DNA of 64,000 nt, from positions 257,296 through 321,295 of the forward strand of contig JBBTVB010000002.1 in assembly GCA_038063455.1 (NCBI GenBank), in the 5' to 3' direction. Below the pieces are notes generated by a model that ran no database searches, was not told where the DNA came from, and saw nothing but the letters and a program-made list of their open reading frames with translations. This document shows positions 1 to 64,000 of this stretch, in pieces (the stretch's first letter is position 1; every line of letters begins with the position of its first letter). The DNA comes from Patescibacteria group bacterium (GTDB taxonomy: Bacteria; Patescibacteriota; Patescibacteriia; PEXW01). The translations under genes were made by a program, and so were the position numbers.

Positions 1-669
1 CTCATCCTCGTCACCGGCCCCACCGGTTGCGGCAAAAGCACGACCCTGGCTGCCATGTTGAACTTCGTCAACAACGAACGCTCCGAGCATATCATTACCC
101 TGGAAGACCCGATTGAATTCCTGTACGAATCCAAAAAATCTATTATCAAGCAGCGCCAGTTGGGCACGGACATGGTCAGCTTCCAAGACGCGCTCAAGCA
201 CGTTCTGCGCCAAGACCCAAACGTCATTATGGTGGGCGAAATGCGCGACCTGGAAACCATTGCTGCCACTATCACCTTGGCCGAAACCGGCCACTTGGTC
301 TTGGCCACCTTGCATACGTTCAATGCTGCGCAGACAGTGGACCGCATTATCGACGTCTTCCCGCCCTACCAGCAAGATCAAGTGCGCATTCAGCTCTCCC
401 TGTTCTTAAAAGGCATTATCTCGCAGCAGCTGTTGCCGCGGGTGAGTGGCGGCCGCATTTCGTCCCGGGAAATTCTTATCAACACACCTGCAATTTCTAA
501 CTTGATCCGGGAAAATAAGATTGCGCAAATTAAAACCACGCTGCAAACCAGTGCTGATGACGGCATGGTGACCATGGACCAAGACTTGAAGCGTCTGTTT
601 GATGCTGGTGAAATTACCGAGGACATTGCCAAGACCTACATGCTTAATCCAGAGACGCTAAAGAATTAA
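1..669 (+). CDS. pilT: Type IV pilus retraction ATPase PilT, C-terminal ~222 aa (5' end outside window)
   Basis: Frame open from nt 1. Walker A GPTGCGKST at nt 16-42, TLHT His-box and AISNLIRENK motif typical of PilT-type secretion ATPases. Confidence 0.85.
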   Translation, partial: LILVTGPTGCGKSTTLAAMLNFVNNERSEHIITLEDPIEFLYESKKSIIKQRQLGTDMVSFQDALKHVLRQDPNVIMVGEMRDLETIAATITLAETGHLVLATLHTFNAAQTVDRIIDVFPPYQQDQVRIQLSLFLKGIISQQLLPRVSGGRISSREILINTPAISNLIRENKIAQIKTTLQTSADDGMVTMDQDLKRLFDAGEITEDIAKTYMLNPETLKN

Positions 670-693
670 CGGAAAAATAATCAATATACGTAT

Positions 694-1245
694 ATGTCGG
701 AAAACGAAAAGGGACGTGCCCACGAAGAAATGAAGAGCGAGCAGCCCGAGGTGTTGTTGTCAGATGAAGAGAAAAGTAAAATAATGGAAGAAAGGGCGAC
801 GCATGACGCATGGCTACTGAACGGTGAAATGGTCGAAGAAGATACTAATGAATATGGGCATGATGGTGGCGGTGGGGCGAAAATCGTAACTTCGACAAGC
901 CTGGAAGGGAAAAAGACATTCACCTATGATTTAACGAAAAAGCAAGTAAACGAACTGCAGCGCGAGATGTGGAAGAAAAATGGAAGAACTCCCGAGCAAG
1001 CCAAAGTTTTTGTAGAGGCAAGTATACAGCGGGAAAAAATTGTCGACGGCGATGCAATTCAAATTAACGAGTGGTATGATAGTGGTTATAACGAAAAATT
1101 TGACTTCATACACCTCGCTCAAGATAGCGTAATTGGAGTGCAAAGCAACGGCGATGAAGTGCGGATACCATACGAAAAAATATTTTCGATAGAGAAAATT
1201 CAATCTGAGGAGCCTGAAAAAATTGAAGATGGTACTGAAGTTTAA
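694..1245 (+). CDS. Hypothetical acidic protein (183 aa)
   Basis: Longest ORF in this interval, followed directly by a hairpin terminator. No motif recognised. Confidence 0.5.
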   Translation: MSENEKGRAHEEMKSEQPEVLLSDEEKSKIMEERATHDAWLLNGEMVEEDTNEYGHDGGGGAKIVTSTSLEGKKTFTYDLTKKQVNELQREMWKKNGRTPEQAKVFVEASIQREKIVDGDAIQINEWYDSGYNEKFDFIHLAQDSVIGVQSNGDEVRIPYEKIFSIEKIQSEEPEKIEDGTEV

Positions 1246-1248
1246 TAA

Positions 1249-1280
1249 GCCGCCGCCCAACCAGGGTGGTGGTTTTGTAA
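1249..1280 (+). terminator. Intrinsic terminator-like hairpin (GCCGCCGCCC aacca GGGTGGTGGT + T-rich tail)
   Basis: A 10-bp stem is possible with G-U pairs, followed by TTTTGTAAAAAAA, immediately after the stop at 1245. The motif recurs at 2508-2534 and partly at 1959-1978. Confidence 0.5.
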
Positions 1281-1309
1281 AAAAAGCCAGCCGTCCAATG
1301 AACGACTGG

Positions 1310-1891
1310 CTACGAGTCTTGCCGTCTGGATGCGACCCGGTAGGCATCAAGAATGAAGAGCAATGAAATAGCTTGTTGCGCGCAGAGCCAAGGGTAGTTT
1401 TGGATCCACATGAGCCAGCAGCCAGCAACGTGCATGAGCAGGTACCACAGGTAGCCACTGTGCCGCTGTAGGGCGAGCTGGTAGGTGCCAAGCAGGAAGC
1501 CGGCAACGAGGCTGATTTCCAAACACTGATTGAGTGTGGTTATGCCGCCAAAGTCATACAGGCTGACGGCAAAACCAATGGGTATACACGCAAAGGCAAG
1601 GTGGTTAAGCCAGCGAGGCGGCTTGCTCCCTTGGCCTCGAATGGCCATGATAAGCCCGAGAACCATAGCTGGTGCACCGCTTGCTTCAACCGAAGCGACT
1701 ATCCAGTTGTGCGAGTGAATGAGGATAATCACCCACGGCGGCAGACCAACCAGGTAGACTGCCCAAGCGGCAATCCTCAATGTTCGAGCGCTGTGAATTT
1801 TGCCGCTCTTGGTCTTTCGCTCCGAAATGGAAAGGAATATTTTGTTGAGGAGATAGCAACCCCCTCCAAGCAACTGCAAGAATGCTTGCAT
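1310..1891 (-). CDS. Integral membrane protein (193 aa, ~6 predicted TM), function unknown
   Basis: Hydrophobic segments throughout. SD GGAGGT lies 6 nt upstream of the ATG. Terminator hairpin at 1284-1310 on the minus strand. Confidence 0.7.
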   Translation of the reverse strand: MQAFLQLLGGGCYLLNKIFLSISERKTKSGKIHSARTLRIAAWAVYLVGLPPWVIILIHSHNWIVASVEASGAPAMVLGLIMAIRGQGSKPPRWLNHLAFACIPIGFAVSLYDFGGITTLNQCLEISLVAGFLLGTYQLALQRHSGYLWYLLMHVAGCWLMWIQNYPWLCAQQAISLLFILDAYRVASRRQDS

Positions 1892-2026
1892 GAGGGACCT
1901 CCATACCTTTTGTGTTTCAAATGACTTTATACCTTCTCAAAAATTGCGTCAAGGCAAGCCAGGGGCGGCGGCTTTGTAAAGAAAAGACTCGCCTGCAGCT
2001 GGCGAGTCTTAGGGTCATACTTTTAT

Positions 2027-2410
2027 CTACCGACTAGTCCCCGTTAAAAAGGTAGTTACGTGCTGCACTTGATGCTTGCAGATGCCCTGTAAAAATTTTA
2101 AAAGCCTACGATTATCACCAACGAAAGCTTGGAAGCGACCCTGCCGACGACATTGCCAAAGCGCGCCGCCTATATCAAGCTGATAGATGGTCTTCCTTCC
2201 ATTAGTATACTTAACGGTTGCAAGGAAGAATGGCGCGGGGTGATGAGGAACATAGACTGTCCTCTTCGCCTTTGCTAGCGCTAGAGCTCTAGCAAACTCT
2301 GCTCTCATTTTCAGGTCTTGAACAGTGATCGCTTTAGGTTCGACCATCAAACCCAGGACACCTCGCAATTGAATTGTCAAAGACTTTATACTTTTTCCAC
2401 TTTGAATCAT
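2027..2410 (-). CDS. Hypothetical protein (127 aa if started at internal ATG; track ORF extends to 2539)
   Basis: AAAGGAG SD lies 5 nt upstream of the ATG at 2410. The longer N-terminus would read through the repeated hairpin motif at 2508-2534. Terminator hairpin at 1985-2012. Confidence 0.5.
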   Translation of the reverse strand: MIQSGKSIKSLTIQLRGVLGLMVEPKAITVQDLKMRAEFARALALAKAKRTVYVPHHPAPFFLATVKYTNGRKTIYQLDIGGALWQCRRQGRFQAFVGDNRRLLKFLQGICKHQVQHVTTFLTGTSR

Positions 2411-2645
2411 CCGCACTCCTTTCAAATGAGCAATGTACTTATCAAAGATTATCACGAAATTGTTACTCGGTAAATGAAGGTCCGCGAGAATAAAGTCTAA
2501 ATTTTTTCCGCCCAACCAGGGCGGTGGTTTTGTAGACATAAAACCTGCCTACATTTGTAGTATTGACCTTCCTGTAAAAACCTGATAGTTTGCAATGAAT
2601 GCACATTGACAGCACAACGGGGACACAGTCCCAGAAAGTGAAAAA

Positions 2646-3194
2646 ATGCGATTCTATTTGTTTGAATCACAAATTAACGAGCATAAAATACTCGACCTTT
2701 TGAATGCCTTAAAACAAGCGAATGGGCCACAGGGCGTGTACGTAAATTCTCCCGGCGGTACGTTTGAATTTTTTTCCCAGCTCGGGCCAGCCATTGAACG
2801 TCGAGGTATCGTCACCCTCAGTGGCGATGTCCGGTCTGCGGCAGTCATCTTGGCGCTGCTAGGAAACAGGCGATACGCCCTCCCTGATTCGACGTTTTTC
2901 TTTCATGAGGTAAGGACTATAGTAAACGAGTCACAACAGGTAACCTTATACGACCTCGATGAATTTCTCGAGTATGAACATTACATGTCGGGGAAAATGC
3001 GGGAGGGAATTCAGGAATGGCGAAGGCAGATGCTGGTGGCGCAAAATTGGTTTCTCAGGTATCTCTCTGAGAGAACCGGGGTGGCTATTGGGACTCTGCT
3101 CAACCTTATGAGGAGTGAGGCCACACTCACGGCTCACGATGCTTTGCGGTACGGCATCATTCACGAGATCCTACCTTGTATACCTATGGAATAA
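2646..3194 (+). CDS. Divergent ClpP/S14-like serine peptidase paralog (182 aa)
   Basis: VNSPGGT (ClpP INSPGG), SAAVIL (Ser site), FFFHEV (His site) and C-terminal LRYGIIHEI (ClpP YGIIDxI). No obvious third catalytic Asp. Confidence 0.65.
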   Translation: MRFYLFESQINEHKILDLLNALKQANGPQGVYVNSPGGTFEFFSQLGPAIERRGIVTLSGDVRSAAVILALLGNRRYALPDSTFFFHEVRTIVNESQQVTLYDLDEFLEYEHYMSGKMREGIQEWRRQMLVAQNWFLRYLSERTGVAIGTLLNLMRSEATLTAHDALRYGIIHEILPCIPME

Positions 3195-3293
3195 AACACA
3201 AAAAATCGACCGCGCTTTACTCTGCTACAACAAGCGGAGCGAGTGCGATTTTTTTGTTGCAACGAAGATTGACACATGCTACCTTGCTTCCGC

Positions 3294-3370
3294 GCGCCCG
3301 TAGCTCAATTGGATAGAGTACATGGCTTCGGACCATGGGGTTGGGGGTTCGAATCCCTCCGGGCGCACCA
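3294..3370 (+). tRNA. tRNA-Arg (anticodon TCG), CCA encoded
   Basis: Manual cloverleaf: acceptor GCGCCCG/CGGGCGC, anticodon arm CATGG-CTTCGGA-CCATG, T arm GGGGG-TTCGAAT-CCCTC. Confidence 0.9.
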
Positions 3371-3419
3371 GCCACTTGAGCATGCTCTAAATGGCAACAC
3401 AGGTGGATAACTCTATAAG

Positions 3420-3445
3420 AATCGCTCAACAGAGCGATTTTTTCT
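3420..3445 (+). terminator. Intrinsic terminator after tRNA-Arg
   Basis: AATCGCTC aaca GAGCGATT followed by TTTTTT. Confidence 0.75.
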
Positions 3446-3520
3446 TTCCACAGAAGTTGTACGAAGAGGAAAGTTCGAATTAGATTTGGAGGGGGAGATT
3501 GTTCGTTCGAACCTTTTGAA

Positions 3521-3745
3521 TCAGAAAAGTGACTGCTGACGAGGCTGATGAGGGGGAGGTTCACTCGGTTGAGATGTTTGCTTTTTGTCAGGCTTCGGAG
3601 CATCGTTGTCATGGCTGAGTAGGAGCCGAAAAAGGTTCACGAGCCTATGACCCATTTCCCATGCTTCGTCGTCAGTCAGGTCCTCGCCGAAATCCTCTTT
3701 GTGGATGCGTTTCAGTTCGTCGATGTGGTGCTGTTCGAGAGACAT
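3521..3745 (-). CDS. Hypothetical small protein (74 aa; acidic helical N-half, Pro/Gln-rich tail)
   Basis: ORF 75 nt downstream of the HEPN gene on the same strand. No motif recognised. Confidence 0.45.
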   Translation of the reverse strand: MSLEQHHIDELKRIHKEDFGEDLTDDEAWEMGHRLVNLFRLLLSHDNDAPKPDKKQTSQPSEPPPHQPRQQSLF

Positions 3746-3819
3746 GATCGATTCAAGAGCTGGTTTCGAGCAAGGCTAAGCACACTGGTCCACCAATTCA
3801 GACAGACCGACTTTGAAGT

Positions 3820-4326
3820 CTAGAATCTAGCCGTCTTCTTATACACCTTCTTATAAACCAGCGATATTACACTCTTGATCGTGTCGAGTGATATTTGTGC
3901 ATGTTTCTTCGTGATAGCCGCGCTTTGTTGAGCCTTGGGATGCACAAGTGAATTTCTCCAATCCTCAACATTGCGAAGATTTGCCCAAAGGAGGTCCTCA
4001 TTGTTGATGTTGTAGTTTCCGAACCTCTTTAGCAGGAAAATAAGCTTGTCTCTTGTAGGTAAGTACTTCGTCCCAGAAATGACAAAGTTTCCATTTGAGT
4101 ATTCCAATTTCTGTTCACTCAAAAAGGCTCGCTCGTGAAGCTCTAGGCTCTTGAGCGAGATAAAGTCAGAAAATGCAAGACTAATAAATCCCTCTAAACC
4201 AAACCATGAAAATGCGATTGATGATTTGAAGTACAAATCCTTGAGGAATGCGTCCTTCTCAGCCACTCCTTGACTGAGCAGTGTTTCTGCTCCTTTCACC
4301 AGCTGTCCAATTTCTGATACCTTCAT
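3820..4326 (-). CDS. Minimal HEPN-domain protein (168 aa), putative RNase effector
   Basis: RNSLVH (aa 124-129, nt 3940-3957) fits the HEPN R[NDH]x3H / Rx4-6H motif. Sequence is helix-rich. The ATG overlaps the upstream stop (ATGA at 4323-4326). Confidence 0.6.
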   Translation of the reverse strand: MKVSEIGQLVKGAETLLSQGVAEKDAFLKDLYFKSSIAFSWFGLEGFISLAFSDFISLKSLELHERAFLSEQKLEYSNGNFVISGTKYLPTRDKLIFLLKRFGNYNINNEDLLWANLRNVEDWRNSLVHPKAQQSAAITKKHAQISLDTIKSVISLVYKKVYKKTARF

Positions 4327-5600
4327 ATACGATTCTTTGCCTTAGTCACTTCTGCCTTCGCGAGTTTGGCATGATAGCTTTTCAATGCCAATTCGATGAG
4401 GAGCTTAGTTAATGTCGGCTTCGCATTTTCAACAAATTGAACGAAGACTTCTGCCATTCTTCCCAGTTCTTTCTTGTCAGATCGTGTGCCTACCCCACGA
4501 TACGTGTCGCTATCTGTGTGGTGCTTAGTAGTCGAAAGTGCCTCTGCGTTCAGAGGGTCGATGTTTGCGGGCTTGCTGAGGCTAAACAATTTTGTCAACA
4601 GTTTCTTGTCGCTCGATAGAGATCCAGCAACCATCGCGAAAGCCGCAGTTACTACTGGCGTGATAGTCTTTGTCTTGAACTCTCCAAACCTCTTGAGCTT
4701 GTCATTGTCTTCAATAGCCGTAATTTGCTGCTTGTGAATCTCCGCAAATGCCTTTCCCGCTCGAATGAGGTCGGGATCCTGCCATAGCTCCTCGCCCTTC
4801 GCATCCAGCAATGAAGTGTACTTATCATCGACCGCGCCTCCGATACTTGATCGACATAGGTAGGGAGAATACAATGCATCCGCGTCATAAGGAGTAGACT
4901 TTCCTTCAAAGAAATTGACGATAAAACTCCTTGCGGATCGCACGGTAATCAACCCCTCTTGATTTTTTCGGTCAGCAAAATCCTTGCCTTTACCTAAGAG
5001 CCCGACAGATTGACACCATTCGCGTAAGCCGGAACGCAACATGGTCTCTTGCATACGATCAAGCAGGTCGACAGGAATTGCGATGTTGGTATTAGAGATC
5101 TGTGCAATCTCGTTCCGTTGCTCTCTCGTCAACGCAAAGTAGCACTTGAAGCCATGAGGGAGGTCAATTCCATCTTGCAAGGCGTCGCCGATAGCAATGA
5201 CCCGATGTTGTCCGCCCAGTACCTTTAGAGGTTTCGAAGCCTCATAAGCTTGATTAAATTCAACGATTAAGTCACTGAACTGCCTCCCTTTTTGTGCGTC
5301 CTCCAACATTTGGGCAAATGCACGATGCTCCTCCTGGATGCTTCGATTTGCCCTATACTCGACTTGTTCATCAGGGTCTAGTACTGCGTCGGGGTCAAGG
5401 AGTGGATCGGCCACAGAAGCAAGTATGTGACACTCGACGTAGTAGGACTTACTCTTTTGGTCCTGGAAGATAATGGGGGTAATGCTCGACGAGCTCTCTA
5501 TGGTTGTGACTGACTTCCAAAACAGTAGAAAGGCCTTCTCCGCCTCACTAGGGAAGTCTGCAATGCGACTGTCTAGAATGTAATTCTTCACTTCGATCAT
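4323..5600 (-). CDS. DGQHR-domain (DndB-like, ParB/Srx-fold) protein (425 aa)
   Basis: LKVLGGQHRVIAIGD (GGQHR = aa 129-133, nt 5202-5216), the hallmark strand plus motif of DGQHR/ParB-like domains. SD AAGGAAG upstream of the ATG. Confidence 0.65.
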   Translation of the reverse strand: MIEVKNYILDSRIADFPSEAEKAFLLFWKSVTTIESSSSITPIIFQDQKSKSYYVECHILASVADPLLDPDAVLDPDEQVEYRANRSIQEEHRAFAQMLEDAQKGRQFSDLIVEFNQAYEASKPLKVLGGQHRVIAIGDALQDGIDLPHGFKCYFALTREQRNEIAQISNTNIAIPVDLLDRMQETMLRSGLREWCQSVGLLGKGKDFADRKNQEGLITVRSARSFIVNFFEGKSTPYDADALYSPYLCRSSIGGAVDDKYTSLLDAKGEELWQDPDLIRAGKAFAEIHKQQITAIEDNDKLKRFGEFKTKTITPVVTAAFAMVAGSLSSDKKLLTKLFSLSKPANIDPLNAEALSTTKHHTDSDTYRGVGTRSDKKELGRMAEVFVQFVENAKPTLTKLLIELALKSYHAKLAKAEVTKAKNRI

Positions 5601-5736
5601 ACTTCCTTGGGTAGCTGTTTATGAACCCACAATTGAGATATTCGCAATCAAAAAGTTACAGCATATGCTGAGTTTGCGCAACTTCACCGTGAAAAGCCGC
5701 CTTCAATCTAGAGGAGAGTTTTCCACATAACATGTA

Positions 5737-6018
5737 CTATTGCGCAATTGCCCTGTGTCGCGAGCCTGCTACACTCCCATCAGACAGTTTATAGATTGTT
5801 CTTTTCCTCTTCGAGAATTGCTTCAATCGATCCTGCGATTTCAATTTCGTCGCTGCGAGGATCTGCTTGAAGCTGGGCGCCGATGGATTTTTACGGTAAA
5901 AGGTGCAAACCTGATCCATCAGGCCGCACCAGCTCGTTTCGCGGTCACAGTTCCGCGTGATGCGCGTTCGCCCATCCCGCTTCACCGTTCCCGCGAAGCC
6001 TCGCTTTACCCCAAACAT
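5737..6018 (-). CDS. Candidate small basic protein (93 aa), possible HTH regulator
   Basis: GAGGGAG SD (6024-6030) lies 5 nt upstream of the ATG at 6018. Arg/Lys-rich. The N-terminal half coincides with GC-rich hairpins, so coding status is uncertain. Confidence 0.35.
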   Translation of the reverse strand: MFGVKRGFAGTVKRDGRTRITRNCDRETSWCGLMDQVCTFYRKNPSAPSFKQILAATKLKSQDRLKQFSKRKRTIYKLSDGSVAGSRHRAIAQ

Positions 6019-6217
6019 TCGTGCTCCCTCACGGAGTTTACCCCGCCGAAGGGCGGGGTTCGGTCCGCGCCAAATGTTTGGGGACCCCGAAACCGATCTG
6101 GACCAGGACCTAAATCATCTTGCAACAGACACCTATTCAACCTATGGGGGCTTGACCTTCTTTAGGTTGCGTGATAACTTTATTTGAAACATAAAATAAA
6201 TTGAAAAAGGAGCCGAC

Positions 6218-6526
6218 ATGCTTAAGTTTATGAATGCTTTGCATTGCAGGTTTGAGCCATTTATGAACGCACGTTGGTTCAAATCCTTGATGCTCTTTAT
6301 AATATTCTTGAACCCTTTTGCCATCATTCCACAGGTCTACCAAGTATGCACGTCGACCAGTGTGGAGGGTGTATCTCTGTTTACGTGGTGCATTTTTGGG
6401 GCAATCCAAACAGCACTTGCATTCGAAGCGGTTAGGACGAAGAGTGTGGGGATATTCTTTTCGATGGCTGTAAGCGTGGTCGAATCAACTACCATTATAG
6501 TTGTTACGTACTTGCGAAGTTCATAA
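6218..6526 (+). CDS. SemiSWEET / PQ-loop family small membrane transporter (102 aa)
   Basis: IIPQVYQV PQ-loop motif followed by EGVSLFTW. Three hydrophobic segments. SD AAAGGAG upstream. Confidence 0.7.
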   Translation: MLKFMNALHCRFEPFMNARWFKSLMLFIIFLNPFAIIPQVYQVCTSTSVEGVSLFTWCIFGAIQTALAFEAVRTKSVGIFFSMAVSVVESTTIIVVTYLRSS

Positions 6527-6621
6527 AAACACTCCATAAACAAAGCCCTTGCGTCTAGCGGGGCTTTTCTTTTTCATGCATCTTGCTTAATATTTGGCTC
6601 CTCTATACAATGCTGTGGCGT

Positions 6622-6697
6622 GGGAGCATAGCTCAGCTGGTAGAGCAGATCCCTCTTAAGGATATGGTCGGGGGTTCGAATCCCTCTGCTCCCACCA
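6622..6697 (+). tRNA. tRNA-Lys (anticodon CTT), CCA encoded
   Basis: Manual cloverleaf: acceptor GGGAGCA/TGCTCCC, anticodon loop CTCTTAA, T arm GGGGG-TTCGAAT-CCCTC. Confidence 0.9.
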
Positions 6698-6732
6698 GGA
6701 ACCATCACTAGATTCGGTTTCATGGCAAGCCA
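6695..6732 (+). repeat. CCA-pairing trailer hairpin + TGGCAAGCCA motif (tRNA-Lys copy)
   Basis: CCAGGAACC ... GGTTTCATGG pairs with the encoded CCA. TGGCAAGCCA at 6723-6732. Confidence 0.6.
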
Positions 6733-6787
6733 CGAGAGTGTCTCGCCGTGTTTCCGGTGCAAGGGATTCGAACGGGTGCGACCCATC

Positions 6788-6832
6788 GGGAGCACCCTGG
6801 CCCCGAAGGGGCGAATCCCTCTGCTCCCACCA
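6788..6832 (+). pseudogene. tRNA-Lys-derived minihelix / att-like scar (acceptor 5' strand + last 21 nt of tRNA-Lys)
   Basis: GGGAGCA + 17 nt + CGAATCCCTCTGCTCCCACCA. The last 21 nt (6812-6832) are identical to 6677-6697 of the intact tRNA. Confidence 0.55.
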
Positions 6833-6984
6833 AGCTGGAAATAGCTCGAAGATAGCTAGCCTAGAAAAACCGCCAAGAACTGACGGTTTTTCTATTGCCA
6901 ATTGGAGCTGCGTTCTTTGCTGACTTGCCAAACCCCACGCAAAGAGTACTGTAACTCCAAAGAAAATCAACAAAGGAGGTTGAA

Positions 6985-7242
6985 ATGAACGCAATGACCT
7001 ACACGCCGATTGGCTGGCAAACGAACCGGAATGGCGTAACCATTCTCGTAAGCTTAGAGATACCAGAAACAGCAGCCGAATCACTGGTTGGCATGTGCGA
7101 CACCACAGCACAAGATTCCCAAACGCTTGCAATTGTATCGTATGCGAAAGGAAAGGTTGCAATCATTCCTATGCGCGATGCACAAGGCCACCGCCAAATC
7201 CAGATTAGACCGTACGTTGCAGGAACAGTCTATACAGCATAA
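6985..7242 (+). CDS. Hypothetical protein (85 aa)
   Basis: SD AAAGGAGG upstream of the ATG, with a bidirectional terminator hairpin at 7262-7290. Confidence 0.55.
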   Translation: MNAMTYTPIGWQTNRNGVTILVSLEIPETAAESLVGMCDTTAQDSQTLAIVSYAKGKVAIIPMRDAQGHRQIQIRPYVAGTVYTA

Positions 7243-7304
7243 AAAATTGCTGTAACGAAAAACAGGCCGGAGTAATCTAGCCTGTTTCTTTTATGCACAA
7301 TAGT

Positions 7305-7583
7305 TTACGACTTCAGAGCATCCTTTAGCGACTTGCCAGCCTTGAACTTAGGCACGCGCACGGCGGCAATCTGGATTTTCTGCGTGGGGTTCTGTGGGTT
7401 AACGCCAGTACGGGCGGACCGCTGCTTGGCCATGAACGTCCCAAAACCGGTGAGCGTTACTTCACCATTCGCTTTCAAGGTCTCGGTAACGGTATCTTCA
7501 AAACCCTGTAGCACGTCTTCAACTTGCTTCTTCACCAAGTTGGTCTTGGTGGCAAGCGTATCGATGAGTTCAGCTTTGTTCAT
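7305..7583 (-). CDS. hup: DNA-binding protein HU
   Basis: MNKAELID...GFGTF...RTGVNPQNPTQKIQIAA..VPKFKAGK is the classic HU/IHF signature. The ATG at 7583 is preceded by AAGGGGGTG. Confidence 0.9.
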   Translation of the reverse strand: MNKAELIDTLATKTNLVKKQVEDVLQGFEDTVTETLKANGEVTLTGFGTFMAKQRSARTGVNPQNPTQKIQIAAVRVPKFKAGKSLKDALKS

Positions 7584-7622
7584 AGGTTCCACCCCCTTTC
7601 GTAAAAAAATACCCTGCAGCTA

Positions 7623-8405
7623 TTATACCTCAAGTTGGCGGTCGATACGCTCAATTGCGATAGCGTGGCCGTCAGGACCAATTCCGACGAGTACAGCACA
7701 AAATATGGTTGGCCCATGCTCGGCAAAGGTGTGCGGCTTTTTCTCGTTGTTCAAAAACCTTGGCATAATTGCTTCCCGGTCCACGCCAATAATGCCATCG
7801 CGCAAGCCACACATGCCCACGTCCGTTATATACGCCGTGCCGCCGGGCAGGATGCGGCAATCAGCAGTCGGTATGTGCGTGTGCGTGCCGACAACCACGC
7901 TCACCCGGCCGTCGAGATACCAACCCAACGCAACTTTCTCGCTCGACGCTTCAGCATGCAGGTCGACAAACGTTGCGGCGACCTTCTCACCGGTCAACAA
8001 TTTATCCGCTGCCGTAAACGGGGAGGTCGGTTCATCTTGCATGAATGACTGGCCGATCAGATTCATAACCCGCACTTTCCCGGCAGGCGAATCAACAATT
8101 ATCGCGCCACGGCCTGGCTCGCTCGGCAAAAAGTTTGCCGGCCGCACCAGCGGCTGCTGCTCATCGGCCAGCAGAACACGGGCATCGTCTTTACTAAACG
8201 TGTGGTTGCCGCCGGTGCCCACATCCACGCCGGCTTTGTGCATCTCGTCCCAGGTCTTTTGCGTGTAACCTTTGCCATGCGCCAGGTTTTCAACGTTTGC
8301 AATAACCACATCTGGTTTGAGTTCCGCCTTCAACTGCGGCAAAACCTTGGCCACGGTTAGGCGGCCAGGTTTACCCACAATATCACCGATGAAAAGTATT
8401 TTCAT
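7623..8405 (-). CDS. ymdB: YmdB-family metallophosphoesterase (2',3'-cyclic-nucleotide phosphodiesterase)
   Basis: MKILFIGDIVGKPGR...NVENLAHGKG...GNH motifs. Start moved to the internal ATG at 8405. Confidence 0.85.
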   Translation of the reverse strand: MKILFIGDIVGKPGRLTVAKVLPQLKAELKPDVVIANVENLAHGKGYTQKTWDEMHKAGVDVGTGGNHTFSKDDARVLLADEQQPLVRPANFLPSEPGRGAIIVDSPAGKVRVMNLIGQSFMQDEPTSPFTAADKLLTGEKVAATFVDLHAEASSEKVALGWYLDGRVSVVVGTHTHIPTADCRILPGGTAYITDVGMCGLRDGIIGVDREAIMPRFLNNEKKPHTFAEHGPTIFCAVLVGIGPDGHAIAIERIDRQLEV

Positions 8406-8435
8406 GAAACGTCGCCGATGAATTTTTCGTGTTTC

Positions 8436-8493
8436 GTAGGGGTCGAGCTTGCTCGACCCAAGTGATGATGGGCAGAGCAAGTTCTGCCCCTAC
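8436..8493. repeat. REP/BIME-like element: GTAGG-hairpin-spacer-hairpin-CCTAC
   Basis: GTAGGGGTCGAGCTTGCTCGACCC ... GGGCAGAGCAAGTTCTGCCCCTAC. Related copies at 28143-28202, 36671-36694 and 59998-60053. Confidence 0.7.
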
Positions 8494-8498
8494 TCGCT

Positions 8499-10046
8499 TT
8501 ACCTAGCATACTCAATAATGCGCTTTTCGCGAATAACTGTGACTTTAATTTCACCCGGGTACTGCAACTCTTTCTCGATATTGTTCGCAATTTCTCGGGC
8601 CAGCTTGATCGCTGCGTAGTCGTCAATTTTCTCTGGGGTCACAAACACGCGAATCTCGCGGCCGGCTTGAATAGCGTAGACCTTTTCCACGCCTTCAAAG
8701 CTCATGGCCACTTTTTCCAGCTCTTCCAAGCGCTTGATGTACTCTTCAATACTGTCTTTACGCGCGCCCGGGCGGGAACCGGAAATGGCGTCCGCGGCTT
8801 TAACAATGCAGCCTTCCAGCGTTTTCGGCTGGTCTTCGTGGTGGGAAATGCACTGGTAGGCAATTTCCTCGGACATTTTAAACTTGCGGCGCAATATATC
8901 GTAGCCGATTTCCGGGTGCGTACCTTGAATGTCGTGGTCCAGCGCTTTGCCAATGTCGTGGAGCAAACCGCCCTTCTTACACACCGAGACGTTGGCGTTG
9001 AGCTCTTCGGCAAGTAGCCCAGCCAAAGTGGCAACTTCAACCGAGTGGCGCAGCACGTTCTGCCCATAGCTGGTGCGGTACTTCAATCGGCCAAGGAGTT
9101 GTAGTAGCTTGGGGTCCATACCGGCCAAACCAACTTCATAGGCAGCTTCTTCGCCGGCTTTTTTCATGTCTTGGGCAACTTCCTTTTTTGCCTGTTCCAC
9201 CATTTCTTCAATGCGTCCGGGGTGGATGCGCCCATCAGACATCAAGCGGTCTAGGGCGCGTTTGGCCACCTGGCGGCGCACAGGCGAGAAGCCGGACACA
9301 ATAATCGACTCCGGGGTTTCATCCACGATAATTTCCACGCCGGTCATGAGTTCCAAGGCTTTAATGTTGCGCCCTTCGCGGCCGATAATGCGGCCTTTCA
9401 TTTCTTCGTTTGGCAGCTGCACAATGGTCGTGGTGGTTTCGGCTGTGTGCGGGCTGGCCACGCGCTGAATTGCCAAGCCAATAAGCTCTTTGGCCTTCTT
9501 ATCAAGCTCTTCGGACGATTCTTCTTGAAATTTACGAATGCGGTCGGCCAGTTCGTCTTGCATGTCTCGCTCGGTTGCATCCAGCAGCACGCGTTTGGCC
9601 TCTTCTTTGCTCAACGCGGCAATCTTCTCTAGCTTGGCTACCTGCTGCTCGCGGACGTTTTCTAATTCTTTGCGCGCATTTTCCAAATGGTTTTCTTTGT
9701 CCTGCAAAGACTTCTGGCTATTTTCCAATTGCATCAGCTTCTGGTCGAACGTACTCTCGCGTTGTTCCAGGCGAGATTGGAGGTGCTGCATTTCTTTGCG
9801 GCGTTCGGCTTCTTCACGCTTAGCATCGTCAATAACCTTCAAGGCCTTTTCTTTGGCCTTAAAGAGGAGCTCTTGCTCTTGGACTTTCGCGTCTTCGAGG
9901 GCTTTCTGAAGCTTCGCCTCGGCACCTTCAACTTGCTTGCCAGCCCAAACTTTACGGGCAAAGTACCCGACCAGTATGCCGCCGAGCGTCCCGACCGGCA
10001 AAAAACCTAACCAAAACCAAATAGAGAGGTTGGTGGTAATCGACAT
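8499..10046 (-). CDS. rny: Ribonuclease Y
   Basis: N-terminal TM, long coiled coil, KH domain (GRIIGREGRNI) and HD domain (LLHDIGKA). Confidence 0.9.
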   Translation of the reverse strand: MSITTNLSIWFWLGFLPVGTLGGILVGYFARKVWAGKQVEGAEAKLQKALEDAKVQEQELLFKAKEKALKVIDDAKREEAERRKEMQHLQSRLEQRESTFDQKLMQLENSQKSLQDKENHLENARKELENVREQQVAKLEKIAALSKEEAKRVLLDATERDMQDELADRIRKFQEESSEELDKKAKELIGLAIQRVASPHTAETTTTIVQLPNEEMKGRIIGREGRNIKALELMTGVEIIVDETPESIIVSGFSPVRRQVAKRALDRLMSDGRIHPGRIEEMVEQAKKEVAQDMKKAGEEAAYEVGLAGMDPKLLQLLGRLKYRTSYGQNVLRHSVEVATLAGLLAEELNANVSVCKKGGLLHDIGKALDHDIQGTHPEIGYDILRRKFKMSEEIAYQCISHHEDQPKTLEGCIVKAADAISGSRPGARKDSIEEYIKRLEELEKVAMSFEGVEKVYAIQAGREIRVFVTPEKIDDYAAIKLAREIANNIEKELQYPGEIKVTVIREKRIIEYAR

Positions 10047-10149
10047 AGAACATTGGAGGGTTTAGCGTCATGAGAGTGCGCTACTTTGGCGAAATGCCAA
10101 CATTTGGTAGCGTTCGCACCATACCATAGGGCATTGCCGACGGCAACGG

Positions 10150-10734
10150 TTAGGAAGCTTTACTGATTATTTTATCGATAATCCCGTACTTCTTAGCGTC
10201 TTCGGCGCTCATGAAGTTGTCGCGGTCGGTGTCTTCTTCAATCTTCTTAATCGACTGGCCCGTATGCTTGGCCAAGAGCTGGTTCAAGCGGTCTTTAATT
10301 TTCAGGATGTGCTCGGCCCGGATTTTAATATCCGAGGCCTGACCTTCGGTGCCGCCCATGACCTGATGAATGAGAATCTCCGCATTCGGCAACGCCAGAC
10401 GTTTCCCTTTGGCGCCGCCGGCCAACAGGAAGGCGCCCATGCTGGCAGCCATACCCACGCAAATCGTGCTCACGTCGGGTTTGACGTACTGCATGGTGTC
10501 ATAAATGGCCATACCGGCCGTCACCGACCCGCCCGGCGAGTTAATGTAAAGCTTGATGTCTTTTTCGCGGTCTTGGCTCTCTAAGAAAAGCAGCTGGGCA
10601 ATAACCGTATTTGCAATGGCATCGTCAATGCCGTCGCCAAGAAAAATGATGCGCTCTTTGAGCAAACGGGAGTAGATGTCGTAGGCTCGCTCGCCGAATT
10701 GCGACTTTTCAATAACCGTTGGGACGAGGTACAT
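10150..10734 (-). CDS. clpP: ATP-dependent Clp protease proteolytic subunit
   Basis: [24 protein letters not shown] and YGIIDKI canonical ClpP motifs. Confidence 0.95.
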
Positions 10735-10829
10735 AGGTGGAATGGGTTAGAAGAAAGATTAGGGTGTGGAAGCTAGTATGGTTTAGGGGTGTGGTTGAAG
10801 GTATAGTCTGGCACAGAAAAAAAGTCAAC

Positions 10830-10858
10830 TTGCAATTTGATGAAAAGCAAAGTATACA
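10830..10858 (+). promoter_or_regulatory. Sigma70-like promoter TTGCAA-17-TATACA
   Basis: Hexamers at 10830-10835 and 10853-10858 with a 17-nt spacer, pointing into an ORF-free interval. Confidence 0.45.
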
Positions 10859-10864
10859 TTAAAT

Positions 10865-10975
10865 AGAAAAAGAAATTGTACATGCTAAGTTTGCGCCTCT
10901 CTTCCTCTTGATCGAGTGTTTGTGGCACTCGCATTACGTATACCAGTCAGAGCTTCATTCTCTGGCTGGTTTTTT
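10865..10975 (+). ncRNA. Candidate ~110-nt sRNA (promoter + terminator, CU-rich core)
   Basis: Lies between the promoter above and a plus-oriented terminator (CCAGTCAGAG...CTCTGGCTGG TTTTTT, 10943-10975). Contains GCGCCTCTCTTCCTCTTG. Both flanking genes are on the minus strand. Confidence 0.3.
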
Positions 10976-10976
10976 G

Positions 10977-11948
10977 TTACCGCTGGATGCGCCAGCCGTC
11001 GGGTGTCTGGGTCAGGGTGCCCGGTACGCTAAAGCCTGCAGCCTTTTTATGTCCGCCGCCGCCAAAAAGTTGCTTGGCCATAGCCGCCACATCGGTGTCT
11101 GGGTCGGTAGTGCGTAAACTGCCTTTCACTTCGCCATCGCGCTCTTTCAGCACCATAATAACTTTGGCGTCTTGCAGGGCGTTAAGGAAGTTGGAAATGC
11201 CTTCCATGTCTTCTTCCGTCGCCTCGCACTCTTCCAGGTCGGCTTGGGTTACCACCGTGCTCACAATGCCGTTGGCGTGGCGCGTCAAACGGTCGAGCGC
11301 CCGGCCCCAGAGCTTGAGCGAGTTAACGGTCTTGTTACGGACCGTGTGGTTGGTAATGGCACGGAACTTAGCACCGCGCTTGAGCAGCTCGCTGGCAATC
11401 TCCATGGCTTCGTGCGTGGTGCCCATGTTCGAAAAACCACCAGTGTCCGTGAGGATGCCGGTAAGCAGGCAGGTCGAAATATCCTGGCTCACGTGCGCGC
11501 CAATGTGCTGCAAGAAACGGTGCACGAGCACGGTGCAGGATGGCGCCTCGGGGTCGACCACATTCAAATTGCCAAAGTGCGGGTTGGTGCCGTGATGGTC
11601 AATGTTGATGATCGTCGGTTGGCCTTTGAGTTTGGCAACAAGCGAGTCTGCACCCGCATAGGTGAGGCTAGAAGAGTCCAGGGCAATAACCACGTCAAAA
11701 GGTATAAGTGCGAGCTCCTCTTCGGTAGACTTGATGTGCTCCCACAGCGGCAGGTACTGAAAGTGCGGCGGCACCGGGTGGGCGCAGAAAATGTGGAAGT
11801 GCCGACCTTCGTCGCGCAGCCAGTTGGCCATGGCCAGGTTGGCGCCGAGCGTGTCGCCGTCGGGCTTTTGGTGGGCAATCAGCAGGATCTCCTTGGCGCC
11901 TTTAATGGCGTCGTGGATCTTGGTAAATGTGGTGGGATGGTCGGTCAT
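10977..11948 (-). CDS. nrnA: DHH-family phosphoesterase (NrnA-like oligoribonuclease/pAp phosphatase)
   Basis: HQKPDGDTLG, IDHHGTN (DHH motif) and C-terminal GGGHKKAAG (DHHA1). Confidence 0.8.
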   Translation of the reverse strand: MTDHPTTFTKIHDAIKGAKEILLIAHQKPDGDTLGANLAMANWLRDEGRHFHIFCAHPVPPHFQYLPLWEHIKSTEEELALIPFDVVIALDSSSLTYAGADSLVAKLKGQPTIINIDHHGTNPHFGNLNVVDPEAPSCTVLVHRFLQHIGAHVSQDISTCLLTGILTDTGGFSNMGTTHEAMEIASELLKRGAKFRAITNHTVRNKTVNSLKLWGRALDRLTRHANGIVSTVVTQADLEECEATEEDMEGISNFLNALQDAKVIMVLKERDGEVKGSLRTTDPDTDVAAMAKQLFGGGGHKKAAGFSVPGTLTQTPDGWRIQR

Positions 11949-12177
11949 AGGTAAGCCACGTAGTGTACGGGGTTACAGGCTGCACGTCAAGAGCTACATT
12001 GACGCTGTAGGCATGGGGAGTACCCTAGAAACATACGTCGTGAATGTTACGTAAACGACGCAAATAACCAAAACTGACATGTGTTAGCTCGCATGTCTGA
12101 ACCAAAAAACGTACCGGCGAGAATGCGGAGGTAGACTTGATAAAACAAATTCGCATACTAAATTAACACCATTCAGT

Positions 12178-12217
12178 AAGAACTCGAGCGTCAATCCTGA
12201 TACTCGAGTTCTTTTTA
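12178..12217 (+). terminator. Plus-strand intrinsic terminator with no annotated plus-strand gene upstream
   Basis: AAGAACTCGAG ... CTCGAGTTCTT followed by TTTTA. Confidence 0.5.
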
Positions 12218-12289
12218 TGCTTACAAAAAAACAGACCCACGATATTTCGTAGGCCTGCTATGGGTCACTATGCTTTTTCCCAGAGACTA

Positions 12290-12868
12290 TCAATGTTTTT
12301 TGTTGACTTTGCCTGAATACTTCGCGCGCCATTCGTCCTGGGTAATGCCGAACAGGATGGCATCAATCCTCTTGCCGTCTACTTGAAATGCTTTACGTCT
12401 GGCACCTTCCTGCGTAAAGCCGCATGAGACGAGCATGGCCTTGCTAGCCGTATTTGTTTCATACGCTTCGCCATCGATCTTGAATAAGTCTAGGCTTAAG
12501 AATGCATAAGACACCAGTGATAAAAGCGCTTCTTTACCATAGCCTTTCCCACGGTCTTTTTCGTTGCCAAGGTATTGGCCCACAACTGCTCTTCGGCTGA
12601 CCCAGTCGATTTGATGCAGACCAACGACACCCATGAGTCGAGGGCCTTTCTTGTGGACAATAGCAAACACGATATCGCTGGGTGGATTTCCAGGTTGCAT
12701 CATATGCTCTAGCCAAGCACGCTCGGCTGCAGAACTATATGGAGTGCGAACAGATAGAAGCGAGCGCATTTCCGGTTTGTTAATCCAACGCACTAGGTGC
12801 GGTAGATCCGCCAGTTCAAGTGGACGCAGGATAAGCCGCGTGGTTTCAAGGAACGTGAGTGGGGGCAT
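12290..12868 (-). CDS. GNAT-family N-acetyltransferase (RimJ/RimL-like)
   Basis: LRPLELADL..., GQYLGNEKDRGKGYGKEAL acetyl-CoA pocket. SD AAGGAGGG. Confidence 0.8.
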   Translation of the reverse strand: MPPLTFLETTRLILRPLELADLPHLVRWINKPEMRSLLSVRTPYSSAAERAWLEHMMQPGNPPSDIVFAIVHKKGPRLMGVVGLHQIDWVSRRAVVGQYLGNEKDRGKGYGKEALLSLVSYAFLSLDLFKIDGEAYETNTASKAMLVSCGFTQEGARRKAFQVDGKRIDAILFGITQDEWRAKYSGKVNKKH

Positions 12869-12979
12869 ATGGCCCTCCTTTCGGTTTGGGTGTTGGTATA
12901 AAATTTGGTACGTACAAAAAATCCCGCGCTGCTGGTAGCATGATGCGCGGGGTAAGGTGACTAAAGTATTTCTGTATTC

Positions 12980-13081
12980 CTAGCTGCTCACACCTTTCCG
13001 CGCAAAAACATGCCAGTAACCAAAGCGAAAATCTGCCAGGCGGGCAACATTTTTGCGAGAAATTGTGGCAACGCTATTCAT
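12980..13081 (-). CDS. Candidate 33-aa basic sORF between rbfA and its terminator
   Basis: TTGACA (13113-13118) -17- TACTCT, then an ATG 8 nt later. Encodes MNSVATISRKNVARLADFRFGYWHVFARKGVSS. Terminator hairpin at about 12925-12960. Confidence 0.2.
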   Translation of the reverse strand: MNSVATISRKNVARLADFRFGYWHVFARKGVSS

Positions 13082-13122
13082 ATACATGCAGAGTATAAAA
13101 AGTGGTCAGGATTGTCAATACA

Positions 13123-13482
13123 TTACGACTCCTCCGGCGGCATCTCCGCCTTCACCTTATCCAGTAATTTTTCAATATCCGTCACGGCCTTGCCGCGCGT
13201 TTCAATGCGGAAATGCAGCGTTGGGATACGTGAGAGCGTAAGTTGCTTCATGAGTTCATGATGGATAAACGGCAAACGCTTGTTGAGCAAGGAGATGACA
13301 CCTTTTTCAAACTTCTCTGGCAGGACAGAAAGAAAAACCACCGCGTGACGAATTTCACCGTTGGTTTCTACACGCGTGATACTCACCATAGCCCCCGGGG
13401 CAAAGCTAAGCTCCATTAAAAACAGTGCGCCAAGTTTTTGCTGGAGCAAAGCATTAAGTTGGTGGACGCGTTTAGAGGGCAT
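13123..13482 (-). CDS. rbfA: Ribosome-binding factor A
   Basis: RVHQLNALLQQKL...ITRVETNGEIRHAVVFLSVL...IPTLHFRIE pattern typical of RbfA. Downstream of infB. Confidence 0.85.
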   Translation of the reverse strand: MPSKRVHQLNALLQQKLGALFLMELSFAPGAMVSITRVETNGEIRHAVVFLSVLPEKFEKGVISLLNKRLPFIHHELMKQLTLSRIPTLHFRIETRGKAVTDIEKLLDKVKAEMPPEES

Positions 13483-13495
13483 AGATGTGTTCTGT

Positions 13496-13938
13496 CCCTC
13501 CTCTCCTATTGGGAGAGGAGCTGGAGGTGAGGGTGACCAGCACTTATAAAAATGTAGCTATGTATTCTAGAACACTATCAATACTAGCATGCACGTCATT
13601 TGACCACACGCGAACAACTTTATAACCTTCGGCGCGCAGGTATGTATCACGCAGAACATCTTTCTTAATCTGCGTAGGTTCAGCATGTCCCCCTCCATCA
13701 ACTTCAACAACTAAGCGCCGCTCACGACAGCAGAAATCAACAACATACCGCCCAATGGGGAACTGACGATGAAACTTGAGTCCAAAAAATTGACGATTCC
13801 GCAATCGTGCCCACAAACGGACTTCATGAGGATTCCTTTCTTGACGGAGCTTTCGTGCAACTGGCGTTAAATCTTTTTTCATACCTGATCAACCTCACCT
13901 GCCCTTCGGGCATCCTCTCCTACAAGGAGAGGAGGGTG
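13496..13938. mobile_element. DUF559 endonuclease cassette bounded by ~40-nt imperfect terminal inverted repeats
   Basis: Left CCCTCCTCTCCTattgGGAGAGGAGctggAGGTGAGG (13496-13535). The reverse complement of the right end (13891-13938) reads CCCTCCTCTCCTtgtAGGAGAGGA...AGGTGAGG. It interrupts the infB-rbfA pair. Confidence 0.55.
13544..13882 (-). CDS. DUF559 (Vsr-like) endonuclease-domain protein
   Basis: RQFPIGRYVVDFCC...LVVEVDGGGH...GYKVVRVWSNDV typical of the DUF559 family. Confidence 0.8.
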   Translation of the reverse strand: MKKDLTPVARKLRQERNPHEVRLWARLRNRQFFGLKFHRQFPIGRYVVDFCCRERRLVVEVDGGGHAEPTQIKKDVLRDTYLRAEGYKVVRVWSNDVHASIDSVLEYIATFL

Positions 13939-13941
13939 AAT

Positions 13942-15933
13942 TTACCTCTCCAACTTCCGTTTAACCAACTTCTCCTCGATGAACACCAGGGTATCCCCTT
14001 CGGTCACCCCGGCCAGGCCAGCCAGCTTGAGGCCGCACTCCATATTGGTTGCCACCTCGCCGACATTTTGCTTGTTCTGCTGCAGCTGCTCCAGCGCGAC
14101 CAAGCCCAGCACTTTGCTGCCGCGGAACACGCGGACGCGCGCTTTAGCTTTGGCTACCCCTTCGGTAACCTTGGCACCCACAATGGCAATCTTGCCGTCG
14201 GCGCGGAAAACTTTGAGGACGCGCGCTTGGCCAATGGGCTCTTCCACCACGTCGGCACCAACTTTTTCTTCGAGGCCCGCTTTAATATCGTCGAGCATTT
14301 CGTAAATAATAGTGTAAGACTTTACCGTCGTCTTAGCGTTGCTCACGAGCTTGGCATTCAAACCTACGTGGAAGCCCAGCAGCCAAGCACCGGCTTGCTC
14401 AGCGCGCAGGATGTCGGACTCCGTCACATCACCCAAGCCTTGGCCCACCACTTCGGGCCGCACTTCGGGAAAGCTAAAAATTTTCAAGCTCTCAATAATT
14501 GCTTCCAGCGAGCCTACTTTGTCCGCCTTAATAAAGAGCGGCAATTTGGTAACCGCATTTTCGGTTTTGCCGGCAATCACGGATGCGGTTTTAGACGACT
14601 CGCGCGCCTTCACCTGCATCAGCCGCAGGGTGGATTCCTGCTGCTTCATCATCTTGCGCGCAGCTTTTTCATCGGCAGGCGCTTCCAGCACGTCACCCAC
14701 CGACGGCGCGGCCTTCAAACCTAAAATAACAACCGGCATAGACGGCCCGGCTTCCTGTACAACATGAGCATTCCAATCTTTGAGGTTGCGCGCCTTGCCG
14801 ACCACTGGCCCGGCCACAATAAAATCGCCTTGGTGCAGCGTACCGTTCTGGACCAACACTGTCGCCACTGGCCCTTCGCCCGGGTCGACGTGAGACTCCA
14901 CAATGGTGCCAACCAGTTTGCCTTTGGGGTTAGAAAGGAGCGTGTCCTTTTCCACGTCCGCAACCAAGTTGATGGCTGCCAGCAAGTCCGGCAAGCCGTC
15001 GCCGGTTTTTGCCGACACGCCCACGGTCATTACCTTGCCGCCCCAATCTTCGGGTTGCAAGTTGATGGAGGCGAGATCGGTTTTCACTTTATCCTGCGTC
15101 ACGCCATCTTTATCAATTTTAGTAATGGCCACAATAAACGGGATTTTTGTGCGCTCCACGATGTTGAGCACTTCACGTGTTTGCGGTTTGATGCCATCGT
15201 CAGCCGCAATAACTACAATGGCAATGTCCGCCACATTTGCCCCGCGCGAACGCATGGCGGTGAACGCCTCGTGGCCTGGCGTGTCGATAAAAGTCATCAG
15301 CCGGCCTTCGTGCGTCACTTGGTAGGCCCCAATGTGTTGGGTGATGCCGCCGTGCTCTTTGTCTGCCACTTTGGTCGTGCGAATTACATCCAGCAAACTG
15401 GTCTTACCATGGTCCACGTGACCCATGACCACCACCACCGGTGGGCGGGGTGTAGTGCGATCCTGCTCGTCGGCAATCAACTGGGTAATCCGGTCGGCGT
15501 GTGCACTCTCGCGCTCGCTGGTGGTTTGCTCTTTCTGGCGTTGCACGTCGGCACCAAAATCGCTACCAACAATGGACGCAGTTTCAAAATCTATTTCTTC
15601 GTTGAGCGAAGCCAGGATGCCGTTCTTCATCAAGTGCGAGATGACCAGCGGCGCGGGCTTGCCCAGGCGCGCGGCAAATTCGTGCACCGTAATGCGCGAA
15701 GGAATTTCTACCACCCCCGAGACCTGCGTCTTTTCCGCAATGGCAATTTCATCAATTTCTTTTTCCGGCTCAAACAGCTCGGGCTCGTCTTTGTGCTTTT
15801 TAATAATACCCTGAGCAACGACGTCGGACACCTTGTGCGCTTTGGAACCAATGCCAAAACCTAGCTTGGGTAAAGCTTGACGAAGATCTTGCACAGGGAT
15901 GCGCAGCCGTCGCGCGAGTTCGGTAACGTTCAT
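13942..15933 (-). CDS. infB: Translation initiation factor IF-2
   Basis: GHVDHGKTSLLD, DTPGHEAF, NKID-like TKIDK and the C-terminal IF-2 domains. Confidence 0.95.
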   Translation of the reverse strand: MNVTELARRLRIPVQDLRQALPKLGFGIGSKAHKVSDVVAQGIIKKHKDEPELFEPEKEIDEIAIAEKTQVSGVVEIPSRITVHEFAARLGKPAPLVISHLMKNGILASLNEEIDFETASIVGSDFGADVQRQKEQTTSERESAHADRITQLIADEQDRTTPRPPVVVVMGHVDHGKTSLLDVIRTTKVADKEHGGITQHIGAYQVTHEGRLMTFIDTPGHEAFTAMRSRGANVADIAIVVIAADDGIKPQTREVLNIVERTKIPFIVAITKIDKDGVTQDKVKTDLASINLQPEDWGGKVMTVGVSAKTGDGLPDLLAAINLVADVEKDTLLSNPKGKLVGTIVESHVDPGEGPVATVLVQNGTLHQGDFIVAGPVVGKARNLKDWNAHVVQEAGPSMPVVILGLKAAPSVGDVLEAPADEKAARKMMKQQESTLRLMQVKARESSKTASVIAGKTENAVTKLPLFIKADKVGSLEAIIESLKIFSFPEVRPEVVGQGLGDVTESDILRAEQAGAWLLGFHVGLNAKLVSNAKTTVKSYTIIYEMLDDIKAGLEEKVGADVVEEPIGQARVLKVFRADGKIAIVGAKVTEGVAKAKARVRVFRGSKVLGLVALEQLQQNKQNVGEVATNMECGLKLAGLAGVTEGDTLVFIEEKLVKRKLER

Positions 15934-16043
15934 AGTGCGGGTATTCTACGAGAAATCGGCCTTTTCGTCAATGGTACGTAAATAAAACAAGGACTGAAGT
16001 ACATCAGTCCTTGTGTAAGGTGCATAGGATTTTCAAGCTTCTG

Positions 16044-16988
16044 TCATCTGCCTAAGCTGGCAACTTGCAATTTACGCCATTGGGCTTCGATTCCAACACG
16101 AACGCAAGCAGCAACCTGGTCAGCAGTGAGTTTGGATGGCTCCACATTGGGGGTGGTGTTACTTCCGTTCAATAGCATTTCGCCCCGCGGATTGTAAAAC
16201 CAAGGAATATCTCTCATGAAGCCTTCTTTGTAAAAGTCCTGAGCAGGAATAGGCTCAGTTCTCCCACGCGCACCCAGTTCAGCAATGCGAATGTGCTTTG
16301 CCACTTCAGAAAGCACCACGGGCATTCTCTTGTTGGTAAAAACCATAGTATGGCCGTTTGATCGACGTTGCACGAGCGCCACCCAATCCCGCTGAAGCAT
16401 ATGACTTGCTGCTCGAACAACGCTGCCATGGTCACTCTCAACAATAAGAATCGAGTACTGATCGCCCGTGTGATTCTGGGCGGTTATCACGCGCGCCATT
16501 CGAACGGCTTCTTGTGACTCAACAAAGTCCAGTTGTTCAGCATGTTTTGCATCCAGAGCCAGGAAAGCCCAGTCAATGACCTTTTGCGGATCATTTGGAT
16601 GAGCTTCATTCAGCTGCTTGACCAAATTGTACAGGTCAAAGGGGCTGCCGTTGCCCTTTACATCAACATTGAAAATGAACTTCTGAAGCTGAACCAACTC
16701 CGGCTGATCGCTTAGTCCAAGTGATCTCGCCATCAGCGTTGTACAACAGTCTTCTGCTTTTGCTGGGTTGTCGGTTGTTGGGTGCTCATCAAAAGCCCCG
16801 CCGCCAACTCCCAGCTGCAGCACGCTTTCCGGACAATATCGGGCTACCCAGTCTGGCGTTGCAAAACGCATGGCAAGCCAGAGGGCGGCGATTTCATCCA
16901 AATGCATTTTGTAATGCGATTCAACAACCACGCTTTGACCAGCTATCACCACAGGTGACAGTCGAATAGTACTACTGCTCAAAATCAA
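16044..16988 (-). CDS. Hypothetical protein, tentatively MYG1/UPF0160-like metal-dependent hydrolase (start uncertain)
   Basis: HLDEIAALWL and VGGGAFDEH resemble MYG1 FHaDE / GG.yD..DHH motifs. TTG starts at 16988 or 16982 after AAAGGAG. Promoter TTGACA-16-TAATAC at 17077-17104. Confidence 0.5.
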   Translation of the reverse strand: MILSSSTIRLSPVVIAGQSVVVESHYKMHLDEIAALWLAMRFATPDWVARYCPESVLQLGVGGGAFDEHPTTDNPAKAEDCCTTLMARSLGLSDQPELVQLQKFIFNVDVKGNGSPFDLYNLVKQLNEAHPNDPQKVIDWAFLALDAKHAEQLDFVESQEAVRMARVITAQNHTGDQYSILIVESDHGSVVRAASHMLQRDWVALVQRRSNGHTMVFTNKRMPVVLSEVAKHIRIAELGARGRTEPIPAQDFYKEGFMRDIPWFYNPRGEMLLNGSNTTPNVEPSKLTADQVAACVRVGIEAQWRKLQVASLGR

Positions 16989-17249
16989 CTCCTTTGCTTT
17001 TCGAGGCGGTGTTTATTTTCGTCTAATTTTCAAGGTGTGCGTTCCAACGAACATTATGTTCGAAAGAGACTGTGGAGTATTACACACAAAGAATACTTTG
17101 TCAATGGCTCATAATAAAAATCCCTCTACTTCTTTGCGGCCACCTTATGCACTTTCTGTGCAGGCTCCTACAGAAGTAGAGGGGAACAGAAAACGTAAGT
17201 ACCCCTGAAAGGTACTAAGTCGAAGTGTACACGAGATCTTCAATTGCGC

Positions 17250-17280
17250 AAAAAACAGCCTCGCTTGTACAGCGAGGCTG
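17250..17280 (-). terminator. Intrinsic terminator (CAGCCTCGCTgtacaAGCGAGGCTG + TTTTTT on minus strand)
   Basis: Perfect 10-bp stem with a U-run, about 17 nt after the stop of the 75-codon ORF. Confidence 0.8.
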
Positions 17281-17296
17281 AGCTCTCGGTTCGGCC

Positions 17297-17524
17297 CTAC
17301 GTTGAATCGGCACGACGAGATGGTGCAAGCCTGAAAGGTTGCCCATGCGACTTTGGACGCAGCGACACTTCTCTACGCGCTCCATCGGGCCGGCACTTCT
17401 GCAAGTGCTCATGCAAATTTCCTGAGATGTTCCTGTAGCAATGCGAGCATTGACTACAGCAATTGATAATGTGTCGGGCGTTCCCGCCACTGTGGCACGA
17501 GCAGCGGCATTCTGACCATGACAT
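17297..17524 (-). CDS. Candidate Cys/His-rich small protein (75 aa)
   Basis: SD GGGAGGT (17531-17537) lies 6 nt upstream of the ATG. 8 Cys and 6 His in the first 44 aa (CRCSCH, CCSQCSHC). Has its own terminator. The region is also highly self-complementary, so an RNA role is possible. Confidence 0.35.
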   Translation of the reverse strand: MSWSECRCSCHSGGNARHIINCCSQCSHCYRNISGNLHEHLQKCRPDGARREVSLRPKSHGQPFRLAPSRRADST

Positions 17525-17608
17525 GAATGTACCTCCCTTTAGAATGTTTATCTTATGTTTTCAGGCTAAAACAAAGCCGCTTGAGCGACAAGGCTCGGAC
17601 GAAAAAAT

Positions 17609-18373
17609 TTACGAGAAGCTTCGCTGCTTGCCCACAATCACCTTCAATTTCCGCGGCGCAACTTCCACTGTGGCCGGGGTCTTAATAATCGTCTCGCCGT
17701 CGGACATAATTGGCATGCTCTCGCCGCCGCTGCGGATGGTCAATTTTTTTACCGGAAAAACGCTGGTCCGGGAAAAATTGCGACGGCCAAAGCCGAACAT
17801 ACGCCGCTCTTCCTGCGGGCGCACGATGACATCTAAATACCCGTCTCTAGGGTTCCCCTGCTCGCCGAAGTTGGCAATATCAATCGTCGCTGGCGACAGT
17901 GCCGAAATCTGGAACTTGCTATCGCAATCGATAGTAATACTCTTGCACTCCGGTAAACTGAGTTTGGAAAGGAAGTACCGGTTGTTCACTTTGCCCAAAT
18001 CCAACGTCGCGGTAATTCGGGCGGACAGCACGTCGCAGGCCGCTACGCCGTAAGGAATGCCCAGAGTCATTGCCATTATGGTTTCTTCACCAAGCGGAAT
18101 AATTCCAACTGTCACAGCGGTTTCCGCCAGCGCCGACATTGCGCTATTCAGCATCCGATCTGTGCCAATAAGCACAATGGTTTCCGAATGATTCCGCAAA
18201 GCGTCTTTAATTGCTTCGGGCAGGCTTTTGAGAATCGTCAGCTTCTCAATCCGGCCGCTCATTTCCAATTCAATCAACCGGCTCTCGATTCGGGCGAGTT
18301 CTGCTTCGTATTTCTTATCGTTAATAGCGGCTTCAACAATGTACGTGTACATACTCGCGCTAAACTGCGTCAT
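17609..18373 (-). CDS. DAGK-catalytic-domain-like lipid kinase (YegS/BmrU-like, degenerate motifs)
   Basis: LIGTDRMLN (cf GGDGTLN) and IIPLGEET (cf IIPLGTGN). The ATG overlaps the bactofilin stop (TAATG at 18371-18375). Confidence 0.55.
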   Translation of the reverse strand: MTQFSASMYTYIVEAAINDKKYEAELARIESRLIELEMSGRIEKLTILKSLPEAIKDALRNHSETIVLIGTDRMLNSAMSALAETAVTVGIIPLGEETIMAMTLGIPYGVAACDVLSARITATLDLGKVNNRYFLSKLSLPECKSITIDCDSKFQISALSPATIDIANFGEQGNPRDGYLDVIVRPQEERRMFGFGRRNFSRTSVFPVKKLTIRSGGESMPIMSDGETIIKTPATVEVAPRKLKVIVGKQRSFS

Positions 18374-18741
18374 TAATTTTCTTCCTGTTGTTGCGGTGCG
18401 CCAGACATCGTACACTTGCCGTTCAGAATTGCACCGGGCTCCACCGAGAGCATGCTGGTTTCCACATTGCCGTGCAGCTTTGCGCCGGCTTTAAGAATGA
18501 GCTTACCAGTCGCTTTAATGTTACCGATCAGCTCACCAGCGAGCAGCACGTCAACCGCTTCTACGTTTGCTTTCACTTTGGCACTAACACCAATGGTAAC
18601 GTTGTGCTTAGTTTTCAAGGTTCCTTGCAACTGCCCTTCGACAATAACGTTCCCCTCACCCACGAAGTTACCTTCAACCTTCACCGCACCGCCAATAACT
18701 GTGTCGCCTTGCTTTGTGCTTGCTGCGTCGCCTTTGAACAT
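18373..18741 (-). CDS. Bactofilin (DUF583) cytoskeletal protein
   Basis: Repetitive beta-helix pattern VIGGAVKVEGNFVGEGNVIVEGQLQGTL...VLLAGELIGNIKA...KLHGNV. Start set at MFKGD (18741). Confidence 0.8.
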   Translation of the reverse strand: MFKGDAASTKQGDTVIGGAVKVEGNFVGEGNVIVEGQLQGTLKTKHNVTIGVSAKVKANVEAVDVLLAGELIGNIKATGKLILKAGAKLHGNVETSMLSVEPGAILNGKCTMSGAPQQQEEN

Positions 18742-18864
18742 AGAGTAAATATGTAAATCTGGAGCACTTGGATTGTACGTCGACGGGCGCAGGGGGTCAA
18801 AGCGTTGTCTGGATGCTGATTGTTCGCTACACTCAGCGAGCAATTATTATCCAGAAAAATCCGT

Positions 18865-19038
18865 ATGAAAAACGAAGCGCCTCAGGCAAACCCGATTAAG
18901 AAAGACCTACGAAGGTTGGCGATTTTGCTAGTCGGGATTGCAATAGTACTTGCGGGAATACGGTACTTGTCGCTAAAAACAACAATTGTAAGCGATATAT
19001 CACATAATTTATATAAAGCGACACTTGAAAATAGCTAA
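18865..19038 (+). CDS. Hypothetical small membrane protein (57 aa from ATG; track ORF starts at TTG 18820)
   Basis: Single TM segment LAILLVGIAIVLAGI. No SD seen. Confidence 0.3.
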   Translation: MKNEAPQANPIKKDLRRLAILLVGIAIVLAGIRYLSLKTTIVSDISHNLYKATLENS

Positions 19039-19050
19039 TATAAGCAACTT

Positions 19051-19125
19051 GCCCCTGTAGCTCAATGGATAGAGCAGTCCCGTCCTAAGGGAAAGATGGG
19101 GGTTCGATTCCCTCTTGGGGCACCA
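19051..19125 (+). tRNA. tRNA-Arg (anticodon CCT), CCA encoded
   Basis: Manual cloverleaf with anticodon loop GTCCTAA and T arm GGGGG-TTCGATT-CCCTC. One T-T mismatch in the acceptor stem. Confidence 0.85.
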
Positions 19126-19160
19126 TGAACCACTCGCACGCTCGGGTTCATGGCGGGCCA
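19123..19160 (+). repeat. CCA-pairing trailer hairpin + TGGCGGGCCA (tRNA-Arg-CCT copy)
   Basis: CCATGAACC (19123-19131) pairs perfectly with GGTTCATGG (19145-19153). TGGCGGGCCA at 19151-19160. Confidence 0.65.
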
Positions 19161-19258
19161 CACATAACACTCGCTTTAATGAAGTTCTGCTCTAATAATG
19201 AGTTAGTGGTTCATGCGCTGTACCGAAACGAAGTGACTGGTACATGGCGGCTATAGAT

Positions 19259-19274
19259 TGTTCCACGTGGAACA
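19259..19274. promoter_or_regulatory. parS centromere-like site TGTTCCACGTGGAACA (copy 1)
   Basis: Perfect 16-bp palindrome matching the chromosomal parS consensus TGTTNCACGTGNAACA. Lies 24 nt upstream of tRNA-Ala(CGC). Confidence 0.7.
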
Positions 19275-19298
19275 TATTGAAAATTAGCTAGTATTTAT

Positions 19299-19372
19299 GG
19301 GCCTGTGGTTCAGTGGTAGAACACGGCATTCGCATTGCTGAGACGGGAGTTCGATTCTCCCCAGGTCCACCA
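19299..19372 (+). tRNA. tRNA-Ala (anticodon CGC), CCA encoded
   Basis: Manual cloverleaf with the G3:U70 identity pair and anticodon loop TTCGCAT. Confidence 0.9.
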
Positions 19373-19480
19373 CGCACCAGTCGCCCGCGCTTCGCACGGA
19401 CTCCGGTGCATGGCAAGCCATCAAGCTAAAGTCTTTAATAAGGACAAAGCTGGTGCGTGCCGTGTACCCGAGTTCGTGAA
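19363..19480 (+). repeat. 118-nt perfect direct repeat, copy 1 (tRNA-Ala 3' end + trailer)
   Basis: Identical to 19749-19866 (offset 386), although the two tRNA-Ala bodies differ. Includes the CCA-pairing hairpin (19370-19413) and TGGCAAGCCA (19411-19420). Confidence 0.85.
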
Positions 19481-19632
19481 ACGGACGAGTGGTTCACGGC
19501 GTCTCTAGAGAATTCATGATACGCTCGGGTTCATGGCGAGCCACCTTTCTAAATGGCTCGCGAACTTATATGTAGCGAGTGGTTCATGCGCTGTACCGAA
19601 ACGAAGTGACTGGTACAGGGCACATATCGGAA

Positions 19633-19648
19633 TGTTCCACGTGGAACA
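19633..19648. promoter_or_regulatory. parS centromere-like site TGTTCCACGTGGAACA (copy 2)
   Basis: Second perfect copy, 374 bp from the first and 34 nt upstream of tRNA-Ala(GGC). Confidence 0.7.
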
Positions 19649-19682
19649 TTTGCGAGGAATGGTATAGGATGTTTAACAATAT

Positions 19683-19758
19683 GGGCCTCTAGCTCATCTG
19701 GTAGAGCGCTTCCATGGCATGGAAGAGGTGAGGAGTTCGAGTCTCCTGAGGTCCACCA
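19683..19758 (+). tRNA. tRNA-Ala (anticodon GGC), CCA encoded
   Basis: Manual cloverleaf with G3:U70 and anticodon loop ATGGCAT. Confidence 0.9.
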
Positions 19759-19866
19759 CGCACCAGTCGCCCGCGCTTCGCACGGACTCCGGTGCATGGC
19801 AAGCCATCAAGCTAAAGTCTTTAATAAGGACAAAGCTGGTGCGTGCCGTGTACCCGAGTTCGTGAA
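19749..19866 (+). repeat. 118-nt perfect direct repeat, copy 2
   Basis: Identical to 19363-19480. TGGCAAGCCA at 19797-19806. Confidence 0.85.
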
Positions 19867-20071
19867 GCGGACGAGTGGCTCACGACTTTCGTAATAGCAC
19901 ATCTGGGCTAGGCCCGAGGTCGAACAGAAACCCTAACAAGCATTAAACAGAATTCATCAGTCAGGTACCATACTTTGGAGTTTTTTTACTAGCTAAACAC
20001 GAAAAAATTTGTGGTATGTTTAATTTGATAGATGAACATTGATAATCTAAATTCTACAAACGGGAGATAAT

Positions 20072-20857
20072 GTGAATACGAGTGTAGAAGCGGCTAAACC
20101 TGCAATTGAGGTAAAGAGCTTAAACTTTTGGTACCCAAAACAGAGAGAGAAAGTACTTCATGACGTTACCGTCTCAATCCAGAAATCAAAAATTACCGCG
20201 ATCATGGGGCCATCTGGCTGCGGCAAGTCTACTCTGCTGCGCTGCATGAACCGCATTCATGATATATACCCTGGGTGCCGATACCAAGGTCAAATCATTC
20301 TTCAACCAGACAACCTTGAAATTCTTTCCTCTCGAACTGACCTGTACCTTGTGCGCCAACAGATAGGAATGGTTTTTCAACAGGCAAACCTGTTCCCAAA
20401 AACCATTTATGAAAATGTTGCCTACGGCCTTAGGGTCAATGGGATAAAAGACAAGCAGCTTCTCGATGCATCAGTTGAGGAGTCACTCCGTCAGTCTGCT
20501 CTCTGGGATGAGGTAAAGGACCGACTACATACGCATGCTGGAAATCTTTCTGGTGGGCAGAAACAACGTCTATGTATCGCGCGCGCGATTGTAGTGCAGC
20601 CGCAAGTATTATTGCTAGATGAGCCATGCTCTGCGCTTGATCCAAATGCAACGGGCAGGATTGAAGAACTACTTGTCAATCTGAAGGATAGGTACACAGT
20701 GGTGATCGTGACACATAACCGTGAACAAGCCGGGAGGGTATCAGACTTCATAGCTTTCATGTACCTTGGGGAACTCATTGAGTTCAACGCCAGCGCTAGT
20801 ATTATTGGAAACCCGAAAACGAAACTAGTGCAGGACTTTCTAACCAAAAACTACTAG
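20072..20857 (+). CDS. pstB: Phosphate ABC transporter ATP-binding protein PstB homolog (no pstSCA nearby)
   Basis: LNFWYPK..., [48 protein letters not shown] and [10 protein letters not shown] closely follow the PstB pattern. GTG start after GGGAGA. Confidence 0.85.
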
Positions 20858-20865
20858 TAGACCTT

Positions 20866-20896
20866 AAAACTCGCAAGCCAACTTGCGAGTTTTTTA
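20866..20896 (+). terminator. Intrinsic terminator after pstB
   Basis: AAAACTCGCAAG ccaa CTTGCGAGTTTT + TTAT. Confidence 0.8.
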
Positions 20897-20897
20897 T

Positions 20898-20926
20898 TTG
20901 ACAACTTACTATGCACATGTGATACT
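20898..20926 (+). promoter_or_regulatory. Promoter TTGACA-17-GATACT placed 6 nt before the hxlR ATG (leaderless layout)
   Basis: Hexamers at 20898-20903 and 20921-20926, ATG at 20933. Confidence 0.6.
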
Positions 20927-20932
20927 TTCCAT

Positions 20933-21277
20933 ATGAAAGTATCAAAGCAAGCCTGCCCCGTGGACATGGTCTGCCGGCTGGTACAAGACCGCGCCGCCTT
21001 TGTCCTACTCCGCCGGTTATCCGAATATCCCTCCCGCCGGTTTTCGGAACTCATGGATGACGTCGGCGGCATCAGCACCCGGACACTTACCATCCGGCTA
21101 AAAGAGCTGGAGGGTTGCGGCATGATTAAACGCACAGCGTATCGCGAAGCCCCGCCGCGGGTGGAATACAGCCTAACGCCCAGCGGCAAAGCCTTCCGCA
21201 AAGTGCTCAACTCCATGGCGGATTGGTCCAAAAATAACCTGCCCGCCAAAGCGCAATTGCGGCGGGCCAAGGCCTAA
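20933..21277 (+). CDS. HxlR-family transcriptional regulator
   Basis: CPV...RRFSEL...ISTRTLTIRLKELEGCGMIKR...PPRVEYSLTPSG, the winged-helix HxlR pattern. Confidence 0.85.
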   Translation: MKVSKQACPVDMVCRLVQDRAAFVLLRRLSEYPSRRFSELMDDVGGISTRTLTIRLKELEGCGMIKRTAYREAPPRVEYSLTPSGKAFRKVLNSMADWSKNNLPAKAQLRRAKA

Positions 21278-21318
21278 CCTATACTGCATATCCAACCTCT
21301 TCTTAACCCTCCTGCGCT

Positions 21319-21642
21319 ATGAGCGGCATTGAATTTACGGACGCAAACTTCAAAACCGACGTTCTGGCTGAAACCGGTAAACCCGTCCTGGTCGACTTTT
21401 GGGCTACCTGGTGCGGGCCGTGCAAAGTGCAGAGCCCCATCATCGAGGAGATTGCCAAAGAGATTGGCGACAAAGCCACGGTCGGGTCCATGGACGTGGA
21501 CGCGCACCCAACCATCCCACAGGAGTACGGCATCATGAGCATTCCCACGCTTATCATTTTCAAAGACGGCAAACCCGTGTGGCGTGTGGCCGGGCTGCAG
21601 CAGAAGCAAGCCATTCTGACCGAGCTGAAGAAAGCAATGTAA
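21319..21642 (+). CDS. trxA: Thioredoxin
   Basis: WATWCGPCK active site; 107 aa. Confidence 0.9.
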   Translation: MSGIEFTDANFKTDVLAETGKPVLVDFWATWCGPCKVQSPIIEEIAKEIGDKATVGSMDVDAHPTIPQEYGIMSIPTLIIFKDGKPVWRVAGLQQKQAILTELKKAM

Positions 21643-21643
21643 C

Positions 21644-22612
21644 ATGGCTGACACAGCGTACGATGTTGTCATTGTTGGCGCGGGCGCGGCAGGATTAACT
21701 GCCGCAATTTACACCAGCCGTCGGGCGCTGAAGACGTTGGTCATTTCCCAGGACATTGGCGGCCAAGCAGCCACCACCGAGGAAATTGAAAACTACCCAG
21801 GCGTAGATTTTTCTGACGGCCCCAGCTTGATGAACAAGTTCCGCGAGCAGGCGGAAAAATTTGGTGCAGAGGTGCGGCTGGATGAGGTGACGAAAATCGA
21901 GAAGCAAGCTGACGGGACGTTCACCGTAAGCACACCGACGTCGAGCGCACATGGCCGCACGGTAATTATTGCCTATGGCCTCTCGCACAAACACTTGGAC
22001 GTGCCGGGCGAAAAAGAATTCATCGGCCGCGGCGTGACGTACTGCGCCACCTGCGATGCGCCACTTTACAAAGGCAAACCCGTGGCCGTGGTCGGCGGCG
22101 GGAATTCAGCAATGGATGCAGCTTTGCTCTTGGCAAAACTTTGCCCTGAAGTCCATATGATAGTCCGCGGTGATGCCCTCAAAGGTGAAGCCGTAATGGT
22201 GGAAAAAATTACTGCAGCGAATAATATCCAGGTGCATACTAATACCGTGCCGGTTTCAATTGCCGGTGACAAAACGGTAACCGGCCTTACGGTAAGCAAA
22301 GCCGACGGCACTGACCAACAGACCCTAGCTGTGCAGGGCGTGTTTGTCGAAATTGGCTTTGTGGTTAAAGCCGACCTGGTGCGGGGGCTAGTGGCACTGG
22401 ATAAACGCAACCAAATTATTATCACTCACGAAAACGAAACCGATGTGCCAGGCATCTTTGCTGCCGGTGACATTACCACCATTGCCAATAAACAAATTGT
22501 TATTTCCGCGGGCGAAGGTGCGAAGGCCGCGCTCAAAGCCTACGACTACGTGCAGAAGCAATCGGGCAAACCAGCTATCCCCACGGATTGGGGCTTTACC
22601 CCGCACCACTAG
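21644..22612 (+). CDS. trxB: Thioredoxin-disulfide reductase
   Basis: VVIVGAGAAG FAD site, CATCDA redox centre, GGGNSA NADPH site and GDIT motif. Confidence 0.9.
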   Translation: MADTAYDVVIVGAGAAGLTAAIYTSRRALKTLVISQDIGGQAATTEEIENYPGVDFSDGPSLMNKFREQAEKFGAEVRLDEVTKIEKQADGTFTVSTPTSSAHGRTVIIAYGLSHKHLDVPGEKEFIGRGVTYCATCDAPLYKGKPVAVVGGGNSAMDAALLLAKLCPEVHMIVRGDALKGEAVMVEKITAANNIQVHTNTVPVSIAGDKTVTGLTVSKADGTDQQTLAVQGVFVEIGFVVKADLVRGLVALDKRNQIIITHENETDVPGIFAAGDITTIANKQIVISAGEGAKAALKAYDYVQKQSGKPAIPTDWGFTPHH

Positions 22613-22704
22613 AAATATGCGAATGGATACAATATTTTTTACTAATTCCACCCAAACCACAACTAGTGGTGCGGGGTTTACGAAATAATTAACTCCTTAC
22701 CTTT

Positions 22705-23979
22705 ATGGCCATTAACCCGTTTGCCAGCGCCATGCAGCAGCTCAAGAAAGCCGCGGCCGTGGCCAAGCTCAACCCGCAACTGCTGGAGTCACTCCAAAAA
22801 CCGCAGCGAATTTTGGAAGCCGCCCTCTCTATTACCATGGATGACGGTTCGACCAAAACCTTTAGCGCCTTCCGGGTGCAATACAACGATGCGCGCGGGC
22901 CGTTCAAAGGCGGCATTCGTTACTACCCCAAAGTGGATTTGAACGAGGTAAAAGCTTTGGCTTTCTGGATGACGATGAAGACTGGTGTGGTGGGCATTCC
23001 CATGGGCGGCGGCAAGGGCGGCATTGTGGTAGACGTGAAAAAACTTTCCGCTGGCGAAATTGAACGCTTGTCCCGCGCCTGGGTGCGTGCGTTTGCAAAA
23101 TACCTTGGGCCACGAACTGACGTTCCTGCGCCGGACGTCTACACCACGCCGCAAATTATGGGCTGGATGGTAGATGAGTACAGCCGCATCACCGGCAGCT
23201 GGGAACCGGCCGTATTCACGGGCAAGCCGCTGGCGATTGGCGGTTCACTCGGCCGCACCGAAGCCACCGGCTTTGGCGGGGCAATGATTTTTGAAGAGCT
23301 CGCCAAAAAACTCAAACTCAAAAAAGGTGCAACCATTGCCGTCCAAGGCTTTGGCAACGTGGGCTACTACATTGCCGAGAAGCTGCACGACCTGGGCTAT
23401 AAGATTATCGCCCTGTCCGACTCCAAAGGCGGCATCCTGGATATCCGCGGTAAGGGTATGGACCCACGCAACGTGCTGCACAGCAAACAGGAGAAGGGCG
23501 TAATCGACGGGTGCTACTGCATTGGCTCGGTGTGCGACTGTGAGAATTACAAGCAGATTACCAACGAGCAACTCTTGCAGCTCAAGGTTGATATACTCAT
23601 CCCGGCTGCTTTGGAAAATGTGATCACCGGCAAAAACGTGGGCAAGATTAAAGCCAAGGCAATTGTGGAAATGGCCAACGGCCCGCTCACGCCCGAAGCT
23701 GATGAAAAATTGTTCCGCCGCAAAATCCCGGTGGTGCCGGACATTCTAGCTAACGCCGGTGGTGTGACGGTGAGCTACTTTGAGTGGGCGCAGAACTTAA
23801 GTGGCGCGTACTGGACCAAAGCGGACGTCTTTAAAAAACTGCGCGAGGTTATGACCACCAGCTTTAACGACGTCTGGGCTGCGGCCGACAAGCACAAAGT
23901 CGACCTGCGCACGGGGGCCTACATCGTGGCCCTGAGACGCGTGGAAGAAGCCATGAAGGCGCGGGGATTGGTGAAATAA
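22705..23979 (+). CDS. gdhA: Glutamate dehydrogenase (Glu/Leu/Phe/Val dehydrogenase family)
   Basis: GPFKGGIRY, PMGGGKGGI and GFGNVG Rossmann motifs. Confidence 0.9.
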   Translation: MAINPFASAMQQLKKAAAVAKLNPQLLESLQKPQRILEAALSITMDDGSTKTFSAFRVQYNDARGPFKGGIRYYPKVDLNEVKALAFWMTMKTGVVGIPMGGGKGGIVVDVKKLSAGEIERLSRAWVRAFAKYLGPRTDVPAPDVYTTPQIMGWMVDEYSRITGSWEPAVFTGKPLAIGGSLGRTEATGFGGAMIFEELAKKLKLKKGATIAVQGFGNVGYYIAEKLHDLGYKIIALSDSKGGILDIRGKGMDPRNVLHSKQEKGVIDGCYCIGSVCDCENYKQITNEQLLQLKVDILIPAALENVITGKNVGKIKAKAIVEMANGPLTPEADEKLFRRKIPVVPDILANAGGVTVSYFEWAQNLSGAYWTKADVFKKLREVMTTSFNDVWAAADKHKVDLRTGAYIVALRRVEEAMKARGLVK

Positions 23980-23996
23980 CCCCACTGTCATCCCGA

Positions 23997-24057
23997 GTGC
24001 CAACGAGGGATCTCGCATTTTGGAATTCGAGATTCCTCCCTTACGGTCGGAATGACA
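23997..24057. repeat. Long imperfect palindrome (TGTCATCCCGAG...CGAGATTCCTC...TCGGAATGACA)
   Basis: Self-complementary arms seen directly. REP-like element after gdhA. Confidence 0.5.
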
Positions 24058-24111
24058 AAAGAAAAACCGTCCATTGCTGGGCGGCTTTAATAAAAATGCA
24101 CTATTTTGCTT

Positions 24112-24675
24112 CTAAGGAATCTCATTGAGTAACTTCCGGAAATACGGATTATCTCCCGACAAGCCACATTCCTCTATCGCTTGCTGAGGATTCAACACTC
24201 CTAAACGTATAGCAAGGACAAGGGCGAGTGCCTGGTTGGTCAGTGGGTCTGTGAATCCTGCAACCGCGAGGTACTTTGGCTGCTCGGCTTGCGAGATTCC
24301 TAACGTACTTAGCGATATCCCGAGTACAGTAGGTGATTGCGGATAGATCAGAATGCAATAGCAGATAGCATCGCTTGCTATTGTAAACGCTGAAGCTACT
24401 ACAGATGCGGTAGCCCTTTTACGGCGACACGCATTCAGCGTTTCTAAAGAAAGCATTTTTAGCCGGCTATTGTCCATGTCACCGATACGGAAAATTTGGC
24501 TACTAGTATGGAATTCGTTGCTCAATCGTACCATCACACCTGGGAATGCGTTGTTTGCATAGGCATCGAGTTCTGCCAAGGTGGCAAGCATAGGTTGCAA
24601 AAATTCCGTTACGTCTTTAAATGCAAAGTACTCCGGCTTTCTTGAGGCACAAAAAATGGGAATGTGCATATCCAT
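24112..24675 (-). CDS. Hypothetical protein (187 aa), orphan, AT-richer
   Basis: Strong SD AGGAGG 4 nt upstream of the ATG. Flanked by 23-nt direct repeats (24060-24082 and 24737-24759). Confidence 0.55.
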   Translation of the reverse strand: MDMHIPIFCASRKPEYFAFKDVTEFLQPMLATLAELDAYANNAFPGVMVRLSNEFHTSSQIFRIGDMDNSRLKMLSLETLNACRRKRATASVVASAFTIASDAICYCILIYPQSPTVLGISLSTLGISQAEQPKYLAVAGFTDPLTNQALALVLAIRLGVLNPQQAIEECGLSGDNPYFRKLLNEIP

Positions 24676-24835
24676 TTATCCTCCTGTTTATTTTAATTTT
24701 CATATGAGCATACACAAAAGATCCCATTATGTCAAGAGAAAAACCGTCCATTGCTGGGCAACTTTTGCATTGACAATGTAAAGGTAGAACTCTAGGGTGT
24801 AGCTACGTAAGGACATACAAAAAAGGAAAAATTCT

Positions 24836-25609
24836 ATGACACAAAGTCACATTTCCAAAGAACTCCAAGTGGCTATTGAAGCTTCTCGTCGTGCGGAAGA
24901 ATGTATCATGGGGTACTATCGCCATAACGTTACGGTGGAGAAAAAAGCCGACGCCACCCCGGTAACAATTGCCGATCGCGAAGCCGAAGCATTGATAAAA
25001 CACATCCTGCACGAACACTTTCCAAACTATGGTTTCCTGGGTGAAGAATCTGGCAAAACTTCAAGCGCGGGCACAAAAATCTGGATAGTTGACCCAATTG
25101 ACGGCACCAAAAATTTCATCCGGGGCATTCCACTCTTCGGTATTCTCATTGGCCTAATGGAAAATGGTGTATGCATAGTAGGGGTTTCAAATGTGCCGGG
25201 AATGCAGGATATCGTTTGGGGCCAGCGAGAAACCGGCGCCTTCTGGAATGGTGAACCAGTAAGGGTCTCGGACATCGAATCGCTATCAAAAAGTATGATT
25301 AGCCTTGGTGGCATAAAGCACCTTGAGAAACGGAACGATGGACAAGGACTCCAAAATCTTATACGGCAAGCTGCTCGTATCCGAGCCTTTGGTGATACGT
25401 ATCCCTATAACCTAGTGGCCAGCGGCCGACTGGAAGCCGTGGTCGAAATGGGCATCAAAATCTGGGACATTGCCGGGCCAGCGGCGGTTATTGAAGCGGC
25501 AGGTGGAAAATGCACAGACATTGAGGGCAGACCTATAACCGAAGAGACAACGACGATTATCGCTTCAAATGGAAAAATACACGATGAGATTGTAAAGATT
25601 CTAAGCTAA
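24836..25609 (+). CDS. Inositol monophosphatase family protein (copy 1)
   Basis: GEES...WIVDPIDGTKNF and WDIAG motifs. Confidence 0.85.
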   Translation: MTQSHISKELQVAIEASRRAEECIMGYYRHNVTVEKKADATPVTIADREAEALIKHILHEHFPNYGFLGEESGKTSSAGTKIWIVDPIDGTKNFIRGIPLFGILIGLMENGVCIVGVSNVPGMQDIVWGQRETGAFWNGEPVRVSDIESLSKSMISLGGIKHLEKRNDGQGLQNLIRQAARIRAFGDTYPYNLVASGRLEAVVEMGIKIWDIAGPAAVIEAAGGKCTDIEGRPITEETTTIIASNGKIHDEIVKILS

Positions 25610-25638
25610 TCCTTCACAAGGATTACTAGATCTAAAGA

Positions 25639-25677
25639 AAAACCGTCCAAATTTCTTGGACGGTTTTAACTTTTTTT
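25639..25677. terminator. Bidirectional intrinsic terminator
   Basis: AAAACCGTCCA aatttct TGGACGGTTTT flanked by an A-run and a T-run. Confidence 0.8.
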
Positions 25678-25691
25678 GGCAGTAAAACTTC

Positions 25692-25889
25692 TTACTGGCG
25701 GTGTCGGTTTCTGCGCTTCAGACCGCAATTACGAACACGGTCGGTGGCACGCCGCCTATGTGCATGATTGGTCGCATGGGGCCGACCTGTGTACACAACT
25801 ACATTCGGTACTTCAGCCTCTTCAATGTCTAACGTTTGCGTGGATGGTACGACGGGCGCGCCTTTTGTTTTTCCTGGCTCAACAGGCAT
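25692..25889 (-). CDS. Candidate small protein (65 aa, strongly basic C-terminus)
   Basis: SD AAGGGAGGTG lies 6 nt upstream of the ATG. The ORF ends just before the bidirectional terminator. No family recognised. Confidence 0.4.
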   Translation of the reverse strand: MPVEPGKTKGAPVVPSTQTLDIEEAEVPNVVVYTGRPHATNHAHRRRATDRVRNCGLKRRNRHRQ

Positions 25890-25975
25890 GTATACACCTC
25901 CCTTAGGTAAAACTCATTGTTACTTCAAGTGTACTCCCAGTTTCCATCAGGGGTCAATTTCGATACACTGTAAGC

Positions 25976-26974
25976 ATGACTGAACTCCATACCATTGCAA
26001 CGCAACTCCTGGCCGACCACAAAGGTTTACTCGCTGCGGACGAAAGCGTGAACACGGCCGGCAAACGGCTGGAGAGTATTCATTTGGAAAACACGGAGGG
26101 GAACCGACGGCAATATCACGCCCTCTTTTTTACCACCCCAGGGATAGAGCAATACATGAGCGGAGTTATCCTGCCCGACGAGGCCATGCACCAAGCTGCG
26201 GATGATGGAACGTCGTTCGTCCAGCTGCTGCAGCAAAAAGGGATTATCCCCGGCATCAAAGTCGACATGGGCGCCCACCCGATGCCTGACTCGCCCGAAG
26301 AAAAAATGACGGATGGGTTAGACGGGCTGGATACTCGCCTGGCCGACTACTACGCCCGTGGTGCGCGCTTTGCTAAGTGGCGCGCGGTCATTACGATTGG
26401 CAAAGGCATCCCCACTGACCACTGCCTACTAGAAAATGCCAAAGCCTTGGCCGAGTATGCCATGCTCTGCCAGAAAAACGGCATTGTACCAGTGGTCGAA
26501 CCCGAAGTGTTAATTGACGGTGACCATGACTTGGCCAAGAGTAAGGCGGTAACTACCAAAACCTTACAGGTGCTTTTCCAAGAACTCATTGCCCGAGATG
26601 TAGATCTTACCGGGGTAATCCTAAAATCCAGCATGGTCATTAGCGGGAACGCCTGCTCCACCCAGGCAACCGCGGCACAAATCGCAGATGCGACTATCCG
26701 CTGCTTCAAAAAATCCGTGCCTGCAGAAGTCCCGGGCATTGTCTTCCTGTCCGGCGGGCAAAGCGCAACGCAAGCCACGGAAAACTTGAACGCAATTGCC
26801 AAAGCGAACACTGGCCCGTGGACCATAAGCTTTTCGTACGCGCGGGCACTGCAAGAATCAGCCCTAGAAATCTGGCGAGGCAAGGCGGAAAATGTACCTG
26901 CTGCGCAAGCCGAATTTATCAAACGCCTGCAGGCCAACGTTGCGGCGAATCAGGGTCTGTACGTGGGCCAGTAA
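25976..26974 (+). CDS. fba: Fructose-bisphosphate aldolase, class I
   Basis: LLAADES..., class I aldolase pattern with the Schiff-base Lys context VILKSSMV. Confidence 0.9.
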   Translation: MTELHTIATQLLADHKGLLAADESVNTAGKRLESIHLENTEGNRRQYHALFFTTPGIEQYMSGVILPDEAMHQAADDGTSFVQLLQQKGIIPGIKVDMGAHPMPDSPEEKMTDGLDGLDTRLADYYARGARFAKWRAVITIGKGIPTDHCLLENAKALAEYAMLCQKNGIVPVVEPEVLIDGDHDLAKSKAVTTKTLQVLFQELIARDVDLTGVILKSSMVISGNACSTQATAAQIADATIRCFKKSVPAEVPGIVFLSGGQSATQATENLNAIAKANTGPWTISFSYARALQESALEIWRGKAENVPAAQAEFIKRLQANVAANQGLYVGQ

Positions 26975-27047
26975 TACGTTTGACGTTCACCAACCAATTG
27001 TCTAGGATTGCGGCAACCCTAGTACTTTGAAATTGGAGGAATACCAC

Positions 27048-27566
27048 ATGAAACGGAATATCAACATTCCGAACCTGCTCTCAACCCTGCGGATGCTGGC
27101 GGCCTTGCCTATCTGGCTGTTGCTCACCGCCAACCAACCAGGGTGGGCATTCTGCGTGTACCTAGGTGCGCTAGCCACAGACTTTCTAGATGGCTGGATT
27201 GCAGCGCACTACAACCAGGGCACAAAACTGGGAATGCTCCTCGACCCCTGGGCCGACAAAGTGTTGCACGTCACGGTGATGTTGCTATTCCTGGAAAAAT
27301 ATCCGCAACTGGAATTGCAGATCTACATTAGTATTGCACTGGCAATGGTCCTGGTCGGCTTAGCAAGCGCAAAGTTGTACTTCCGCGTCAAACGCCAGCT
27401 TGGCGCCAATGGGTTCGGCAAGATCAAAATGTGCTGCGAGGGCTTTGCAATTATTGCTCTTTTTCTTGGCTACGTTACTACCGGTGGCATACTCCTGTGG
27501 GCCTCAATCGCTTTTGCCGTGCTGAGCATTGTTACCCACCTGCTCATTCGTGAACCATCGTACTAA
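27048..27566 (+). CDS. CDP-alcohol phosphatidyltransferase family protein
   Basis: DFLDGWIAA...GTKLGMLLDPWADK = Dx2DGx2AR...Gx3Dx3D motif. GGAGGA SD before the ATG at 27048. Confidence 0.8.
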   Translation: MKRNINIPNLLSTLRMLAALPIWLLLTANQPGWAFCVYLGALATDFLDGWIAAHYNQGTKLGMLLDPWADKVLHVTVMLLFLEKYPQLELQIYISIALAMVLVGLASAKLYFRVKRQLGANGFGKIKMCCEGFAIIALFLGYVTTGGILLWASIAFAVLSIVTHLLIREPSY

Positions 27567-27599
27567 ACCAACAACGACTTCCCTACAAGGAAGTCGTCT

Positions 27600-28139
27600 T
27601 TATTTTACGGCCAGACCCTGCGCCATCAGGGTCACTTTGCGCTCGCGATCGTGGTCCAGCTCGATAAGCATGATCTGCTGCCAGTGACCTTTCACCAGTT
27701 TGCCGTTTTCAATAATCATGGTTACCGAGCAGGGTAAAATCATCGCCTGCGCGTGCGCGTGGCCGTTGATGCACTCGTGAATCACGCCGCAAATATCTGG
27801 CTCGCACAAATGCGTGTCGCGTTTGCCTTTGGGATTGTTCGCATCGCGGATGTCGTTGTGGCCATACTCTTCTTCCGGGTCGGCAAACCTATCCAGCACG
27901 CGCGCGAGATCGTTAACGTAACCTAACTTTTCCTTGGGGCCAATCAAATTCTTCTCATCCTCGTTGACCCAAATACTCGCTGTGGTGTGGTGTGACTGGA
28001 TGGTGATGGTGCCGGTCTGCACACCGCTCTCCGCAATAAAAGCATCCACCTGCGGAGTGATGGTAATAAATTCCTGACGGTGTTTCGTCTGGAAGGTAAG
28101 GGTTTTCGTGGCAGCCGTTGGCGTGAGTGCGTTCGACAT
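27600..28139 (-). CDS. YjbQ/UPF0047 family protein
   Basis: SHHTTASIWVNE and NGHAH motifs. Confidence 0.75.
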   Translation of the reverse strand: MSNALTPTAATKTLTFQTKHRQEFITITPQVDAFIAESGVQTGTITIQSHHTTASIWVNEDEKNLIGPKEKLGYVNDLARVLDRFADPEEEYGHNDIRDANNPKGKRDTHLCEPDICGVIHECINGHAHAQAMILPCSVTMIIENGKLVKGHWQQIMLIELDHDRERKVTLMAQGLAVK

Positions 28140-28142
28140 AAG

Positions 28143-28202
28143 GTAGGTGCAGAGCTTGCTCTGCTGGGCTATAGTTTAGAGGCGAGCAAGCTCGCCACCT
28201 AC
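28143..28202. repeat. REP/BIME-like element (same family as 8436-8493)
   Basis: GTAGGTGCAGAGCTTGCTCTGC ... GGCGAGCAAGCTCGCCACCTAC. Confidence 0.7.
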
Positions 28203-28231
28203 GGACATAATCCTGATACTACCAAATACCT

Positions 28232-28624
28232 ATGGATCCGCAAGTATTCCTCAATCCGAACTTCCGCTACGCCGTCGTTGGTGCAACAATAAACGAAGCG
28301 AAATACGGCTACCGTGTGTTGCAGGATTTGCATGGCGCGGGCTGGACAGTGGTGGGCGTGAATCCAAAGTACACCGAGGTGGCGGGCATACCCTGCTTTC
28401 CGAACTTGGGCGCACTACCGTGGAAGCCGGATGTTGTAGTGTCTGTTGTCCCGCCCGAAGTCGGTGATGAGATTTTGACCCAAGCCAAAGCCCTGTCCAT
28501 AACCCGCATGTGGTTCCAGCCCGGCGCCGAGTCGGACAAGATAATGATGCATGCTACTCGTTTGGGCATTACTACCAACGACCCGGGAACATGCATTATG
28601 GTGGCGCGGCGGTTGATGGCCTAA
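28232..28624 (+). CDS. CoA-binding domain protein (YccU/YneT-like)
   Basis: AVVGATINEAKYGYRV...GVNPKY pattern. The last 9 codons lie inside the 27-nt repeat. Confidence 0.8.
   Translation: MDPQVFLNPNFRYAVVGATINEAKYGYRVLQDLHGAGWTVVGVNPKYTEVAGIPCFPNLGALPWKPDVVVSVVPPEVGDEILTQAKALSITRMWFQPGAESDKIMMHATRLGITTNDPGTCIMVARRLMA
28592..28618 (+). repeat. 27-nt perfect direct repeat, copy 1 (flanks purL)
   Basis: TGCATTATGGTGGCGCGGCGGTTGATG, identical to 32659-32685. Confidence 0.9.
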
Positions 28625-28696
28625 GCACCTACTTTTAGGCAAAAGAAAACCCCGAACAAAATTGTTCGAGGTTTGTATGAAACAACAATTCTCCTT

Positions 28697-31600
28697 TTAT
28701 CTTTGGCACCAATCGTACGCATTCTGGAAAAATCGAAGCCAAGGGCTTGCCGGAAGCTGTTGCCACGCTTCCGGAATCCAAGGCTGCTGCCAGGCCAAAA
28801 AGGTGCGTTCAGGGTGCGGCATCATGGCCAAGTGCCGGCCATCAGGTGAGCACAGGGCGGTAATTCCTTGCGGACTCCCGTTCGGGTTAAACGGATAGAG
28901 CTCTGTACACTTACCATCTATATCAACGAAACGCATAGGCGCAAGGTGCTGCGTTACCAGCCGATCTAGCAACGCATTATCAATGCTATGCAGCCGACCT
29001 TCACCGTGAGAAGACCATACCCCAAGCGTTGAACCAGCCATGCCCGTAAGCATAATGGCTGGGGTCTCTTGGATCTGGACGGTTGAAAAACGAGATTCAA
29101 ATCGGCCAGAGATATTCCTGATGAACCTCGGTTGCATTTTCAGATCCTGGATATCGCCAGGAACCCAACCCAAGATAGTCATAAGCTGGCAGCCATTACA
29201 TACACCGAGCGAAAAAGTATCTGGGCGATTTCGAAACCGCGCAAACATTTTTGCCAGATGCTCATTGAAACGGATAACCCCGGCCCAACCTTTGCCTGCA
29301 TCAAGTACGTCGGCGAAAGAAAACCCACCAACAAATGCAAGACCCCGGAAATCATCCAAAGTCACCTCGCCATTCAGCAGGTCCGTCATATTCACGTCGT
29401 GAGCCTCAAAGCCTGCACTCATGAATGCTGCGGCCATCTCCCGGTCACCGTTGCTCCCCTGTTCACGGATAATCGCTACTTTCGGCTTCATGGAAGCCTT
29501 AAGAATAGCGTCTGCCGTGCGTTCAGGCACAAAGGTAAGTAACCGCGGTGGAGGCGTGACGATATTGAAGCTTCGTGTTTCGGCATCAACACAGTCAGGA
29601 TTCGCCTGCAGGCAATCAATGCGGCTAGAGGTTTCTTCCCAGATACCTCGCAACGTTACCATGCGTTCATTGAGCATGAGTTCCCCATTAAGAAACGCCG
29701 TAACATCGCCATCGTCCGTTACCCAACCAATGTGTTGGTGAGGAACGCTGTGTCTATGAAGGATTGCCGAAACTGCTGCCCCATCCGCGCACGCTAGTAC
29801 CAAGCCTGGCCCTTCATGAAAGAAGGTGGTGAGTGGATCTTCATCACTTTGCATGACGATGTTCACACCAACATTCCCGGCAAATGCCATTTCGAGCACG
29901 GCGGTAATCAGCCCACCATCACTTCGGTCATGGACAGAAGCAATAAGGCCTAATTGCACCAACTCTTGTACAGCATTGAACGTGCGAGCTAAGAGCCCAA
30001 CACTCTGAAGGTCAGGAAATTCGCTACCAACTTGTCCGTACACCTGGGCAAGCGCCGAACCACCCAAACCAAAAAATGGCCGTTCGTCAGCCAAGTCAAT
30101 AAAGAGTAATTCATTCTTAGTACTCTTCAAGTCTGGCGTGACTTTTTGTCTAATATCATCCATTGGCGCATAGGCAGCAAGCACAAGCTGGCCCGGCGCT
30201 TTCACGACATGGGGTTTTCCATCAGGACCAATTGCCTTGGCAGCCATAGACAAACTGTCTTTGCCGCCGTCAATGGCTATCCCGAGCTCAATTAATATGT
30301 CGCGCAAGGCACACGCCGCATCATACAGCCACGCGCCTTCGCCTGGCTCCTTCGCCGCGAGCATCCAATTGGCGGACAATTTAATGTCTGCCAAGCTGGT
30401 AATCTTAGCGCCAACCAAGTTCAGCAGCATTTCGCTAACTGCCAGTCGGGCCATGGCTTGCGGCGAAAGCAATCCTTTTATTGGTTGCTCACCAAGACTC
30501 TTCGCCGTACCGGTGAGACCAAAATAGCTATGGGCTTCAATGGCGTAATCGGCTAGGGTCAGCTGGTTTGGGCCCACACACTGTTGCTGGGCAACCAAGC
30601 CAGTCACGCTCCTATCTACTTTTGTGGTCAGAAAACGTTTTGAACCAACAGACACTAAACGTAAGACGCGCTCAAGGGCATCCCGAACGGTCAAGCTTGC
30701 TGGCAACTGTAACACTTCACGTTGAGGTTGGCGCCGCTCCAGCTGAAACGTCTTTTGCGGCAACTGCCCTAACACTCTATCAAGTGGCAAGTGCACCGGG
30801 GTGGTTCCGTCATTCTCGTCATGGAGAACCAGGCAGCCGTCACCAGTCACCTGGCCCACAATAGCGCAGGGCACGTCTTCACGGCTGCAGACTTCTTGCA
30901 GTTGATCAACGTGTTCGGGCCGCACGAGCAAGGCATTCCGCTCTTGCGACTCGTTGCACCAAATTTCCAACACGGACAAGGTCTGGTCACCAACCGGGAG
31001 CTGACGCAAATGTATGCGTGCCCCGGCCGGCTCAACAATTTCTGGCAGGGCATTACAATCGCCTCCCGCGCCAAGGTCATGGATAGTAACAATCGGGTTG
31101 CCGCTATCCATCTCCACACACGCTCGAACAACGCGGTTCACTCGTTGGGCCAGCTGTGGCGCGCCACGCTGAACCGCATTGAAATCCAGTTCAGCCGTGT
31201 TATCACCTTGGACCATCGAACTCGCTGCGCCGCCACCCAGACCAATGCGGTACGCTGGACCGCCGATCTGCACAACCAGCATACCGGTTTCGGGTTTGCC
31301 CTTGGTCGTATGCAGGTCGTTGATAAGACCAGTGCCCACCGAATACATAACTGGTTTAAACCAACTGCGGTAACCATCGGGTAAATCCATACCAAACGAT
31401 CGGGTAAAACCGTAGATGACAGGCTCGCCAAAACAATTTCCGTAATCTGACGCTCCGTTTGATGCCTGGATAAGGATATCAACCGGCGCAGCAAGATTGG
31501 AGGGGTACTTCCAACCATCCTGCTCCCAAGGTAGTACGTAGTCGGGAAGGTGAAGGTTGCCAACGCAATAAGCAACTCCGGCAGTGACCACCAAACCGCC

Positions 31601-32539
31601 GCGACCGACTGCCTGGTTGTCGCGGATGCGGCCGCCGGTTCCGGTGGCAGCGCCTGGATTGGGTGCAACACCCGAAGGGAAATTGTGCGTTTCCGCAGTG
31701 AGGGTTAGGTGATACGTTCGCCATTCCACCTGAAACGCACCCGGTTGTCCTGGGCACATCGGCAAAAGGGAAAACATGCTGTAACCGCGGATGGCTGAAC
31801 TATCATCACAAAAAGCAATCAAAGAGTTCCCAGGGTTATTTCTCCATGGCATTTTCACAATCTCCATAAGCGTCTCTGGCTGTACTCGATTGTCAATGAC
31901 GAGTTGGCCTTTGAAAAAACCATGGCGGGAATGTTCGGAGTTCGCCTGGCCCAGCTGGCATAGTTCAACGTCAGTTGGGTTGCGCTTTAGGACATTGGTG
32001 AAAAGGTCGCAGTACATTGCAATATCCTGGCTGTCCATCCCTAAACCACGCCGCTGGTTAAACACAGTTAACGCGTCTACACCTTCTTCAAGCAGCGGAA
32101 TAATCTGGATTGGCTCAATGACTCTGCTGGTCATGAAGCTTTCGGGTTGCATCACGTAGCGCATTTCTGTCATGCGATCGTGATGAGTCGCCACAAATGC
32201 CTCGACATCATCAGCAACCAGGCGCGCTGCAAAACCGTATCGCCTGGATCGTTCCAGACGCACAATTTTATGCAATCCACAGGCATGGCAAATTGATACC
32301 GCAGTGGAAGACCACGCAGTTTCAAAATTGAGCCGGGGGCCGATTTCGATAATTGTCGGTGCGTCGGCCAAAAATGAATTCTGGTCCAACTTTTCCAGTT
32401 CGTACGTCTCGCCCAGTAACCAGCGCAACAGCGTACATTCCGTCGTCGTAAGCTCGGCAGCTAGCTGGATGTAGTAACACCATTCTGATGCCACACCTAA
32501 GGGGGCGGCAGGGATTGATTTTCGGTACATTCGTAACAT
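28697..32539 (-). CDS. purL: Phosphoribosylformylglycinamidine synthase, single-chain large PurL
   Basis: 1280 aa with N-terminal, AIR-synthase-like repeat and C-terminal glutamine amidotransferase (GVCNGCQ) regions. SD AAAGGAGAAAG. Terminator at about 28650-28680. Confidence 0.95.
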   Translation of the reverse strand: MLRMYRKSIPAAPLGVASEWCYYIQLAAELTTTECTLLRWLLGETYELEKLDQNSFLADAPTIIEIGPRLNFETAWSSTAVSICHACGLHKIVRLERSRRYGFAARLVADDVEAFVATHHDRMTEMRYVMQPESFMTSRVIEPIQIIPLLEEGVDALTVFNQRRGLGMDSQDIAMYCDLFTNVLKRNPTDVELCQLGQANSEHSRHGFFKGQLVIDNRVQPETLMEIVKMPWRNNPGNSLIAFCDDSSAIRGYSMFSLLPMCPGQPGAFQVEWRTYHLTLTAETHNFPSGVAPNPGAATGTGGRIRDNQAVGRGGLVVTAGVAYCVGNLHLPDYVLPWEQDGWKYPSNLAAPVDILIQASNGASDYGNCFGEPVIYGFTRSFGMDLPDGYRSWFKPVMYSVGTGLINDLHTTKGKPETGMLVVQIGGPAYRIGLGGGAASSMVQGDNTAELDFNAVQRGAPQLAQRVNRVVRACVEMDSGNPIVTIHDLGAGGDCNALPEIVEPAGARIHLRQLPVGDQTLSVLEIWCNESQERNALLVRPEHVDQLQEVCSREDVPCAIVGQVTGDGCLVLHDENDGTTPVHLPLDRVLGQLPQKTFQLERRQPQREVLQLPASLTVRDALERVLRLVSVGSKRFLTTKVDRSVTGLVAQQQCVGPNQLTLADYAIEAHSYFGLTGTAKSLGEQPIKGLLSPQAMARLAVSEMLLNLVGAKITSLADIKLSANWMLAAKEPGEGAWLYDAACALRDILIELGIAIDGGKDSLSMAAKAIGPDGKPHVVKAPGQLVLAAYAPMDDIRQKVTPDLKSTKNELLFIDLADERPFFGLGGSALAQVYGQVGSEFPDLQSVGLLARTFNAVQELVQLGLIASVHDRSDGGLITAVLEMAFAGNVGVNIVMQSDEDPLTTFFHEGPGLVLACADGAAVSAILHRHSVPHQHIGWVTDDGDVTAFLNGELMLNERMVTLRGIWEETSSRIDCLQANPDCVDAETRSFNIVTPPPRLLTFVPERTADAILKASMKPKVAIIREQGSNGDREMAAAFMSAGFEAHDVNMTDLLNGEVTLDDFRGLAFVGGFSFADVLDAGKGWAGVIRFNEHLAKMFARFRNRPDTFSLGVCNGCQLMTILGWVPGDIQDLKMQPRFIRNISGRFESRFSTVQIQETPAIMLTGMAGSTLGVWSSHGEGRLHSIDNALLDRLVTQHLAPMRFVDIDGKCTELYPFNPNGSPQGITALCSPDGRHLAMMPHPERTFLAWQQPWIPEAWQQLPASPWLRFFQNAYDWCQR

Positions 32540-32658
32540 TTCTCTTTCTCCTTTCGAATTTTCAATCTACAATTTCAACTTTTTTTGATTGTTCACCTTA
32601 CCACCACCCAAAGTTGACTGTCAATGAAAAAATCTAACAAAAAGTGAATGAAAGTTTC

Positions 32659-32685
32659 TGCATTATGGTGGCGCGGCGGTTGATG
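32659..32685 (+). repeat. 27-nt perfect direct repeat, copy 2
   Basis: Identical to 28592-28618. Read in the CoA-binding frame it gives CIMVARRLMQK-stop. Confidence 0.9.
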
Positions 32686-32741
32686 CAAAAATAAAAGGAT
32701 TGCTTTTGGCAATCCTTTATCATCGAAAGAAAGTTTAGACT

Positions 32742-33161
32742 TCAACTGGCACGCACGGGCATGGGCATTCGAAAACGCTGTCTTGGTATGTAGCTCACGG
32801 TGCTATCCGGGTGAACAATGGCAGAGAGACCGCCAAATGCATCATCATATTTTCGAATAGTAATATGCATACCCTCAGACGCCATTGCGTTCACTGATTG
32901 AAAATACCAGTGACGAGTACACGCGCCTGGGCCGAGATCGGAAATCTGAACCCCGCTTGGCCATTCACCATTGGTGTGGTAGTAGCCAACAGCGTAGTTG
33001 GCAATTTGCTTTAAGAGCATATCGCCTTCGGGGATAATCACGGCATCACGCACTTCTGCTTGTAAAGCATCTATTTGCTTGTTGCTTTGCAGACGACCAA
33101 TAGTACTGGACGCTAAATTCACCAACGTCAGTACTAAAATCAATCCTACTAGAGCTTTCAT
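32742..33161 (-). CDS. Hypothetical secreted/anchored protein (start 33161 or 33197)
   Basis: Signal-like MKALVGLILVLTLVNLASS. GAAGGA SD before the ATG at 33161. Confidence 0.55.
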   Translation of the reverse strand: MKALVGLILVLTLVNLASSTIGRLQSNKQIDALQAEVRDAVIIPEGDMLLKQIANYAVGYYHTNGEWPSGVQISDLGPGACTRHWYFQSVNAMASEGMHITIRKYDDAFGGLSAIVHPDSTVSYIPRQRFRMPMPVRAS

Positions 33162-33353
33162 TTTCAATCCTTCTTTCCTTCTTTTTGTTTTATTCATTTA
33201 ACGTAGAATGATAGCACTTCAATATGATTATGTCAAGTCCAAGCTTGACAATAAGCGATAAGCCAGTTATAGTACCCGCGCTTCACATTTACTGGTACGG
33301 TAGCTTGGTTGCGGGCTCTCGCCCCTACTCGGCTTCCGCGAAAGGACCACGCT

Positions 33354-33653
33354 ATGCTCGAAAAGAGCGCCAAGGATAGGATCATCAAAAAGTTTAAGAC
33401 CCACGAAGGGGACACGGGCTCGCCCGAGGTCCAGATTGCGATTTTGTCGCATGAGATTGAACAGTTGGCTGAGCACCTGAAGACGCACAAGAAAGACTTC
33501 AGCTCCCGTCGCGGTTTGCTGAAGAAGGTTGGGCAGCGCCGCCGCCTGCTGGTGTACCTCCAGCGCGAGGACAACACCCGGTTTGAGGACCTGACCAAAA
33601 AACTCAAACTCAAGGCGCAGACCTACATCATTCCTACCGCGCCGGCTGAATAA
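33354..33653 (+). CDS. rpsO: 30S ribosomal protein S15
   Basis: [40 protein letters not shown]. Confidence 0.9.
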
Positions 33654-34222
33654 TGATTTCCACGGCTGACCAACGCATCGGGGTTTTCGTAGATCTCTCC
33701 AATCTGTACCATTCGGCGCGTCGCCTGCACGGCGGCCGGCCCAACTTTGGCGCAATTTTGGAAAAAGGCGTCGGCAACCGCAAACTCATCCGCGCGTTTG
33801 CCTACGGCATTAGCAACCAGACGGCGGAAGAAGAAAAGTTTTTTGAAAGCCTGACCAAGCAAGGCTTCGAGCTCCGGATGAAAGAGTTGCAGGTGTTCGG
33901 CGATGGCACCAAAAAAGGTGACTGGGATGTAGGCATTGCCATTGATGCACTGCGCTATGCCAAAAAAGTTGACGTGGTTATTCTGGTCACGGGTGATGGC
34001 GACTTTGTCCCCTTGGTCCGCGCCTTGCAGCACGAAGGTGTGCGCGTGGAAGGCATGGGCTATGGCCTGGCCGCCAGCGTGAAACTCAAAGAAGCGGTTG
34101 ACCAGTTCACCGACCTCTCAAATGACAAACGCTCGTTCCTGATTCCCAGCAAGCTGGCGCGCGAAGGCCGCTTGCGCTTGCCCTCGCACCCCTCGGTGGT
34201 GCGGGGAATTCTCTCTCGTTAA
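33653..34222 (+). CDS. NYN-domain (LabA/DUF88-like) protein
   Basis: IGVFVDLSNLY...AFAYG...VILVTGDGDFVPLV pattern. The ATG overlaps the rpsO stop. Confidence 0.8.
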   Translation: MISTADQRIGVFVDLSNLYHSARRLHGGRPNFGAILEKGVGNRKLIRAFAYGISNQTAEEEKFFESLTKQGFELRMKELQVFGDGTKKGDWDVGIAIDALRYAKKVDVVILVTGDGDFVPLVRALQHEGVRVEGMGYGLAASVKLKEAVDQFTDLSNDKRSFLIPSKLAREGRLRLPSHPSVVRGILSR

Positions 34223-34337
34223 TTCATTTCTCTCTCATAAGCCCAGGTTGGTATTCGGAGTTTGAAGTCAAAGGTTCACCGCAATGCGGATCTTCGACTG
34301 CAAACTGTGGATGCCCCGGGCATAAAGGACCCTAGGT

Positions 34338-36638
34338 ATGGCAGACCCCAAAACGTTTTCCGCCGAGATTGGCGGCAAGACCCTAACCATCCAAACCGGC
34401 AAGTACGCCGGCTTGGCCGATGCGGCGTGTACTGTCCAGTATGGCGACACCGTCATCTTGGCAACGGTTGTGCTCTCCAGCAACGTGCGCGACGGCATTG
34501 ATTACTTCCCGCTGATGGTGGACTACGAGGAACGCCTGTACGCAGCAGGAAAAATTAAGGGCTCCCGCTTTATTAAGCGCGAAGGCCGCCCGACCGACGA
34601 AGCAATTCTCACCGGCCGTGTCATTGACCGCTCGGTGCGGCCGCTCTTCGACGACCGGATGCGCAACGACGTGCAGGTGAGCATCCTGGTGCTGTCCGTG
34701 GACCAGGAGAACGACCCGGACATGCCGAGCTTGATTGGTGCGGCAACCGTTCTCTCCATGTCACAAATCCCGTGGAACGGCCCCATCGCCGGCGTGCGCG
34801 TGGGCCAGATTAACGGCGAGTGGGTGTTAAACCCTAGCTATGAAGCGCGCGAAAAGTCTGATCTCGACCTCGTACTGGCAGCCAGCAAAGACAAAGCCGT
34901 GATGATTGAAGCCGGAGCCAAACAAGTGTCCGAAGACACCATTGCCGGCGCTGTAGAATTCGGCATGAAGCACAACCGCAAAGTTATTGAGCTCATCGAG
35001 CAAGTCGTGGCTGCGGTTGGCCGAGAAAAAATTGTCATTACCACGGCCGGGGATGATGAAGAGCTAAAGAAAAAGATGCAAGCCAAGGTAGAAACTTTCT
35101 TCTCGGCTGACAAAAAGCAAAATATCTTTGCTGACCCAAGCAAGCAGGCACAACATACTGCTATTGAAAAACTGACGACGGAACTTGATGAAACCCTCAA
35201 AGCGGACAACGACGTGAACAAAGATGAGCGCGCCTTGGGCGTGGGTATGCTAGAAGCCTTGATTGACGAAGCCTCTATGGCCCTGGTGCTCGACACCGGT
35301 AAGCGCGTGGACGGCCGCGGCGTGGATGAAGTCCGCCCGCTGTCCGCAGCCGTTGGCTTACTCCCGCGCACGCATGGCACGGGTTTGTTCCAGCGCGGCG
35401 AAACCCAGGTGATGTCCATTATCACCCTCGGCTCGCCTGGTGATGAGCAGACCTTGGACGGCATGGAAGAGAACGGCAAGAAGCGTTACATGCACCACTA
35501 CAATTTCCCGTCCTACTCGGTGGGCGAAGTGAAGCCGAACCGCGGCCCCGGTCGCAGAGAAATTGGTCACGGCGCGTTGGCCGAAAAGGCACTCGTCCCG
35601 GTGTTGCCAGATAAAGAAGCGTTCCCCTATACCATTCGCGTGGTGAGCGAAGTGCTCTCGAGCAACGGTTCGACCTCGCAAGCTTCGGCCTGCGGTTCGT
35701 CCCTGGCACTCATGGATGCGGGCGTGCCGATCACGGCGCCGGTTGCGGGCATTGCCATGGGCATTATCGTCGACCCCAAAGATGCCACACGCTACAAAGT
35801 CATTACCGACATCCAGGGCATCGAAGACCACGCTGGCGGGATGGACTTTAAAGTTGCCGGCACCAAGCAAGGTATCACCGCCATCCAGGTAGACATCAAA
35901 ATTGATGGCTTGACCATGGACATGGTGAAAGAGGCACTCACGGGCGCGCTCAAAGCCCGTTTGCAAATCCTGGACGTAATGACGCAAGCAATGCCAGAGC
36001 CGCGCAAAGAACTTTCCCAGTACGCCCCGCGCATTACCAGCATCCGCATTAACCCTGAACTCATCCGCGATGTTATTGGTAAGGGCGGCGAGACCATTAA
36101 CAAAATTATTGACGAGTGTGGTGGCGCCGACGTTACCAAAATTGACATTGATGATGACGGCTTGATCTTCATTACCTCCACTAACTCCGAAATGGCCAAG
36201 AAAGCCGAGGAGTGGATTAAGAACATTACTCGCGAAGTCGTACCGGGTGAAATCTTCGAAGGCACGGTGACGCAGATAATGAAAGACCGCAACAGTGGCG
36301 GCGAAATTGGCGCCATTGTGGAATTTGCTCCGGGCAAAGACGGCATGGTGCACATTTCTGAATTTGCCGAAGCGCGCATCCGCGCCGTCTCGGACATTGT
36401 CCAAGTTGGCCAGAAGCTCAAAGTGAAAGTGATGGATGTGGACAAAGAGCGCGGGCGCATTAGCTTGTCGGTGAAAGCGCTGGGCGCGGAAAGCGGACTA
36501 GTTATTCCAGACTCTGCCTATGACACCGGCGGTCAGGGTGGCTTCCACGGCACCGGTGGCCGGGACCATCACGGCCCCCGCGGGTTCGGTGGCCCAGGTG
36601 GCGGCAACGACCATGGCCACTTCCGCCGACGGGAGTAG
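34338..36638 (+). CDS. pnp: Polyribonucleotide nucleotidyltransferase (PNPase)
   Basis: Two RNase PH domains, KH (GKGGETINKI) and S1 (GTVTQIMK...GMVHISE), with a Gly-rich tail. Confidence 0.95.
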   Translation: MADPKTFSAEIGGKTLTIQTGKYAGLADAACTVQYGDTVILATVVLSSNVRDGIDYFPLMVDYEERLYAAGKIKGSRFIKREGRPTDEAILTGRVIDRSVRPLFDDRMRNDVQVSILVLSVDQENDPDMPSLIGAATVLSMSQIPWNGPIAGVRVGQINGEWVLNPSYEAREKSDLDLVLAASKDKAVMIEAGAKQVSEDTIAGAVEFGMKHNRKVIELIEQVVAAVGREKIVITTAGDDEELKKKMQAKVETFFSADKKQNIFADPSKQAQHTAIEKLTTELDETLKADNDVNKDERALGVGMLEALIDEASMALVLDTGKRVDGRGVDEVRPLSAAVGLLPRTHGTGLFQRGETQVMSIITLGSPGDEQTLDGMEENGKKRYMHHYNFPSYSVGEVKPNRGPGRREIGHGALAEKALVPVLPDKEAFPYTIRVVSEVLSSNGSTSQASACGSSLALMDAGVPITAPVAGIAMGIIVDPKDATRYKVITDIQGIEDHAGGMDFKVAGTKQGITAIQVDIKIDGLTMDMVKEALTGALKARLQILDVMTQAMPEPRKELSQYAPRITSIRINPELIRDVIGKGGETINKIIDECGGADVTKIDIDDDGLIFITSTNSEMAKKAEEWIKNITREVVPGEIFEGTVTQIMKDRNSGGEIGAIVEFAPGKDGMVHISEFAEARIRAVSDIVQVGQKLKVKVMDVDKERGRISLSVKALGAESGLVIPDSAYDTGGQGGFHGTGGRDHHGPRGFGGPGGGNDHGHFRRRE

Positions 36639-36670
36639 GAACAACTAAAAAGCTGCGAGGCTTTAGGGCC

Positions 36671-36694
36671 GTAGGGGTGGAGCTTGCTCCACCC
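36671..36694. repeat. REP-like single hairpin GTAGGGGTGGAGCTTGCTCCACCC
   Basis: Same family as 8436-8493. Confidence 0.65.
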
Positions 36695-36800
36695 TTTTAG
36701 CTGTCAATTTTTCCGAGCGTGGGCGGCCCTGCCCGCGCTTGTTGATATTTGACTGGTTATTACATATACTCTAAAAAATAAAAGTGATATGGAGGTAAAA

Positions 36801-37244
36801 ATGTATAACTTGAAAACTCAAAAGTGGCTTTTTCTCATAACTTCGATTGGTATTGGTGCTATTGGGTTGTGCTTGCTGTTGAGTCTGATACCAATAAGTA
36901 CTGTCCTCATACCGCTGGCTATCTTTACCAGTCTATTAGGCTGGACACTACACGGAAAAATCTGGCCGAAGCAATTATTGAAGTATGGGTCGGCATGGAA
37001 AGCTGTACTAGTTAGTACTGGTTTATTCTCTGGGATAATAGGGCTATGCCTCATCATTCTAGCCATCCCTATGAGCTTGGGTTTGAAAATGCATATCAAT
37101 TTCCAAGGGCTCTTGCAATACTGCCAAGGCATCTGGGTGTCGTATATATTGATACTCTACGGACAAGGCAGCAGTATTTTTCTCGACTGGCTGATGCCTA
37201 AAGTCACCCGCTTCCGCCGCGCTGTCGCACTGTCGAGCATCTAG
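36801..37244 (+). CDS. Hypothetical membrane protein (AT-richer)
   Basis: GGAGGT SD before the ATG at 36801. Four hydrophobic segments with an internal repeat (IGxIGLCLxL..IP). Confidence 0.55.
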   Translation: MYNLKTQKWLFLITSIGIGAIGLCLLLSLIPISTVLIPLAIFTSLLGWTLHGKIWPKQLLKYGSAWKAVLVSTGLFSGIIGLCLIILAIPMSLGLKMHINFQGLLQYCQGIWVSYILILYGQGSSIFLDWLMPKVTRFRRAVALSSI

Positions 37245-37477
37245 CATTTGTTCAACCGTTCTTCTGAAAACCCGTTCTGCAATATGGCGGGTTTTTATTT
37301 TTTAAAGATCAGCGCACGTTAGAAAACATACGCTGGGATTCAATTATGGATACCGAGCGTACCTTCTCCAAGGTGCGCGAGTATGCAGTGACCACTGGGT
37401 TTCCCGGGCGGCTTTTGGCAGTATTTGACATTAAAATGATATGACTTATACTCTATATATCGTATAACGATATATCT

Positions 37478-37801
37478 ATGAATAAAGAGCAACTCAAAGG
37501 GCATTCCACCATGCTCATCCTGGCCACCCTAGAGCGCAAATCCCTCCACGGCTACGCTCTCTCACTAGTTCTTCGGGACAGCATGCCGGACGAATTTAAG
37601 TTTGGCATGGGGATGCTGTACCCCTTGCTGCACAAGCTGGAGAAGCAAAAGTACATTACCGGAGCCTGGCAGGAAACCGGCAATGGACAACGCCGGGTGT
37701 ACGAACTCACCCGGAAGGGGGAAAAAGAACTCCAGGCGAAAAAAGCTGACTGGGTGGTGTTTCAAAAAGCGATCACTCGCATTATCCACGCCGCCGTATG
37801 A
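37478..37801 (+). CDS. PadR-family transcriptional regulator
   Basis: LHGYAL...MLYPLLHKLEKQKYI...RRVYELTRKG. Confidence 0.85.
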   Translation: MNKEQLKGHSTMLILATLERKSLHGYALSLVLRDSMPDEFKFGMGMLYPLLHKLEKQKYITGAWQETGNGQRRVYELTRKGEKELQAKKADWVVFQKAITRIIHAAV

Positions 37802-38406
37802 CACACGAAGAATTCTTAAACATATTCCGCAAGGAACTCTTGGTAGGTGGGCCGCGTCGAGAAAAACTGGTGATGGAACTTGGGCAGCACCTAGGAGAAT
37901 TGGGTAAGCATACCGACGCCATTACCGAGTTTGGTCGGCCCGACGTCCTTGCGAAAAAATATAGTCAAACCCACTTGGGAATTTTTAGCAGTCGTCTAAA
38001 AATTGTAGCGCTTTTTGCACTCGCTTGGCTTTTCATGGAGAATGCACACTGGCTATACGCTTCCACGTTAAGCACCAAGCTCTCGGTGGGTCAGGCGGGA
38101 CTAGTGATTGCCATTACAACAATTGCTGGGAATCTTTTGATAAGTATCTTTTTTGCTTTTCTCTTGCAAAAAATACATCAAAAGATAATTGTGATTTTCA
38201 GTGCACTTTTTATGTTCCATATCCTGGAAGTTACGCTGAATATTTTGCTCTTGCGGGATTGGGACGGACCGTTACCACCAATATTATTTGCAAACTTTAC
38301 TAGCGTTATAAATATTAGTAGTCTATTATTCTATATTTTCGCGGCTTTAGGCGTGTACAAAATTTTGACATACGTCAAAAAACAATTGTCAAAAGAAGCG
38401 GACTAG
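37798..38406 (+). CDS. PadR-associated membrane protein (DUF1700-like N-terminus)
   Basis: ATGA overlap with padR. N-terminal soluble helix followed by 4 TM segments. Confidence 0.6.
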   Translation: MTHEEFLNIFRKELLVGGPRREKLVMELGQHLGELGKHTDAITEFGRPDVLAKKYSQTHLGIFSSRLKIVALFALAWLFMENAHWLYASTLSTKLSVGQAGLVIAITTIAGNLLISIFFAFLLQKIHQKIIVIFSALFMFHILEVTLNILLLRDWDGPLPPILFANFTSVINISSLLFYIFAALGVYKILTYVKKQLSKEAD

Positions 38407-38460
38407 GGCCGTGATGCAATACGTACCTCCATCTAGAAAGATTTCTGCTATCCTGTAAGT

Positions 38461-38871
38461 ATGCTCGCCCACCACTGGCACCCCCTGCACCCCGGCCGAA
38501 CCTTTGCGGGAACCATCCTCATTCTCACCTTCCTCTTTCGAGTGTGGGTGGTTTTTATTATTATCACGTTTGCCGCAACCCGCTACGGTTTGTCTGAACA
38601 GCTCATTGGGGCCAGCGCCATAAGCGCTCTGGCAATTATTCTGGACTTCTTCTTCACCGCGCGGCAATTTATTGGCTGGGACAAAACTATACCGCTGCGG
38701 TTTACTACCTACGCGATCAAACTAGCACTCATACTGGTAGCGGTTTGCTACGCGGCAAGCATCTGGCATGCCCGTCACGTCGTAGCATACTCAGCATTTG
38801 GTCTTTTCGTGGCTGCAATATTTGCACTAGACTTCCTGCTACTCCACCCCCATGCAAAAACGCGCCGCTAG
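38461..38871 (+). CDS. Hypothetical membrane protein (136 aa)
   Basis: Four hydrophobic segments. Overlaps the next gene by 20 nt. Confidence 0.5.
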   Translation: MLAHHWHPLHPGRTFAGTILILTFLFRVWVVFIIITFAATRYGLSEQLIGASAISALAIILDFFFTARQFIGWDKTIPLRFTTYAIKLALILVAVCYAASIWHARHVVAYSAFGLFVAAIFALDFLLLHPHAKTRR

Positions 38872-39208
38872 CTTCCTTATCGTTACGACTATCCTGCTGG
38901 CATGGAGCCTGCCCGGACTGGCGCAGGCCCTGTCCATTGAAACCGTGGGCGGCACGCTGGGCTTGGGTAGTGCAGATTTAAAAACCACCACCGTCAACAT
39001 CATCCAGTGGGTCTTGGGCCTGCTCGGGCTCATTGCGGTAGCCATGATTATTATAGGCAGCATCGTTGCTGCGACGAGTGCGGACAGCGACCGCGGGGAC
39101 GCCGCACGGAAAACAATTCTTGCGGCAATCATTGGACTGATTATTATTCTTATCTCCTGGGCCATTGTCACGTTTGTGATTGGCACCACCACAAATGTAA
39201 CCTCATAG
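38852..39208 (+). CDS. TrbC/VirB2-like small pilin-type membrane protein
   Basis: Signal peptide ending LAQA, then two TM helices separated by a charged loop (SADSDRGDAARK), the typical VirB2/TrbC topology. Confidence 0.5.
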   Translation: MQKRAASFLIVTTILLAWSLPGLAQALSIETVGGTLGLGSADLKTTTVNIIQWVLGLLGLIAVAMIIIGSIVAATSADSDRGDAARKTILAAIIGLIIILISWAIVTFVIGTTTNVTS

Positions 39209-39266
39209 CATTAGGACGCGCGCAAAAACACCCGAACCATTGGTTCGGGTGTTTTGAAGGTGCACG

Positions 39267-39803
39267 TTAGACAGTACGTCGCTTCCGATAGGCAGCTACA
39301 GCTATAGGGATAATATGTTCCCAGTGATGGTCGATAGTGTTCTCGGGAAGATTATCAATATCGTACCAAGCGCCACCTGTAGGCTCACCGTCAAGTTCAA
39401 CGAGGAAAATTCGGTTATTGAAAGAACCGCGCTCTTCTTCGAAAAAAATTTCACCCACCAAATCAAAATTGGTAATGCCCACATGAAACTCACGCTTCGC
39501 CAAGCGGTCTATGACCCGACGGTACGCTCCATCGCTACAGGGGTCAATGTTTTCGAAATCGCTATTACGAAGAATGCTGCCGGGCGAGTGCTTCTCGCCG
39601 GGGTAGGCAGGTTCGTCGTCCGGTCTCTGGATCATATACACCTCAATAGTGTTGTTAGACCCTTGACGCAGAGCAACTGTTTCGACGGCGACCTGCGGGG
39701 TGAGGCGGGCGAGGGAGCCAAAAAGTTCCGGCGAAAATCCGTCACGACTATTGATGGCTGCCAATTCTCCCATAGCAAGCTGGCTGAGGACTTGTTGTGC
39801 CAC
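39267..39803 (-). CDS. Hypothetical protein (178 aa; possible Nudix-like fold, no canonical Nudix box seen)
   Basis: Clean ORF with no competing frame. Weak resemblance only. Confidence 0.5.
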   Translation of the reverse strand: MAQQVLSQLAMGELAAINSRDGFSPELFGSLARLTPQVAVETVALRQGSNNTIEVYMIQRPDDEPAYPGEKHSPGSILRNSDFENIDPCSDGAYRRVIDRLAKREFHVGITNFDLVGEIFFEEERGSFNNRIFLVELDGEPTGGAWYDIDNLPENTIDHHWEHIIPIAVAAYRKRRTV

Positions 39804-39908
39804 GTATACTCTCCTTTGGTAATGTGCGTCTCTGCACGTTGATTGTGTGTTTTTGAACTAACTATGGTACCGTAGAAAGTACTTTTTGTCAAGGGTTAAC
39901 ACAGCTTC

Positions 39909-40472
39909 ATGATCATCACCATCAACGGCCGGCCCGGGTCCGGCAAATCCACTACCACGCAGCTCCTGGCTAAGGCATTGCACTTCCGTACTATTGATGT
40001 CGGCCAACTGCGCCGAAAGGCCGCGAAGCAGCACGGCATGACCCTGCACGAATTTAACCAGTGGTCCGAAAAACACCCGAATGCCGGCGACAAAGCCTTT
40101 GACCGGGCACTCGTTGCTACAGTGAAGCGGACAAAAAACGTCGTGGTAAGCAGCCGCACGGCCTTTCACTTCTTCCCCCAGGCATTCAATGTCTTCTTAG
40201 ATGTGAGCCCTGGTGTTGGTGCGCGGCGCATCCAAGCCGACCAGCACGACCGCTCCGTTGAAACTGGAAAACTCACCAGCGTCCGCGCTATCCAGCAAGC
40301 GGCAGCTAAACGCATGCGAAACGACGACCGCCGGTACCGAAAACTCTACGGCATCAACATTTTCCAGCAAAAAAACTACTCCTTCATCCTGAATACCACC
40401 CGTATCCCCATCCCGCAGGTTGTGCGCCGGGTACAAGGTGCTTTCCGCACCTGGCAAAAGCGCAAAAGCTAA
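39909..40472 (+). CDS. Cytidylate kinase-like P-loop kinase
   Basis: IITINGRPGSGKST Walker A with archaeal-type CMP kinase-like layout. Confidence 0.65.
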   Translation: MIITINGRPGSGKSTTTQLLAKALHFRTIDVGQLRRKAAKQHGMTLHEFNQWSEKHPNAGDKAFDRALVATVKRTKNVVVSSRTAFHFFPQAFNVFLDVSPGVGARRIQADQHDRSVETGKLTSVRAIQQAAAKRMRNDDRRYRKLYGINIFQQKNYSFILNTTRIPIPQVVRRVQGAFRTWQKRKS

Positions 40473-40501
40473 TTTTGGCTAACCTTAGCCACACCAGTTT
40501 G

Positions 40502-40530
40502 TTGACAAAGGGTCAAATTCCTGCTATACT
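40502..40530 (+). promoter_or_regulatory. Consensus sigma70 promoter TTGACA-17-TATACT
   Basis: Hexamers at 40502-40507 and 40525-40530. No ORF with SD downstream. Confidence 0.65.
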
Positions 40531-40536
40531 CCCTGT

Positions 40537-40957
40537 AGAAATAGAAACCGCTCCTTCATCAATCCAACGACTACTGCACTTGGGCCAACCAAGGAGCGAG
40601 AAGTACGACAGCTGGCACTACCAAACGTTGTGGGGCTTCTGTTCTACTACTCGTCATAGCTGTCCATGCAGCTGACTGAAAAGAAAAACTAGGAGAATAT
40701 AAAAATTCCCTAGCTTAAAAGGTTAATCTTTACGCTTTCGAGCCAGAGATATAACCACAAGAGTGGTAGTCACATTTATCGCGAAAACATGGAAAGCGAT
40801 GAATACACAGTTGTTTGTGGTTTATGATAATGCCTGCCACGTTTGCGTCTGCTCCTAGCGAGAAGAATCAAACGTGGCGGACATCGTCTACACAAACAAC
40901 CATTTAAGGGGCAGCCTATTAATCTCTATGATATACAGGCGTCGCCCCTTTTATTTT
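40537..40957 (+). ncRNA. Candidate ~420-nt structured non-coding RNA of unknown class
   Basis: Bounded by the promoter above and the terminator AAGGGGCAGCCT...AGGCGTCGCCCCTT + TTATTTTT (40906-40958). Long-range pairs include GTTGTTTGTG (40811-40820)/CACAAACAAC (40891-40900), GCCACGTTTG/CAAACGTGGC and GCTCCTT/AAGGAGC. Confidence 0.45.
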
Positions 40958-40994
40958 TGCTGAAAAAAAGTGAAAAATAGCGTATACTGCATGC

Positions 40995-41789
40995 ATGGCC
41001 AAAACTGCACCCACCAATGCACACGAAGCAAAGCTCCGGAAAGCCGGGCACCGACTGATTGCGGGCGTGGATGAAGCAGGCAAAGGCAGCTGGGCAGGGC
41101 CACTGGTTACTGCCGCGGTGATTTTGGATGAGAACGATATCCCGAACGAACTATATGATTCAAAAATGCTCACACCCGCACAACGCGAGCGAGCTTTTGT
41201 CGCAATCGCGAAAAAAGCATTAGCCTGGTCTGTGCACGTGGTGTCGGTTAACGACATAGATACGCACGGCGTGCACAAAGCAAATATAGCCGCGCTCAAA
41301 CGTGCAGTGGACAAACTCCACATCTCCCCCGATGCGGTGCTGGTTGATGCATTCAAAATTGATCTGGGAAAAATTCCCATGGTTAATATTATCGATGGCG
41401 ATGCGCTGGAACGAACCATTAGTGCCGCATCCATAATGGCCAAAGTCTCGCGAGATCGCTTGATGAGCTCGGAAATCCATCGGGCGCACCCAGAGTTTCA
41501 TTTTCATATTCATAAAGGTTACGGCACGCCCCTCCATGCAAAACTGCTTGCGATGCATGGCCCATCGCTCGAGCATCGCATGAGCTTTGCGCCGGTGAAA
41601 GCTGCGGCGGCTAAACCAAGAAAAAAGTCTAACGCAAAACGCAAAGCGAAACCAACAAAGAAAAAACTGGGCGCAAAAAAAGCAGTGCGACGTACAGTCC
41701 GCACAAAATCCGCAAAAAGGAGTATAACAAAGAGAGCGTCGCGCAAGCGGATAGCGAAGCCGAAACGCACAATACGCAAACGACGGTAA
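40995..41789 (+). CDS. rnhB: Ribonuclease HII with ~55-aa Lys/Arg-rich C-terminal tail
   Basis: GVDEAGKGSWAGPLVTAAV, DSKMLT and KGYGT motifs. The tail is KPRKKSNAKRKAKPTKKK... Confidence 0.9.
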   Translation: MAKTAPTNAHEAKLRKAGHRLIAGVDEAGKGSWAGPLVTAAVILDENDIPNELYDSKMLTPAQRERAFVAIAKKALAWSVHVVSVNDIDTHGVHKANIAALKRAVDKLHISPDAVLVDAFKIDLGKIPMVNIIDGDALERTISAASIMAKVSRDRLMSSEIHRAHPEFHFHIHKGYGTPLHAKLLAMHGPSLEHRMSFAPVKAAAAKPRKKSNAKRKAKPTKKKLGAKKAVRRTVRTKSAKRSITKRASRKRIAKPKRTIRKRR

Positions 41790-41795
41790 ACCCCT

Positions 41796-42350
41796 ATGGC
41801 AAAAATCCCTTCTGGTACAACCCTTTTTGAAACCGAGCACACGCTGCGGCGTATGGGCGTTGGGCCAGGCCAAGTTATTGCCGATCTTGGTTGCGGTGGG
41901 TCGGGCTACTTTGTGTTGCAAGCAGCAAAAATGGTGGGCAGCAAGGGCACGGTCTTCGGCATTGACGTGCTCAAGTCTGCGCTGTCGAACTTGGTCAGCC
42001 GGGCTAAACTTTCGGGGTTGCAAAATATTATTCCGGTGTGGTCGAACCTCGAAATGTATCGCGGCGCGCGCCTGGTGCGGGACGAGGTGGTCGACGTGAG
42101 CCTGCTGATTAACCTGCTCTACCAATCCAAGCGCCACACGGATATCCTGCGCGAGACCTACCGCATGCTCAAACCTGGCGGGCGGTTGCTGGTTGTAGAC
42201 TGGAAAGTGAGTGGCATAAAAATGGGCCCTACCCCAGAAAATTTGATTCACCCTGCGGACGTGCGGCGGGTAGCTGAAGATGCTGGATTCCTGTTTGTAG
42301 AGGAATTCACGCCCGGACCGTACCATTTTGCTTTGGTGTTCAAGAAATAA
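41796..42350 (+). CDS. Class I SAM-dependent methyltransferase
   Basis: IADLGCGGSGYF motif I and LKPGGRLLVVDW. Confidence 0.8.
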   Translation: MAKIPSGTTLFETEHTLRRMGVGPGQVIADLGCGGSGYFVLQAAKMVGSKGTVFGIDVLKSALSNLVSRAKLSGLQNIIPVWSNLEMYRGARLVRDEVVDVSLLINLLYQSKRHTDILRETYRMLKPGGRLLVVDWKVSGIKMGPTPENLIHPADVRRVAEDAGFLFVEEFTPGPYHFALVFKK

Positions 42351-42694
42351 TGGGCCTGACGCAAGAGCGAGGTAAACGCGGCGAAGACCTGGCGGCAGAT
42401 TTTTTGCGGGCCAAAGGCTACACCATAGTGGCGCGCAATGTCCGTAGCCCATTCGGGGAAATTGACCTGGTGTGTAAAGAACAAGACAGCCTGGTATTTG
42501 TTGAGGTGCGCTACCGAGCTTCAAGTGCCTTTGGTCGACCGGAAGAAACCGTGGTCGGCCATAAGTTACTGCGCATGCAGCGGAGCGCAGAATGGTATGT
42601 GACGCATAAAAACTACGCGGGCGATTACCGCATTGATGTAATTGGCATTACTCGAACGCAAGGTCAAATGACTCACTTACGTAACGTGAGTTAG
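42350..42694 (+). CDS. yraN: YraN-family (UPF0102) endonuclease
   Basis: GKRGEDLAADFL...GEIDLV...LVFVEVRYR. Confidence 0.85.
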   Translation: MGLTQERGKRGEDLAADFLRAKGYTIVARNVRSPFGEIDLVCKEQDSLVFVEVRYRASSAFGRPEETVVGHKLLRMQRSAEWYVTHKNYAGDYRIDVIGITRTQGQMTHLRNVS

Positions 42695-42791
42695 GCTGTC
42701 ATGCCTCTATATTGACATTCCAACCAACCCGTGTATACTGCAGCTACTGACAGCCTGAATAGGCTGTTTTCTTTTTTGATACCTTACGTCA

Positions 42792-44177
42792 ATGTCTGAC
42801 AACCCGATTATTAGCGCGATGCAGCAGATCGCCGACGAGAAGCGCATTCCTATGGATGCCGTGCTCCACACGGTGGAAGCCGCCCTGGCCGTGGCCTACC
42901 GCAAGGATTTTGGCGAGAAAGACCAGAATATTAAAGTTGAGTTCAGTTTGGAAGACGGCTCCAGCCGCGTCTTTGACGTGAAGACGGTGGTGGAGGATGA
43001 GAAGAAAGCCACCACCGAAGCGTACGATGCCGAGCGCAAAGCCAAGATAGAAGCCGAGGAAGCAGAACGTGCAGCCAAGGTTGCAGCCGGTGAAACTGTT
43101 GTCCGCACCGAAGAAGAAGCCCGCGCCGAAGCCAGCCAACCTGCCGAACCGGTGACCACCGAAGAGCCAGCGTTCGAACGCTTTGACCCGAAAACGGAAA
43201 TTGCCAAGGCTGATGCCCAGGCGTTGAAAAAAGGTGCAAAGATCGGCGACACCATTAAAACCGAGCTCTTCCCGCCCGCAGCATACGGTCGTATGGCTGC
43301 GCAGACTGCCAAGCAGGTCATTATCCAGCAACTGCGCGAGGCGGAGCGGGAAATTGTGTTTAACGAATTTAAAGATAAGGAAGGCGAACTCATGAACGCC
43401 ACCGTGCAGCGGCAGGAAGGCCGGCTGGTGATGATTGATATTGGCCATGCCGTAGCAATCATGCCGCCGGGTGAGCAGCTGCCCACGGAGCAGTACCGGG
43501 CTGGCGCGCGCATCAAGGTGTACATTGTGTCCGTCAACTCCACCACCAAAGGCCCGGAAATTGTAGTATCCCGCACGCACCCCGAAATGGTCCGCAAACT
43601 CTTTGCGGTGGAAGTGCCAGAAATTCAGAACGGCACGGTAGAAATTAAGGCTGTGGCCCGCGAGGCCGGCTTCCGCTCCAAAATTGCGGTGAGCTCAACC
43701 CAGCCGAACATCGACCCGATTGGTTCGTGCGTGGGCCAGCGCGGCAGCCGCGTGCAGACCGTGATTAACGAACTCGGCGGCGAAAAAATTGATATTATTG
43801 AATGGGCCGAAGACCCCATTGGCTTTATTGGCAACGCCCTGTCGCCAGCCAAGGTCATTTCTATTACCCTGGATAACGACACGCACACGGCCAAAGTTGA
43901 AGTAAAAGAAGATCAGCTCTCGCTAGCTATTGGCAAGTCTGGGCAGAACGTCCGGTTGGCCGCCAAACTCTCGGGCTGGCGGATTGATATTGTGGGCGAA
44001 GGTGGTGCACCGCGCAAAAAAGAAGGTGAAGTTATAGCGGAAGCAGCCCCAACGGATGAGGTGCCAGCAGTGGTCGAAACCCCTGCCGAAGGCACGCTGG
44101 AAACCCCGCCAGAAGTTGTCGCAGAAACACCAGTGGAAACTGCACCGGAAGTGCCGGCCGAAGAACCGAAAGCTTAA
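42792..44177 (+). CDS. nusA: Transcription termination/antitermination factor NusA (with acidic insert and C-terminal extension)
   Basis: N-terminal domain, S1 and two KH domains ([23 protein letters not shown]). Confidence 0.9.
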
Positions 44178-44211
44178 CTTCACTTATTTCCCTTTCGTAA
44201 CGCGTACCTGT

Positions 44212-46224
44212 ATGACCGATTCCCAACCCCTGCTCATGGCCCTCATCGGGTCGATTATCGCCATCGGCACTGGCCTGTGGCTGGCAAAATGGATTCTGGG
44301 TTTGCCCCAAGGGACAGACAAAATGAAAGAAATTGCGAAAGCAATCCAAGAAGGCGCGAGTGCCTATCTCAACCGCCAAACGCGAACAGTGGCCTGGATT
44401 GCAGGTATCCTGTTTGTGGCGTTGTTCATTTTTGTCGATGAAAACACTGCCTACGGTTTCCTCGTCGGCGCCGTGCTTTCGGCCCTTGCCGGTTACATTG
44501 GCATGTACATAGCGGTCCGCGCCAACGTGCGCACCGCCGAAGCGGCCAAGTCTGGCATGCCGTCCGCGCTCAAAGTTGCGGTCCGCGGCGGCGCTGTCAC
44601 GGGCTTACTCGTGGTGGGTCTTGGTTTGCTGGGCGTGACAGTCTTTTACTGGATTACCGGCGACGTGAAAGCACTCATCGGTTTGGGTTTTGGCGGTTCG
44701 CTCATCTCCGTGTTCGCCCGTCTCGGCGGCGGCATCTTTACCAAAGCTGCAGACGTGGGTGCTGACCTGGTGGGGAAAGTGGAAGCCGGCATTCCGGAAG
44801 ATGACCCGCGCAACCCGGCTGTCATTGCGGACAACGTGGGTGACAACGTCGGGGACGACGCGGGTATGGCCGCAGACTTGTTTGAAACCTATGCCGTGAC
44901 GGCCGTGGCCGCGATGCTGCTTGGCTCATTGCTCTTCCCGGGCATGGACGAGCCCATCCTGTACCCCTTAGCCCTCGGCGCCATTTCGATTGTGGCATCA
45001 GTGCTTGGTACGTTCTTCGTGCGCTTGGGCGTGAAGCAAAATATCATGGGCGCGCTGTACAAAGGCCTCATCGCCGCCGGCGTCATTGCTGCAGTATTTT
45101 TCTATCCGATTACCCAGTGGCTAATGAAAGATAACGGCACCTACACAGTGGCCGAACTATACCTGGCCAGCTTGGTGGGCTTGGGCGTGACCGCCCTGCT
45201 CGTAGTGATTACTGAATACTTTACTTCCACCCAGTACAAACCCGTACGCTCAATTGCGGATGCCTCCACCACTGGCCATGGTACCAACATCATCGCTGGT
45301 CTAGCCGTTGGCATGAAATCCACCGCCCTGCCCGTCTTGGTTATTGCCGCCGGTATTTGGGGCGCGCATGAACTGGCTGGCCTCTACGGCATTGCGATTG
45401 CCGCTATGGCCATGCTCTCGCTGACTGGGATTATCGTTACCATTGACGCGTTTGGCCCAATTACGGACAACGCCGGCGGCATTGCAGAAATGGCCGGCCT
45501 ACCCAAAGAAGTGCGCGATGTGACTGACCCACTGGATGCCGTGGGCAACACCACCAAAGCCGTGACCAAGGGCTACGCCATTGGTTCGGCCGGACTCGCG
45601 GCCGTGGTGCTGTTTGCCGCCTACGTGCAAGAATTTGCTGACCGTGGCTATGCCCTCACTTTTGACTTGAGTGACGTGAAGGTAATTATGGGCTTGTTCA
45701 TCGGCGGCATGCTGCCGTACTTGTTCGGTGCGCGCGCCATGCAAGCCGTGGGCAAAGTTGCTGGCTACGTCGTGGAGGAAGTGCGCCGCCAGTTCCGCGA
45801 AATGCCCGGCATCATGCAGGGCACGCAAAAGCCAGACTACGGCCGCGCCGTGGACATTGTAACCAAAGGTGCCATTAAAGAAATGTTTGTCCCGGCACTC
45901 ATCCCCGTCGTCGCGCCGATCTTGGTCGGCCTTATCCTAGGTCCCGTGGCGCTTGGTGGCTTGCTGGTCGGTTCCATTGTTACTGGCTTGTTCGTGGCCG
46001 TCTCTATGACCAGCGGCGGTGCAGCCTGGGACAATGCCAAGAAGTACATTGAAGCCGGCAACCATGGCGGCAAAGGCTCGGAGGCACACAAAGCTGCCGT
46101 CACCGGCGACACCGTAGGCGACCCCTACAAAGACACCGCCGGCCCAGCAATCAACCCGATGATTAAGATTATCAACATCGTGGCGTTGCTGATCGTCGGC
46201 CTGCTTATCAACTGGAAACTCTAA
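44212..46224 (+). CDS. hppA: Membrane-bound proton/sodium-translocating pyrophosphatase
   Basis: [26 protein letters not shown] and [11 protein letters not shown] signature motifs. Start set at the ATG at 44212 after the nusA stop. Confidence 0.9.
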
Positions 46225-46242
46225 TTCTGGTATTCTAGGCAC

Positions 46243-46869
46243 ATGGTAGACACCATTGCCCGCATCCTCAGTTATCCTTTCCTCCGCTGGCGCGTTGCGT
46301 CCGCGGAGGGTTTGGAAAATATTCCCCGAAAGGGACCAGTGCTGCTGGTGGCAAACCACATTGGCATCCACGACCCCCTCTTGTTGATATTTACCATTGC
46401 CTGGGGCACGCAGGGTCGGGCGGCACATGCCATTGCCAAGTGGAAAATTTTCCAGACCGCCTTTGCCCAGCGGTTCATGCATACCATCCCGCTCTACGAA
46501 GATCGGGCGCGTTCAATGCAATATTCCGCTGACCTGCTCGCACGGGGCGAGGTAGTGCTTATCTACCCGGAAGGCAGGGTAAATACCAGCGACACTATTG
46601 GGAAGGTCAAAAGTGGCGCGGCGCGTTTAGCCTTGCAATGTGGTGTACCAGTTATACCCATTGGCATTCGCCGCACCAGCCCGCCGCCGCAGACATCAGC
46701 CGACCATCGGAAAGATTTGCTCTTTGGCCGCATGTCGTGCACCGTAGGAAAACCAATTGACCTTTCGGCCTGGCAGGGAAGAACCGTGGATGCTGCACTG
46801 CTGGCGCAAGTAAACCGAGCCATCATGACACCAGTTGCCACCCTCGCTGGAAAAATCTACATGGTATGA
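46243..46869 (+). CDS. 1-acyl-sn-glycerol-3-phosphate acyltransferase family (PlsC-like) 1
   Basis: NHIGIHD (HX4D) and YPEGR blocks. Confidence 0.8.
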   Translation: MVDTIARILSYPFLRWRVASAEGLENIPRKGPVLLVANHIGIHDPLLLIFTIAWGTQGRAAHAIAKWKIFQTAFAQRFMHTIPLYEDRARSMQYSADLLARGEVVLIYPEGRVNTSDTIGKVKSGAARLALQCGVPVIPIGIRRTSPPPQTSADHRKDLLFGRMSCTVGKPIDLSAWQGRTVDAALLAQVNRAIMTPVATLAGKIYMV

Positions 46870-47501
46870 AGCGTTACGCTGGTTTACTGTGGCTCATACG
46901 TTTGTACCAGCGCCGTTTTCGTGTGCTCTCTGGCCTCGAACATCTGCCGCGCACCGGGCCCTACATTCTGGCTGGGAACCATGTGGGCTCACCCGACCCA
47001 CTCTACGTGGCGAGCGTCGTCTATTTTTACACCCGCCGTTCAGTGGTCTTCTTGGCGTACGATAAAATTGCAAAAAAATTTGGCCACGACATTGCCTACC
47101 AGTGGCTCGGCGCCGTTGATAAAAAAGAAGGGAACTTGGCCGCCTCACTGTTGCCGCTACGGCAGGAACTGGAAGCCGGGAATGCCGTGGGTATTTTCCC
47201 TGAAGGCATGCGCAACGCTGCCCCCTTTGTGCTGCCGGGGAAAACCGGCGTGGCCCGCCTGGCGCACTGGACTGGGGTGCCCGTCATTCCCTTTGGCTTT
47301 GACGGGCCATTTACCTGGAGCGTTACCGAGGGGGTGCGGGCAGCCTTGTCTTGGAAGCGCAACCTCCGTTTACACTTTGGTGCGCCGCTGCATTTTCCAA
47401 AAATTCCCGAGGACCAGCTGACCAAAGAAAAACTGACGGAAACTACGCGCACAATTATGCAGCGGGTTGGCGAGCTTGCCGGGCGGCCTTCACCCTTCTA
47501 G
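46866..47501 (+). CDS. PlsC-like acyltransferase 2
   Basis: NHVGSPD (HX4D) and FPEGMR blocks. ATGA overlap with the previous gene. Confidence 0.75.
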   Translation: MKRYAGLLWLIRLYQRRFRVLSGLEHLPRTGPYILAGNHVGSPDPLYVASVVYFYTRRSVVFLAYDKIAKKFGHDIAYQWLGAVDKKEGNLAASLLPLRQELEAGNAVGIFPEGMRNAAPFVLPGKTGVARLAHWTGVPVIPFGFDGPFTWSVTEGVRAALSWKRNLRLHFGAPLHFPKIPEDQLTKEKLTETTRTIMQRVGELAGRPSPF

Positions 47502-47510
47502 ACTACCTGC

Positions 47511-48962
47511 ATGGACTGGAGTACCGTTAGCCACCTAACCCGCGAAGAAATTGCCAGCTTGCAGAACCGCCAGCTCAAGCACTTCTTTGCCCACGAACTG
47601 CCCTATAGCCCGTACTTCCGGGGGCTTTTTGCTAAGCACAATCTAAAATTTTCAGATATTCAGACCGTCGATGACTTGCAGAAACTCCCGTTTAGCTCCA
47701 AGGTGGACCTTGCCCCGAGTGCTGAAGAACCTGGGAAATCCCGCGCGTTTATCCTGCAACCCGACGAACATTTACTCAAGCAGTACGCGTCTAAAAAGAA
47801 ACTTATTGGCATTCTCCTACGCAAGCTTGCCGGCCAAGATGTTAAGAAGAAATTGGAGTGGGAGTACAAACCCATCCACTTGCACTTTACCACCGGCCGC
47901 ACCGCGCTCCCCACTGCTGTTGGCTACAGCGCGCGAGATGTGGAGGTGCTCAAAGCAACCGGCCAACGCCTGTTCGATACTATGGGCATCCCGCGCGATG
48001 CCGTGGTGGTGAACGCATTCCCCTACGCGCCGCATTTGGCCTTTTGGTTGACCTTCTTCGCCACGTCGAGCCTGCAGCTGACGACGCTACAGAGTGGTGG
48101 AGGCAAAGTGATGGGTACGCAAAAAATTATTGATGCTATCGAGCGCCTCAAGGCCACCCTTGTCACGGCCATCCCGGGCTATTTCTACCATGCCTTACGG
48201 GAAGCGGTTGCCCAGAAAAAAAACTGGTCCAGCCTGCAGTACGTGGTCTTTGGTGGCGAGCGCGTAAGCGACGGCCTGCGCACGAAAGTGAAAGAGCTAC
48301 TTAAAGAAGTGGGCGCAACCAAGACAAAAATCTTTGCTACCTATGCCATGACCGAAGGGAAAACTGCCTGGTCGCAGTGCAGCGAGGAGTCTGGCTACCA
48401 CACCTACCCAGATATGGAAGTGTTCGAGGTGGTGGACGAAGTCGGCAACCGCGTAGCCCCAGGCCAGCCCGGCGAACTGGTGTACACCAGCCTCAACTGG
48501 CGCGGAACCGTGATGGTCCGCTACCGCACTGGCGACATTATCCAGGGCATGAGCTATGACCAGTGCCCCGACTGCGGCCGCACCGTGGCGCGGATCAGCA
48601 AAGATATTAAACGCAAATCTGATATCAAAGAGTTCCACCTGACCAAAGTGAAAGGCGAACTGGTGGATCTCAACGCCTTCTTCCCTCTGCTCTCCGGCAC
48701 GTCGGAGGTGGAAGAGTGGCAGCTGCAAATTGCCAAAGTGAATAATGATCCTTTTGAAGTAGACGAGCTCATCTTATTTATTGCCCCGAAAAAAGGCGTG
48801 GGTTTTGAAGAATTGTCCGTAGCCTTGAACAAAAAAATACTCAACGAAACCGGTGTGACCGCCCGCCTGGTAGAGAAACCGCTTGCGGAAGTACTCCAAA
48901 TGATTGGCATGGAAACCGAACCCAAAGAGAAACGCGTGGTGGATGTGCGGCCGAAGGCTTAA
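47511..48962 (+). CDS. Adenylate-forming enzyme, PaaK / coenzyme F390 synthetase-like
   Basis: FTTGRTALP (cf SGTTGKP), YAMTEG and YRTGDI core motifs. Confidence 0.75.
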   Translation: MDWSTVSHLTREEIASLQNRQLKHFFAHELPYSPYFRGLFAKHNLKFSDIQTVDDLQKLPFSSKVDLAPSAEEPGKSRAFILQPDEHLLKQYASKKKLIGILLRKLAGQDVKKKLEWEYKPIHLHFTTGRTALPTAVGYSARDVEVLKATGQRLFDTMGIPRDAVVVNAFPYAPHLAFWLTFFATSSLQLTTLQSGGGKVMGTQKIIDAIERLKATLVTAIPGYFYHALREAVAQKKNWSSLQYVVFGGERVSDGLRTKVKELLKEVGATKTKIFATYAMTEGKTAWSQCSEESGYHTYPDMEVFEVVDEVGNRVAPGQPGELVYTSLNWRGTVMVRYRTGDIIQGMSYDQCPDCGRTVARISKDIKRKSDIKEFHLTKVKGELVDLNAFFPLLSGTSEVEEWQLQIAKVNNDPFEVDELILFIAPKKGVGFEELSVALNKKILNETGVTARLVEKPLAEVLQMIGMETEPKEKRVVDVRPKA

Positions 48963-49022
48963 TTATTGACGCGAGTTTTAATTTGCGGTAGCGTGACCTT
49001 CTCACCCTAGCCGATTTTTGTT

Positions 49023-50309
49023 ATGCAAGTGACCGTATCCAAGCAGCCCAAAAGCCTGGTCAAACTCACCGTGGAACTCACGGCCGAGGAATTTGCCCCG
49101 CACCTCAAAGACGCTATTCAACACCTGGCCGCCGACGCAAAAATTCCTGGGTTCCGCCCTGGTATGGCCCCGCGAGAAATAATTGAGAAGAAGGTTGGCC
49201 TTGGCGCAATCCTGGAACACGCCGCCGAACATGCTGTGCAGCATACATTCACCAAAGCTATCCTCGAACAACAACTAAAAACTATTGGCGGGCCCAAAAT
49301 TAGTGTAGAAAAACTCGCCGAGGGTAATCCTTTTGTGTACTCTGCAGAAGTTGCCGTCTTGCCAGAAATTGTCGTAGGCGACCTAGCCAAAGTTAAAGTT
49401 GAAAAGAAGCCAGTCGAAATTATTGGCGAGCAAATTGAGAAAACGCTAAAGAGCTTACTGAGCATGCATGCCTCACACACCATCGCTAAGCGACCAGCGA
49501 AGGAAGGTGACCGTATAGACGTTGACTTTGATGTGTTTTTGGACAATGTGCCGTTGGAGGGTGGCAAGGGGAGCAACCAAACGTTAACCATTGGCGAGAA
49601 ACTCTTTATTCCAGGTTTTGAAGAGCAGGTTGTTGGCATGGAAGCCGAACAGGAAAAAAGCTTCAAACTCACTTTCCCCAAAGACTACGGCAAGAAGGAA
49701 TTGCAGAATAAGGAGGCTGAGTTTAAGGTGAAGGTAAAATCTGTGTATGACACTACAACGCCGGCGCTGGATGATGCTTTTGCTAAAAAGCTTGGAAACT
49801 TTGAGAGCATGGAAAAGCTACGCGAGAAGATTAAAGAAAACCTACACGAAGAGGCTGCCGAACGCGAACGCCAGCGCTACGAGCAGGCGGTGATGGAAGA
49901 GTTACTCAAGCAAAGTAAGCTTGATGATGTTCCAGCAATCTTGGTGGAAGCCGAACAAGACAAAATGCTCAACGAGCTGCGCCATGCCATAGAACACGAT
50001 GGGGGAAAGTTCGATGATTACCTTTCGTCTATTAAAAAAACGGAAACGGAACTAAAGGCAGAATTTGCAAAGCGAGCCGAAGATCGCGTTAAAGTAGCTC
50101 TTTTGCTACGTAAAATTGCCGATGATAATAATCTCCTCGCAACTGCCGCAGAAGTTGAAGGTGAAATTAATGCGGAAAAGTTACGCCTTGGTGACCAGCC
50201 CGAACTGCTGAAGCAAGCCGAGTCCGAAGACTACAAGAATTACCTCAAGATGGTGCTGACCAACCGCAAGACCATTGCCTGGGTACTGGAACAGGCCGAA
50301 AAGAAGTAA
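49023..50309 (+). CDS. tig: Trigger factor
   Basis: N-terminal ribosome-binding GFRPGMAP motif, a central PPIase-like region and a C-terminal helical arm. Confidence 0.9.
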   Translation: MQVTVSKQPKSLVKLTVELTAEEFAPHLKDAIQHLAADAKIPGFRPGMAPREIIEKKVGLGAILEHAAEHAVQHTFTKAILEQQLKTIGGPKISVEKLAEGNPFVYSAEVAVLPEIVVGDLAKVKVEKKPVEIIGEQIEKTLKSLLSMHASHTIAKRPAKEGDRIDVDFDVFLDNVPLEGGKGSNQTLTIGEKLFIPGFEEQVVGMEAEQEKSFKLTFPKDYGKKELQNKEAEFKVKVKSVYDTTTPALDDAFAKKLGNFESMEKLREKIKENLHEEAAERERQRYEQAVMEELLKQSKLDDVPAILVEAEQDKMLNELRHAIEHDGGKFDDYLSSIKKTETELKAEFAKRAEDRVKVALLLRKIADDNNLLATAAEVEGEINAEKLRLGDQPELLKQAESEDYKNYLKMVLTNRKTIAWVLEQAEKK

Positions 50310-50522
50310 GAAATAAAAAGGGCGCGGAGAGTCATGCTCGTCTGCGCCTTGCTTCGGATGCTTGGGTTTCCGCCTGTAGGTTGTATCGTCCTCTTGGACT
50401 TTGGGCGGCTTTTTTGGTAACGGAATTCGACGCTTGATAGGCTTGTCTTTTTTCACTGTTCTTCCTTTGTGAAGGTGCATCCTAGCGCACCAGATCGGAC
50501 GAGTCAATGGTATACTGGCTCC

Positions 50523-51365
50523 ATGCTCATCGGACATCACGTCTCGGCAGCGGGCGGTAGCCAGAATGCCCCAAAGAACGCCCACGACCTCAAGTGCGAA
50601 ATCTTTCAATTCTTCACCCGCTCCCCGCAAGGCGGGGCCGCGCCAAAATTGACGCCAGAAATTGTTGCTGCCTTCAAAGCCGAGAACACAAAGTACAGCA
50701 TAGCGCGAACGTACGTCCACACGCCGTACTTTATTAACTTTGCTTCAGCCAATGCTGGTTTGCGTAAAGGCTCTATTGAAATCGTCCGGGGTGAGTTGGA
50801 GCGCTCATCCCTGCTCGGCGTGACCGCAGTAATGACACACCTCGGCTCGGCAAAAGACGTGGGTGAAGTGAAAGCACAAAAAATGGTGGGTGATGGAGTG
50901 AAGGCAATCCTAAAAGGCTACACGGGTTCGGCGCTCTTCTTATTAGAAAACTCTGCCGGCTCTGGCGCGGCCATCGGTGGCACACTCGAACAACTTGCCG
51001 CGTTTATCAACGCTGTTCCCGCCACCCAACGAAAAAAACTGGGTATTTGTGTCGATACGTGCCATGCCTTTGCCAGCGGCTATGACCTGCGGACCAAATC
51101 CACGGTGGATGCCTTCCTGAAAAAATTCGACAAGCTCATTGGCCTGCAATACCTTAAGCTCTTCCATGTGAACGACAGTAAAATGGACTTAGGCGAACAT
51201 AAAGACCGGCACGAGCACATTGGCGACGGCAAAATTGGCCTTGCTGGCTTTAAGGCCCTCTGCGCCCATCCAAAATTGAAGAATATCGATATGATTTTGG
51301 AAACCCACCACGATGGCAAGCACATTGCCGACATCGCGCTCTTGAAAAAACTTCGAAAAAACTAG
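50523..51365 (+). CDS. nfo: Endonuclease IV
   Basis: MLIGHHVS..., HTPY, LENSAG and HVNDSK..G...DRHE.IG.G motifs. TATACT lies 6 nt before the ATG. Confidence 0.9.
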   Translation: MLIGHHVSAAGGSQNAPKNAHDLKCEIFQFFTRSPQGGAAPKLTPEIVAAFKAENTKYSIARTYVHTPYFINFASANAGLRKGSIEIVRGELERSSLLGVTAVMTHLGSAKDVGEVKAQKMVGDGVKAILKGYTGSALFLLENSAGSGAAIGGTLEQLAAFINAVPATQRKKLGICVDTCHAFASGYDLRTKSTVDAFLKKFDKLIGLQYLKLFHVNDSKMDLGEHKDRHEHIGDGKIGLAGFKALCAHPKLKNIDMILETHHDGKHIADIALLKKLRKN

Positions 51366-51366
51366 C

Positions 51367-52023
51367 ATGTACCGTCCTGTCACCATGCACGTGCGAAAAT
51401 TTCCCGGGTCACTCTGGCTCCTGGGCGGCACACTCCTGATTGTTTTACTGCTTGCTGGGTTCACCGATCTTAATATCTTCCTGGGCCGCACTTGGCTGGA
51501 GCAGCAGCCGCTCAAGCCGGCAGATGCAATTGTCGTGCTCGGCGGCGGCATTGATGCAAAAACTGGCGCCCTCTCATTCAAAACCGAAGAACGCGTCCGC
51601 ACCGGCGCCAAGCTTTACCTTGCAGATCACCTGGCTCCAGTAATTGTCGTCACGGGTGGGAAGGTCGGAAACAATCCATACGCCGAGGCGCCAGCCATGT
51701 CCGAGCTGCTCCAAAAACTTGGTGTCGTAGAGAACAACATCCTGCAGGATGACGAGGCGCAGAATACTTTAGAAAATGCCGCTAATGTGGTAGCCCTCGG
51801 CAAGAAATTGGGCTGGCGTAACATAATTGTGGTCACCAGTGACTTTCATACCAGCCGGGCGTGCACCTTTTTTCGCCGAGCCGATGCCCCGCCGGTCATT
51901 TGCCGGGCGGCCGACCGCTCGTTAGTGAAGCAAGAATCCTTCGGACGACGCCTGCAGAGCACAAAAGCTGTGCTTCGGGAGTATGTAGCAAATACCTACT
52001 ACTGGCTCACCGGTAAACGTTAA
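51367..52023 (+). CDS. DUF218 (YdcF/ElyC-like) protein
   Basis: ADAIVVLGGG ... VTSDFHTSRA. Confidence 0.75.
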   Translation: MYRPVTMHVRKFPGSLWLLGGTLLIVLLLAGFTDLNIFLGRTWLEQQPLKPADAIVVLGGGIDAKTGALSFKTEERVRTGAKLYLADHLAPVIVVTGGKVGNNPYAEAPAMSELLQKLGVVENNILQDDEAQNTLENAANVVALGKKLGWRNIIVVTSDFHTSRACTFFRRADAPPVICRAADRSLVKQESFGRRLQSTKAVLREYVANTYYWLTGKR

Positions 52024-52035
52024 TTACCACCCCGA

Positions 52036-52088
52036 CTCGCCTTCGGCTCCCCACCCCTCCTTGACCAAGGAGGGGAAGCAGGGGGGTA
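52036..52088. repeat. Solo copy of the hairpin module that flanks the DUF559 cassette
   Basis: GCCTTCGGC tcc CCACCCCTCCTTgaccAAGGAGGGG. Compare 13898-13935, GCCCTTCGGGC atc CTCTCCTacaAGGAGAGG. Confidence 0.5.
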
Positions 52089-52110
52089 ACCCGTTCATAA
52101 TTCGTGTTCT

Positions 52111-52878
52111 ATGCAACCAATAGCCATTGCTACCCGCGCGGCCAACCAAGCTGGCAAACTCCTGCTCCAGCGCTTCCAGCACCTGCACGCACGCGATGTG
52201 AATGCCAAGTCTGCACACGAACTAGTGACAGTAGCAGATAAAGCTGCCAACCGCCTCATCCAAAAAATGCTGCGCCAAGCCTTCCCCGCAATTGGCGTGC
52301 TTTCCGAAGAAGGGCACAACCGCCCGGGTAGACTCCGCTGGGTTATCGACCCGCTGGATGGCACGACGAACTTCGTGTTGCACGTGCCATTCTTTGGCGT
52401 GTCTATTGCGCTCATGGATGGGAACATGCCGCTCTTTGGGGTCATCACCTGCCCGCCGACCAAAGAAATCTTCATCGGCGCGCGGGGCCAAGGGGCAACC
52501 AAAAATGGCCAGGCCCTTCGGCGGCAACCAGCCCCACCCCTACGGCAAGCCATCATTGGCTACGGCTACACCCACAGTGCCCGGTCCCTACGCGCTTCTC
52601 TGGTGCTGGCCGAGCGCTTGAGCCATCGTGTCCGCTCAGTGCGGCATGCCGGCTCCACGGCCCTCGACTTGGCCTACCTGGCAGCTGGGCGCCTGGATGC
52701 GGTCATTATTGCCGGACCGATTAACCTGTGGGACGTGGCAGCCGGCGTCATTATTGCCCAAGAAGCCGGCTATGCTGTGCAGGATGGAAAGGGGAAAGTG
52801 TGGACGCCGAAAAGTCATGATGTGTTCGCGGGGCCCATATCGCTATTGAAAAAATTACATAACCGAAAAAACAGGTAA
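52111..52878 (+). CDS. Inositol monophosphatase family protein (copy 2)
   Basis: SEEG...WVIDPLDGTTNF and WDVAAG motifs. Confidence 0.85.
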   Translation: MQPIAIATRAANQAGKLLLQRFQHLHARDVNAKSAHELVTVADKAANRLIQKMLRQAFPAIGVLSEEGHNRPGRLRWVIDPLDGTTNFVLHVPFFGVSIALMDGNMPLFGVITCPPTKEIFIGARGQGATKNGQALRRQPAPPLRQAIIGYGYTHSARSLRASLVLAERLSHRVRSVRHAGSTALDLAYLAAGRLDAVIIAGPINLWDVAAGVIIAQEAGYAVQDGKGKVWTPKSHDVFAGPISLLKKLHNRKNR

Positions 52879-52895
52879 GTTCCCTTGTTCGCTAG

Positions 52896-53342
52896 CTACA
52901 AGCGCCCAGCCTTAATTAGTTCTATAGATGATTTACCTCTTTGTTCCTTTAAAGTGATATTTTTTGGGTTAATAAGAAAATCTTGCACTCTCTCTACCTG
53001 CCTAGGGGATGTATTTTTTGGAAAGCTGGAAAAAGAAAAGAATGTCGTTTTATCTGACTCGCTTGTTTGAATTGGCACACCGGGTACCACAATACAATGG
53101 AAAGAAAAAATAATCTCGTGCTGCTCGGGCTTGCTGTACACACCAACAAGCGTGCTGGAGCTAACTACTAGGCCAGTTTCTTCCTTGACTTCACGAGCAA
53201 CCCCTACCCAAGGTGCCTCGCCGTCCTCTAGGCTTCCTCCAGGTAAATTCCACAAATCATAATCCCTACGATGACAGAGCAAAATTTCTCCTTGCGGATT
53301 AAGGATAATACCAAAGACTCCAATTGAAAAAATTTTACTCAT
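52896..53342 (-). CDS. NUDIX hydrolase
   Basis: GGSLEDGEAPWVGVAREVKEETGL Nudix box. Confidence 0.85.
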   Translation of the reverse strand: MSKIFSIGVFGIILNPQGEILLCHRRDYDLWNLPGGSLEDGEAPWVGVAREVKEETGLVVSSSTLVGVYSKPEQHEIIFSFHCIVVPGVPIQTSESDKTTFFSFSSFPKNTSPRQVERVQDFLINPKNITLKEQRGKSSIELIKAGRL

Positions 53343-53392
53343 GCCCTTCTACGAAGTCCCTATAGCGAGAATGTAAACTTCACTTATACGCT

Positions 53393-53466
53393 TGGAGCGG
53401 GTAGGGGGAATCGAACCCCCGGCAACAGGTTGGAAACCTGTGGTATTGCCATTATACGATACCCGC
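53393..53466 (-). tRNA. tRNA-Gly (anticodon TCC), CCA encoded
   Basis: Manual cloverleaf on the minus strand: acceptor GCGGGTA/TACCCGC, anticodon loop TTTCCAA, T arm GGGGG-TTCGATT-CCCCC. Confidence 0.9.
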
Positions 53467-53549
53467 ATTGCCTCATTCTTACAGCCGAAACTCAGCTCGT
53501 CAATGGATTATTAAACGTATACGATTCATATGCGACCGCGTTGCAAGCA

Positions 53550-54773
53550 CTAGCTGCGCTTTTGCCCATGTGGCCAAAATCCGAACACAAAAGCCAGCAA
53601 AAGAGCAGCACCAGCTATACCGATAGTCAGGCCAGAGAAGCCAAAGCCATCAAGCGCAAACCCTAGAACTAATGGTCCAATCAAGCCGCCAATCGTTGCA
53701 ACACTCGCAAAGGCCCCGCCGCGCTGGCCGTACAGACTGGCCGAGCCCAAGGTAGTAACCAAGCTCCGTTGAATAACCGAAAATTGCTCGAGCAAAATAC
53801 CCAAGAAGAAACTTGCAGCAAGTTTAAACGCGTACGATGGAAAAGCAGCAAGGCCCAAAACTACTACGGCTACAATAGCTAAACCAAACGCGACAAGCCG
53901 GTGCTTATTTTCATGGTCGGCAATCTTACCAAGTGCATAACCAAACAAACTGGGGATGGTCGCAGTAATCGTGAGCAAGACTACCAGTGCCGGGGCTGCG
54001 CCTTCGACGTACGCATCAATCGGAATGAAAAACCACATCAAGGCTTCAATAAGCCCGGTGAAGAGCACCAAGATGCAGAGTAACCAGAGGTGTCGATCCC
54101 AACTTCGCCATTCATCCCAAAGTTTTTTGTAGGAGGCAAAAAATGCGAAGCGAAATTTTTTAGGCCGTGCCACGCTATCTCGCGGAATCCGCAGTGCAAT
54201 CCAAAGCGCAATGAGACTAGTCGGGGTGACAATAAGTAAAAGGTAGTGAATAGAGACGTAAGGAACTAATAACATGCCGAGGAATGCTGCAACAATCCAG
54301 CCAAAATTCGACCACGTGTCAATATATCCAAAAGACGATCCAAGGTTGCGTCGTTGAGCAACGCGTCGGTAGTAGGTATCCACGGCCATATCTTCCACAC
54401 CCCAGGTTACGCCGTTGATTACTCGTGCAAAAATGATAAACACGCCGATACCAAACGCGCCAGCTAAAAAATAACTGATACCCACTAATGGGTACAAAGC
54501 CAAAGCAAACAGGATAAGCGACTTTGCCGGTATTCGATCGGCAAGCCGACCGATCACTGGTAGGGCAAGTAGCAGAGCAATGTCGTAGGCCGCACGGAAA
54601 GCGCCGGCTTCGGCATACGACTGTGAGAATCTAAAAATGAATAAGGGGATAAGTGCTTCCCCAAAACCCCAACCGAGCCAGCGAACCGTGCGCATCCAGG
54701 CAATCCGCTTGATGCTGTTTGCAAGATGAACGTGACCGGAAAAAAGCGCTCGCCTCGAGTGCAGTAGGCCCAT
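53550..54773 (-). CDS. MFS transporter
   Basis: About 12 TM segments with the GRLADRIP loop motif between TM2 and TM3. Confidence 0.8.
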   Translation of the reverse strand: MGLLHSRRALFSGHVHLANSIKRIAWMRTVRWLGWGFGEALIPLFIFRFSQSYAEAGAFRAAYDIALLLALPVIGRLADRIPAKSLILFALALYPLVGISYFLAGAFGIGVFIIFARVINGVTWGVEDMAVDTYYRRVAQRRNLGSSFGYIDTWSNFGWIVAAFLGMLLVPYVSIHYLLLIVTPTSLIALWIALRIPRDSVARPKKFRFAFFASYKKLWDEWRSWDRHLWLLCILVLFTGLIEALMWFFIPIDAYVEGAAPALVVLLTITATIPSLFGYALGKIADHENKHRLVAFGLAIVAVVVLGLAAFPSYAFKLAASFFLGILLEQFSVIQRSLVTTLGSASLYGQRGGAFASVATIGGLIGPLVLGFALDGFGFSGLTIGIAGAALLLAFVFGFWPHGQKRS

Positions 54774-54780
54774 AAGGATC

Positions 54781-55119
54781 CTAAACGACGGGAGGCTGCC
54801 AGAGGTACTTCTCCAAATCCACGCGCCACATCGTTTCCTTCTTCATTAGCTTCACCCCATCCTGCTTCAGCTTCCAGGCCTGCTCATCCTGCGCGTGCTC
54901 GCGGTTCATAATCGAAATGTAGCCCTGCTTATTGACCACGCGCTGCCAGGGCACGTTCTCGCTCTTGGCCGCGTCTAAGGCATGCAGGGCCCAACCCACC
55001 TGGCGGCTGGCCTTTGGGCTACCAATGAGCGCGGCCACCTGGCCATAGGTGGCAACTTTGCCTTTGGGAATTCTTCGGACCACGGCGTACACCCGCTGGT
55101 GAAAATTGAGTGGAGCCAT
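54781..55119 (-). CDS. Alkyltransferase-like (ATL) / MGMT-family DNA-binding protein lacking the acceptor Cys
   Basis: RIPKGKVATYGQVA and VPWQRVV in place of MGMT PCHRV. Confidence 0.75.
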   Translation of the reverse strand: MAPLNFHQRVYAVVRRIPKGKVATYGQVAALIGSPKASRQVGWALHALDAAKSENVPWQRVVNKQGYISIMNREHAQDEQAWKLKQDGVKLMKKETMWRVDLEKYLWQPPVV

Positions 55120-55124
55120 ATATT

Positions 55125-56192
55125 TTATGTGCTGCGTTGCACTAAATACTCGCCAAAGTCGGCCAGCAGCTTTTTCGTCTGGCCAGGCAGGCGACTGCGC
55201 GTCAGCACCGCTTCGGCCCGACGAATGTAGCGCTCAATCTGCCGTTCAATGTGTGTTTTGGCACCGGTTGCAATAAAAATGGTCCTTACCTTTGCTACAG
55301 CCGCGCGCGGCGCTTGCCGATTGCCAAGGGTTCGGAGTAAAATCCCGCGCTGTGCAGCAGTGGCGTGATGTAAAGCATGCACGGCCAGCAAGGTCGCTTT
55401 CCCTTCCCGAATGTCAGAGTCAGTGGGCTTGCCAACAGCCGCGCTACCGAATGTGCCGAGCAAATCATCTTGCAGTTGGAAGGCGATACCAGCGGGCTCA
55501 GCAAAGGTGCGCAAAGCCCGAAGGTTGGAGGCAGATGCACTACCCAACGTTGCCCCAAGCAACAGAGGCAGAGCAATGGTGTAGTGTCCTGATTTTACGG
55601 ACATCACATGGAGCACCTGTTTGGGGGTTGCTTTCGGCAAGTGCAAACTCAACTCAACGTCCTCGTACTGCCCGGCAATCAACTCTGTCCGCATGGCAAG
55701 AAAAAGTGCACGCGCTCGACCGGCGGCAGTTCCAGAAAAACCCGCGGCCTCTAGCGCCTCGTCTGCTGCGCTTAGCAGCAAGTCGCCAACCAGAATCGAC
55801 TGAGCTACGCCAATCGCTTCTGGGTTCTGTAAACCAGCGCGGCGAGCCAGTTGCGCTTGGTCTACATGCATCGTTGCTACACCCCGTCGGGTGACCGACC
55901 CATCAATAATATCGTCATGAATAAGCGCGAAGACGTGGAGTAGCTCCACAGCGACGCCAGCCTGGATAATCCGCCGGTCAGCTCTTTTGCCTGCAGCTCG
56001 GTAGCCCGCAACCACTAGGGCGGGGCGAAGGCGTTTGCCACCACGAATGAGCGCGCTTTGGAGCGCCTGGGCCATGGCTGCACTGGTCGGTCGAATGCGT
56101 TTCGCCAACTTCTGTAGCTCGCGAAGCAATGCCCGATCGCTCTGGCGTTTTACCTGGGCAATGAATGCTTGGGCGTGGGCCGTAGATTCCAT
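55125..56192 (-). CDS. Polyprenyl diphosphate synthase (trans-IPPS family)
   Basis: LIHDDIID (FARM) and QLQDDLLG (SARM). Confidence 0.85.
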   Translation of the reverse strand: MESTAHAQAFIAQVKRQSDRALLRELQKLAKRIRPTSAAMAQALQSALIRGGKRLRPALVVAGYRAAGKRADRRIIQAGVAVELLHVFALIHDDIIDGSVTRRGVATMHVDQAQLARRAGLQNPEAIGVAQSILVGDLLLSAADEALEAAGFSGTAAGRARALFLAMRTELIAGQYEDVELSLHLPKATPKQVLHVMSVKSGHYTIALPLLLGATLGSASASNLRALRTFAEPAGIAFQLQDDLLGTFGSAAVGKPTDSDIREGKATLLAVHALHHATAAQRGILLRTLGNRQAPRAAVAKVRTIFIATGAKTHIERQIERYIRRAEAVLTRSRLPGQTKKLLADFGEYLVQRST

Positions 56193-56224
56193 ACCTGTAT
56201 TCTAGCAGGTGGTACACTATACAC

Positions 56225-58048
56225 ATGACGAGTAAAGTCTTGAGCAATATCGCCCTACAAACCCGCCGCTGGATTTTGCAGATGACCACGGCGGCTGGCT
56301 CCGGACATGCCACGTCTTCACTTTCGGCTACGGACCTCATGGCTGCGCTTCTTTTCGGTGGCTTTTTTAAGGCCAACCTGGGTCAGCCCAAAAACCCAAG
56401 CAACGATCGGATTATTTTTTCCAAAGGCCATGCCGCGCCCCTGCTCTATGCGCTGTACGCCGCAGCCGGAATTATTCCCGAACGCGAACTTTTGAGCCTG
56501 CGAAAATTTGGCAGCCGGCTGGAGGGCCATCCTGTGCCCACGACTTTCCCGTACGCAGAGGCTGCCACTGGCTCCCTGGGCCAGGGCCTCTCTGTGGGCC
56601 TAGGCATGGCACTAGCTGGCAGGATGGATAAACTCCCATACCGAACGTTTGTGCTCCTGGGTGACAGTGAGTTAGCTGAAGGCCAAGTGTGGGAAGCCGC
56701 ACAGCTGGCCAGCCACTACAAACTAAGCAACCTGATTGCCATTGCGGATATCAACCGCCTGGGCCAGCGCGGGGCAACCATGCTCGGTTGGAATGTCCAA
56801 ACCTATGCCAAGCGTTTCCAAGCTTTTGGGTGGCGCACACTGGTCGTTAATGGCCATGACGTGGACGCAATCGCAAAAACTTATCGTCGTGCACTATCAG
56901 CAAGCAATAAACCTACAATCATCCTCGCCCAAACCATAAAAGGTAAAGGCATCTCATTCTTAGAAAACAAAAACGGTTGGCATGGCAAGGCGCTGACCAA
57001 AGTCCAGCTTGACCAAGCACTCGCTGAACTTGGCGAAGCTGGAAAAATCCGGGGTGTAGTAAAGCAGCCAGCTGGTCGGAGCCCAAAGCAGTCAGCCAAA
57101 AAACCGGCCAAGCCAATCCAGTACACGCGTGGCGAACTTGTGGCCACCCGCCAAGCCTATGGCAATGCCTTAGCCCGCCTGGCGCCCGCGTATCCTAATC
57201 TGACCGTGCTAGATGCCGAGGTGAGTAATTCCACCATGGCTGACGAGTTTGCCAAAGCCCAGCCCAAACGGTTCTTCGAGATGTTCATTGCTGAACAAAA
57301 TATGATGAGTACGGCACTGGGCCTGTCCCGTCGCAGCAAAATCCCGTTTGCCTCCAGCTTTGCCGCCTTTCTCACACGTGCCCATGACCAAATCCGCATG
57401 GCCGCCTTAAGCGATGCACACATTGTTATCTGCGGTTCCCACAGCGGTGTGTCTATTGGCCAGGATGGCGCCTCACAAATGGGTTTAGAAGACCTTGCCA
57501 TGCTCCGCAGCACCTTTGGCAGCACTGTGCTGTACCCCAGCGATGCCGTGAGCACGGAAAAACTTGTAGAGCAGGCCGCCCGCACCAAAGGGATTGTGTA
57601 TATTCGGACGACGCGCGGCAAAACCCCGGTGCTCTATAAAAATACCGAGGATTTCCCCATTGGCGGCAGTAAAACCCTGGCCGAAAGCCGTAAGGATAAA
57701 GCCACGATTATCGCCGCCGGCATTACGGTGCACGAAGCAGCCAAAGCCTATAACGAACTGCAAAAAAAGCACATCAACGTGCGGGTCATTGACCTCTATA
57801 GCATCAAACCGATTGATAGAAAGACCTTGCTCCGCGCTGCGCGCCAAACCAAGCATTTGATTGTGGTGGAAGACCACGTGGCCGAAGGCGGCATCGCCGA
57901 CGCCGTGCGGGAAGTAGTCGGCAGCACTGCCAAAGTGACATCACTCGCTGTCCGAAAACTGCCTCGCAGTGGCAAGCCCGAGCAACTCCTGACGTATGAG
58001 GGGATTGATGCGAAGGCGACCATACGGGCGGTAAAACGGGGGATGTAA
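56225..58048 (+). CDS. tkt: Transketolase (compact fused form, 607 aa)
   Basis: GSGHATSSLS, GSLGQGLS, GDSELAEGQVWEA TPP-binding motifs and a C-terminal Pyr/TK-C region. Confidence 0.9.
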   Translation: MTSKVLSNIALQTRRWILQMTTAAGSGHATSSLSATDLMAALLFGGFFKANLGQPKNPSNDRIIFSKGHAAPLLYALYAAAGIIPERELLSLRKFGSRLEGHPVPTTFPYAEAATGSLGQGLSVGLGMALAGRMDKLPYRTFVLLGDSELAEGQVWEAAQLASHYKLSNLIAIADINRLGQRGATMLGWNVQTYAKRFQAFGWRTLVVNGHDVDAIAKTYRRALSASNKPTIILAQTIKGKGISFLENKNGWHGKALTKVQLDQALAELGEAGKIRGVVKQPAGRSPKQSAKKPAKPIQYTRGELVATRQAYGNALARLAPAYPNLTVLDAEVSNSTMADEFAKAQPKRFFEMFIAEQNMMSTALGLSRRSKIPFASSFAAFLTRAHDQIRMAALSDAHIVICGSHSGVSIGQDGASQMGLEDLAMLRSTFGSTVLYPSDAVSTEKLVEQAARTKGIVYIRTTRGKTPVLYKNTEDFPIGGSKTLAESRKDKATIIAAGITVHEAAKAYNELQKKHINVRVIDLYSIKPIDRKTLLRAARQTKHLIVVEDHVAEGGIADAVREVVGSTAKVTSLAVRKLPRSGKPEQLLTYEGIDAKATIRAVKRGM

Positions 58049-58142
58049 ATTTACTATAGACATAACTTCATACCAGCTTGACAGCCGGTACTGTTTTGCT
58101 AGGGTAGGGTGAAAATCACAATAGAAAAAATGAGGAGGAGTC

Positions 58143-58829
58143 TTGAGTAAAAAATCGCCCTTACCATTACGCCGAATACGCATTGGTTACTCGCAACGCA
58201 TTTTTGATCGACCCACGTTTGAACGGATAGTCGAAACAGAATTGTACCCACGTGAATTCGAAGACGTTATGCTGGCTTACCGACTCTCGAAGCACGGGCA
58301 TCGGGGACAATTCCGGCACGACCAGCTTACGCGGTACTTTGATCACTGCAAGAGCGTCGCCCTGATTATCGTTTTGGAGTGCGAGGTCTTCCTCGGCAAG
58401 GCCATTTGCGTCGCCCTGATGCATGACCTTAAAGAAGACGCTTACATTCTCACCTGGAACGATATCGTCCGAATTTTCAAGCGTGACATCTATCGGGGCT
58501 TGCGGATTATCACGAAAGAACGCGACAAAGACTACTACCGCGGAATTCTTTCGGTAGAACCCAAAGACTGGTGGATTATGCTGGTGAAGCTGGCAGATCG
58601 CCTGCATAATCTTCGGACCTTATTGCACGAACCTCAAGTCTTTCAGCGCAAGCAGTTAGCTGAAACCGAACGCCTGTATCCTGGGCTCATCGAGGTATTC
58701 CGTAGCAAGGCGCCCAAGCGGTTCCGTCATCTGGCAGACTTCTTCTCGAGTGAGCTAGAGTATGCCTGTAACCGTGTGTATAAACAACTCGGTGAACAAA
58801 AAACAACTGCATTCAAACATGCAGCCTAA
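58143..58829 (+). CDS. HD-domain (p)ppGpp hydrolase-like protein (SpoT/RelA hydrolase domain only)
   Basis: HRGQFR..., ALMHDLKED and KLADRLHNLRTL. TTG start after GAGGAGGAG. Confidence 0.8.
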   Translation: MSKKSPLPLRRIRIGYSQRIFDRPTFERIVETELYPREFEDVMLAYRLSKHGHRGQFRHDQLTRYFDHCKSVALIIVLECEVFLGKAICVALMHDLKEDAYILTWNDIVRIFKRDIYRGLRIITKERDKDYYRGILSVEPKDWWIMLVKLADRLHNLRTLLHEPQVFQRKQLAETERLYPGLIEVFRSKAPKRFRHLADFFSSELEYACNRVYKQLGEQKTTAFKHAA

Positions 58830-58876
58830 AACCTTAAACAATTGGCAAGGCACAGAAATCTGTGCCTTTCTTTTAT

Positions 58877-59455
58877 TTATCTTTGTGTAAAATCTGTAAC
58901 GAGTTTCTCTACGTCTTTGGTGCTCCATTTATACTTTTTGCCGAAGCGCTGGCGGCTAATCTCATACACGCAAATCGCCGTCATCACAGACACATTCAAG
59001 CTCTCCACAAAGCCGCGCATGGGGAGCATGAGCAAACGGTCACAGACGGCAATGGCTTCTGGCGACAGGCCGGCATGTTCATTGCCGACCCAGAGGGCAA
59101 TTTTTGTAGCCGTGAGTTTAGCTTTGGTAAAATCTTCTGCGCCGGGTCGCAACACCGTACCGACTGATTCGTACTTTAATCGCTTGAGCGCGGCTTTACA
59201 CTCGGCAACAGATTTAAAAGTTCTAAAGGTCAACCACTTGTTCGCGGACGATGAACTAGACTTGCCCACGCGCTTGGGGTTGTAGGCCTTTTCTTTGTTA
59301 AAAATAAACCACACGTCCTGCACGCCAAAGGCATCACAGGTCCGTAAAATTGCCGCGGCATTGTGCGGGTCGTGAATATCTTCCAAAACGACAATGAATC
59401 CGGCCTGGCGTAGGCTAGCAACGTGCTGCAATCTTGCTTGACGTTTACTTTGCAC
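58877..59455 (-). CDS. SpoU/TrmH-family RNA 2'-O-methyltransferase
   Basis: VLEDIHDPHNAAAILRTCDAFG, GNEHAGLS and ESLNVSV motifs. Confidence 0.8.
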   Translation of the reverse strand: MQSKRQARLQHVASLRQAGFIVVLEDIHDPHNAAAILRTCDAFGVQDVWFIFNKEKAYNPKRVGKSSSSSANKWLTFRTFKSVAECKAALKRLKYESVGTVLRPGAEDFTKAKLTATKIALWVGNEHAGLSPEAIAVCDRLLMLPMRGFVESLNVSVMTAICVYEISRQRFGKKYKWSTKDVEKLVTDFTQR

Positions 59456-59657
59456 GGCGCAAAAAAGTAAATCGCTTTACACGCTTGCCCTGCACTTTTA
59501 CAAAGCCTTCAAACATTTTTCTTGGCCGTACCCAAAACCCACGGTTTCCATAGCGCATTCTATAAACTACCAATTCGCTCAATGACTCCGAATGCCGAGC
59601 AATACCCAGGACATCATATAACTTGCCTTTGTAGTGCTGGTAAATGCCTAACTTCAT
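59445..59657 (-). CDS. DUF1653 protein
   Basis: GIYQHYKGKLYDVLGIARHSE..ELVVY...WVRP..MF. Confidence 0.75.
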   Translation of the reverse strand: MKLGIYQHYKGKLYDVLGIARHSESLSELVVYRMRYGNRGFWVRPRKMFEGFVKVQGKRVKRFTFLRRAK

Positions 59658-59977
59658 TTCCGCGCTTCGGCCTGTACCCAACGAAAATATTCTTTTGAAA
59701 CCTCAACGGCAATACCATTTATTGAGGGTAACGAATCGCTATGCAGCCTGGTAACAGCCGTGCGAACTTTCGAAACCAATTTTGGTAAAGTGACGGCAAT
59801 GAGCATTGCGCCTTTTGCAGTTTCAATTTTTCCGCTCTTCGGGGGCCAAAAATACGCCGCTTTTGAACGGAGAATAATGTCATAGCAAGCAATGCTTCGC
59901 TGCTTAAGCAGTGCATTGCCAATTCGGTCAGCTTCAGCTCGTGAATTACAGTTGATAAGCAACCAAGCAATTTTCAT
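59654..59977 (-). CDS. cutA: Divalent-cation tolerance protein CutA-like
   Basis: About 105 aa. ...A..I...L...R.IAC..I......YFW.G.IE... CutA1 pattern. ATGA overlap with the next gene. Confidence 0.7.
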   Translation of the reverse strand: MKIAWLLINCNSRAEADRIGNALLKQRSIACYDIILRSKAAYFWPPKSGKIETAKGAMLIAVTLPKLVSKVRTAVTRLHSDSLPSINGIAVEVSKEYFRWVQAEARK

Positions 59978-59997
59978 ATAGAAATTCTACCACATGG

Positions 59998-60053
59998 GTA
60001 GCCTGGGTCCCTTGACCCAGGCTTTCATGACGAGGTCAAGGGACCTCGTCTAC
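59998..60053. repeat. REP/BIME-like element (GTAG-hairpin-spacer-hairpin-CTAC)
   Basis: GTAGCCTGGGTCccttGACCCAGGC ... GACGAGGTCaaggGACCTCGTCTAC. Confidence 0.6.
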
Positions 60054-60091
60054 CCTTGGCTCGCCCTCCCCAGCACCACTCGCAATCTTAA

Positions 60092-61852
60092 CTATTGTGT
60101 ATTGAGGCTCGGGTGCTGGGCAAGCTGCTGGCGCCACAAGGCAGCGTACAGGCCGCTCTGCTTTAGTAGTTCGGCATGGCTACCGTGCTCCACTACTTTA
60201 CCGCGCTCCAGCACGTAAATAACGTCTGCGTGCGCGATGGTAGAGAGTCGGTGGGCGATGAGCACAGTCATGAGCTGCGGCTTCTTAGCCGTAATGTCTT
60301 TAATGGTCTCTGTAATGGCCTGCTCGGTAATGCTGTCCAGGCTACTGGTGGCTTCGTCAAAAATGATGAGGTCAGGTTCGCGCAGCAGCGCCCGAGCAAT
60401 GGCTAAGCGTTGACGTTCGCCGCCGGAGAGCTTAAGGCCGCCCTCACCAATCCGCGTGTCTAAGCCTTGTGCGGAACGGGACAGAATTGTGTCGGCCGCG
60501 GCCGCATGCAGCGAGGTTAGGCATTCCGCATCCGTAGCCTGGGGTCGGACGAATTGCAGGTTTTCCCGAATCGTCCCAGCAAAAAGTTGCGTTTCTTGCG
60601 CCACCAAACCAATGCGCTGGCGGAACTGCCGGTAGTCCATGGCTTGGCTGTCCACGTCGTTGAAAAGTAACTTGCCGTGCGTGGGTTTGTACAAACCGGC
60701 AAGGAGCTTAACGAGTGTGGTCTTGCCGCTGCCCGATGGGCCAACAAAAGCAATGGTTTGGCCAGATTGAATGCTAACCTGAATCTGTTCCAAGGCGGGG
60801 CGCGATGCGGTAGCGTACCGAAAACCCACATCCTGAAACTGAATAGCTGTGAGCTTGCCAACCTGTACGGGCCGGGAGGGTTGTTCGTCAGCCGGTTTTT
60901 TGAGAATGACTTCTAGCTGGTCCATGCTCGCGCGCGCTTCTTGGTATTGCCGTGCCACGGTGCCAAGTTCGGCGAGCGGCGAAAAAATAAAAAAGGAGTA
61001 GATGAGCAAACTGAAGTACTCACCCATGGTAATGTGCTGCTGGAAGATGAGCCAGAACATGAGGACGAGCAAGATAGAACGTAAAGTGTTGATCAGCGTT
61101 CCCTGAATAAAGCTGAACTTGCGAATGATCACGATTTTTTTGAGCTCCAGTTGCAGGATAGTGTCGTTGGTCGTGTTCAGGCGGTCAATTTCTTGCTGCT
61201 CAAGGCCCAGGCTCTTGACCAGCTCCACGTTACGCAGAGTTTCGGTGGTGGAACCGGAGAGCGAGGCAGTTTCCGCAACAATTACTTTTTGCGCGGCTTT
61301 AATTTTTTGGCTAATGAGAAATGTCGCCGTGCCCAACGCTGGAATCATGAGCGTGTACACCAGCCCAATAGACCAGTGCACGGTAAAAGCGTACGAAAGC
61401 ACAAAAAGGATGCCAATGAGGGAGAAGAAGAGGATGCCGATGGCGCTCACAATAAGCGCTTGCACGTCGGTCCTGGCTTTTTGTAACTTCTGCAAGAGCT
61501 CTCCCGACCGCTGATCTTCAAACGCCTGGTAGGGGAGGGAGAACGAGTGCTGCACGCTGTGGGCGTAGAGCCGAGCTCCAATGCGCTGGACCATGACGTT
61601 AACGAAGTAGTCCTGGAAATTCTTGGCAATGCGCGAAACCAATGCCGTGCCCATGGAAAGCAGGACCAGGATAATGACACCTTGGATAAATTGGCTCTGA
61701 CTAAGCTCGGTAACGCGGCTAGCATAACGATCGACCAAAATCCGCATGATTTGGGGGTCGAGCAGGGAGAAACCCTGGTTTATAGCCGCCAGCAAGAGCG
61801 CTCCAAAGAGGAGTCGCTTGTACTTGGTGAGATAGGTCCAAAGAAGTTTCAT
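60092..61852 (-). CDS. ABC transporter, fused permease/ATPase (MsbA/MdlB-like exporter)
   Basis: 6 TM N-domain, then GPSGSGKTT, LSGGERQRLAIARA and IIFDEATS. Confidence 0.9.
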   Translation of the reverse strand: MKLLWTYLTKYKRLLFGALLLAAINQGFSLLDPQIMRILVDRYASRVTELSQSQFIQGVIILVLLSMGTALVSRIAKNFQDYFVNVMVQRIGARLYAHSVQHSFSLPYQAFEDQRSGELLQKLQKARTDVQALIVSAIGILFFSLIGILFVLSYAFTVHWSIGLVYTLMIPALGTATFLISQKIKAAQKVIVAETASLSGSTTETLRNVELVKSLGLEQQEIDRLNTTNDTILQLELKKIVIIRKFSFIQGTLINTLRSILLVLMFWLIFQQHITMGEYFSLLIYSFFIFSPLAELGTVARQYQEARASMDQLEVILKKPADEQPSRPVQVGKLTAIQFQDVGFRYATASRPALEQIQVSIQSGQTIAFVGPSGSGKTTLVKLLAGLYKPTHGKLLFNDVDSQAMDYRQFRQRIGLVAQETQLFAGTIRENLQFVRPQATDAECLTSLHAAAADTILSRSAQGLDTRIGEGGLKLSGGERQRLAIARALLREPDLIIFDEATSSLDSITEQAITETIKDITAKKPQLMTVLIAHRLSTIAHADVIYVLERGKVVEHGSHAELLKQSGLYAALWRQQLAQHPSLNTQ

Positions 61853-61886
61853 TGCATGTGGTAGCCGGCCGATGCCGGGGCAAGCC

Positions 61887-62387
61887 CTACTGGACGGTTA
61901 TAGTGGTCTCTAATACTAGCTGCTCTGCTGCGGTGAGTCCACTGCCCAGCAATCGGCTGCCGACGCACTTGCTGGTACGGTACGTACCGTCGACTTGCTG
62001 CTGCAGGAAAAGGAGGTAAGGTGGTTTGCTGGAGGCAAAGTGCAGGTCGTCTGCAGGAATATTTTCACCCTCGGTGGTAGCGAGCGCCCGAATGCGCACG
62101 CCAAGTGCCGGCAACGTACCTTTGTAGAAGTGCTGCGGCGTAATGAGCACGTTTGCGTAACCAGGCTCGGCCGGAACCACGAGAAAAACTTTCCCGGTGA
62201 GAATAAGATCGGCGTGGGCAACACTCTCGGCAAGGGAAAGCGGCGTGCAGTTTACAGATTGCTCCGTCGCTGGTTGCTTACGGTCAATGACCAGAGTGGC
62301 AGCAAGGATGGCCGTAATAATTGCCCCAATGGTGAATACAAATAGTCGGGCAAAATGGTGGTGGGCAATGTGCTGATGTTCGGGCAT
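61887..62387 (-). CDS. Hypothetical membrane-anchored protein (166 aa)
   Basis: His-rich N-terminus followed by a single TM. No family recognised. Confidence 0.5.
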   Translation of the reverse strand: MPEHQHIAHHHFARLFVFTIGAIITAILAATLVIDRKQPATEQSVNCTPLSLAESVAHADLILTGKVFLVVPAEPGYANVLITPQHFYKGTLPALGVRIRALATTEGENIPADDLHFASSKPPYLLFLQQQVDGTYRTSKCVGSRLLGSGLTAAEQLVLETTITVQ

Positions 62388-62555
62388 GTGCCTAGTGTAT
62401 CATGCAGGTTAAAGTTTTTGGCACCAGCAAAATATACTTCCCTAATGCATAGTAAAATAAAAATGCGCAACAACACCGAGGGTGTAGCATAATCAACAGA
62501 AGGCACTTGTGTATAGCGAGTACCTTGTCATATGCAAACATGGTAAGCTAGATAC

Positions 62556-62852
62556 ATGCACGAACCGGAAATCCAAAATTGGCTTAACCACGCGCGGAGC
62601 ATTGGGTACACAGACTCAGAAATCCGTGGACTCATGCTCAAGGCCGGCTGGAGCAGCAAGCAAGTGAACGAAACCATGACTGCCCGTGGACTTAGTGCCG
62701 GTACCGCCTCAGGAAATCGCACGGGCAAGGTGGTGCCGCGGCGGCTCGAGCAACATGGTAAAGCCGTAGCGCGACATTACCTAACGGTAGGTCTGCTTAT
62801 TGCCGTGAGCGTTGTAGTGTGGGTGGTGGTGTACTGGGCCTGGCAGCGCTAA
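62556..62852 (+). CDS. Hypothetical protein (98 aa, C-terminal TM)
   Basis: TGgTAAGCT lies 6 nt before the ATG (leaderless layout). C-terminal hydrophobic helix. Confidence 0.5.
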   Translation: MHEPEIQNWLNHARSIGYTDSEIRGLMLKAGWSSKQVNETMTARGLSAGTASGNRTGKVVPRRLEQHGKAVARHYLTVGLLIAVSVVVWVVVYWAWQR

Positions 62853-62877
62853 CTAGCAACAACCGTACCTGGACACC

Positions 62878-63228
62878 CTACACCAGGGCGTTTATTTTTG
62901 CGGCCAGAATAAAGTCGTTGTCGTGCAAACCGCCAATGGCATGCGTCCACAACGTAAAATCAACCACGTTATAGTGGACGCTAAAGTCCGGGTGGTGGCC
63001 TTCGGCTTCGGCTACGTCTTCCACTTTTCGCAGGAAAGCCATTGCCGCTCGAAAATCTTTAAACGTGAGTTGCTTTTGCAACGTCGCCACGTGCGTCCCG
63101 TCTTTTTCGGTTAGCACAACGCGCCACCCCGGAACTTGGGGCAGCAATGCTTGCACTTCGGTATCAGTAAGTGCGGCCACGCCGCCTTCACAGGGGACAC
63201 ACTTCTTTTGGATAAGCGCTTCTTCCAT
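62878..63228 (-). CDS. Pterin-4-alpha-carbinolamine dehydratase family protein
   Basis: EGHHPDF...V...L.TH motif and an N-terminal CVPCEGG. Confidence 0.85.
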   Translation of the reverse strand: MEEALIQKKCVPCEGGVAALTDTEVQALLPQVPGWRVVLTEKDGTHVATLQKQLTFKDFRAAMAFLRKVEDVAEAEGHHPDFSVHYNVVDFTLWTHAIGGLHDNDFILAAKINALV

Positions 63229-63430
63229 GGCTAAACCACCTCTTTGAGGCTCTCAGCCGTTTCTCGAATAATTTTACCCTCTGCATTCTCAACGCTTTCC
63301 ATGTTGACCTCTCCCATAGAGATAGTGGTAAATTCGAGACCCTCCTATGTGTAGTCTAGCAGACCAATACATACGCGCAATAAAAAAACCGAATGGGTTG
63401 GCCCATTCGGTAATGCATAAAAGCTACATA

Positions 63431-63931
63431 CTAACGGCTAGCAGATTCGATTTGTACGCCGCCTTCGTAGCAATCAAAAAGTACTTCGCATCCAGCAACG
63501 TACTGGGTTGAGCCTCGCACTCCATCTACACCCGGCGTGCTTTGTGGCCCAAGCATTGCAAAGGTAATGTCTGCATGTGCTGGCAGAAAAATAACGATAG
63601 ACTCACTAGTGACTCCAGCGTTTGCGGCCACAAAAAATGTGTCAATTTGTGCGCCGACCTGTAACGTGTACGGTGTAGCAATATCAACGCCGGAAGTGAC
63701 TTGCCATGAAAGAATCCGGTCGCCGGCATTTTCAGGACCATGCAAAGTGAAGCTCGGCGCCGCATCACCAAGTTGAAAGTGAGGTGAAAAGAATTATTCC
63801 GGGTGGATGACCTGTATGGATTTGCTAGCCGCTGCATCGGTGTCTGCCGATATCGGACTTGGACCTCTGCTGCAACCAACAAAAAGAACTACGAGCGTAA
63901 CGAACGCTGAAATGAGGACGCGATTTTTCAA
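63431..63931 (-). pseudogene. Lipoprotein gene interrupted by a single in-frame TAA (63794-63796)
   Basis: AAGGAG SD, TTG start at 63931, signal peptide with lipobox LFVGC. 45 codons, then TAA, then the same frame stays open for 121 more codons to the stop at 63431. Terminator at about 63385-63420. Confidence 0.5.
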
Positions 63932-64000
63932 AGTCTACTCCTTTTTAAGAAACGGTTTGGTGCACACATCCCCGTGATGCGTACATTTTTATCTTTGACT

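Follow-up and report, generated by a model that had tools for sequence, protein, structure and literature searches.

The minus strand of the window, i.e., the whole stretch of 64 kb that was analysed, carries at positions 6088-5929 one member of an undescribed family of structured non-coding elements, here called element A, which are 130-160 nt long, consist of two domains and are found in Patescibacteria-type groundwater bacteria. The two-domain fold is conserved and strand-specific, does not depend on the gene islet located beside it in the window and is tied to the CCA ends of tRNA genes. A false lead is thereby removed, as the region had been read in an earlier note on this DNA as a GC-rich leader and the GGQHR/HEPN-like islet is under the control of no small regulator gene and no translational switch; what is gained instead is a well-supported structured RNA family from the candidate-phyla-radiation bacteria, for which, to our knowledge, there is no experimental genetics.

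The copy in the window (5929..6088, minus strand) is complete: its CM match reaches 143.7 bits (E = 2e-30) over the full model 1-141, it was aligned with 10 other copies and scores as well as they do, and it is the sole copy in the 64 kb according to the CM scan. It runs from 5'-GGGGUCCCC to GAAACGAGCUGG-3', and it closes with UGG (5931-5929), antisense to the former tRNA CCA. The fold of the region is real and beyond chance; the minus strand of 5890-6130 folds at -113.5 kcal/mol (z = -4.93), a value equalled in 0/200 shuffles, the plus strand folds at -97.8 kcal/mol, and the GC content of the folded region is 0.62 versus 0.39-0.46 in the flanks. The folding check suggested in the earlier note was therefore positive, the region folding far better than shuffles (z about -5).

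Domain 1 (6009..6083, minus strand; -44.4 kcal/mol, z = -5.67) is closed by the stem P1, in which 6083-6071 are paired with 6021-6009. Most of this stem had already been recognised as a perfect pairing of the minus-strand segments CCCCAAACAUU (6083-6073) and AAUGUUUGGGG (6019-6009), the latter including the AUG at 6018-6016; the stem is actually 13 bp long and covaries across the homologues, with compensatory changes in 6-7 pairs and an invariant U·G pair. Inside P1 there is a conserved internal loop, UGGCGCG / GAGCACG, followed by a variable apical part that in the window copy forms a three-way junction including the 6059-6040 hairpin, ACCCCGCC-cuuc-GGCGGGGU, which is present as the earlier note described it. 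The neighbouring hairpin CUCC-gugag-GGAG (6036-6024), to which the occlusion of the SD had been attributed, can form at that place, but the minimum-energy fold pairs GCGGA with UCCGU instead.

Domain 2 (5931..6005, minus strand; -35.8 kcal/mol, z = -5.85) is a long irregular hairpin in which an outer AGC/GCU pairing is followed by P3 (UUCGCGG/CCGCGAA), a tandem GA/GA loop, P4 (ACGGU/ACUGU), a GA-rich 3x3 loop and an apical hairpin. It is the best-conserved part of element A, with compensatory changes in P3 and in the apical helix and an invariant G·U in P4. The further hairpins that had been assigned to the first third of a reading frame are indeed present, in 5935-6008 and, as GGUGC...GCACC, in 5931-5903; the second of these does not belong to the element and is made up of a tRNA remnant and the end of the islet.

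Eleven copies of element A, about 10 of them independent, were collected in Patescibacteria-type groundwater assemblies; they come from few groundwater samples, and L092-L102 are the labels of the metagenome loci. L092 was reached through the phmmer match P0122, a pattern built from the blocks common to the window and L092 led to seven metagenome loci (L093-L099), and a six-frame peptide search of protein databases returned only three spurious ORFs, from which two new loci (L100 and L101/L102) were obtained. Since most copies were retrieved by exact pattern or by domain-2 peptides, part of the near-invariance seen in domain 2 reflects ascertainment; this effect does not touch the covariation of P1 and of the apical helices.

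The copies have the general form 5'-GGGGYCCCC...GAAACGAGCUGG-3', and their RNAalifold consensus consists of the 13-bp P1 around a conserved UGGCRCG/GAGYACG loop and a variable tip, followed by the irregular second hairpin. In the MAFFT alignment of 7 copies 98.3% of the cells are paired and 12 pairs show compensatory changes, a result as good as this being found in 0/500 shuffles, with slid controls at 28-48% paired. When all 11 copies are aligned to the model, 95.9% of the cells are paired and the covariation check that the earlier note had recommended, run here on the copies of the element, gives compensatory changes in 18/43 pairs, a level reached by 0/500 shuffles. Its fallback reading, a stand-alone RNA, is borne out by this evolutionarily conserved fold with many compensatory changes. 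Some copies depart from the general form: domain 1 is not recognisable in the L095 copy, L100 has a partial copy just upstream of the full one, and L097 has two copies 3.6 kb apart. A 230-nt long variant at L097 6678-6910 is flanked by a DUF1761 gene and a VTT/DedA gene.

The alignment contains 27 G·U cells and 1 A·C cell, three of the G·U pairs being nearly invariant, and in 10/10 copies the strand antisense to the tRNA folds 7-21 kcal/mol better than the other. The excess of G·U and the folding energies indicate that the folded strand is the minus strand of the window, antisense to the adjacent tRNA. On this sequence pattern, the selected product is a folded single strand, most likely of RNA, which is read toward the tRNA gene. 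No shared promoter was found upstream of the copies ahead of the 5' GGGG; the element of L101 begins 4 nt past a stop codon and that of L099 right behind a terminator, so that the transcription of element A may depend on read-through.

The feature that distinguishes the family is its junction with tRNA genes. In 8 of the 10 independent loci the 3' end of the element (…GAAACGAGC|UGG) borders directly on an antisense CCA, which belongs either to a tRNA gene or to a tRNA 3'-end remnant, in tail-to-tail orientation against the CCA end, and seven tRNA species are found at the junction. GAGC|UGG meets an intact tRNA at L092/L093 (Arg-TCG), L094 (Pro-TGG), L096 (Asp-GTC) and L099 (Arg-CCG); in the window (Arg-TCG), L098 (Arg-GCG), L100 (Gly-TCC) and L101/L102 (Gly-GCC) it meets a tRNA-end remnant of 17-22 nt, which is followed by a small insert and then by the intact tRNA. 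Three copies are located away from tRNA ends, the first copy of L097 lying 150 nt from a tRNA-Ser and both the L095 copy and L097 6678-6910 being without an adjacent tRNA. The ...GAAACGAGC(UGG) end is common to every copy and is followed by differing tRNA antisense sequences, with a sharp boundary after the conserved scaffold.

The element is present at the tRNA-Gly(TCC) of L100 and absent from the near-identical tRNA-Gly(TCC) of the window. The position at tRNA-Arg(TCG) is common to the window and L092/L093, which fits vertical inheritance as well as homing. Within 600 nt upstream of element A a tRNA-end remnant is absent in 8/9 loci, and neither a target-site duplication nor a conserved 5'-flank motif was found at the copies; in particular, the 5' flanks (TTTC, CTCT, GGTC, TTAC, CTTC, ATTA, CTTA, TGTA and ACAG) give no fixed motif of 4-5 nt. 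Around the copies with enough flank the neighbours are ordinary housekeeping genes; a reverse transcriptase, TnpB, transposase or integrase is not among them, and no reverse transcriptase was seen in the 64-kb window or in the flanks of the copies.

In the window this arrangement is interrupted by the islet. The tRNA-Arg(TCG) gene at 3294..3370 (plus strand), recognised by both ARAGORN and Rfam, is a close match, with few differences, to the tRNA-Arg(TCG) of L093, which abuts its element directly. The distal repeat of the islet insertion is found at 5912..5933 (plus strand) in the form of a displaced tRNA-Arg(TCG) 3'-end remnant, TGATCCATCAGGCCGCACCAGC, which is identical to 3351-3372 at 17/22 positions, the next-best match in 3372-6600 being 13/22. 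The tRNA body, the remnant and the element, when joined, are colinear with the uninterrupted arrangement of L092/L093, L093 offering the 'empty site'. The 17/22 repeat and the colinearity with L093 indicate that the islet entered the 3' end of tRNA-Arg(TCG) at a later time and moved the element 2.5 kb away. This comparison of sequences establishes the tRNA-Arg(TCG) gene at 3294..3370 as the neighbour of element A before the insertion and, judged by the same boundaries, element A is outside the islet and not part of it.

The inserted islet (3373..5911, minus strand; 2.5 kb) is integrase-less, has the 3' end of tRNA-Arg on one side and the remnant of that end on the other, and contains a 74-aa ORF (3521-3745), a 168-aa HEPN-like gene (3820-4326) and a 425-aa GGQHR-motif gene (4323-5600) with its own upstream region. 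Relatives of the GGQHR/HEPN-like pair (43-68% identity) were found in eight loci, in which they sit directly behind other genes, often restriction-modification genes, with no comparable upstream region, no space that could take up the element and no CM match to it. The comparison of orthologous islets that had been recommended for finding a conserved leader thus ended with eight relatives' loci without one. Conversely, the other copies of element A are never beside the pair and have housekeeping genes and tRNAs as neighbours instead. The claim that the structured region heads the islet, or is an RNA of the islet, is therefore contradicted by the absence of the element from the eight gene-pair loci, by the absence of the pair from the other copies and by the later insertion of the islet. 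Synteny was also followed by way of YmdB, a neighbouring gene, whose best matches in genomes are only about 50% identical, and the element is in none of them.

Together with the final bases of the islet, the tRNA remnant forms a hairpin, GGUGCGGCCUGAU-GGAU-CAGGUUUGCACC, followed by UUUU (5899..5931, minus strand; -17.2 kcal/mol, z = -2.77), which is terminator-like in look, is unlisted by the terminator scan and is absent from the other copies. A conserved intrinsic terminator was considered and rejected, the hairpin and UUUU occurring in the window copy only.

The earlier note had assigned to the region a 93-codon basic ORF with a possible HTH, whose SD and start codon would be hidden in the fold and which would act as a small regulator at the head of the islet operon. 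This cis-acting leader has in its favour that the AUG at 6018 and GAGGGAG are inside the fold and that the 93-codon frame is on the strand of the islet genes, features belonging to the window copy only; it deserves hardly any credence. The frame (5737..6018, minus strand) is open and nothing more: no gene is called over 5737-6018 in the source assembly GCA_964364675.1, the comparison with Pfam and PADLOC gives matches at chance level only, far below curated thresholds and without support for an HTH, and phmmer against 1.84 billion representatives returns two repeat-junk proteins and P0122, with no real homologue among them. P0122, which matches ORF residues 3-35 at 76% identity, is a spurious ORF too, and its frame on contig L092 runs through the homologous GC-rich element and then through the antisense of tRNA-Arg(TCG).

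The signals for translation fare no better in the comparison of the copies. The AUG at 6018 lies inside the 3' strand of the covarying P1, a stem that reads CGUGGGG, UGUGGGG or similar elsewhere; at the SD/start position the window has GAAUGUUUGGGG and the other copies have GCUCGUGGGG, AUCCGUGGGG, GUCUGUGGGG and so on, so that both AUG and SD are missing from all of them. Length differences among the copies are not multiples of three and place the same peptide in different frames, the frame thus not being preserved. Element A accounts for codons 1-29 of the ORF, the tRNA remnant for codons ~30-36 and the end of the islet for all later ones; the ORF thus spans the junctions of element, remnant and islet, and ORF, SD and AUG are accidents of juxtaposition. 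The buried SD and start codon are conserved in no homologous copy, and the proposed translational switch does not hold, given the lack of ORF homologues, the AUG in a covarying stem and the frame that is not kept. Element A resembles SD-sequestering leaders such as thermometers and riboswitches in that stems of the window copy enclose an AUG and a stretch rich in purines; it differs from them in having no conserved ORF, SD or downstream gene.

No described family accounts for the element. The Rfam scan that had also been proposed was run with 4227 Rfam 15 models at E <= 1 and gave nothing over the element, whether of the window or of L092, nor over L097's long variant, the nearby tRNAs being the only matches. 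Phage and plasmid collections gave no match to element A, viral contigs gave no significant match, with chance pattern hits only, and the literature, searched by topic and by motif string, contains no description of it. Resemblances noticed by eye to cobalamin, T-box, RNase P J11/12, SRP, 6S, tmRNA and hammerhead RNAs were dropped, as no model scored, and a tRNA-like or tmRNA reading of the GC-rich stretch was rejected on the empty results of ARAGORN and Rfam there. Element A shares with the orphan structured bacterial ncRNA motifs a compact, GC-rich island in AT-richer intergenic DNA, a covarying multi-helix fold and conserved GA-rich internal loops, and differs from them in the lack of an Rfam 15 match and in the fixed tail-to-tail junction at tRNA CCA ends, for which we know of no described RNA family. 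With REP/BIME and MITE-like repeats it has in common the small size, the non-coding nature, the location between convergent genes, the strong folding and the patchy presence; in contrast to these, it is not palindromic or built of inverted repeats, occurs only once in the 64-kb window and shows RNA-type covariation with conserved G·U.

Taken on its distribution, the structured RNA family tied to tRNA CCA ends to which element A belongs probably, if by no wide measure of confidence, spreads non-autonomously by means of a tRNA-end landmark. The identical junction at seven tRNA species, the presence and absence at near-identical tRNAs, the truncated and nested copies and the two copies of L097 argue for a spreading element and against a fixed gene, its mobility being read from the distribution of the copies only. 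Most of these observations weigh on the main rival, a resident and non-mobile sRNA gene family with a cellular role such as protein or tRNA binding, which appears rather unlikely. On such a reading the convergent position would be useful, either because the antisense tRNA or colliding transcription sets the 3' end or because antisense transcription into the tRNA is limited, and the different tRNA partners would result from old duplications and rearrangements. It would account for the strong purifying selection on the fold with its many compensatory changes, for the tRNA-Arg(TCG) position that the window shares with L092/L093 despite a diverged domain 1, for the long variant L097 6678-6910 in a housekeeping context without tRNA and for neighbours that are all ordinary genes. 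It does not lead one to expect one and the same junction at seven tRNA partners, a presence that differs between near-identical tRNA-Gly(TCC) genes or truncated and nested copies, and a shared promoter is missing.

Two further rivals place the origin of the element in known types of mobile DNA. A relic or non-autonomous derivative of an IS200/IS605 TnpB omega-RNA-type end, whose 3' 'guide' would be the flanking antisense tRNA end, is quite improbable: omega-RNA and IS200/IS605 right ends have, like element A, a conserved structured scaffold that stops sharply at its 3' side and gives way to variable sequence from the flank, a fixed orientation and neither inverted terminal repeats nor target duplication, but no TnpB, IscB or TnpA adjoins any of the 11 copies, the nine 5' flanks are without the fixed 4-5-nt target motif, no Rfam match was obtained, which would extend to any IS605-associated RNA models in Rfam, and the right flank would be expected to be arbitrary and not always a tRNA end. 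A fold acting at the DNA level, in which single-stranded DNA with G·T pairs would serve as a recombination or replication site similar to attC or to the hairpins of HUH transposases and would mark landing pads for cassettes, has a slightly lower standing still. Strand-specific folding is also typical of attC-type sites, and tRNA 3' ends repeatedly bear small inserts with repeats of ~20 nt (window, L098, L100 and L101); 140 nt with two elaborate domains and GA-rich loops are, however, much larger than known ssDNA recombination hairpins, flanking tRNA-end repeats are absent from element A in 8/9 loci and no recombinase is nearby. Likelihood thus falls from the omega-RNA-type relic to the single-stranded-DNA site and from this to the leader model.

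If element A is indeed a spreading RNA element, the tRNA 3' end (CCA) would serve as its landmark and the RNA fold would be a cofactor or an intermediate for a protein supplied in trans, for which the GA-rich loops, on the modelled fold, are likely binding sites. An improbable elaboration of this mechanism is a bacterial SINE-like, RNA-mediated mobile element: the transcript would end in ...GAGCUGG, the mature CCA-3'OH of any tRNA, or else a tRNA gene nicked at its CCA, would base-pair with UGG, and a trans-acting reverse transcriptase would copy the RNA, generating tRNA-CCA-(element complement) at many tRNAs with no target duplication. A less radical variant is that element A could be a regulatory RNA binding tRNA ends, with conserved UGG-containing loops touching the CCA end.

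The primer-binding site of LTR retroelements is an RNA segment complementary to the tRNA 3' end that starts with UGG. By analogy, a read-through transcript of element A would have UGG and the complement of the tRNA 3' end after its structured part, and the order tRNA-CCA-(element complement) is what might be expected from tRNA-primed copying; element A differs in that no reverse transcriptase was found, LTRs are missing and the complement is the tRNA gene itself. Its architecture therefore resembles both the transposon guide RNA and the retroelement primer-binding site, although on the points at which membership can be tested it belongs to neither. It is unusual for a junction to be exact and oriented at the CCA ends of seven tRNA species, and this provides a concrete handle on how small elements locate tRNA genes in these reduced genomes. 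There is a modest chance that with element A tRNA genes are targeted in a new way, mediated by RNA; should the RNA act in its own spread as cofactor or intermediate, the mechanism of tRNA-gene targeting would be new.

The description of genomic islands targeted to tRNA genes, which are characterised by a duplicated att core, fits the islet at 3373-5911 (17/22) and a 114-nt insert beside tRNA-Lys. Element A differs from these islands in having no flanking tRNA-end repeats in 8/9 loci and in starting exactly after the CCA at seven tRNA species, a placement that a single integrase/att pair would not produce. Together with the other small inserts at tRNA ends, the junctions suggest that in this lineage the 3' ends of tRNAs serve as organised landing sites. 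Small inserts with tRNA-end repeats of ~20 nt recur at tRNA 3' ends, with two cases in the window and others in L098, L100 and L101; at the tRNA-Lys insert the 21-nt repeat is exact (6677-6697/6812-6832).

The tRNA-Lys(CTT) gene of the window is followed by an exact repeat of its own end (region 6677-6832, +), in which CGAATCCCTCTGCTCCCACCA, corresponding to the final 21 nt of the gene, recurs at 6812-6832 (+) and the two copies enclose an insert of 114 nt (6698-6811). This insert is homologous to the one located in L100, a locus from a groundwater metagenome, between a tRNA-Gly remnant, namely a displaced copy of the tRNA 3' end, and tRNA-Gly(TCC) (alignment score 65; shuffle maximum 32). The two inserts appear to represent a second family of very small elements, inserted at the T-loop/CCA ends of tRNA genes. 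A terminator-like site is located at 6547-6563, ahead of tRNA-Lys, and a gene of 102 aa (6218-6526, +), divergent from the region of element A, the conserved two-domain structured RNA element, encodes a weakly SemiSWEET-like membrane protein (NCBIfam E = 9e-9, under the curated cutoff).

In front of each of the two displaced tRNA-end remnants in the window lies a short sequence complementary to the acceptor strand and, therefore, each forms a hairpin resembling a tRNA "minihelix" (+ strand), with arms GGTGC...GCACC at 5902-5931 and GGGAGCA...TGCTCCC at 6788-6832. These hairpins suggest that the inserted cassettes may carry an attachment site similar to the top half of a tRNA.

Related repeats begin directly after the CCA of tRNA-Arg(CCT), tRNA-Ala(CGC), and tRNA-Ala(GGC) (19051-19900, +) and share a motif around CATGGCRRGCCA, a similar version of which is present in the tRNA-Lys flank; a stretch of about 120 nt that follows each of the two tRNA-Ala genes is near-identical between them. 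Another conserved small structured element, element B, is characterized by the arrangement CTGGGCAGCG-hairpin-CGGCGTTCCCRCTTCGC...GCTCGCGGTCACTGCTGCCCTTCRACTCCT, with tRNA 3'-end copies in inverted orientation at its boundaries. In the metagenome loci L092 (1215-1358) and L093, it is located closely upstream of element A, and a tRNA-Arg end remnant flanks the two elements together; in L098, it separates the tRNA-Arg(GCG) remnant from the tRNA.

Element A itself has divergent and partial copies. A long relative of about 230 nt (L097, 6678-6910, +; 53.5 bits) shares domain 1, contains one more hairpin, terminates in GUUCGAAAUGAGC after a 3' part that resembles domain 2, and did not match any family in an Rfam scan; it has no adjacent tRNA, being preceded by a terminator and followed by a VTT/DedA-family gene. 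In L100, the complete element is directly preceded by a partial domain-1 copy (GGGGTCCCCAAATATTTGGCGCG..., −), at a distance of about 45 nt upstream from position 8379. Since its stem is closer to the window copy than to its complete neighbour, replacement or nesting of element A copies is suggested at this locus.

The integrase-less islet seated in tRNA-Arg(TCG) (3373-5911) contains a two-gene module made up of a 425-aa gene with a GGQHR motif and a 168-aa gene with an HEPN-like RNSLVH motif. Neither gene has a match in Pfam, NCBIfam, or PADLOC and, therefore, the "DGQHR-HEPN" label of the earlier note is based on motifs only. The module has more than 300 homologues, often adjoined by restriction-modification genes and in some cases fused to an HNH domain. 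The true start of the GGQHR-motif gene is uncertain due to its different annotated lengths (425 aa vs. 422 aa, depending on the source). The sole promoter-like site near the islet, TTCATA-18-TATGAT (5596-5625, −), overlaps the ATG at 5600, and the mRNA of this gene may be leaderless.

Follow-up and report, generated by a model that had tools for sequence, protein, structure and literature searches.

A REPIN-like hairpin family adjoining the CCA end of tRNA genes in Patescibacteria and Omnitrophota

What kind of element sits so close to a tRNA gene that the encoded CCA end becomes part of its stem? The question arises from a stretch of 64,000 nucleotides of a Patescibacteria genome (here called the window), where the CCA encoded by tRNA-Arg(CCT) (19051-19125), tRNA-Ala(CGC) (19299-19372), tRNA-Ala(GGC) (19683-19758) and tRNA-Lys(CTT) (6622-6697), all identified by ARAGORN and Rfam, accounts for the three opening pairs of an imperfect hairpin. 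A first-pass annotation, made from the letters alone, had described these four hairpins, and we confirmed the tRNA ends, the arms and the coordinates. Downstream of tRNA-Arg(CCT), the arms CCATGAACC (19123-19131) and GGTTCATGG (19145-19153) form nine pairs out of nine; both tRNA-Ala hairpins (19370-19413 and 19756-19799) consist of CCACGCACC and GGTGCATGG, with one C.A mismatch apiece; and the tRNA-Lys hairpin (6695-6725), formed by CCAGGAACC and GTTTCATGG, reaches seven pairs out of nine in the ungapped register.

The same annotation had placed a TGGCRRGCCA palindrome after each hairpin. The window contains six occurrences of this word where 1.07 would be expected, and none of 100 shuffled sequences contained as many. 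Five of the copies (6723, 19151, 19411, 19534 and 19797) lie at the positions already reported, and the sixth (16871), located within an ORF, looks like a chance occurrence; the central RR, however, does not represent conserved purines, any two or three nucleotides being found there in other genomes. The tRNA-Gly and tRNA-Arg(TCG) genes of the window lack the module, in agreement with the earlier reading, and tRNA-Arg(TCG) is directly followed by an ordinary hairpin and a T run. No terminator-like site was detected across the tRNA cluster (18850-20100).

The hairpin unit in the window

By means of R1, a covariance model trained on forward units only, about 10 units were recognized in the 64-kb window (which is all that was seen of this genome), nine of them within tRNA trailers and one free-standing. 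The features are as follows.

6622..6697, plus strand: tRNA-Lys(CTT) (ARAGORN, Rfam)
6695..6732, plus strand: diverged forward unit of tRNA-Lys, CCAGGAACCATCAC..ATTCGGTTTCATGG followed by CAAGCCA (R1 33.6 bits, E 4e-8)
19051..19125, plus strand: tRNA-Arg(CCT) (ARAGORN; Rfam tRNA 56.1 bits), whose C74-C75-A76 (19123-19125) are nucleotides 1-3 of unit A
19123..19160, plus strand: forward unit A (R1 60.4 bits, E 2e-16), with a hairpin at 19123-19153 (arm1 CCATGAACCACTCGC, arm2 GCTCGGGTTCATGG) and the tail CGGGCCA at 19154-19160
19202..19215, plus strand: arm3 of module A, GTTAGTGGTTCATG, 13/14 pairing to arm1
19216..19247, minus strand: inverted unit of module A (R1 minus-strand match 19219-19244, 20 bits, E 6e-4)
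19299..19372, plus strand: tRNA-Ala(CGC) (ARAGORN, Rfam)
19370..19420, plus strand: forward unit B1 (R1 48.6 bits, E 9e-13), with arm1 CCACGCACCAGTCGC, an apical insert of 15 nt, arm2 ACTCCGGTGCATGG and the tail CAAGCCA
19446..19499, minus strand: arm3 (19446-19459) and inverted unit (19460-19499) of module B1 (R1 minus-strand match 19455-19499, 25.5 bits, E 1e-5)
19523..19620, plus strand: module A', with neither tRNA nor arm1 (direct-repeat families D7 and D13), comprising arm2 and tail (19523-19543), the P3 hairpin GCGAGCCA/TGGCTCGC, arm3 (19575-19588) and an inverted unit (19589-19620)
19683..19758, plus strand: tRNA-Ala(GGC) (ARAGORN, Rfam)
19756..19885, plus strand: module B2 (repeat family D1; R1 plus-strand match 48.6 bits, minus-strand match 12.3 bits), comprising a forward unit (19756-19806), arm3 (19832-19845) and a degenerate inverted unit (19846-19885)
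60069..60123, plus strand: free-standing forward unit with a CCC/GGG foot, CCCAGCACCACTCGC..GCTCGGGTGCTGGG CAAG (R1 24.4 bits, E 3e-5)

The arm3 of module A is a partial direct copy of arm2, complementary to the proximal part of arm1, and the inverted unit of the same module reads on the plus strand as a second hairpin ('hairpin II'), CGCTGTACC-G-AA..GA-C-T-GGTACATGG. Module A' is matched by R1 on the minus strand (19592-19617) and weakly on the plus strand (19513-19544), and module B2 shares 97% identity with B1 over the interval running from the 3' end of the tRNA through the inverted unit. The tRNA-Lys unit has no inverted partner and is followed by another conserved block and by a copy of the tRNA 3' end. 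The unit at 60069-60123 has no adjoining tRNA and overlaps the 3' end of a minus-strand ORF (60092-61852).

Each unit is about 40 to 60 nt long. Its foot of 9 bp is followed by a bulged A, a single Watson-Crick pair, an internal loop (2x2, UC/UC), two further pairs and an apical loop of 3 to 35 nt, and its 3' tail has the form C-N2-3-GCCA; the conserved feature where hairpin and tail meet is UGG (the partner of CCA), C-N2-3-G and a second CCA. The arms of the hairpins had been correctly described, but the unit is longer than first supposed, with a conserved bulge, an internal loop and an inverted unit downstream, and the window holds a further copy at 60069-60123. Little or no variation is seen at the bulged A, U12/C13 and U22/C23.

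The hairpin structure is genuine. Pairing between arm1 and arm2 holds in 97.1% of the alignment cells; pair 11-24 occurs as three Watson-Crick types with zero exceptions, pair 14-21 is AU in 11 sequences and GC in 11, and the S:S' pair of the inverted unit is CG in 10, GC in 10 and UA in 3, again with zero exceptions. None of 500 shuffles matched the observed covariation, and slid controls were about 30% paired. G.U and A.C departures are about equally frequent (6 versus 6 and 16 versus 19), a parity that RNA helices usually do not show. The pairing of arm1 with arm3 is lower (85%), each of the distal five pairs being unpaired in 3 to 12 of 23 sequences. As read from the alignment, columns 11 and 85 do not covary, so that the extended arm1:arm4 pairing is not maintained and the GA is not kept for pairing with the UC.

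Distribution, orientation and turnover of the family

Pattern scans across genomes detected the family in Patescibacteria and Omnitrophota, both ultra-small bacteria. Searches of Rfam 15 with the window and 15 module-bearing loci returned only tRNAs at the gathering score, while E-value searches gave noise, and a full-text literature search yielded no account of the unit. The family is apparently widespread, and undescribed in Rfam 15 and in the literature searched, which bears out the earlier remark that the motif was not a described one. That annotation had also pointed to two ways of challenging its proposal, enrichment after tRNA genes and covariation of the arms with the CCA context: the motif is strongly enriched after tRNA genes, and the covariation is present.

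Of the units sampled, about half are fused to a tRNA CCA. They follow about 20 tRNA species, which carry any discriminator base and whose acceptor and T arms are unrelated, and the fused forward unit always lies on the tRNA strand, starts at C74 and has its junction after A76. In a metagenome sample drawn independently of tRNAs, the foot was CCA/UGG in 16 of 16 tRNA-fused units, whereas all eight units with a CCC(U)/GGG foot stood elsewhere (Fisher p = 0.0008); the GCCA tail was present in 15 of the 16 former and in one of the 8 latter. The A-U third pair of the foot is specific to the tRNA-fused copies. Many tRNAs of module-carrying genomes lack the unit. At L180, L184 and L122, the spacer between two tRNAs is filled exactly by a module, and orthologous tRNA-Leu(CAG) genes keep the module in three genomes, with compensatory differences. 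At L150, tRNA-Gly and tRNA-Cys are followed by ordinary terminators, the stems of which likewise start at the CCA.

Tests on the opposite strand revealed the larger architecture. R1 matches the opposite strand at hairpin II, 40 to 70 nt downstream, in the window as well as in some 20 other modules, so that a full module, which is the usual arrangement, consists of a forward and an inverted unit. This is a REPIN-like doublet of 100 to 150 nt. The inverted copies keep the complements of the unpaired bases, with the bulged A becoming an invariant U and UC/UC becoming GA/GA; this conservation of complements is explained by one recognition at the DNA level and not by one recognition at the RNA level.

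Furthermore, the copies occur in several other arrangements. A unit lies upstream of a uvrB-like ORF at L208; a further copy was seen at L129; at L165 a unit is nested inside the loop of another; units of 27 nt are arranged head to tail at L188, where the tail CCA doubles as the CCA of the next unit; and L183 and L133 hold arrays. Truncated units also occur, and many units are without arm3 or the second hairpin. The flanks of L238 and L241 are 100% and 99.3% identical, while the enclosed modules share 59% identity and differ by indels. Near-identical copies, variable parts included, exist within a single genome (L128/L142; B1 and B2 of the window, at 97%), whereas L121, L152 and L198, also from one genome, carry copies that are alike in the conserved arms only. 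A comparison of the bases flanking the doublets showed no target-site duplication. No empty site was seen, and in a search for relatives suited to an empty-site comparison the best PstB homologue outside the genome was 59% identical, leaving none close enough; for L238/L241, the hypothetical empty allele would join the tRNA CCA straight to TAACATATTC.

A separate kind of duplication shares this neighborhood. The last 20 nt of tRNA-Lys (6678-6697) recur exactly at 6813-6832, beyond the unit and the conserved block, and similar tRNA 3'-end duplications were observed at L194, L152, L141, L150, L126, L140 and L121. At L152 the unit stands after the displaced copy of the tRNA, while in the window it follows the intact tRNA, which shows that the unit does not depend on the duplication.

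Explanations of the family

The family behaves more like tiny mobile DNA than like a dedicated tRNA-processing signal. We suggest, with a probability of roughly one half, that it is a non-autonomous hairpin element of REP/REPIN type which inserts right after the tRNA CCA, and that the masking of the CCA is a by-product, possibly co-opted. Of the three roles put forward by the first-pass annotation, that of a small element targeting tRNA 3' ends fits best, given the inverted, free-standing, nested and tandem copies and the turnover between identical flanks.

The main rival to a mobile element is a function at the RNA level. According to this explanation, which we regard as possible though unlikely, the module would be a cis-acting element of the tRNA 3' trailer, where hairpin I masks the CCA, offers a surrogate GCCA and, with the second hairpin, directs or delays 3' maturation, through an endonuclease cut at A76 or as a stop for 3' exonucleases, or else replaces a terminator. 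Such a function would suit the invariable placement of the forward unit on the tRNA strand from C74, regardless of tRNA identity and discriminator, the A-U third pair and GCCA tail that mark the tRNA-fused copies, the spacers filled exactly by modules, the retention by the tRNA-Leu(CAG) orthologues, and a cluster (18850-20100) that has no consensus terminator while the unit-less tRNA-Arg(TCG) has a hairpin and a T run; no transposase was found in the loci searched, and a precedent exists in the endonucleolytic removal of a hairpin just 3' of the CCA of E. coli leuX (PMC2811032). However, as RNA the inverted copies form a different motif, with tandem GA and a bulged U, free-standing copies take either orientation relative to genes, some copies are nested or in tandem, modules between identical flanks are 59% identical, many tRNAs of the same genomes have no unit, the U tract is absent, and G.U is no commoner than A.C. 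Masking of the CCA, as first proposed, would be a real consequence for the transcript, but it leaves the conserved complements of the inverted copies unexplained. Less probable by far is a conformational switch or attenuator, in which arm1 with the CCA would pair with either arm2 or arm3 and so set read-through into the next tRNA or gene. Even though arm2 and arm3 are direct copies, either able to pair with arm1, double changes at columns 4-6 occur in both pairings, and the P3 hairpin takes up the GG that pairs with C74 and C75, the arm1:arm3 pairing is weak in its distal five pairs, arm3 or the second hairpin is often missing, the inverted or second-unit architecture already accounts for arm3, and there is no terminator to control.

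It is likewise improbable that the units are relics of the att arms of tyrosine-integrase elements that use tRNA 3' ends. The tRNA 3' ends are recombination hot spots in these genomes, the tRNA-Lys 3' end has its copy at 6813-6832, seven other loci have similar duplications, and two of 145 neighboring ORFs are of the integrase family. Nevertheless, unit and tRNA have the CCA alone in common, with no flanking tRNA-derived direct repeats; the acceptor and T arms of the roughly 20 tRNA species are unrelated; the stems covary as hairpins; and L152 and the window differ in where the unit stands relative to the duplication. Least probable of all, and very doubtful, is that TGGCNNGCCA is a duplex-DNA operator, bound 3' of tRNA genes by a dimeric protein acting as regulator or roadblock. 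Although the 10-mer is a palindrome and over-represented in the window, its center varies in sequence and in length (2-3 nt), its left half is set by pairing with the CCA and becomes GGG where the foot is CCC, and the whole hairpin is conserved, with compensatory changes that a duplex site would not need. The protein-binding palindrome of the first-pass annotation is therefore unsupported as a duplex operator, its halves being an anti-CCA (UGG) and the second CCA.

Several other readings fit poorly or were rejected. A DDE-type miniature element (MITE) would suit the outer arms, which are inverted repeats, but not the flanks of the doublets, whose bases do not match, with no target-site duplication. 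A Rho-independent terminator is at odds with the missing U tract, the zero terminator-like sites at 18850-20100 and the varied sequence after the modules, and an att site with the fact that the tRNA direct repeat brackets another block after tRNA-Lys, not the unit. A small ORF starting from an ATG that overlaps the CCA is lost in other copies, which have ACG or AGG there, and the extended arm1:arm4 and arm2:arm3b conformers require positions that, as read from the alignment, do not covary. For the GA/GA loop, a k-turn or sarcin-ricin motif was discarded on inspection of the strand layout, which lacks a 3-nt bulge, and the covariation of S:S' is that of a Watson-Crick pair. A T-box (GUGGUAC, UGGN-NCCA pairing) found no Rfam match and generally no aminoacyl-tRNA synthetase context, the likeness being limited to 7 nt. 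As for a self-cleaving ribozyme or a minimal RNase P substrate, no known class fits, and the tail is C-N2-3-GCCA, not NCCA right after the helix; a cyclic phosphate at A76, moreover, would be harmful. A scan of viral contigs with the 20-mer core gave 108 stretches, nearly all from one coding gene, which we take from sequence resemblance, not from annotation, to belong to a P2-like prophage family, and was uninformative. Finally, TIGR-Tas systems consist of arrays of 5-15 units with two ~9-nt spacers each, beside a Tas gene with a Nop domain, their boxes C and D being CCA and UG (PMC12045711), whereas the present units are single or in doublets beside tRNAs, and the 25 commonest families of the 145 neighboring ORFs, a list too short to show a family seen only once, include no Nop domain.

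Among known systems, REPs and REPINs offer the closest parallels. TnpA-REP requires an imperfect palindrome interrupted by a bulge and a conserved flanking motif (PMC8266576), one end of a REP bears an unpaired, conserved tag, GTAG or CGTC (PMC3733652), and REPINs are inverted REP doublets (PMC3116915). Our family shares with them the short imperfect palindromes, the conserved bulge or mismatch and the conserved unpaired flanking motif (PMC3733652, PMC3116915, PMC8266576), as well as the apparently extragenic location, both orientations, inverted doublets with a short spacer, tandem arrays, the lack of a target-site duplication and the possibility of near-identical copies within a genome. However, the unit is longer (about 40-60 nt) and has no GTAG or CGTC, its tag being C-N2-3-GCC(A) on the 3' side; it resides in Patescibacteria and Omnitrophota instead of Proteobacteria; and about half of its sampled copies share three nucleotides with the tRNA CCA, for which we found no report in REPs. 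Neither tblastn over 780 kb (the window and the genome-scan loci) nor a motif regex over 1.47 Mb detected a cognate RAYT or REPtron. The 145 neighboring ORFs are housekeeping genes with only the two integrase-family matches, none of them a mobilizing gene, and tblastn over the 780 kb, with IS200/IS608 queries, found no Y1 transposase. Two genuine Y1 genes in metagenome loci go with other repeats or are unrelated, unlinked to the unit, and a RAYT-like ORF at L248 is flanked by different repeats.

The recognition of cleavage sites through guide nucleotides is established for IS608 and ISDra2. In the IS200/IS605 family, such sites are described as recognized via base pairing with guide nucleotides carried by the element (PMC6006769). 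The present family is similar in its putative insertion 3' of a short specific sequence, in a single orientation and with no target-site duplication, and in its irregular hairpins, which serve as recognition elements there; the UGG-CCA pairing and the second, 3' CCA would suit a guide logic. On the other hand, the two end hairpins of IS200/IS605 have the same orientation, whereas our second hairpin is inverted; their guide lies 5' of the hairpin, whereas the putative guide of the unit lies 3' and forms a continuous helix with the target; and the target would be three nucleotides plus a structural context, with no linked TnpA found. The hairpins and intrinsic terminators of tRNA trailers, such as that of E. 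coli leuX, where RNase P cuts 4-7 nt past the CCA, are also stable hairpins at the CCA, removed by endo- and exonucleases (PMC2811032). They differ in that the unit has no U tract, bears a second CCA, occurs in inverted and free-standing copies and is conserved in sequence across phyla, unpaired positions included. Integrative elements that target tRNAs use the same genomic place and coexist with the unit in these genomes, but they carry an integrase and duplicate tRNA segments of 17-45 nt, whereas the unit shares the CCA alone and measures 40-150 nt in total.

For a REP/REPIN-like mobile element, it is possible to hypothesize the following course. A hairpin-recognizing enzyme, with the HUH/Y1 'peel and paste' transposases of the IS200/IS605-RAYT kind as the nearest precedent, would handle the element as a folded single DNA strand. 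Insertion would take place directly 3' of a CCA, with the UGG beside the element's hairpin pairing with the target CCA in the manner of a guide. The GCCA of the tail would be the right-end site and would restore the CCA target, which would account for the head-to-tail arrays; a folded single-stranded tRNA gene, with its acceptor stem and NCCA, would resemble the element's hairpin and GCCA, and this likeness could account for the preference for tRNAs. In the primary tRNA transcript the trailer hairpin would sequester the CCA and would need to be removed, and the host may tolerate it or co-opt it as a 3' barrier or a substitute for a terminator.

Several observations point the other way. In the loci searched, neither a mobilizing gene nor a Y1 transposase linked to the unit came to light, the GTAG and CGTC tags of REPs are absent, and no empty site was seen. 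The retention after tRNA-Leu(CAG) and the likeness of L121, L152 and L198 in their arms only count against mobility and fit selection for a host function. The restriction of the GCCA tail and the A-U third pair to tRNA-fused copies also counts against mobility and could mean a requirement at the RNA level.

More tentatively, the family might be a new guide-directed single-strand hairpin transposon that homes to the tRNA CCA, with UGG as guide and the second CCA as right-end site, and/or a domesticated signal that masks and then releases the CCA in tRNA 3' maturation. Under any explanation, the family is a defined and testable object. For annotation, its units are absent from Rfam, break assemblies and adjoin separate tRNA 3'-end duplications that can be mistaken for tRNA gene fragments. 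If the mobile-element explanation holds, genomes of about 1 Mb would, despite strong streamlining, harbor a small palindromic element in many copies, one that exploits the CCA end of tRNAs, a sequence that no cell can change; this would be a natural case of targeting by structure and three base pairs, and the family would serve as a marker for horizontal exchange between Patescibacteria and Omnitrophota. Since the precursor CCA would be locked in a 9-bp helix, its precise release by some nuclease would be needed, and, if the units were domesticated, a large share of the host's tRNAs would have a selfish hairpin as part of their maturation.

Anatomy and covariation of the CCA-end hairpins

Directly 3' of four of the six tRNA genes in the window there is a hairpin whose 5' arm starts with the encoded CCA, and its arm sequences match exactly those reported in the first-pass annotation, which is thereby confirmed; tRNA-Gly and tRNA-Arg(TCG) are without the module. 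The latter tRNA, which has no unit, is followed by an ordinary hairpin and a T run. The TGGCRRGCCA palindrome described in the same trailers proved to be enriched, with six copies in the window against 1.07 expected and no shuffle reaching six; five copies lie in tRNA trailers and the sixth (16871) within an ORF. In the following list, a unit is an imperfect hairpin with its C-N2-3-GCCA tail, and a module is a forward unit with an inverted unit downstream.

Units and modules in the window (window coordinates)
19051-19125: tRNA Arg-CCT, hairpin at the encoded CCA
19299-19372: tRNA Ala-CGC, hairpin at the encoded CCA
19683-19758: tRNA Ala-GGC, hairpin at the encoded CCA
6622-6697: tRNA Lys-CTT, hairpin at the encoded CCA
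19123-19247: module A
19370-19499: module B1
19523-19620: module A', a copy lacking both arm1 and a tRNA
19756-19885: module B2, 97% identical to B1
6695-6732: diverged unit behind tRNA-Lys
60069-60123: free-standing forward unit with a CCC/GGG foot (basal 9 bp), at the 3' end of a minus-strand ORF, found with the covariance model R1

The comparison of the window copies with copies from elsewhere allowed us to derive the anatomy of the module, and the hairpin unit exceeds its first description in length and parts. Arm1 (C74 C75 A76 U G A A C C - A - Y - U C - R C) and arm2 (G Y - U C - R - G G U U C A U G G) enclose, in the forward unit, an apical loop of 3 to 35 nt and are followed by the tail, C-N-N(-N)-G-C-C-A. 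After the tail there is often a small hairpin (P3), built on GGCNNG and leaving the CCA in its loop; a variable spacer then leads to arm3 (..UGGUUCAUG), and the second hairpin reads CCCUGUACC-S-GA-(variable stem-loop)-GA-S'-U-GGUACAGGG.

The structure of the module is backed by covariation. The conserved segments were aligned for 23 full modules without gaps, a manipulation being that the variable loops were swapped for fixed linkers. In this alignment, 97.1% of the arm1:arm2 cells are paired, no shuffle reached the observed covariation, and slid controls were about 30% paired. In particular, pair 11-24 occurs as CG (16), UA (4) and GC (3), and the S:S' pair of the second hairpin as CG (10), GC (10) and UA (3), neither being ever unpaired; pair 14-21 is AU or GC in 11 modules each, and pair 6-28 is AU in 18 and CG in 5. 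The inner stem of the second hairpin varies freely in sequence with its complementarity kept, and the bulged A, the UC/UC loop and the C..GCC of the tail are invariant or nearly so, though unpaired. An extended arm1:arm4 helix, with GA kept for pairing with UC, was rejected, as covariation is lacking between columns 11 and 85.

The unit is neither a known RNA family nor a terminator: searches of the window and of 15 module-bearing loci of other genomes against Rfam 15, whether at gathering score or with permissive E-values, returned tRNAs alone, the tRNA cluster presents no consensus promoter or terminator, and no U tracts follow the modules.

Inverted copies, distribution and tRNA specificity

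Each module consists of a forward unit and an inverted unit. R1, trained solely on forward hairpin-plus-tail units and run over the window without filters, ranked the four tRNA-linked units at the top (60.4, 48.6, 48.6 and 33.6 bits), and its opposite-strand matches coincide with the second hairpins, at 19455-19499 (25.5 bits) and at 19219-19244 and 19592-19617 (20 bits each), as well as in about 20 modules of other genomes. Because a forward-only model matches the opposite strand at these sites, the second hairpin is the first one in inverted form, with a bulged U complementary to the bulged A and a tandem GA/GA complementary to UC/UC.

Among loci from pattern scans of other genomes and metagenomes (L numbers), free-standing units occur in L129 and, upstream of a uvrB-like ORF, in L208; in L165 the loop of one unit houses a second, nested unit, and in L195 and L205 compact units are joined to a tRNA-Leu 5' fragment. 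L188 carries a head-to-tail array of 27-nt units, the tail CCA of one doubling as the foot CCA of the next, and arrays are also present in L183 and L133. Adjoining the free-standing unit of the window, between two minus-strand ORFs, we could observe a compact Y-shaped inverted-repeat region (59990-60068), with an outer stem GGGTAG..CTACCC around two perfect hairpins, CCTGGGTC-CCTT-GACCCAGG and CGAGGTC-AAGG-GACCTCG.

A scan of one genome per species with the pattern ACCANNNACC..GKTKCATGGCNNGCCA yielded 102 loci, about half of them real units and the remainder chance matches in coding sequence; of 105 matches, 36 stop precisely at a tRNA 3' end called by ARAGORN and several more lie behind tRNA-like ends, the preceding tRNAs being of about 20 different species. 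The hosts are almost only Patescibacteria (Doudna-, Komeili-, Peri-, Parcu- and Saccharibacteria) and Omnitrophota, with a few MAGs under other labels; the window itself comes from a Patescibacteria MAG.

The tRNA connection of the unit is specific. A metagenome scan whose pattern covered only the core, and was silent on foot, tail and tRNAs, gave 33 distinct bona fide units among the matches listed. Among these, the 16 fused to a tRNA, with discriminator A, G or U, all have a CCA/UGG foot, whereas the eight with a CCC(U)/GGG foot all lie away from tRNA 3' ends (Fisher p = 0.0008); a tail GCCA 4-5 nt past the foot is present in 15/16 of the former versus 1/8 of the latter. Since foot type and tail GCCA track tRNA fusion, the arm covaries with the CCA context, as it should according to the test proposed in the first-pass annotation. 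Behind other tRNAs, in L150 (tRNA-Gly and tRNA-Cys), L184 (tRNA-Phe) and L162, ordinary terminator-like or long hairpins (e.g., CCAAAGAAAAATACTCCAG..CTGGAGTATTTTTCTTTGG) likewise have their first base exactly at the CCA or inside it; such CCA-inclusive trailer hairpins may be a widespread trait of these lineages that does not depend on the unit.

Further features of the tRNA loci

Downstream of tRNA-Lys and its unit, a conserved structured block (6757-6832; GGTGCAAGGGATTCGAAC-GGGTGCGACCCATCGGGAGCACCC-TGGCCCCGAAGGGGC), with no Rfam match, closes by repeating exactly the last 20 nt of tRNA-Lys (6813-6832 = 6678-6697). Blocks of this type recur in L194, L152, L141, L150, L126 and L140, and several Patescibacteria genomes show a tRNA, then 110-260 nt, the block and a tRNA copy (reaching from either the T loop or the anticodon loop to the CCA), in some cases repeated in tandem, with separate terminators; block and copy look like attL/attR of tiny integrated elements. 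In L121, from a Patescibacteria genome (7190-7345, compared with L139 and L195), a complete but different tRNA-Leu(CAG) and 39 nt come first, then 21 nt left over from the 3' end of the original tRNA-Leu, and then the unit. In this group, T-loop recombination appears to replace tRNA genes.

Two copies of a perfect 14-bp palindrome, GTTCCACGTGGAAC, are present (19260-19273 and 19634-19647), both 25-35 nt before a tRNA-Ala gene and right behind modules A and A', respectively; a regulator of these genes may bind there, or the palindrome may belong to the duplicated segment. A common element, TTGAAAAT(T)AGCTA(A/G)TAT, directly precedes tRNA-Arg(CCT) and tRNA-Ala(CGC) (19016-19040 and 19277-19298); it does not match sigma-70 spacing and may be a lineage-specific tRNA promoter. 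On the minus strand between tRNA-Arg(TCG) and tRNA-Lys (3820-5600), two ORFs (168 and 425 aa) may form a small island adjoining the tRNA genes, the GGQHR motif of the longer one recalling DndB/DGQHR-type defence proteins. A 27-nt repeat (family D9; CCGCCCAACCAGGG(T/C)GGTGGTTTTGTA) at 1253-1279 and 2508-2534, 96% identical and 1255 nt apart, is probably a shared terminator, with a small G+C hairpin and a T run.

A mobile element or a trailer element

We consider the unit family to be a mobile element acting at the DNA level with a probability of about 0.5. As RNA, UC/UC with a bulged A and GA/GA with a bulged U are different motifs, whereas as DNA they are one object seen on the other strand; the retention of complements of unpaired nucleotides in inverted copies therefore indicates the DNA level over the RNA level. 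Departures from pairing, with G.U about as numerous as A.C, were counted as pointing the same way. Furthermore, two metagenome contigs with one common tRNA (L238 and L241) have flanks 100% and 99.3% identical, and over the 120 columns enclosed by these flanks identity drops to 59%, with indels; since near-identical flanks enclose so divergent a stretch, the difference is a replacement and not point-mutation drift. No target-site duplication was found in the bases flanking doublets. Inverted complements, turnover and lack of target-site duplication are properties of REP/REPIN-type elements. In REPs, a bulge interrupts the imperfect palindrome and a conserved motif flanks it; HUH Y1 enzymes process them in the form of folded single strands, and they spread as inverted doublets (PMC8266576, PMC3116915, PMC3733652, PMC6006769). 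Unlike REPs, the unit is without REP tags.

Peel-and-paste, the specific mechanism envisaged, is given a low probability. The element would insert directly 3' of CCA, its UGG pairing with the target CCA like the guide nucleotides of IS200/IS605 elements, and the tail CCA would be its right-end site; one UGG could serve both ends, because UGG-(CNNG)-CCA is able to fold on its own into a hairpin of 3 bp. The tail CCA would also recreate a target, which would explain head-to-tail arrays, and a single-stranded tRNA gene, once folded, might present a stem plus NCCA resembling unit and tail. Against a mobile element, no mobilising gene was found among 145 ORFs within 2.5 kb of units, which are ordinary housekeeping genes apart from two integrase-family hits; tblastn in 780 kb, with IS200/IS608 TnpA sequences as queries, detected no TnpA, and no empty site was observed among the loci compared. 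A motif search retrieved two genuine Y1 genes, one of them unrelated (L275). The other (L248 7400-8560) is a RAYT-like transposase ORF (motifs YHITQRGN, NHVHFV and RYVELNP) with its own flanking repeats, AAAGGGGACAGACACCTTT, a different REP family, on a contig that also carries one unit in a tRNA leader. In an independent Logan assembly of the window's organism (ERR3858126, L002), the contig breaks 235 nt upstream of pstB within module B2 (cf. 19837), as expected if the repeat confounds assembly.

The main rival of a mobile element, to which we assign a low probability, is a cis-acting trailer element masking the CCA and guiding 3' maturation or termination. The module of the tRNA-Leu(CAG) ortholog is retained in three genomes with compensatory differences, the unit copies of one particular genome have nothing but the conserved arms in common, and the A-U foot pair and the tail GCCA are tRNA-specific; this rival is kept because these three points would also be expected from a host RNA function. 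As a precedent, E. coli RNase P removes the leuX terminator 4-7 nt past the CCA (PMC2811032). An RNA switch, in which arm1 would choose between arm2 and arm3, is a weak candidate, as arm1:arm3 is often absent and poorly maintained (85% paired, with 3 to 12 of the 23 modules unpaired, by pair, at the distal five pairs). Integrase att relics, proposed as the origin of the units, are real in these genomes, yet a phenomenon separate from the unit, and a duplex operator, TGGCNNGCCA, is made unlikely by its variable centre and by the change of UGG to GGG along with the foot.

The unit family is real and widespread and, in keeping with the first remark that this was not recognised as a described motif, is absent from Rfam and the literature searched. 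It would be a family of REP/REPIN-like palindromic repeats with an unusual docking on the tRNA CCA end. A mobile hairpin and a trailer role are compatible, and the element may have been co-opted by its host.

Follow-up and report, generated by a model that had tools for sequence, protein, structure and literature searches.

Two canonical parS-type palindromes within a tRNA-Arg/tRNA-Ala cluster are probable chromosomal centromere sites of a CPR bacterium

ParABS centromeres are textbook biology, and the question raised by this locus is whether two identical 16-bp palindromes lying between tRNA genes are such centromere sites or palindromes with another task. The DNA comes from uncultivated Hainich groundwater Patescibacteria (CPR), labelled 'Patescibacteria group bacterium' at NCBI, and the whole 64-kb stretch analysed is called the window. 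It corresponds to positions ~75,021-139,020 of contig CAYIMS010000003.1 (139,792 bp) in MAG GCA_964364675.1. It is chromosomal housekeeping DNA that encodes RNase Y, ClpP, RbfA, IF-2, bactofilin, a PstB-like ATPase and thioredoxin reductase, as well as glutamate dehydrogenase, PurL, PNPase, NusA, an H+-PPase and trigger factor. The large PurL was unexpected for a CPR genome. Its gene (1280 aa) is flanked by a perfect 27-bp direct repeat, TGCATTATGGTGGCGCGGCGGTTGATG, at 28592-28618 and 32659-32685, which suggests that it was acquired by insertion.

The original prediction had placed two perfect copies of the 16-mer at 19259-19274 and 19633-19648, 374 bp apart from start to start and 24-34 nt upstream of tRNA-Ala genes. 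Exact searching and the ARAGORN and Rfam gene calls agree with this placement. The cluster, first taken as one of tRNA-Ala genes, also holds a tRNA-Arg.

18373-18741, - strand: bactofilin gene (Pfam PF04519), a conserved neighbour of the parS/tRNA cluster
19051-19125, + strand: tRNA-Arg(CCT), the first gene of the cluster (ARAGORN; Rfam 56 bits)
19259-19274, no strand: putative site parS1, exact match to TGTTCCACGTGGAACA, upstream of tRNA-Ala(CGC) with a gap of 24 nt
19299-19372, + strand: tRNA-Ala(CGC) (ARAGORN, Rfam)
19633-19648, no strand: putative site parS2, exact match to TGTTCCACGTGGAACA, upstream of tRNA-Ala(GGC) with a gap of 34 nt
19683-19758, + strand: tRNA-Ala(GGC) (ARAGORN, Rfam)

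Both copies are perfect palindromes that match the parS inverted repeat TGTTNCACGTGNAACA at 16 of 16 positions. Exact and mismatch searches of the 64-kb window found no third site with two or fewer mismatches to TGTTCCACGTGGAACA; 0.02 sites are expected at this threshold in the shuffled window, and base composition predicts ~2e-4 sites per 64-kb window that fit the parS consensus at its 14 specified bases. The two sites are not independent of each other, because repeat analysis places both within a local duplicated unit of ~380 nt that consists of a hairpin element, parS, a tRNA-Ala gene and a 153-nt trailer. Inside this unit the 16-mer is perfectly identical while the adjoining bases have diverged.

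The pan-bacterial parS consensus TGTTNCACGTGAAACA, reportedly described by Livny et al. in 2007 and said to include the B. subtilis Spo0J sites, is matched at all 14 specified positions, and the window sites are clustered and phylogenetically conserved. They differ from the consensus in being the fully symmetric C..G variant; related CPR lineages carry either C..G or T..A, never mixed in the loci seen. TGTTCCACGTGGAACA is also the sequence of the experimentally validated wild-type parS2 and parS3 of P. aeruginosa and of the parS of P. putida, so that the proposed fit to the chromosomal parS consensus holds at every specified position and extends to identity with validated sites of other organisms. 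The likeness to Pseudomonas comprises the identical 16 bp, the small number of high-affinity perfect palindromes and the intergenic location beside promoters that ParB represses. In contrast, Pseudomonas has known parAB genes and sites close to dnaA, no more than ~15 kb from oriC, whereas the window sites lie in a CPR tRNA cluster with no origin or parAB found nearby. On these grounds and those that follow, the two palindromes are probably chromosomal centromere (parS) sites, that is, ParB nucleation sites, of a CPR bacterium.

IF-2 homologues delimit a small clade around the window (72-89% identity), and the next Patescibacteria stand at ~47%. The PstB-like neighbour was dropped as an anchor for comparison in favour of IF-2; its next-best homologue was 59% identical, non-syntenic and from an unrelated organism. 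A 26-residue Anaerotruncus match to the lineage-specific 314-aa neighbour, obtained in the contig collection search, was spurious. Three clade loci (L010, L011 and L012) were fetched via IF-2 (74-85% identical) and thus blind to parS. Each contains exactly two perfect copies of TGTTCCACGTGGAACA, one upstream of each tRNA-Ala, and in each the gene order bactofilin-DAGK-IF-2 is retained, as is the Arg(CCT)-Ala(CGC)-Ala(GGC) cluster. Three more loci of the same clade (L029, L046 and L051) came from a scan for the parS pattern and were hence not blind to it; together with the window, these six make up a seven-species comparison.

With the palindrome as anchor, the 16-mer had a mean pairwise identity of 1.00 among the seven species, against 0.30-0.32 in the 30-nt left flank and 0.39-0.48 in the 30-nt right flank. 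At parS1 the 30-nt flanks are 32-39% identical while the orthologous 16-mer is perfect in all seven species; the parS2 orthologue is likewise conserved in the seven, with 48% clade-wide identity in its right flank. Beyond that, the spacers cannot be aligned: insertions differ from species to species, 5' ends of tRNAs occur as fragments, and one species has a serine-recombinase island. Even the body of tRNA-Ala(CGC) has been swapped for a different variant in two species. A perfect 16-bp island in unalignable DNA indicates a sequence-specific reader, and its perfection at orthologous positions between diverged flanks argues for purifying selection on the 16-mer.

The DNA between the genes of the cluster was resolved into leaders and trailers.

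19123-19250, + strand: type A structured trailer after tRNA-Arg, ending ~8 nt before parS1 (repeat/inverted-repeat analysis)
19275-19298, + strand: A/T-rich leader or promoter-like module TTGAAAAT..GCTAGTAT, abutting parS1 (read from the sequence)
19370-19500, + strand: type B long hairpin trailer after tRNA-Ala(CGC) (153-nt repeat, second copy at 19756-19886)
19510-19623, + strand: partial second copy of the type A element, ending ~10 nt before parS2 (repeats 88-96% identical)
19649-19682, + strand: leader or promoter-like spacer from parS2 to tRNA-Ala(GGC), with a ..AATAAGTGCTARTGTTAGGCAAAATAT module conserved in relatives

A module like TTGAAAAT..GCTAGTAT also precedes tRNA-Arg(CCT), at 19025-19042 and without parS, and in several species an A/T-rich TTGAAAAT..GCTARTAT module starts 2 nt after parS. 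The predicted RNA fold of the type A trailer has an energy of -41.4 kcal/mol (z -1.5), its partial second copy has a z of -2.9, and the type B trailer is very stable (-64.5 kcal/mol, z -6.0). The two 153-nt trailers 3' of the tRNA-Ala genes (19366-19505 and 19752-19886) are 97% identical, with tRNA bodies only 65-75% alike. Rfam returned only tRNAs in the cluster and no match for the type B trailer, a repeat that could be a MITE-like or processing element.

Other features of these tRNA genes and their surroundings were observed. The trailers at 19119-19250, 19500-19623 and 6698-6733 open with a stem formed by the CCA end and GGTTCATGG or GGTGCATGG further 3', after which comes GCRRGCCAY; complementarity extends to a second 3' trailer segment, which covaries between the trailer types. 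The trailer of tRNA-Lys has the same start as those of the cluster, and the final 20 nt of this tRNA (GAATCCCTCTGCTCCCACCA) are duplicated at 6812-6830, ~115 nt 3' of the gene, in what looks like an integration scar. In L010, the leader and trailer of each tRNA-Ala are complementary over 14-23 nt, lengthening the acceptor stem. Orphan tRNA 5' fragments (gggcctgtggtt, gggcctctag) occur upstream of tRNA-Ala genes in L010 (5740-5830) and L012 (2480-2600), each followed by hairpin insertions. A serine-recombinase/HTH island splits tRNA-Arg from the tRNA-Ala genes at 2100-7100 of L012 (also in L013; IF-2 74%), and each full parS of L012 has a three-quarter parS (CACGTGGAACA or CACGTGTAACA) ~55 nt away, framed by GC-rich inverted repeats.

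Scanning 18750-20025 for sigma-70 promoters gave none on the + strand, and no intrinsic terminators were predicted between the tRNAs of the cluster. Manual -35/-10 assignments around parS were ambiguous, and none is claimed. With neither signal between the tRNAs co-transcription is plausible, and the cluster may be transcribed as a unit with parS inside the spacer. The palindromes could then be RNA hairpins of a polycistronic Arg-Ala-Ala precursor that signal processing or termination; strong structure is present in the spacers, and the 16-mer itself can form a 6-bp hairpin of -7.1 kcal/mol. This hairpin is weak, however, with a stability only marginally above that of shuffled sequences (z -2.1), and an RNA signal would be expected to show compensatory variation. 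The sequence is instead invariant in 29 distinct contexts for C..G and 75 for T..A (104 in total) bar one symmetric switch: the listed sites are of the symmetric C..G or T..A variants only, never mixed, and the information content is ~0 bits 3 nt outside the 16-mer in both sets of contexts. Symmetric-only variants fit a homodimer reading two identical half-sites and speak against a hairpin signal in RNA, in which compensatory changes would be tolerated. We consider it highly improbable that the palindromes act as RNA.

Probably minor isoacceptors, the tRNAs of the cluster decode AGG, GCG and GCC, so that the description of their promoters as highly transcribed in the original prediction is an assumption. 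It is not established, given the probable minor isoacceptors, the lack of a predicted sigma-70-type promoter between the tRNAs and a parS-tRNA geometry that varies in relatives. That geometry is not fixed, because parS lies 9 nt before tRNA-Ala in Uhrbacteria and 130-250 nt from the tRNA in two clade species.

Specificity was assessed in 209 kb of protein-anchored loci from 8 genomes, which contained 20 perfect and 2 one-mismatch sites. None of the 22 is more than 1 kb from tRNA-Arg(CCT) or tRNA-Ala(CGC/GGC), so in this DNA the 16-mer is clustered at these tRNAs and not scattered; a uniform scatter around the chromosome had been named as telling against parS. No parS was found at other tRNA clusters, namely those of L060 (Uhrbacteria, Leu/Val/Val) and L063 (Parcubacteria, seven tRNAs), or at the three other tRNAs of the window.

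The same comparisons bear on whether the sites are parts or targets of a small tRNA-associated mobile or recombination element, as attachment sites or inverted repeats. Such an origin would suit a cluster that is a hot spot for small insertions, partial tRNA 5' ends and, in L012, the serine-recombinase island, where each parS lies between inverted repeats that include the three-quarter parS; the duplicated unit of the window also carries hairpin elements. It sits badly with flanks that are unrelated between sites, which leave no larger element travelling along with the 16-mer, with the absence of the 16-mer from other tRNA genes and the rest of the 209 kb of neighbouring DNA, and with a sequence that matches the pan-bacterial parS and not any known att site. 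We therefore regard a mobile element as an extremely unlikely explanation.

The association of parS with these tRNA genes extends beyond the clade. In 'Candidatus Kerfeldbacteria' (L059, L061 and L024; taxon names here are NCBI labels on homologous proteins), parS is kept in the cluster at an IF-2 identity of only 46-47%. The order in L059 (GCA_008633355.1) is parS, tRNA-Arg(CCT), parS, tRNA-Ala(GGC), and that in L061 is parS, tRNA-Arg, two tRNA-Ala(CGC), TGTTCCACGTGGAACG, tRNA-Ala(GGC); in these two loci and in L024 a parS thus lies upstream of tRNA-Arg. L024, L045 and L048, which share this low IF-2 identity, also have the parS/tRNA arrangement beside bactofilin, at GC contents of 0.31 to 0.40. 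The bactofilin gene adjoins the cluster in L009-L012, L024, L029, L045, L046, L048, L051, L059 and L061 (at 8717-9121 in L059, 8738-9139 in L061 and 5717-6058 in L024). The candidate sites are very probably real chromosome-segregation sites, because parS and the same tRNA genes recur in distant CPR lineages.

Bactofilin and PadC form a scaffold of ParABS in Myxococcus xanthus (PMC5703909). The CPR arrangement is similar in that the bactofilin gene lies directly by the parS/tRNA cluster in the window clade, Kerfeldbacteria and other lineages; it differs in that the relation is one of gene adjacency only, with no PadC or ParB found, and that the adjacency is absent in the Uhrbacteria-like lineage.

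Metagenome contigs were scanned for GGGSC..TRGYTCA starts preceded, at 15-45 nt, by a canonical parS. The scan required parS by design and is biased to tRNA-Ala-like 5' ends, so the 45 loci obtained give no frequency of the coupling across CPR. Real tRNA-Ala genes are present in 32 of the 45, and tRNA-Arg(CCT), which was not in the pattern, accompanies parS and tRNA-Ala in ~24 metagenomic loci. Eleven matches from one lineage of GC ~0.57 are not tRNA, the GGGCC being part of a terminator-like hairpin in a common spacer; L040 and L053 (GC 0.60-0.65) are separate matches that are not tRNA either. The GC ~0.57 lineage (L015, L025, L026, L033, L036, L037, L050, L052, L054 and others), apparently from peat or bog, has the order parS, a conserved spacer of 38-41 nt and the terminator-like hairpin. 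In a GC ~0.60 lineage (L016, L019 and L023), parS lies 20-44 nt upstream of tRNA-Ala(TGC), between tRNA-Ile(GAT) and tRNA-Ala(TGC); no rRNA genes were detected near it in the two loci scanned, L019 and L023.

Most of the tRNA-bearing scan loci have the second symmetric variant, TGTTTCACGTGAAACA, arrayed in up to 10 copies over ~800 bp (L035, L028, L044, L047 and L057), and the PolA encoded beside one such array is 77% identical to that of 'Candidatus Uhrbacteria'. In Uhrbacteria GCA_021413945.1 (L062) the order is rpmH-rnpA-yidD, dnaA, dnaN, polA, rpsT, tRNA-Arg(CCT), five parS, tRNA-Ala(CGC), then four perfect and one one-mismatch parS. This array, 9 perfect and 1 one-mismatch copies of TGTTTCACGTGAAACA, lies ~10 kb from dnaA, and L047 has the same arrangement at the same ~10 kb. 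The polA-rpsT-array synteny was found in seven loci with PolA identities of 42-77%. The Uhrbacteria-like arrays (L062 14014-14860, L035 6347-7141) contain 6-10 copies of TGTTTCACGTGAAACA spaced by 40-140 bp, with unrepeated DNA between the sites. From its sequence and position, such an array is predicted to be a classical ori-proximal centromere. Multi-copy ori-proximal parS clusters are established in Myxococcus xanthus (22 sites) and Corynebacterium glutamicum (10 sites; review PMC7022226). The Uhrbacteria-like relatives resemble them in having 6-10 sites in <1 kb, ~10 kb from dnaA. The CPR arrays differ in being far more compact (40-140 bp apart) and in surrounding two tRNA genes, and the window has only two sites.

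The variety of arrangements also bears on whether the palindromes are operators of a dedicated dimeric transcription factor for the tRNA-Ala genes that resemble parS by coincidence. The window sites are directly upstream of the conserved A/T-rich module and the tRNA-Ala genes, the parS2-type gap of 31-34 nt to tRNA-Ala(GGC) recurs in several lineages (L024, L031, L042, L046, L058 and L011), and HxlR and PadR regulators are among the proteins encoded in the window. The position nevertheless varies among loci, from upstream of tRNA-Arg in the three Kerfeldbacteria loci to 9 to 250 nt from tRNA-Ala elsewhere, and as operators the arrays 10 kb from dnaA, with as many as 9 sites 3' of tRNA-Ala, would make no sense. 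Moreover, only 4 of the 65,536 perfect 16-bp palindromes fit the parS consensus, a coincidence of ~6e-5, and we judge an operator function very unlikely. This low coincidence, the invariance of the 16-mer, the unrelated flanks, the variable positions and the ori-proximal arrays together disfavour the operator, RNA and mobile-element explanations, and a centromere remains the preferred reading.

The original prediction had noted that no canonical parAB gene lies in the window, and this was correct. Pfam searches of essentially all window ORFs, together with 10 kb upstream and the fetched clade loci, gave no ParB, ParA or SMC, and tblastn with B. subtilis Spo0J and Soj against all loci gave matches only in the unrelated GC-rich L040 and L053. 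Neither the proteins p283, p315 and p220 beside the Uhrbacteria arrays nor those beside the clade clusters had a ParB-like Pfam or PDB match; the conserved proteins at both places look like Ig-like surface proteins.

With no parA or parB near the sites in any lineage examined, the reader might be a ParB-family paralogue, acting in Noc-like nucleoid occlusion or pure transcriptional silencing, instead of a segregation ParB that partners ParA. Members of the ParB family are known to have taken on other roles, which counts for this possibility, as does the repression by P. aeruginosa ParB of promoters next to intergenic parS (parS3/parS4). The Noc-binding site (NBS) is the palindrome ATTTCCCGGGAAAT; the window sites have instead the CACGTG core and the TGTT/AACA arms of canonical parS, and the ori-proximal multi-copy arrays of Uhrbacteria are typical of centromeres. 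A paralogue as the reader is thus improbable, and a segregation ParB is preferred.

A position close to the origin had also been proposed. Within -29 kb and +45 kb of the sites (the window and 10 kb upstream), we found no dnaA/dnaN, no cluster of DnaA boxes and no GC-skew flip. The window has 16 one-mismatch DnaA boxes against 10 expected, and these are scattered. An oriC within the window was rejected, the boxes being unclustered and the GC skew showing no inversion. Gene orientation flips exactly at the tRNA/parS cluster, from the - strand at 6.6-18.8 kb to mostly the + strand at 19-52.8 kb, and the AT skew changes sign there as well. This pattern is origin-like, but without dnaA, a DnaA-box cluster or a GC-skew flip. 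Proximity to the origin is therefore not established for the window itself; what can be said in its favour is that the equivalent array lies ~10 kb from dnaA in Uhrbacteria-like relatives.

The proposal that the sites are chromosomal parS bound by ParB gains indirect support from their identity to validated parS and their perfect conservation in orthologous clusters inside unconserved DNA. By analogy with known systems, we infer ParB binding, clamp loading, spreading and interplay with ParA/SMC. A ParB, presumably a CTPase clamp of the Spo0J type encoded elsewhere in the genome, would bind each palindrome as a dimer, load, and slide along the adjoining few kb, where the tRNA, bactofilin and pstB-like genes would all be covered. 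The resulting partition complex would be used by ParA and/or SMC for chromosome segregation and organisation. Each tRNA-Ala is directly preceded by the A/T-rich module that parS abuts, so bound ParB may also lower tRNA-Ala transcription, as it does for promoters at the intergenic parS3/parS4 of P. aeruginosa. Condensin/SMC is enriched at tRNA genes in yeast, through TFIIIC-condensin, and at highly transcribed genes in B. subtilis. The co-location of an SMC-loading element with tRNA genes is no more than an analogy. Condensin is recruited by the tRNA transcription machinery in the known cases; in CPR, a canonical parS is simply embedded between tRNA genes.

A broader and much more tentative idea, which we hold to be possible though rather doubtful, is that in a large part of CPR the centromere is evolutionarily locked to tRNA-Arg(CCT) and tRNA-Ala(CGC), with or without tRNA-Ala(GGC), and that this coupling is functional rather than inherited synteny. 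Centromere and tRNA pair would then move together through rearrangements, to a place next to dnaA/polA in Uhrbacteria and, in both Kerfeldbacteria and the window clade, next to bactofilin/IF-2. The link could work through ParB, whose occupancy might control whether these tRNAs are transcribed. Another possibility is that the partition complex is built or anchored with the help of the tRNA transcription unit and its structured spacers, joined in one branch by the adjacent bactofilin.

A parS site is in itself unsurprising, because the sequence is canonical; what stands out is the conserved placing of a centromere within a particular tRNA pair, together with its adjacency to bactofilin in one branch. 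Full-text literature searches covering Patescibacteria, CPR and Saccharibacteria turned up no account of either parS or ParB, and the conserved coupling of parS to tRNA genes appears to be undescribed so far. The present loci are the first evidence we found for conserved parS centromeres in CPR/Patescibacteria. The parS sites around tRNA-Arg(CCT) and tRNA-Ala(CGC) provide a portable centromere landmark in the fragmentary MAGs of these unculturable organisms, which in Uhrbacteria marks the origin region. The unexpectedly deep linkage of a centromere to tRNA genes raises a testable question about ParB versus tRNA transcription in very small genomes.
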